IMG/VR virus record: IMGVR_UViG_2585427743_000017 | Direction: 5' to 3' (one strand) | Length of the DNA: 6,034 bases | From: a virus | Lineage: Duplodnaviria > Heunggongvirae > Uroviricota > Caudoviricetes | In this document: piece after piece, positions 1 through 6,034 of the stretch | Layout of the letters: each line of letters begins with the position of its first letter | Position numbering within the stretch: position 1 is the first letter of the stretch | Notes under the pieces: model-generated | Databases searched by the model: none | Told to the model about the DNA's origin: nothing | What the model saw: the letters and a program-made list of their open reading frames with translations, nothing else | Position numbers and translations under genes: made by a program

Positions 1-357
1 TATTATCGCCTTAAAGCGCTGATGGAACAGTGCTATCAGGGGCATGCTGATGGAAGATACAGCAAACTTTTGACCAGGCTGAATAATAGCGATCTGCTGC
101 TTCTGGATGACTGGGGGCTGGAACCTCTCTCATCAGAACAGCGTAGCGACCTGCTGGAAATAGTGGATCTGATGTACCAACGAGGCTCAATCATCGTAGT
201 GAGCCAGTTGCCGGTGGAAAACTGGTACAAAATGATCGGAGACTCCACACATGCGGATGCCATCCTAGATCGACTGGTTCATGGCAGTATCAAGATCGAA
301 CTTAAAGGAGAATCAATGCGGAAAATACAATCTCCGTTGACCGAAGGAGATCAGTGA
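1..357 (+). CDS. istB: IS21-family transposition helper ATPase IstB, 3' portion only (N-terminus lies upstream of the window)
   Basis: The reading frame is open from base 1 with no stop before the Met at 22, and ends at TGA 355-357. The translation carries an IstB-type Walker B region (LLLLDDWG) and the conserved C-terminal motif ADAILDRLVHGSIKIELKGESMRK, which resembles the IS21 IstB C-terminus. Family assignment is from memory; the specific IS was not identified. Confidence 0.8.
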   Translation, partial: YYRLKALMEQCYQGHADGRYSKLLTRLNNSDLLLLDDWGLEPLSSEQRSDLLEIVDLMYQRGSIIVVSQLPVENWYKMIGDSTHADAILDRLVHGSIKIELKGESMRKIQSPLTEGDQ

Positions 358-393
358 AGGTAATTTAAAAACGGTTCTGTGAAAGTGACACGA

Positions 394-426
394 ACCGATC
401 TCCATCGATGTTACTCACCGATCTCC
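394..426. repeat. Direct repeat ACCGATCTCC x2 (394-403 and 417-426), candidate multiple terminal repeats / transposase binding sites of the IS end
   Basis: Two exact 10-mer copies 23 bp apart, directly downstream of istB. IS21-family ends are known to carry multiple short terminal repeats. Confidence 0.4.
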
Positions 427-427
427 T

Positions 428-1879
428 TCACGGTAATACGCAAGTGTCTTTCAGCGGTCTGCCGGTATCATTATCGAGCTGACCATCCAGTGCATATCCG
501 TCGATATTTTTTGAGATGTATTTCGCGATATACCCCGCAGCACCGCCCCGGTTAAGGTGTTTCGCCTGAAAACGGTTTCGCGCGGCTCCTCTTTCGTCGC
601 CATCCTCTTTGAGCGCATAGCGACGCATGATTTCGATAATCTGGTTACGCTGGCGTGGATTACAAAAAAGCATCATATGCCAGTGCGGCGTTCCGTCGTG
701 GTGTGGCTCGACGACACGCAAACCGTAGACCTGTAAATCATTATCCTTGAATGCCGTGCGCATCAGGCTCCAGATACGGCAGAGATAACGCTGCGCATCC
801 TTTGGATTAAATGCCTCATCATTCCAGCCGTGATTAAGCTGGACGGTTTTACTTTCGCCTTTTCCGACCTGACGTGTCGGGTGATACTTTGACGGCGTGG
901 TCAGCGTGATAAACATCCCCACATCACCCTCTGCGGCGGCGTAACGCTCAATACCGGCAATGGTGTTCATCAGCTCCATCCGGCGAATTTCAGGATTAGA
1001 AATACTGCCCATCACCTTACTGATAAGGTCGATGCGCTCGCCGGTTTCCCTGTTTTCAAGGTCACACGATTTAAGAAATTCCAGATTTGCCTGGCGGCGT
1101 GCACGCACATCACGAATGGCATGTTTACTGGCATAAGGAGAACGGTCTTTATTCACCTCCCCGACAGCAATCAGTAACGCCTCATGCCAGCGCATACGCT
1201 GGCCTTTAAGCTGATGAGTCCACCACTCATCGTTAAACAGACGGGCAATGGCAGAATATGCCTGCCTCGTGGTCATCTGCCCTTTACGGTATTTTTTCCA
1301 GTAGAGAGGGGAAATATTGAAAGCACGTGCAGCGCCAGCAACATGACCATAGAGGTGAGCCTGCGCCTCATCCGTAAACAGCGATTCTTTTTCGCCATGC
1401 GCATCCACCCAGGCATCGCAGAGTTCCTCATACATCATGAAAAGCTGCGATGAGATACGGGCGGCAAACTTTTTCAGCTCCTTGTCATTCATCCCCGGCA
1501 GACGCGCATAATGGTCACGCTCTGCCAGAAACAGCAACGACGCGTCGGTGTTCATTTCATGGCGCTGATTCACACGCTCAATGCGCGGCCATAAACGACG
1601 CTGAAAAGTGGATGTGAGAAAATAAAACCCGTGCACCGGGCTTTTATTGCGCCGGATGTAGTCATAGCGTGAAGTAAACAGCGAGCGCAAAAAGTAAGGC
1701 AGGCGGTTAATCGTGGATAAAACACCTTGCACCTGACGCATCTCGTCACGTGTAAGGGGTCTTTCGCGCCCGACAGCCTCGCGTGGCGCGTTCCATGCAT
1801 AAGCACCGGTAAGCGCCTTACCGGTGCCTGCGGCAAATGCTGACGGAGGGACAAAACGCCCGGAGGCTTTAACGGCCAT
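428..1879 (-). CDS. A: Phage P2 GpA-type rolling-circle replication initiation endonuclease, C-terminally truncated by the IS insertion (about 483 codons, versus 761 aa for P2 A as recalled)
   Basis: The translation contains the HUH motif (HWHMM) and a YIAKYISK motif. Counting from the ATG at 1879 (MAVKASGRF...), the two tyrosines fall at positions 450 and 454, matching the catalytic Tyr450/Tyr454 of P2 A. The six-frame ORF extends to a TTG at 1921, but ATG 1879 is the likely start. The frame stops at 428-430 within or next to the IS terminus. Confidence 0.8.
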   Translation of the reverse strand: MAVKASGRFVPPSAFAAGTGKALTGAYAWNAPREAVGRERPLTRDEMRQVQGVLSTINRLPYFLRSLFTSRYDYIRRNKSPVHGFYFLTSTFQRRLWPRIERVNQRHEMNTDASLLFLAERDHYARLPGMNDKELKKFAARISSQLFMMYEELCDAWVDAHGEKESLFTDEAQAHLYGHVAGAARAFNISPLYWKKYRKGQMTTRQAYSAIARLFNDEWWTHQLKGQRMRWHEALLIAVGEVNKDRSPYASKHAIRDVRARRQANLEFLKSCDLENRETGERIDLISKVMGSISNPEIRRMELMNTIAGIERYAAAEGDVGMFITLTTPSKYHPTRQVGKGESKTVQLNHGWNDEAFNPKDAQRYLCRIWSLMRTAFKDNDLQVYGLRVVEPHHDGTPHWHMMLFCNPRQRNQIIEIMRRYALKEDGDERGAARNRFQAKHLNRGGAAGYIAKYISKNIDGYALDGQLDNDTGRPLKDTCVLP

Positions 1880-2144
1880 ATGAGCCAAAAGCCTCTGAAC
1901 AACGCTTGCTGAGTTGCTCAACCTGCACGTTTAAATCAGCAAAAGACTTTGCGCTTCCGGTCAGAATATCGTGATGCATCAGGCCTGAAACGAGCTGGCT
2001 TAATTTCGGGTAATAACCAACCACCGCCAGCCATTCCTGACCGGCGTTTTTACCGCTTTCCGCTCTCTTTTTCTCGTGGAGAATAAACTGAAAGCTGTCA
2101 CTGGTAACGACATAACGTTCGCCAATTTCAATACGAATACTCAT
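1869..2144 (-). CDS. Small early-operon protein, P2 orf83 position (function unknown)
   Basis: 91-aa ORF with ATG at 2144 overlapping the stop of the upstream gene (ATGA), and ending 8 nt inside the A start; position corresponds to orf83 of the P2 map. Confidence 0.65.
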   Translation of the reverse strand: MSIRIEIGERYVVTSDSFQFILHEKKRAESGKNAGQEWLAVVGYYPKLSQLVSGLMHHDILTGSAKSFADLNVQVEQLSKRCSEAFGSYGR

Positions 2145-2365
2145 GCCGTTCTCCGGTAATGTTTGTTTTTTGCTTCAAAGACTGACTGACAGGAAACACA
2201 ACGCGTGGCTGACGGGTAAGCCGCACGACGGGCAGCAGGTATTGGCGCGTCACACTCTTCGCAAACCAGCGCAGAAGCACCGCAATGTTTTACCCTTGCC
2301 GCGTTAATCTGGCGCTCCAGTAATTCAGCCTGTTGTTCCTGAATAAAATCTACGTTGTCCGGCAT
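2141..2365 (-). CDS. TraR/DksA-family C4 zinc-finger protein (P2 orf82 position)
   Basis: 74 aa with a CxxC-(17)-CxxC arrangement (CEEC ... CVSC), typical of the TraR/DksA RNAP secondary-channel binders. Its start overlaps the upstream stop (TAATG). Confidence 0.75.
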   Translation of the reverse strand: MPDNVDFIQEQQAELLERQINAARVKHCGASALVCEECDAPIPAARRAAYPSATRCVSCQSVFEAKNKHYRRTA

Positions 2366-2667
2366 TACCAGTTCCTTTTGTCGTTCAGTTTTTTAAATTC
2401 ATCAGCGCAATAGCTGGCGATTTCTGTCGTTAATTTCGTCAGTTCATCCACGGAGGAAATTTGCTTGTGAAATACAGCGCGTTTAACAAGTAAATTGACC
2501 ACATCAGACAGGAGGTTTAATTCACTCTGATAAATCGCGATAACAGATTCAGTTATTTCGCGTTTTTCTTTATCAAGACCAAGTTGAATAAGAGACAAAT
2601 CGCCATTTTTCATAACGGCGATTTTTAAGGCATTGTTCAGTAAAACAACTGAACGAGAACAGGACAT
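2365..2667 (-). CDS. Small early-operon protein, P2 orf81 position (function unknown)
   Basis: ATG at 2667-2665 overlaps the orf80 stop (TGATG) and is preceded by GGGGAGGTG; the six-frame track starts one codon earlier at a TTG. About 100 aa. Confidence 0.6.
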   Translation of the reverse strand: MSCSRSVVLLNNALKIAVMKNGDLSLIQLGLDKEKREITESVIAIYQSELNLLSDVVNLLVKRAVFHKQISSVDELTKLTTEIASYCADEFKKLNDKRNW

Positions 2668-2891
2668 CAAAGCACCTCCCCGCGAGACAAGCCGATGTTG
2701 TGAAATTTTTCCGACTCCTGACTGAGCAGCTCGACTATCTCCACGCGGGATAACTCCGCCTTTGTGATGTGGCGAATCATGGCGTCAAGATGAGAAGAAA
2801 AGCGCGTCGCTGCATCGGCCTGTGCTTCGGTTCTGGCCTGTTGCAGCAGTAATGCGTATTTACCGCACTGATTTTCAGAAACTGTATGCAT
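2667..2891 (-). CDS. Small early-operon protein, P2 orf80 position (function unknown)
   Basis: I prefer the ATG at 2891 (MHTVSENQ...), which is preceded by GGAGAA at a 6-nt spacing, over the GTG at 2924 used by the ORF track. About 74 aa. Confidence 0.6.
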
Positions 2892-2954
2892 GACTTTCTC
2901 CAGGCAAAAAGAAGCCCCGCACAATTAAGTGCGTTAAAAACTCTGGTTAATTAC

Positions 2955-3455
2955 TTAATGCAGATATTGCTCTGGTTTTACCGATGTCAGAATTGTCGGT
3001 GCATACTCAAACAGACTGAATAATTCACGTAATGCACGGAATAAAGCATCACGCCAGTAACATGATTCTTCATTAATTCGCCAGTATGGCTGGTTGAATT
3101 CTTTTTCTGTCAATCTGGCATGCATAAATAAAGTACGCCGCTGACTGACTGTTAAAAAACTAATATATGCATACTCACTTGCACCGACCTGACGGCGTTT
3201 TGAGAATGCCCCACGCAATTCATCAATTGCACAAACCAGCCGTTCACGTTCGACATCGTTCATTTCTTCGAAACGCATCGTTGCGTGACGTTGTTTTAAC
3301 TGCGCATGGAAGCAAACCGTTAGCCGTTCACGTTCCATCATCTGATTATAATAATCACATGTCTCCTGCCAGCGAGGGACGGCCAGATGCTTACCAATTA
3401 TCCGGCGCATAGCTGCTGGCTGTTTTTCGACGAGATTAAGTGTCATCACTGTCAT
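2955..3455 (-). CDS. B: Phage P2 replication protein B (DnaB-helicase-associated, needed for lagging-strand synthesis)
   Basis: 166 aa, identical in length to P2 B, and placed between orf78 and orf80 as in P2. Identity is by recall, not alignment. Confidence 0.75.
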   Translation of the reverse strand: MTVMTLNLVEKQPAAMRRIIGKHLAVPRWQETCDYYNQMMERERLTVCFHAQLKQRHATMRFEEMNDVERERLVCAIDELRGAFSKRRQVGASEYAYISFLTVSQRRTLFMHARLTEKEFNQPYWRINEESCYWRDALFRALRELFSLFEYAPTILTSVKPEQYLH

Positions 3456-3622
3456 TTCCAGACCCTCCGGCTTTTCAGAAAGGTCAGAGCCTTTTTTAAC
3501 GGACTCTGTTTTTTGGTGCGGATAATGATTCCCTTACGCCCCTTACCGTGGGTGATGGTGAAGTCAATCGCCCTGGGGCTTTCGTTACGCAGTAACTGAG
3601 CAATACAACGAGGTTCATTCAT
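3452..3622 (-). CDS. Small basic protein, P2 orf78 position (function unknown)
   Basis: ATG at 3622 is preceded by a strong Shine-Dalgarno (GTTAAGGAGAACCGT-ATG) that contains the cox stop codon. 56 aa, very Lys/Arg rich. The ORF track's longer version starts at a GTG at 3646 inside cox. Confidence 0.6.
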   Translation of the reverse strand: MNEPRCIAQLLRNESPRAIDFTITHGKGRKGIIIRTKKQSPLKKALTFLKSRRVWK

Positions 3623-3632
3623 ACGGTTCTCC

Positions 3633-3908
3633 TTAACGTGGTTCACCGAGACCTAACCACATCAACCAGCCGTCACGAATCTCTTTAGGGCGGCTTTCAT
3701 AAGCCAGTTTTAGTCCGTTATTCCATGCCGGAAGGTATACCCAATATTCACCTGCACGACCTGAAGCTGATTGTGGATCGGTCATATCAATTACAGGCAG
3801 CTTTCCTTTATCGATCATCCGACGAACCGCTCCTGTCGATTTTCCTATTAGTTTTGCGAACTCCTGATAAGGAATCGCATCAGTCATGAGTGTTACTTGC
3901 TTGCTCAT
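3633..3908 (-). CDS. cox: Phage P2 Cox (excisionase / directionality factor and repressor of Pc)
   Basis: 91 aa, first gene of the leftward operon. It is divergent from C and preceded by a GGAGG RBS. The sequence (MSKQVTLMTDAIPYQEFAKLIGKSTGAVRRMIDKGKLPVIDMTD...) matches my recollection of P2 Cox. Confidence 0.85.
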   Translation of the reverse strand: MSKQVTLMTDAIPYQEFAKLIGKSTGAVRRMIDKGKLPVIDMTDPQSASGRAGEYWVYLPAWNNGLKLAYESRPKEIRDGWLMWLGLGEPR

Positions 3909-3945
3909 GTCGTCCTCCAGCCCTCATGAATTGCGTTTAATGCCT

Positions 3946-3951
3946 TATAAT
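3946..3951 (+). promoter_or_regulatory. Candidate -10 hexamer (TATAAT) of the rightward repressor promoter Pc
   Basis: A perfect TATAAT lies 72 bp upstream of the C start codon. No good -35 is visible at a 17-bp spacing (CTCATG), so the assignment is tentative. A Pc start near 3958 would give the roughly 30-nt transcript overlap with Pe described for P2. Confidence 0.4.
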
Positions 3952-3989
3952 GCCTTTTAGTGCACACATCCAAGCACTAAACAATCTAC

Positions 3990-4029
3990 ATCTAAACTAA
4001 ATACTATTGAGATCTAAACACCATGTCAA
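3990..4029 (-). promoter_or_regulatory. Early promoter Pe with operator: -35 TTGACA (4029-4024), 17-bp spacer, -10 TAGTAT (4006-4001), flanked by 8-bp direct repeats ATCTAAAC at 3990-3997 and 4012-4019 (C repressor half-sites O2/O1)
   Basis: Read on the minus strand there are consensus -35 and near-consensus -10 hexamers with a 17-nt spacer. Two exact 8-mer direct repeats, 22 bp centre to centre, straddle the -10, matching the described P2 operator architecture. The -35 overlaps the C start codon. Confidence 0.7.
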
Positions 4030-4322
4030 ACACGATAAGCGAGAAGATAGTCTTAATGCGAAAATCAGAGTATTTGAGCAGACAACAACTTGCTGATTTA
4101 ACAGGGGTTCCGTATGGCACGCTGAGTTACTATGAAAGTGGTCGTTCAACACCTCCAACAGATGTCATGATGAACATCCTGCAGACCCCACAATTCACCA
4201 AATACACTTTATGGTTCATGACCAATCAGATCGCTCCTGAGTCCGGGCAAATTGCGCCCGCTCTCGCACACTTTGGGCAAAACGAAACAACGTCGCCCCA
4301 CTCCGGTCAAAAGACTGGTTAA
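4023..4322 (+). CDS. C: Phage P2 immunity repressor C
   Basis: 99 aa, same length as P2 C, divergent from cox and upstream of int. The sequence (MSNTISEKIVLMRKSEYLSRQQLADLTGVPYGTLSYYESGRSTP...) contains a helix-turn-helix-like segment (QQLADLTGVPYGTLSYYE). Confidence 0.85.
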   Translation: MSNTISEKIVLMRKSEYLSRQQLADLTGVPYGTLSYYESGRSTPPTDVMMNILQTPQFTKYTLWFMTNQIAPESGQIAPALAHFGQNETTSPHSGQKTG

Positions 4323-4361
4323 CAATTCATCGTGAATATATTCATCACAAGTGCCTACTAT

Positions 4362-4384
4362 TGGTGGCTAAATTTCAGCCACCA
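4362..4384 (+). other. Stem-loop in the C-int intergenic region (8-bp stem TGGTGGCT/AGCCACCA, 7-nt loop)
   Basis: Perfect inverted repeat at 4362-4369 and 4377-4384. It is not followed by a U-tract on either strand, so it is not a canonical intrinsic terminator. Confidence 0.4.
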
Positions 4385-4437
4385 CGAAAAAAGCGATTAG
4401 TAGTCGCCAAAAAACACACCACTCGGAGGGTTTTCTG

Positions 4438-5451
4438 ATGGCAATCAAAAAACTCGATGATGGTCGATATGAAGTGGACATCCGCCCTACTGGACGTAAT
4501 GGAAAACGCATCCGTAGGAAGTTTGATAAGAAAAGCGAAGCTGTCGCTTTCGAGAAATACACGTTGTACAACCACCACAATAAAGAATGGCTATCAAAAC
4601 CAACAGACAAGCGACGTCTGTCGGAGCTGACACAGATCTGGTGGGATTTAAAGGGTAAACACGAAGAGCATGGGAAATCTAATCTTGGAAAAATTGAAAT
4701 CTTCACAAAAATAACGAATGACCCATGCGCATTTCAAATTACGAAATCGCTTATCAGCCAGTACTGCGCCACCCGAAGAAGTCAGGGTATTAAACCTTCG
4801 AGTATCAATCGTGATTTAACATGTATTAGCGGCATGTTTACAGCCCTGATTGAAGCGGAGTTATTCTTTGGTGAGCACCCTATCAGAGGAACAAAAAGGC
4901 TTAAGGAGGAAAAACCAGACACAGGCTATCTCACGCAGGAAGAAATTGCCTTACTGCTTGCTGCTCTTGACGGCGACAATAAAAAGATTGCGATTCTTTG
5001 CCTGAGTACTGGGGCACGTTGGGGAGAAGCAGCTCGTTTGAAAGCAGAAAATATCATCCATAACCGCGTCACGTTTGTTAAAACGAAAACAAACAAACCA
5101 CGCACCGTCCCGATCTCAGAGGCTGTTGCCAAAATGATCGCGGATAACAAACGAGGTTTTTTATTCCCTGATGCTGATTACCCTCGCTTCAGACGAACAA
5201 TGAAAGCAATAAAACCGGATTTGCCAATGGGGCAAGCCACACATGCACTAAGGCACAGCTTTGCCACTCATTTCATGATTAATGGAGGAAGTATTATCAC
5301 GCTACAACGGATACTAGGTCACACGCGGATTGAACAAACTATGGTTTACGCTCATTTTGCGCCAGAGTACCTTCAGGACGCCATTTCTCTTAATCCGCTA
5401 AGAGGTGGTACTGAGGCCGAGAGTGTCCACACAGTGTCCACAGTAGAGTAA
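4438..5451 (+). CDS. int: Phage P2 integrase (tyrosine site-specific recombinase)
   Basis: 337 aa, same length as P2 Int, with a GGAGGG RBS 8 nt upstream. Catalytic signature residues are present: R in GARWGEA, H-x-x-R in HALRHSFATH, and Y in HTRIEQTMVYAHF. Confidence 0.9.
   Translation: MAIKKLDDGRYEVDIRPTGRNGKRIRRKFDKKSEAVAFEKYTLYNHHNKEWLSKPTDKRRLSELTQIWWDLKGKHEEHGKSNLGKIEIFTKITNDPCAFQITKSLISQYCATRRSQGIKPSSINRDLTCISGMFTALIEAELFFGEHPIRGTKRLKEEKPDTGYLTQEEIALLLAALDGDNKKIAILCLSTGARWGEAARLKAENIIHNRVTFVKTKTNKPRTVPISEAVAKMIADNKRGFLFPDADYPRFRRTMKAIKPDLPMGQATHALRHSFATHFMINGGSIITLQRILGHTRIEQTMVYAHFAPEYLQDAISLNPLRGGTEAESVHTVSTVE
5423..5442 (-). promoter_or_regulatory. Tandem direct repeat GTGTCCACA x2 (reverse complement TGTGGACA), candidate Int arm-type binding sites of the att P-arm
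   Basis: Two exact 9-mers at 5423-5431 and 5434-5442, overlapping the last codons of int. The reverse complement matches my recollection of the P2 Int arm-site consensus TGTGGACA. Confidence 0.5.
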
Positions 5452-5530
5452 CGTTTAAGGGCTTTCAGTGGTAATTTATGCCGCTCAAACCCGCATTGTA
5501 CCGTTGAAAGCCCCTACTGGTGACACCCTA

Positions 5531-5557
5531 AATCTCCCTTACACGGGCTTATTTTTT
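5531..5557 (-). other. P2 att core (27 bp; reverse complement AAAAAATAAGCCCGTGTAAGGGAGATT), i.e. the prophage/host junction core
   Basis: Exact match, in reverse complement, to the 27-nt P2 attP/attB core as I recall it, located 80 bp past the int stop. No Int arm repeats are found beyond it, consistent with non-phage DNA on the far side. Confidence 0.75.
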
Positions 5558-5621
5558 TATGCATAAGCCCTATCTCTGGTAACCGTCTTCCATTGACCAC
5601 ATCGATAGAATCTCCCTTCAT

Positions 5622-5654
5622 AGCACGATGCCTTTCACGTAACGGCATCGTGCT
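5622..5654. other. Perfect 11-bp inverted repeat (AGCACGATGCC ... GGCATCGTGCT) with an 11-nt loop
   Basis: Seen directly in the sequence between the att core and the lipoprotein gene. No adjacent T-tract, so its function is unclear (protein binding site or RNA structure). Confidence 0.4.
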
Positions 5655-5716
5655 CGCACAGGTTCCGGCTAAGCACAACCAGAACGCGCATGTTTGACGC
5701 TTACCAAAAAATATTC

Positions 5717-6034
5717 TCACTCTCCACATTTGAATGTCAGACGAGCGACGCCATGTAATCCTGCACCTTCTGTCTTCAGGTCAACTATCTGCATTTTTTT
5801 GCCCTGAGTAACACAGAAATGGGCTGCATCATTTTTTACTATATTTTCTGCACCAGATATTCTGCCCCTGGCTAAAGAAGCTTCGGCTTCGGTGTAGTAT
5901 TGGTTATCGAGTTTACGCTGAATATTACTTTTATATGCAAGACCAAATTTACCGATACTTGTCTCATCATTATGCACAGCACAACCAGACACAATAAAAA
6001 TACTAATTAATGATATAGCAGCTATCTTTTTCAT
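5717..6034 (-). CDS. Small lipoprotein of unknown function (105 aa); flanking host gene or cargo gene next to the att site
   Basis: The N-terminus MKKIAAISLISIFIVSGC is a classical lipoprotein signal peptide with a lipobox (VSGC). The ATG is at the window edge, so the RBS is unseen. The coding sequence is AT-rich compared with the prophage. Its length and att-adjacent position are compatible with E. coli yegR, but I cannot confirm that from memory. Confidence 0.6.
   Translation of the reverse strand: MKKIAAISLISIFIVSGCAVHNDETSIGKFGLAYKSNIQRKLDNQYYTEAEASLARGRISGAENIVKNDAAHFCVTQGKKMQIVDLKTEGAGLHGVARLTFKCGE

Follow-up and report, generated by a model that had tools for sequence, protein, structure and literature searches.

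Probable recent insertion of ISEc12 into replication gene A of a P2 prophage beside yegR in Escherichia coli 6-319-05_S1

In E. coli 6-319-05_S1, a P2 prophage located beside yegR very probably had its gene A split by a simple and recent insertion of ISEc12, an event that almost certainly cripples the phage. The window, that is, the whole stretch of 6,034 nucleotides analysed here, lies at the end of contig JORE01000053.1 (GCA_000713015.1), of which it covers the final 6,034 bases less one, and its start lies 1 nt from the contig end. ISEc12 extends to position 442, and P2 homology (98%) spans position 1950 down to exactly 443, with matches at E = 0, far above chance. This agrees with the initial annotation, in which an IS21-family element interrupted the P2 A gene just after its catalytic tyrosines. 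The interrupted locus is an ordinary one, since both elements are known and are nearly identical to described copies.

Under the reading that we favour, ISEc12 (2,581 bp, encoding the transposase IstA and the helper ATPase IstB) would have entered between A codons 478 and 479 and duplicated AGTGT. The 5' part of A now encodes A(1–479) followed by CVLP, and the 3' part (codons 479–754) would have stayed beside the other IS end, together with the ori nick site if its position in P2 applies. The lysogen functions, namely C immunity, int and the cargo of the A–Q hotspot, would be unaffected. As the early operon is repressed in a lysogen, the insertion should be close to neutral for the host. It is probably recent and clone-specific, and looks like a case of ordinary early prophage decay and not of selected domestication.

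ISEc12 terminus and truncated gene A

The 3' end of istB of ISEc12 (IS21 family), comprising the last 118 codons and the stop codon, was located at 1..357 on the plus strand. These positions encode the IstB C-terminus (Pfam PF01695 IstB_IS21, E 2e-30, profile positions 125–234 of 238), and 2,167 records of the RefSeq protein "IS21-like element ISEc12 family helper ATPase IstB" matched the window with an identity of at least 99%. The contig of the window stops inside istB; in complete ISEc12 copies identical over the visible 442 nt, istA is found upstream of istB. Positions 358..442 (+) comprise the right end of ISEc12, which is non-coding and contains the imperfect terminal inverted repeat; this was assigned from two complete copies and from identity to the pM217_I1 plasmid copy.

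The tip of the element was set base by base from two independent complete ISEc12 copies, one on the SE15 chromosome (NC_013654.1) and one on plasmid pM217_I1 (NZ_AP019190.1). Each copy is 2,581 bp long, starts with TGCGTATTTTCATGAAAGG, ends with GGTAATACGCA and lies between 5-bp target duplications of its own, GTGGT in one case and GTATC in the other. In the window the terminus reads ...GGTAATACGCA, with its last base at 442, and window 1–442 was 100% identical to the pM217_I1 copy (NZ_AP019190.1). An istB segment not bounded by an IS terminus would have overturned the initial annotation, and the segment does end exactly at the ISEc12 tip, base 442. The copies in SE15 and pM217_I1 have istB, the right terminus, the subterminal repeats and a 5-bp target duplication in common with the window, and the copy in the window differs from them by its target only, P2 gene A at codons 478/479.

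Elements of the IS21 family carry the genes for IstA and IstB, have imperfect terminal inverted repeats of the form 5'-TG...CA-3' and subterminal repeats, and generate target duplications of 4–8 bp. The inverted repeats of ISEc12 are TGCGTATTTTCATGAAAGGAGATC at the left end and ...GATCTCCTTCACGGTAATACGCA at the right end, with CA at window 441–442. A repeat search yielded two subterminal direct repeats, ACCGATCTCC(A/T)TC, at 394–406 and 417–429 (+), which we take to be probable IstA binding sites, as is typical at IS21-family ends. The true IS terminus lies 13 bp beyond the second of these repeats. Terminal repeats had initially been described at 394–426; direct repeats do exist there, but they are subterminal and do not form the element tip. 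Likewise, the IS junction proposed at about 426/427 had to be moved to 442/443, the last four codons of the A reading frame and its stop codon being encoded by the IS. Extents from megablast had placed the ISEc12 terminus at 450–456, or given an 8-bp overlap with P2, and were rejected as chance extension into flanking DNA on the basis of the two-copy comparison. A Rfam scan of the whole window gave no match at gathering thresholds.

Truncated gene A, an open reading frame of 483 aa at 428..1879 on the minus strand, was defined by alignment to A of P2 and of enterotoxigenic E. coli (ETEC) strain 602354 and by Pfam Phage_GPA. Codons 1–479 correspond to nt 1879–443, the IS-encoded residues CVLP (codons 480–483) to nt 442–431 and the stop codon to nt 430–428. 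The Pfam Phage_GPA domain (residues 133–462) was complete. The HUH motif (H399-W400-H401; 677..685, −) and the tyrosines Y450 (530–532) and Y454 (518–520) within the motif YIAKY (518..532, −) were read from the sequence, in accordance with the initial annotation, which counted these tyrosines from ATG 1879. The two tyrosines of P2 A are active-site residues (PMC3986222, citing Odegrip & Haggard-Ljungquist 2001). Outside the junction, A showed 98% identity to P2 and 99.9% to strain 602354. When compared with P2 gpA (NC_001895.1, 28034–30319), nucleotide identity was 98% over codons 1–479, and the HUH motif, Y450 and Y454 were common to both. In contrast, the reading frame in the window has 483 aa versus 761 aa in P2 gpA, its last 4 residues are IS-encoded, and the ori at codon 620 would be displaced beyond the IS. 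Full-length A is 761 aa in P2 and 754 aa in the nearest prophage (strain 602354), and the truncated reading frame lacked 36–37% of the A protein (C-terminal 275–282 residues). A naturally short A homologue of about 483 aa, which would have overturned the initial reading, was ruled out, as all phage matches extend past the junction and related phages and prophages encode proteins of 754–761 aa. Truncated A has two GenBank entries, KEM27580.1 and KEM93520.1, which come from E. coli 6-319-05_S1_C1 and _C3.

Reciprocal junction and target duplication

AGTGT at 443..447 was assigned as the probable right-hand copy of the 5-bp target duplication, from the start of P2 homology at 443 and from a match to a 281-aa reading frame. 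In the direction of A it reads ACACT and covers part of codon 478 and codon 479. The exact junction and the target duplication, which the initial annotation had left to be located, were placed at 442/443 and at 443–447, the latter by way of the protein match P0121 described below. The interrupted allele is marked at its junction by the sequence CACGGTAATACGCAAGTGTCTTTCAGCGG. For the left junction, the predicted sequence in the A reading direction is ...TTTCATGAAAATACGCA, followed by ACACT and then by GCCGCG...; in the orientation of the window it is ...GCCGCGGCAGTGT followed by the ISEc12 left end TGCGTATTTTCATG....

An outward-facing ATG (reverse complement of TGCGTATTTTCAT) is present in the ISEc12 left end. 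Given the 5-bp duplication, this ATG is predicted to open a chimeric reading frame of 281 aa, consisting of MKIRN and A(479–754). The predicted protein, MKIRNTAAAVTAW...GWGDS, had an exact match in the protein collection (P0121), found on 3 NCBI contigs, the longest of 123,467 bp. P0121 has no GenBank or sample accession, and its contigs presumably come from the same genomes as the window. Because the frame would differ without the ACACT duplication, the match speaks for the reciprocal junction as well as for the 5-bp duplication. It favours a simple insertion, in which 5 bp were duplicated, over a deletion. The loss of the C-terminal third, as initially annotated, held for the reading frame (483 versus 754–761 aa) but apparently not for the genome, in which the P0121 match indicates that the 3' part of A is still present. 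The halves of A should still be adjacent and the late genes of the window prophage intact.

The identical junction was found in the sibling assembly GCA_000713335.1, on the 2.9-kb contig JORT01000134.1, with 4 mismatches over window 89–2984. As the junction was seen in two assemblies, it is not an assembly chimera. JORT01000134.1 differed from the window at 306, 1280, 1619 and 2061, and two of these differences matched the strain 602354 allele; the contig stops where gene B has its 3' end. The differences could stem from assembly noise or from a second P2-like element in this genome.

Remaining prophage, nearest relative and age of the insertion

The rest of the early operon (1869..3908, −) was intact, every protein having the length of its P2 homologue and 97–100% identity to it. 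On the minus strand it comprises cox (3633–3908), orf78 (3452–3622), B (2955–3455), orf80 (2667–2891), orf81 (2365–2667), orf82 (2141–2365) and orf83 (1869–2144). The immunity repressor gene C was located at 4023..4322 (+) and the integrase gene at 4438..5451 (+). The att core, which forms the prophage–host junction, was placed at 5531..5557 by comparison with attP as annotated in P2, to which identity stops at 5557. Compared with P2, C (99/99 aa), Cox (91/91 aa), Int (336/337 aa) and the att core bore out the initial statement that immunity, switch and integration functions were intact. The flanking host gene yegR was present at 5717..6034 (−), according to the RefSeq annotation of 100%-identical matches and Pfam YegR on the source contig. 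The att site on the yegR side is presumably the locus of the cryptic P2 remnant of E. coli K-12 (ogrK, yegZ).

The nearest relative was the P2-like prophage at the yegR site of ETEC strain 602354 (NZ_CP025847.1), to which window 443–6034 (5,592 nt) aligned with 12 mismatches and 0 indels. All 12 mismatches fell within 1280–1816, and 443–1279 and 1817–6034 were identical. Their clustering suggests a small recombination patch. The mismatches sit in the 5' half of gene A, for example KAL versus KMF at residues 21–23 and C versus S at residue 154. The prophage of strain 602354 is the same as that of the window in integration site, early genes, C and int. Unlike the window, it has an uninterrupted A of 754 aa, followed by a PDC-S06 ATPase and then by the portal and terminase genes. 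This ATPase of the A–Q hotspot is a 738-aa AAA_13 protein (record positions 2707–4923, between A and the portal gene) that matched PDC-S06, a candidate defence family of PADLOC (E 5e-254), and has a weakly PrrC-like C-terminus; in P2 the same position is occupied by orf91, tin and old. The contigs of the cluster representatives of the hotspot ATPase carried no IS end, P0164 being a non-identical sequence on a 3.4-kb contig and P0005 lying on an indel-ridden 1.4-kb Logan contig.

The exact junction was present in 0 of 5,426 complete E. coli genomes, and its exact pattern had no match among GTDB species-representative genomes. The interrupted allele was found only in the assemblies named E. coli 6-319-05_S1_C1 and _C3, which are sibling isolates from one sample. 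With zero mismatches beside the IS and an allele confined to siblings, the event was probably recent. These data give no hint of selection on the interrupted allele.

Three other accounts of the junction were weighed. If the IS had gone on to cause a deletion or rearrangement after inserting, the 3' part of A would have been lost or relocated along with the ori and perhaps a large share of the prophage, and only an int–C–cox–B–A' remnant would be left at yegR. The source contig does stop inside the IS, and this assembly break implies at least two ISEc12 copies, between which recombination could keep both junction sequences. However, three NCBI contigs, among them one of 123 kb, carry the exact chimeric reading frame, a deletion from the IS end would destroy that junction, and the phage sequence beside the IS shows no decay, so that we regard this course of events as unlikely. 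That a chimeric contig end fused an IS read with a prophage read has next to no probability. The window does come from the extreme end of a contig built from short reads, but the junction is an exact biological ISEc12 terminus, it was seen in two assemblies, and the reciprocal junction carries the correct 5-bp duplication.

The initial annotation had called the prophage domesticated, and in that case selection would have favoured the loss of A for fixing immunity and defence genes in place while removing the risk of lysis. C, cox, int and att are indeed intact, P2-like prophages bear anti-phage genes in the A–Q hotspot (PMC9122126), and the near-identical prophage of strain 602354 has the PDC-S06 candidate defence ATPase at this hotspot. 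Intact neighbouring genes are nevertheless expected of any fresh insertion, and the allele is limited to sibling isolates from one sample and absent from the 5,426 complete genomes. The flanking DNA is undiverged from strain 602354, and with zero divergence selection is not measurable. Moreover, the loss of A would gain little, since P2 is in any case not inducible and highly stable (PMC2669165). Selected domestication is therefore very improbable, and a simple, recent insertion of ISEc12 into A accounts best for the locus.

Replication, immunity and annotation

P2 replicates by a rolling circle, which is started when A, a protein active in cis, nicks ori. In the P2 record the ori nick site lies at nt 29892, within codon 620 of A; this point is outside the window, at a distance of 422 nt past the junction, and the prophage of strain 602354 is identical to P2 at this site. 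The P2 ori has been placed within gene A (PMC3986222). From this comparison, the ori of the window prophage would lie in the displaced 3' fragment of A. Since 275–282 conserved C-terminal residues were lost and nicking by A starts the P2 rolling circle, a replication defect is most likely; the prophage is most likely unable to start rolling-circle replication or to form plaques, with immunity and integration kept. The whole Phage_GPA domain, the HUH motif and both tyrosines were retained, and it is for this reason that we only infer the loss of activity; there is a small chance of leftover nicking activity in truncated A. Induction, which the initial annotation proposed for a plaque test of the prophage, is unsuitable, as P2 is not SOS-inducible (PMC2669165).

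It is also highly unlikely that the split gene has acquired a new activity, either because A(1–479)+CVLP nicks the ori about 3 kb away when derepressed or because the ATG of the IS drives an orphan C-terminal domain. If nicking did occur upon derepression, for example by a P4-type antirepressor, the locus would be self-nicking, abortive or a helper of P4 only. Six reportedly found in 1975 that P4 satellites require the P2 late genes, and not A or B. If this holds and the late genes are intact, the lysogen could keep P2 immunity and help P4 without making P2.

IS insertion into prophage genes is a familiar route of decay, as in E. coli O157 Sakai (PMC2669165). In Sakai prophage Sp4, in which nu1 is interrupted by an IS (PMC2669165), there is likewise one IS in one essential phage gene and a prophage that is otherwise recognisable. 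The Sakai prophages differ from the window in phage type, in the IS and in the gene affected, a terminase gene and not a replication initiator gene; in addition, the Sakai prophages were tested experimentally, whereas the window is known from its sequence. The locus offers an uncluttered and datable view of how prophage decay begins, all else being identical to a prophage with full-length genes. For annotation, the appropriate label is a P2 prophage whose gene A is interrupted by ISEc12, and not a short "phage replication protein A" (KEM27580.1). Beyond annotation the insertion matters little.

The C-terminal part of A is conserved as a protein sequence, with 38 invariant columns among 33 homologues, which were 50–81% identical. 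By sequence, the lost C-terminal third had no relative in the PDB, and an AlphaFold model of it, built from the 33-sequence alignment, had a mean pLDDT of 55 and a pTM of 0.26, too poor to interpret. The most invariant stretch of this third was the block AAPRSPVNNCG (P2 A residues ~610–630; alignment positions 133–142), which overlaps the ori nick site and had a model pLDDT below 50. Conservation of this block may be imposed by the DNA, as ori, and not by protein structure.

Follow-up and report, generated by a model that had tools for sequence, protein, structure and literature searches.

What do four small genes, joined end to end in the early region of a phage, contribute to it, and what is the standing of the copy found here? 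The stretch of DNA that we analysed (6,034 nucleotides, called the window throughout) carries these genes on its minus strand, in the following setting.

1–442, plus strand: end of an IS21-family element inserted into gene A, with the 3' part of istB at 22–357
443–1879, minus strand: gene A, the rolling-circle initiator, codons 1–479 of 761 kept (PF05840, 414 bits; P2 annotation)
1869–2144, minus strand: orf83, a 91-aa DUF5405 protein (ORF scan)
2141–2365, minus strand: orf82, a 74-aa TraR-family C4 zinc-finger protein (ORF scan)
2365–2667, minus strand: orf81, a 100-aa DUF5405 protein (ORF scan)
2667–2891, minus strand: orf80, 74 aa from ATG, a DUF2732 protein and predicted helical hairpin (ORF scan)
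2955–3455, minus strand: gene B, the P2 replication protein, directly upstream of the cluster (P2 annotation)
4001–4029, minus strand: early promoter Pe, TTGACA, 17 nt, TAGTAT, matching the annotated P2 Pe −35/−10

Identity and coding status of the cluster

By its sequence the cluster is the early-operon block orf80–orf83 of phage P2 (genus Peduovirus) and hence already known. Annotation of these genes in P2 dates from the 1990s, and they were reportedly sequenced by Liu, Saha and Haggard-Ljungquist in 1993. Across 1201 nt (positions 1800–3000 of the window) nucleotide identity to P2 is 98.6%, the matching part of P2 being annotated as orf80–83, and the synteny B – orf80 – orf81 – orf82 – orf83 – A is that of P2 in near-identical sequence. 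Orf82 and Orf83 are free of differences from the P2 proteins, Orf80 differs in one residue, Orf81 in two and the gene B product in three; at the nucleotide level, orf82, orf83 and cox show no difference at all. The preliminary description of this DNA placed the cluster in the Pe operon with B on one side and A on the other, which the P2 annotation bears out.

The same description had four minus-strand genes joined by TGATG, TAATG and ATGA, and both coordinates and junctions were verified in the sequence, by direct reading and by script. On the coding strand, the orf80/orf81 junction reads TGATG (catca at 2665–2669 of the window), the orf81/orf82 junction TAATG (catta at 2363–2367) and the orf82/orf83 junction ATGA (tcat at 2141–2144). 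A further coupling, absent from the earlier account, is an 11-nt overlap of the gene A ATG (1879) with the stop of orf83. Each of the four starts is preceded at 5–9 nt by a purine-rich Shine-Dalgarno sequence. An alternative TTG start of orf80 at 2924 would yield a protein of 85 aa.

We take orf80–orf83 to be real genes and not chance ORFs, because all four products pass the curated Pfam cutoffs, all four frames are intact and all junction motifs unchanged in each of 66 P2-like viral loci of equal length, and pN/pS is low (0.13 for orf80, 0.19 for orf81, 0.17 for orf82 and 0.05 for orf83); these conservation statistics derive from a viral-contig scan for diverse Orf83 loci, in which every locus recovered was 99% or more identical to P2. 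Start, stop and Shine-Dalgarno sequence of each gene were likewise preserved in the 66-locus comparison.

Expression of the block and state of the prophage copy

Ahead of the cluster on the minus strand, a promoter scan identified Pe as the only strong match, and within the cluster it detected no promoter-like site. Two hairpins lie along the transcript.

2918–2933, minus strand: hairpin in the B–orf80 spacer, annotated in P2 (26980–27007) as a putative rho-independent terminator
2597–2624, minus strand: hairpin inside the orf81 coding sequence, 11-bp stem and 6-nt loop (terminator-like scan)

The first consists of a 5-bp stem followed by GGGCUUCUUUUUG. Its sequence is conserved in related loci, and its fold is weak (z-score −0.9 against shuffles). 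We considered and rejected a terminator at this point that uncouples the cluster from B: the weakness of the hairpin and the presence downstream of the essential gene A, which has no promoter of its own, mean that read-through must be substantial. The hairpin inside orf81 is far more stable (−13.8 kcal/mol, z −3.98, with none of 200 shuffles as stable), and 11 of 11 pairs are kept in 61 of the 66 loci although the loop varies. A search of Rfam returned no RNA family in the window. The preliminary description took the overlaps to imply stoichiometric co-expression from Pe; the arrangement of the overlapping stop and start codons of orf80–orf83 goes only so far as to make translational coupling plausible.

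The block belongs to a P2 prophage that adjoins yegR, and among 5,426 complete E. coli genomes about 610 contain a prophage of the type that carries orf80–orf83. Homology to P2 ends at position 443 of the window and the junction was mapped at 442/443; the inserted stretch is annotated in E. coli records as ISEc12-family IstB. The ori nick site lies beyond the junction, outside the retained codons. Since orf82, orf83 and cox do not differ from P2 in a single nucleotide, the insertion into gene A is probably recent. The C repressor gene is intact, which suggests that Pe is kept off in the prophage. It had been remarked that the small genes remain intact here although replication is disabled. Replication is indeed disabled, gene A being cut; the intactness of the genes, by comparison, is uninformative on selection in the host, because the insertion is probably recent and Pe presumably repressed.

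Orf82 and its three neighbours

The assignment of the 2141–2365 product to the TraR/DksA group was confirmed by matches to PF01258 (43.6 bits, cutoff 24.9), to TIGR02419 (78.3 bits, cutoff 59.7) and, in the PDB, to F-plasmid TraR (5w1s_M, E 8.9e-10). The zinc motif, C35-E-E-C38, 17 residues and C56-V-S-C59, has the CxxC-x17-CxxC spacing that had been noted. With a total of 74 aa, Orf82 is about the size of TraR, the N-terminal half of DksA being absent. [quoted passage not shown] Further along, PIPAARRAAYP of Orf82 aligns with PIPEARRKIFP of TraR, and the arginine pair, which in TraR (R48/R49) contacts the rim helices and β' Si3, is conserved.

The preliminary description had listed Orf82 among proteins of unknown function. 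This no longer applies, because the product in the window shows 100% identity to P2 Orf82, which was biochemically characterised in 2022 (PMC9239242). Purified P2 Orf82 binds RNAP at the DksA site and competes with DksA about as well as TraR does (PMC9239242). It inhibits rrnB P1 without ppGpp with an IC50 of 250 nM, compared with about 50 nM for TraR and Orf73, and upon induction it complements a dksA null strain, full complementation being dependent on induction (PMC9239242). The isoleucine for alanine deviation was described in the same study and tied to lower activity, not to a loss of function; a 1993 report cited there found growth arrest on overexpression of Orf82 (PMC9239242). By identity with the assayed protein, the window Orf82 is thus a TraR-subfamily binder of the RNAP secondary channel.

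The other three products had been described as lacking recognisable motifs, which the Pfam assignments correct. Orf80 matches DUF2732 (PF10809) with 39.9 bits (gathering cutoff 25) and phrog_128 at 4.4e-34, and its AF2 model is a confident helical hairpin. Orf81 and Orf83 match DUF5405 (PF17399) over nearly the full profile each, with 119.5 and 50 bits, respectively (gathering cutoff 21.6). To our knowledge, neither DUF2732 (PF10809)/PHROG 128 nor DUF5405 (PF17399)/PHROG 154 and 265 has an established function, and a literature search for orf80, orf81, orf83, DUF5405, DUF2732 or the protein accessions found no functional report. Profile searches of the Orf80, Orf81 and Orf83 families against PDB sequences gave chance-level matches only. 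The AF2 model of Orf83 is a confident four-stranded β-sheet with two helices, a predicted fold for which we found no solved structural relative.

The two DUF5405 proteins differ markedly in their distribution. Orf81 was found by tblastn in 75 phage records only, every one at least 80% identical, and is by this measure confined to close relatives of P2. The Orf83-type family falls into 1,049 clusters when grouped at 50% identity and is carried by phages that infect Gram-negative bacteria as well as by phages of Gram-positive ones; at the protein level, homologues remain recognisable in distant phages at identities as low as about 30%. Longer members of the family were inspected for domain fusions; the candidates proved to be read-through artefacts or tandem duplication and offered no informative partner domain. 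A diverse Orf83-family HMM matches residues 53–95 of Orf81, in its C-terminal half, with 16 bits and with the invariant cysteine aligned, and an ORF at the orf81 position of Yersinia phage vB_YenM_201.16 bridges the two, matching both HMMs (34 and 15 bits). Orf81 and Orf83 may accordingly be called divergent paralogues, at the profile level only, since BLASTP gave no match between them and hhalign a probability of just 8.7% (E 0.0038, restricted to 41 C-terminal columns).

Within the P2 family, orf80–orf83 form an accessory mosaic. We compared the early regions of 16 diverse Peduoviridae that encode A: nine contain DUF2732, five TraR, five an Orf83-like gene and three an Orf81-like gene; seven have none of these.

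We consider it likely that the locus is a segment of the P2 Pe operon encoding an RNAP regulator, Orf82, and three accessory binding proteins, Orf80, Orf81 and Orf83, and that the window holds a silent prophage copy, recently stranded when an IS21-family element split gene A. The message cox-orf78-B-orf80-81-82-83-A would be transcribed only once the C repressor is lifted, and orf80–orf83 would then probably be translated in a coupled fashion via their overlapping stop and start codons. Orf82, as experiments on the identical protein have shown, occupies the DksA site in the RNAP secondary channel and represses rRNA and ribosomal-protein promoters without ppGpp, which would slow the growth of the host and release resources while the lytic cycle proceeds. 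Orf80, Orf81 and Orf83 are small and lack a recognisable catalytic motif; most likely they bind another macromolecule, and as accessory genes they would be dispensable for A-type replication in general.

Alternative roles for Orf80, Orf81 and Orf83 and comparison with known systems

One or more of the three proteins might serve as a partner or modulator of Orf82, by analogy with Vibrio phage VP882; we regard this as rather improbable. In VP882, QisA is encoded directly upstream of traR and complexes TraR, the complex strengthens RNAP-dependent growth arrest, and QtiQ turns it off (10.64898/2026.07.27.740977). At their junction qisA and traR overlap by ATGA, a type of overlap that also occurs in the present cluster. 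TraR, moreover, co-occurs with DUF2732 in five of five TraR-bearing Peduoviridae sampled and abuts the DUF2732 stop codon in four of them; the chance that all five fall among the nine of 16 DUF2732-positive genomes is about 0.03, shared ancestry not being corrected for. There is also room for a co-factor, because P2 Orf82 equals TraR in RNAP binding but is an about 5-fold weaker inhibitor. Against this, QisA and gp63 (QtiQ) gave negative HMM scores and no significant BLASTP match when compared with Orf80, Orf81 and Orf83, and neither of the two VP882 proteins belongs to a Pfam family. DUF2732 occurs without TraR in four of nine phages, and DUF5405 is not associated with TraR, being found in TraR-less phages of several kinds (two Yersinia phages, lambdoid, N4-like and Bacillus phages). 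Orf82 alone is, in addition, active both in vitro and in vivo (PMC9239242). If a co-factor does exist, the likeliest candidate may be the DUF2732 hairpin Orf80, with the DUF5405 pair as another possibility.

That Orf80, Orf81 and Orf83 act on defence systems or in host takeover independently of Orf82 appears unlikely. They are small early-operon proteins with the mosaic presence and absence typical of accessory genes, and members of the Orf83 family occur widely where unrelated phages carry their early or accessory genes, for example in the 'ea' region of lambdoid phages, next to abc2, whose product acts against RecBCD; a fold without solved relative, as predicted for Orf83, would also be in keeping with such a role. 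However, the anti-defence function suggested in the preliminary description found no support, as none of the four proteins has a PADLOC match at E ≤ 0.1 and our search of the literature yielded nothing in its favour. The strong conservation (foremost that of Orf83) is at odds with the fast turnover usual in arms-race genes, and the known variable hotspots of P2 lie elsewhere, between A and Q.

Orf81 and Orf83, perhaps also Orf80, could alternatively assist the A initiator as accessory replication proteins, a role to which we give little credence. It would fit the translational overlap of orf83 with gene A and the placement of the Orf83-like gene, which lies shortly before A in P2, EtG and two Yersinia phages and one gene further away in SW9. 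Elsewhere the family is found among genes of DNA metabolism, beside abc2/erf, exo/recT or ssb, or beside genes for dUTPase, DHFR and thymidylate synthase, and phrog_154 and phrog_265 (as well as RefSeq) carry the label 'replication initiation protein'. We found no experiment behind the PHROG label, and our analysis of the family revealed neither a consistent linkage to an initiator nor an initiator, nuclease or DNA-binding domain.

Finally, it is highly improbable that the three uncharacterised ORFs are untranslated and conserved as RNA or DNA elements: the stable, conserved hairpin inside orf81 would agree with this, but pN/pS values of 0.05–0.19, frames intact in every one of the 66 loci, the retention of start, stop and Shine-Dalgarno sequences, protein homologues down to about 30% identity and confident AF2 models all argue against it.

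The preferred reading, a P2 early segment with one RNAP regulator and three accessory binders, makes the cluster itself real but ordinary: its genes have long been annotated, and Orf82, whose motif had been recognised, was characterised biochemically in 2022. What interest is left resides in Orf80, Orf81 and Orf83, which are carried by a common E. coli prophage and of which Orf83 is a member of a very large family spread across phages. It is a speculative and rather doubtful proposition that the small proteins flanking Orf82 are its regulators or co-factors and, separately, that DUF5405 proteins of the Orf83 type form an unrecognised class of early host-directed proteins. If the former were true, P2 would provide another instance, in non-homologous proteins, of the principle described for QisA and QtiQ and a tractable E. 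coli system for studying the TraR–RNAP switch, and phage control of the host's stringent-like response would commonly be a multi-protein switch.

The closest known system is P2 itself, whose orf80–orf83 (NC_001895, P2p36–P2p39) are the same genes in the same order, with the same overlaps and in the same operon. Context alone differs, the window copy being part of a prophage in which an IS21-family element interrupts gene A at codon 479. Orf82 resembles F-plasmid TraR and lambda Orf73 in length and has, like them, the C4 zinc finger, aspartates at positions 3 and 6, two adjacent arginines after the first CxxC and a C-terminal helix. P2 Orf82 also uses the same RNAP site as these proteins, needs no ppGpp and complements a dksA null strain (PMC9239242); it departs from them by the isoleucine at position 8 of DxxDxA and by weaker inhibition. 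An analogue of the cluster is found in 186-like (Eganvirus) phages such as EtG of Erwinia and SW9 of Salmonella, where a DUF2732 gene abuts the TraR gene and the early lytic operon also includes an Orf83-like DUF5405 gene upstream of A. Unlike P2, these phages have no second DUF5405 paralogue of the orf81 type, carry extra intercalated genes (for a DnaQ-like exonuclease or a 276-aa ORF) and have cII and fil upstream in place of the P2 orf78 and B arrangement. In the VP882 module, a TraR homologue likewise resides in a repressor-controlled early operon and is ATGA-overlapped with an upstream gene of unknown fold, the two products acting jointly on RNAP; QisA (199 aa) and QtiQ are nevertheless unlike Orf80, Orf81 and Orf83, and the likeness to the P2 cluster is limited to organisation.

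Prophage context of the cluster

The window covers that end of a phage P2 prophage which holds its early-control and replication genes. A 1.2-kb query across the cluster is 98.6% identical to phage P2, and the P2 annotation beneath this match gives orf80, orf81, orf82 and orf83, between B and A. The cluster is already known: it is P2 orf80-orf83, and Orf82 was characterised in 2022. Features of the region are as follows.

5717-6034, minus: yegR, a host lipoprotein gene, at the right end of the window
4438-5451, plus: int
4023-4322, plus: C repressor gene
4001-4029, minus: Pe, the early promoter
3633-3908, minus: cox
3452-3622, minus: orf78
2955-3455, minus: B
2892-2954, minus: B-orf80 spacer, carrying a hairpin annotated in the P2 record as a putative rho-independent terminator
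2667-2891, minus: orf80
2365-2667, minus: orf81
2597-2624, minus: hairpin inside the orf81 coding sequence, perfect 11-bp stem and 6-nt loop
2141-2365, minus: orf82
1869-2144, minus: orf83
1879, minus: start ATG of gene A, downstream of the four small ORFs
1-442, plus: IS21-family element, ISEc12-like, with the 3' part of istB at 22-357

Between int and yegR (5452-5716) is the att site, where prophage and host DNA meet; this fixes the integration locus. P2 homology ends at 443, where the IS21-family element adjoins gene A (junction 442/443); it is inserted after codon 479, so that codons 1-479 of 761 are kept, and the ori nick site, internal to A, falls past the junction and is parted from the retained A. 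Because orf82, orf83 and cox show zero nucleotide differences to P2, the insertion is probably recent, and the intactness of the genes in spite of disabled replication, which had been pointed out before, therefore carries no evolutionary weight. As the C gene is intact, repression of Pe is to be expected in the lysogen. Out of 5,426 complete E. coli genomes, about 610 contain 80% or more of the window; none of the complete genomes searched matched all of it colinearly, and the match to the best record was split into three. The window itself has no unusual feature.

Gene structure and expression

The preliminary description of four overlapping small ORFs is confirmed as a whole, including the coordinates and the coding-strand junctions TGATG (2665-2669), TAATG (2363-2367) and ATGA (2141-2144). 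The four ORFs are genuine genes. All score above a curated Pfam cutoff, a Shine-Dalgarno-like sequence precedes every start codon, and all four remain intact across 66 P2-like viral contigs whose clusters have equal length (62 haplotypes), with orf81 alleles of 99 or 100 aa and no variation in the three junction motifs. The pN/pS values in this set are 0.13 (orf80), 0.19 (orf81), 0.17 (orf82) and 0.05 (orf83). Some database proteins of 143-175 aa fuse Orf80 with Orf81, Orf81 with Orf82 or Orf82 with Orf83 (entries P0005, P0013, P0088, P0090, P0126 and P0144); the likeliest cause is a frameshift or a gene-calling error where the junctions overlap.

A promoter scan found no promoter-like site within the cluster. 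The stem of the B-orf80 hairpin measures only 5 bp, and its folding is no more stable than that of shuffled sequence (z -0.9), although the spacer sequence is well conserved among P2-like loci. With Pe located at 4001-4029, the four genes thus appear to be transcribed from Pe alone, after derepression. Strict stoichiometry of co-expression, as proposed before, is conjectural; the overlaps probably couple the translation of the genes. With 11 nt shared between the start of A and the end of orf83, this coupling would reach into the essential replication gene A.

The hairpin within orf81 (AAAUCGCCGUU-AUGAAA-AAUGGCGAUUU) has a folding energy of -13.8 kcal/mol (z -3.98), and none of 200 shuffles was equally stable. 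All 11 pairs are kept in 61 of the 66 related loci, in which the loop varies and C-to-U changes lead to G.U pairs; compensatory double changes were not seen in these loci. The hairpin may serve for attenuation within the operon, for processing or for translational pausing.

Orf82 and its neighbours

Of the earlier interpretation, the TraR/DksA assignment stands, whereas neither the 'unknown function' of Orf82 nor the lack of motifs in its neighbours does. Orf82 carries the zinc motif C35xxC38, 17 residues, C56xxC59; profile search, which had been named before as a possible refutation, supports the TraR/DksA fold, the protein exceeding the cutoffs of both PF01258 and the TraR-family model TIGR02419. 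Its closest solved relative is F-plasmid TraR. The protein equals P2 Orf82 in every residue and every base, and identical P2 Orf82 is already CHARACTERISED (PMC9239242). Gopalkrishnan et al. (mBio 2022, PMC9239242) purified it as one of five TraR homologues and assigned orf82 to the Pe operon. Its competition with DksA for RNA polymerase was about as strong as that of TraR; it inhibited rrnB P1 without ppGpp (IC50 250 nM versus about 50 nM for TraR) and upon induction complemented a dksA deletion. The authors ascribed part of the lower activity to the DxxDxA motif, where position 8 carries Ile rather than Ala. Overexpression of Orf82 halts cell growth according to a 1993 report, as cited there. 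[quoted passage not shown]

Orf80 belongs to DUF2732, and Orf81 and Orf83 are both matched by DUF5405; the NCBI pipeline, too, reports two DUF5405 proteins for such prophages. BLASTP gives no match between Orf81 and Orf83, and hhalign, from two shallow alignments, pairs only their C-terminal 41 columns, at a probability of 8.7%. An Orf83-family profile of 118 diverse representatives matches Orf81 residues 53-95 with 16 bits and the invariant Cys aligned. In two Yersinia phages the ORF at the orf81 position matches both family profiles (33-34 and 15 bits); this first, bridging DUF5405 copy is found at:

L087 (vB_YenM_201.16), 3182-3490
L091 (06.16-2), 2907-3212

The gene order in both phages is gpB, DUF2732, DUF5405, DUF5405, gpA, without a TraR gene. 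We read Orf81 as a probable fast-diverged duplicate of Orf83, the relationship being distant. Orf80, Orf81 and Orf83 are small and near neutral (pI 6.0-7.9) and have no recognisable catalytic motif; on the best reading they would work as binders of another macromolecule. Proteins like Orf81 and Orf83 bear the name 'replication initiation protein' in PHROG 154/265 and in RefSeq phage records (e.g. L002, L004, L005), and one UniRef name and one GenBank record have the misspelt form 'Relication initiation protein'. We found no experimental basis for this label, which appears to have spread by annotation transfer.

Distribution and comparison with other phages

By tblastn, relatives of Orf80 and Orf81 occur in only about 75 phages, all of the close P2 type. 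Those of Orf83 occur in 177 phage records, among them lambdoid HK446, Erwinia phiEt88, Hafnia yong1, N4-like Salmonella and Klebsiella phages and large Bacillus phages, and an exhaustive profile search (E <= 1e-3) gave 1,049 clusters at 50% identity. Outside P2 phages the neighbours of the family, in early accessory regions, are recombination or nucleotide-metabolism genes, and no TraR is nearby. Three lambdoid-type examples are:

HK446 (L002), 3992-4282
phiEt88 (L088), 3507-3776
yong1 (L089), 3504-3788

In these phages the gene is part of the leftward early accessory region, with recombination genes (abc2/erf, exo/recT, ssb) on one side and xis/int on the other, and a TraR-type zinc finger is absent within about 3.5 kb of it.

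Among 16 diverse P2-family early regions, anchored on gpA, DUF2732 is present in nine, TraR in five, Orf83-like genes in five and Orf81-like genes in three. Because presence is mosaic and seven of the 16 lack all four, the cluster genes are accessory, and A-type rolling-circle replication does not in general require them; only P2 and close relatives have the tight four-gene block. The sole recurrent linkage is that of DUF2732 with TraR: DUF2732 is present in all five TraR-bearing phages, in four of which the TraR start abuts the DUF2732 stop; the exception is P2, where orf81 intervenes. DUF5405 showed no association with TraR in the compared phages.

That one of Orf80, Orf81 and Orf83, most likely Orf80, modulates Orf82 is a tentative and rather unlikely proposal, and a replication-accessory or an anti-defence role of the three is a weaker reading still. 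For modulation of Orf82 there is a precedent in Vibrio phage VP882 (July 2026 preprint, 10.64898/2026.07.27.740977): its TraR homologue works in complex with QisA, encoded directly upstream of and translationally overlapped with the traR homologue, and a third protein, QtiQ, turns the complex off. However, since QisA and QtiQ have no homology to Orf80, Orf81 or Orf83, the VP882 module and the P2 cluster are alike in organisation only. The precedent sharpens the experimental question of what DUF2732 and DUF5405 do.

What the first reader, a model, noticed from the sequence alone, without database searches (positions are those of the whole stretch)
5531..5620. P2 att core followed by a second partial copy of its first 10 nt
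The 27-nt core sits at 5531-5557. Its first 10 nt (AATCTCCCTT) recur exactly at 5609-5618, 78 bp further out. An exact 10-mer so close by is unlikely to be chance. It may be a relic of an earlier or secondary integration, a feature of the bacterial attB neighbourhood, or an extra Int core-type binding site.
Basis: seen in the sequence. Interest (0 to 1): 0.45.

Follow-up and report, generated by a model that had tools for sequence, protein, structure and literature searches.

The report
Host-side look-alike beside P2 att core
The second AATCTCCCTT is real, but it is ordinary E. coli DNA, present at this spot with or without the prophage. It lies inside the decayed end of a much older P2-like prophage and was not left by the resident phage.

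Summary
The 27-nt P2 att core is at 5531-5557, and its first 10 nt recur exactly at 5609-5618.

The window is the int-side junction of a P2 prophage. The core is the 3' end of the sRNA gene cyaR, and everything from 5558 onward is E. coli DNA running to yegR.

The second copy is polymorphic in 5,426 complete genomes:
- AATCTCCCTT in 2,584 genomes
- AATCCTCCTT in 1,905 genomes
- AATACTCCTT in 35 genomes

Only 812 genomes carry the P2-int junction, and lysogens occur on both main alleles. The sequence after the 10-mer shows no similarity to the rest of the core.

The "host" flank 5571-5606 is nonetheless a decayed P2-type P arm. In E. coli, an insert of about 770 bp that contains yegR ends in a decayed P' arm plus a decayed native cyaR 3' end next to yegS. 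The "empty" site is therefore the left end of a fossil P2-like prophage.

Within that fossil, the 10-mer sits where P2-like phages have the ogr terminator. It is most likely a coincidental or terminator-derived look-alike, not a recombination site. Interest is low to moderate.

The parts
4438..5451 (+). P2 integrase gene (337 aa), reading toward the att core
   Evidence: ORF. Window 443-5557 is 98.4% identical to P2 AF063097, whose int is annotated there.
5417..5443 (+). P' arm Int arm-type sites (direct repeat AGTGTCCACA x2 at 5422-5442)
   Evidence: P2 annotation 'Int, P' arm' at L004 318-344, which is window 5417-5443. The repeat is family D2.
5441..5514 (+). Cox-binding region of the P' arm
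   Evidence: P2 annotation at L004 342-415, which is window 5441-5514. The sequence is identical to P2 here.
5531..5557 (+). 27-nt P2 att core. It is the 3' end of cyaR: the last 2 bp of the 5' terminator stem, the 6-nt loop, the 3' stem and the U tract.
   Evidence: 27/27 to the annotated attP. P2 homology ends at 5557. In the empty site the same 27 nt end the Rfam CyaR match (RF00112, 100.7 bits, L001 1439-1524).
5558..5608 (+). E. coli flank that is a decayed P2-type P arm. The IHF-site region is lost to a ~15-16-nt deletion. One arm-type Int repeat (TGACCACA within CATTGACCACATCGA, 5591-5605) is intact and the other is degenerate.
   Evidence: MAFFT alignment to the P2 and K-12-remnant P arms and to 12 other P2-like arms and arm relics next to cyaR. 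Local alignment gives 30/36 identity, score 38 against shuffles of 14 +/- 2.3, with a maximum of 30 in 5,000. A P-arm HMM built without the core hits 5572-5609 at E = 0.0044. The flank is present in prophage-free strains.
5609..5618 (+). The second copy of AATCTCCCTT. It is host sequence lying where P2-like P arms have the A-run and left arm of the ogr terminator.
   Evidence: Exact match. Present in the empty site. Allele counts are 2,584, 1,905 and 35 genomes. No extension of similarity to the core. Its position relative to P2-like arms is shown.
5622..5654 (.). Hairpin with an 11-bp perfect stem (AGCACGATGCC ... GGCATCGTGCT), downstream of yegR and with no U tract
   Evidence: Inverted repeat I2. 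It folds in the yegR-sense RNA. It is not called a terminator by the consensus scan. The stem is kept in K-12, and in L003 through a change that gives G-U only in the yegR sense.
5717..6034 (-). yegR (105-aa lipoprotein, PF27694), the only gene in the E. coli-specific insert between cyaR and yegS
   Evidence: ORF. GC is 29-34% against about 50% in the flanks.

Best explanation
The window is the int-proximal junction of a P2 prophage integrated into the 3' end of the sRNA gene cyaR (P2 site locI). The core at 5531-5557 is the real recombination site. The second AATCTCCCTT at 5609-5618 belongs to the host side and is fixed at that position in E. coli whether or not a prophage is present.

The host side is itself old phage DNA. 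An ancestor of E. coli took up a P2-like prophage at cyaR, and almost all of it was later lost. What remains is:
- a phage-type cyaR 3' end (ACACGGGC instead of the native ACGCAGGC)
- a decayed P arm (5558-5608)
- low-GC DNA with yegR
- a decayed P' arm
- the decayed native cyaR 3' end next to yegS

Today's P2 integrates into the left att site of this fossil. Inside the fossil, the 10-mer lies where P2-like phages carry the ogr terminator (A-run plus GCCCC arm). Its identity to the first 10 nt of the core is most likely coincidence in drifting, possibly terminator-derived, sequence. It has no role in recombination.

Shown: host-intrinsic status, polymorphism, P-arm homology, and the outer att relic. 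Inferred: a single fossil prophage, and coincidence as the origin of the 10-mer match.
For: Host-intrinsic. The empty site L001 has cyaR, the core, the flank and both copies, 100% identical to the window. The flank is found in 5,418 of 5,426 genomes, once per genome, while the int junction is found in 812.

Polymorphic. The exact allele is in 2,584 genomes, AATCCTCCTT in 1,905 and AATACTCCTT in 35. An E. coli B lysogen carries AATCCTCCTT, and the window and four other lysogens examined carry AATCTCCCTT.

Not a core relic. The 30 nt after the 10-mer show no similarity to the remaining 17 nt of any core variant (p = 0.27-0.99). No inverted partner half-site is present (read directly from the sequence: GCACGATG against GGGCTTAT, 2/8). 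The P-arm HMM finds no second arm in 5619-5716.

Fossil.
- Flank against P2 P arm: 30/36 identity, no shuffle of 5,000 reaching the score.
- HMM E = 0.0044, placed directly next to the core.
- Collinear with 12 other P2-like arms and arm relics next to cyaR in Citrobacter, Enterobacter, Scandinavium, Huaxiibacter, E. albertii and E. ruysiae.
- Fuller versions of the relic exist in L107 and L134.
- Escherichia sp. E1V33 and most Enterobacteriaceae have cyaR directly followed by yegS.
- At the exact right boundary of the E. coli insert lies a decayed core (L107 p < 5e-5; L001 p = 0.005).
- That decayed core is preceded by a P'-proximal relic (anchored p = 0.0002; 1 of 7,742 real 35-mers reaches the score).
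- The yegR region is 29-34% GC.
- yegR homologues sit in unrelated loci in other taxa.

cyaR as a P2-type insertion site is listed in PMC3032704.
Against: An exact core 10-mer in a 159-nt flank has a chance probability of only about 0.004.

It is specifically the left end of the core, which is the presumed left Int half-site plus the start of the crossover region.

A divergent lineage (L126) has an 11/11 match, AATCTCCCTTA. The exact form may therefore be ancestral rather than a recent accident.

Similarity of 5606-5640 to P2-like ogr terminators is weak: about 8/17 to the HMM consensus by eye, with low posterior values.

No rooted phylogeny was built, so the direction of change among the alleles is not established.
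Confidence: 0.68

Rival explanations
1. Stacked fossils. The 10-mer is the remnant of the right-hand att core of an intermediate P2-like prophage. That prophage integrated into cyaR after the yegR-bearing element and was then deleted down to its P arm. Under this reading the site records three generations of integration: the third copy, the second copy and the present core.
For: Exact 10/10 match (11/11 in L126) to the left end of the core, in direct orientation, 3 nt after the end of a P-arm relic. Chance probability is about 0.004. Repeated P2-type integration at cyaR is common across Enterobacteriaceae. The outer decayed core shows that old cores do persist here.
Against: Nothing after the 10-mer resembles the rest of the core. 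The 10-mer is preceded by a P arm, not by the P' arm that always lies to the left of a right-hand core. A deletion ending precisely at the core boundary would therefore be needed. No second P-arm relic follows it. The P' relic and the outer core already pair with the inner P arm as a single element.
Confidence: 0.15
2. Accessory Int site. AATCTCCC(TT) is a lone core-type half-site. Together with the intact arm-type repeat TGACCACA 8 nt upstream, it still binds P2 integrase and influences integration or excision at locI.
For: The 10-mer equals the left arm of the imperfect inverted repeat of the core (AATCTCCC / GGGCTTAT; direct reading). The K-12 remnant junction and the native/phage core difference that starts at position 13 both place strand exchange just after it. 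A perfect copy of the arm-type motif CATTGACCACATCGA lies next to it.
Against: 35% of genomes carry AATCCTCCTT, and lysogens occur on both alleles. The relic arm is 15-16 bp closer to the core than in attP and lacks the IHF site, so the geometry of a working P arm is lost. No partner half-site is present. No binding data exist.
Confidence: 0.07
3. RNA-level element of the yegR transcript. On the minus strand the 10-mer reads AAGGGAGAUU (AAGGAGGAUU in K-12). It lies just 3' of the yegR hairpin. It is complementary to the CyaR terminator loop and resembles a Shine-Dalgarno sequence 8 nt before an AUG that opens a 10-codon ORF.
For: Direct reading of the sequence. The yegR-sense RNA folds so that the hairpin ends 3 nt before this motif. 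Both main alleles keep a purine-rich Shine-Dalgarno-like core.
Against: There is no evidence that yegR transcripts extend past the hairpin. The mini-ORF changes at the protein level between strains (L003 against L001). The region is drifting fossil DNA, and the K-12 allele breaks complementarity to the CyaR loop.
Confidence: 0.04

Closest known systems
P2 attachment site locI in cyaR (ryeE), and the K-12 ogr-D' P2 remnant at the same site
   Same: The same 27-nt core. The same gene neighbourhood, yegQ-cyaR ... yegR-yegS. cyaR is listed as the insertion site of Wphi2, the K-12 ogr-D' remnant and P2*B in PMC3032704.
   Different: The K-12 remnant is a recent, strain-specific leftover lying between the two cores. 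The relic described here lies outside the right-hand core, is present in essentially all E. coli, and is far more decayed. I could not retrieve the primary P2 att papers, so I cannot say whether the similarity of the flank to the P arm has been noted before.
Phage and island integration into the 3' ends of tRNA, tmRNA and sRNA genes, where the element supplies a replacement 3' end and displaces the native one
   Same: The phage-type 3' half (ACACGGGC) now completes cyaR. The native-type 3' end (ACGCAGGC class) survives as a decayed copy at the far boundary of the insert, next to yegS.
   Different: Here the element has been reduced to about 770 bp with one unrelated low-GC gene, and its left att site is reused by present-day P2.
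Lambda-type heterobivalent integrase sites (core-type half-sites plus arm-type sites with IHF and an excisionase)
   Same: P2 attP has annotated P and P' arm Int sites, an IHF site, a Cox region and a core. The 10-mer corresponds to one core-type half-site, and a neighbouring motif corresponds to one arm-type repeat.
   Different: A lone half-site with no inverted partner and no overlap region is not a recombination site. The arm relic lacks the IHF site and the correct spacing.

Membership tests
P2 att core (functional recombination site), applied to 5531-5557 | 27-nt identity with the attP core, and position at the exact boundary between phage and host homology | tested here: met
   27/27 to the annotated attP. 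P2 homology ends at 5557. Host homology begins at 5531 in empty sites. A second exact core is present at the other prophage end in L125.
P2 att core (functional or relic), applied to the second copy at 5609-5618 | Similarity to the core that extends beyond the first 10 nt (27-nt core) | tested here: not met
   The 30 nt after the 10-mer, compared with the remaining 17 nt of four core variants, give p = 0.27-0.99. There is one extra matching base in L126 only.
P2 att core, applied to the second copy | An inverted partner half-site (GGGCTTAT type) across a ~6-nt spacer | tested here: not met
   Direct reading: AATCTCCC TTCATA GCACGATG, where the partner position matches GGGCTTAT at 2 of 8.
P2 att core, applied to the second copy | Bound or cleaved by P2 Int, or used in recombination | not testable with these tools
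   Needs a footprint, gel shift or recombination assay.
Integration scar (att direct repeat bounding an inserted element), applied to the second copy | The repeat lies at a boundary between DNA present and DNA absent in related genomes | tested here: not met
   Homology between lysogens and empty sites runs straight through 5558-5760. The boundaries of the E. coli-specific insert are at the core and at the third copy, not at 5609.
Integration scar, applied to the third copy (L001 2296-2324, outside the window) | A decayed core at the exact boundary of an insert that is absent in relatives | tested here: met
   Alignment with Escherichia sp. E1V33, which has cyaR followed directly by yegS. L107 p < 5e-5; L001 p = 0.005.
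P2-type P arm, applied to 5558-5608 | Lies immediately next to the core on the ogr side and is collinear with P arms of P2-like phages | tested here: met
   (30/36 identity; HMM E = 0.0044).
P2-type P arm, applied to 5558-5608 | Two arm-type Int repeats about 11 bp apart | tested here: inconclusive
   One repeat is intact (TGACCACA). The other is degenerate (GTCTTCC against GTCCACA).
P2-type P arm, applied to 5558-5608 | An IHF site (TGAAATAAAAGG region) between the core and the arm repeats | tested here: not met
   Removed by a ~15-16-nt deletion in most E. coli. Partly retained in L107 and L134.
CyaR/RyeE sRNA (Rfam RF00112) | A covariance-model match above the gathering score | tested here: met
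   Empty site L001 1439-1524 scores 100.7 bits against a gathering score of 47. The window holds only the last 27 nt and gives no match, as expected for the int-side junction.

The most novel reading that the evidence does not exclude
The 10-mer is a genuine remnant of an att core from an intermediate integration. The cyaR-yegS interval would then be a three-layer record of successive P2-like integrations at one sRNA gene, possibly with the half-site and the adjacent intact arm motif still binding Int and contributing to locI being P2's preferred site.
Probability: 0.15. Interest if true: 0.45.

Novelty: new member of a known kind. Interest (0 to 1): 0.25.

Why it matters
For the finding itself, this matters little. 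The repeat does not mark a second integration by the resident phage and should not be used to delimit the prophage or to predict alternative excision products.

The context is more useful in three ways:
- The classical "empty" P2 site locI in E. coli appears to be the left end of a fossil P2-like prophage.
- The 3' half of the E. coli CyaR terminator is of the phage type.
- yegR sits inside that fossil.

This is a clear example of an sRNA gene being remodelled by repeated phage integration. It also warns that sequence flanking an att core can resemble phage arms without being part of the current prophage.

Tried and rejected
- Rfam scan of the window, looking for an RNA at the site: no match. 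This is expected, because only the last 27 nt of cyaR are present.
- A whole-core relic at 5609: rejected, because there is no similarity after the 10-mer.
- A second stacked P arm between 5619 and yegR, which seemed visible by eye (TTCCGGCTAAGCAC..., GTTTGACGCTTACCAAAAAA): not supported by the HMM or by the sliding-window scores.
- A dispersed repeat such as a REP-like element: rejected, because the 33-mer occurs once per genome.
- The 71-aa ORF at 5514-5729 (-), which spans both copies in frame: rejected as a gene. It crosses the phage-host junction, overlaps the end of yegR, and in empty sites would run into cyaR.
- The unanchored local alignment of the region left of the third copy to the P2 P' arm was only marginal (p about 0.05). 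The anchored test was clear.
- The primary P2 att papers and the CyaR paper could not be retrieved. Literature searches found only the E. coli W insertion-site table.
- A consensus terminator scan found nothing in 5400-6034.
- Allele direction could not be rooted.

Full report
**Observation**

AATCTCCCTT occurs exactly twice in the window, at 5531-5540 and 5609-5618. Shuffles predict 0.01 occurrences (repeat family D3). The stretch 5531-5557 is 27/27 identical to the attP feature annotated in phage P2. That feature is AF063097 24356-24382, which equals L004 432-458 and window 5531-5557. Window 443-5557 is 98.4% identical to P2, and the homology stops exactly at 5557. The coordinates and the repeat are therefore correct.

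**What the window is**

The 337-aa integrase gene (4438-5451, +) reads toward the core. P2's annotated P' arm Int sites and Cox region map to 5417-5443 and 5441-5514. To the right of the core the DNA is E. coli. A 311-nt probe (5450-5760) matches 5,418 of 5,426 complete E. coli genomes. In most of them the match starts exactly at 5531. Only 812 genomes also match the phage part.

In a prophage-free strain (L001) the 27 nt are the end of a full CyaR gene. Rfam RF00112 scores 100.7 bits at L001 1439-1524. The first 10 nt of the core are the last two pairs of the 5' terminator stem, the 6-nt loop UCUCCC and the first two pairs of the 3' stem. In an intact lysogen (L125), cyaR-5' plus a core and the P arm with ogr lie at one end. 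The P' arm, a core and this flank with yegR lie at the other end. The E. coli W genome paper lists cyaR as the insertion site of Wphi2 (P2), of the K-12 ogr-D' remnant and of P2*B (PMC3032704).

**Is the second copy linked to the resident prophage? No.**

The empty site L001 reads ...gcctgtgtAATCTCCCTTacacgggcttattttttt atgcataagccc ... cgatagAATCTCCCTTcatagcacg. It is identical to the window from 5531 onward.

The second copy is also polymorphic. I probed with 33-mers in which any usable 28-nt seed word must span the variable bases:
- AATCTCCCTT is in 2,584 genomes.
- AATCCTCCTT is in 1,905 genomes, including K-12 and ATCC 25922.
- AATACTCCTT is in 35 genomes.
- The remaining roughly 890 genomes were not assigned.

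The sequence occurs once per genome, so it is not a dispersed repeat. Lysogens occur on both main alleles. The window, L125, L134, L135 and L136 carry the exact form. The E. coli B lysogen L133 carries AATCCTCCTT, and its junction core itself has a mutation (AATATCCCTT).

**Is it a decayed core?**

The 30 nt after the 10-mer show no similarity to the remaining 17 nt of any core variant (p = 0.27-0.99). By direct reading there is no inverted partner half-site. On the other side of the argument, the chance of any core 10-mer in a shuffled 159-nt flank is 0.004, while a best match of 8/10 is the normal chance result. A divergent lineage (L126) has AATCTCCCTTA, an 11/11 match. The exact form may therefore be old, but I could not root the alleles.

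**The flank is itself phage-derived**

When aligned to P2, the "bacterial" flank matches the P arm on the ogr side. TATCTCTGGTAACCGTCTTC-CATTGACCACATCGA aligns with TATTTCTGGTCA-CGTCCACACATTGACCACATCGA. Identity is 30/36. The score is 38, against shuffles of 14 +/- 2.3 with a maximum of 30 in 5,000. A deletion of about 15-16 nt removes the IHF-site region.

A scan of one genome per species with a cyaR pattern gave two results. Most Enterobacteriaceae have cyaR followed directly by yegS, with the core variant ACGCAGGC or ACGCGGGC. Many others carry P2-like prophages or remnants whose P arms start right after cyaR. An HMM built from 11 such arms, with the core excluded, hits window 5572-5609 (E = 0.0044) and nothing else in the flank. 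Fuller versions of the relic occur in L107 (IHF-region retained) and in the L134 haplotype. E. albertii has a P-arm relic cut by an IS element.

**The right end of the fossil**

Escherichia sp. E1V33 (L027) has cyaR followed directly by yegS. Compared with it, E. coli carries an insert of about 770 bp: the P-arm relic, the second copy, a hairpin, yegR and AT-rich DNA. Exactly at the insert's right boundary lies a decayed core. In L107 it reads AATCTCTCTTATGCAGACTGACGGTTTAT, against the native AATCTCCCTTACGCAGGCTTATTTTTT (p < 5e-5). In L001 it reads AATCCTCCATACTTGAACTGACTTTTTAT (p = 0.005).

The 35 nt to its left resemble the 36 nt to the left of the P2 core. CCATTGCAAGCTCCTGGTGGTAAC-CACTG aligns with CCGTTGAAAGCCCCTACTGGTGACACCCTA. 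The anchored p is 0.0002, and only 1 of 7,742 real 35-mers scores as high. The yegR region is 29-34% GC against about 50% around it. yegR homologues of 66-82% identity lie in unrelated loci in other taxa.

The simplest reading is one ancient P2-like prophage reduced to its two att ends plus yegR. The native cyaR 3' end (ACGCAGGC type) was displaced to the yegS side. The phage-type 3' end (ACACGGGC; ACACAGGC in L107 and L126) now completes cyaR.

**Where this leaves the 10-mer**

It lies 3 nt after the last conserved base of the P-arm relic. P2-like phages have the A-run and GCCCC arm of the ogr terminator at that position. Its similarity to those terminators is weak. It is preceded by a P arm, not by the P' arm that always lies to the left of a right-hand core, and no second P arm follows it.

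I therefore rate the explanations as follows:
- Coincidental or terminator-derived sequence inside the fossil: about 0.68.
- A stacked intermediate att relic: about 0.15.
- A lone Int half-site with some accessory role: about 0.07.
- An RNA-level role in the yegR 3' region: about 0.04.

The common 8/10 alleles and lysogeny on both alleles argue against any strong functional constraint.

**Comparison with what is known**

The core, the cyaR location and the K-12 ogr-D' remnant are known (P2 GenBank annotation). The general pattern of an integrating element replacing the 3' end of a small RNA gene and displacing the native end is established for tRNA, tmRNA and sRNA integration sites (general knowledge). 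I could not confirm from the literature that the universally present locI flank is a P-arm relic, or that the yegR insert is bounded by att relics. The primary P2 att papers were not retrievable.

**Verdict**

The 10-mer itself is of low interest. The fossil context is a modest, testable addition.

Noticed in passing
L001 2261-2324 (outside the window, about 260-290 nt beyond the yegR start at 6034): A third, decayed copy of the att core (AATCCTCCATACTTGAACTGACTTTTTAT) lies next to yegS and is preceded by a P'-arm-like 35 nt. It sits exactly at the right boundary of the E. coli-specific cyaR-yegS insert. A better-preserved version is found in L107.
   Followed up: yes
L002 2489-2510 (K-12-type strain), compared with the intact gene D in L125: The K-12 ogr-D' remnant joins gene D to the right-hand core at ...GGAGAACTCTGC|TACACGGGC. 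The intact D reads GAGAACTCCGC|AACGCCCC at that point, a pseudo-core resembling AATCTCCCT|TACAC. The remnant therefore looks like the product of an Int-type recombination between attR and a secondary site inside D. This would place strand exchange just after the first ~10 nt of the core.
   Followed up: partly
L133 83-92 (E. coli B lysogen, right junction): The junction core carries a point change in its first 10 nt (AATATCCCTT). This would reduce identity between the two prophage ends of the defective P2-like prophage of E. coli B.
   Followed up: no
window 5545-5570: A perfect 8-bp inverted repeat, GGGCTTAT / ATAAGCCC, with a 10-nt loop. Its left arm is the 3' half of the CyaR terminator stem and its right arm is host flank. 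It is absent from P2 attP, and no function is known.
   Followed up: no
window 5672-5683 and 5978-5989: An exact 12-nt direct repeat, AGCACAACCAGA. One copy is in a predicted hairpin of the yegR 3' region and the other is in the yegR signal-peptide/lipobox codons. It is rarer by chance than the 10-mer under study and is unexplained.
   Followed up: no
L003 1683-1850, also L107 and L126; the corresponding point in the window is about 5712: A presence/absence polymorphism of about 170 bp of AT-rich DNA immediately downstream of the yegR stop codon.
   Followed up: no
window 5622-5654: An 11-bp hairpin downstream of yegR. In L003 a G-to-A change in the right arm keeps pairing only as G-U in the yegR-sense RNA. 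This hints that the hairpin acts on the yegR transcript rather than on cyaR read-through.
   Followed up: partly
L134 (NZ_CP173528), between the core and the arm motif: An alternative flank haplotype (GTGCATAAACCATAGAGACGGATTGATCCCAGGTGACC) that is 11 nt longer and closer to the P2 P arm (AAGGATTTATTTCTGGTCAC). The relic therefore exists in several states of decay within E. coli.
   Followed up: partly
L127-L130: yegR homologues (76-82% identity) in another taxon lie between glutaminase and nitroreductase/ivy genes and are always followed by an unannotated ORF of 108-110 aa. yegR is therefore mobile between loci.
   Followed up: no
window 1-442: The first 442 nt of the window do not match P2 in the megablast search, while 443-5557 do at 98.4%. 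This is probably the variable cargo region beyond gene A.
   Followed up: no
L125 1512-4485 (NZ_CP025916): In the genome whose flank is 100% identical to the window, the P2 integrase gene is split by an IS100 insertion. The window's own int is intact.
   Followed up: no
window 5570-5618, minus strand: On the minus strand the second copy reads AAGGGAGA (AAGGAGGA in K-12). This is Shine-Dalgarno-like and lies 8 nt before an ATG that opens a 10-codon ORF (MWSMEDGYQR). The peptide is not conserved between strains.
   Followed up: partly
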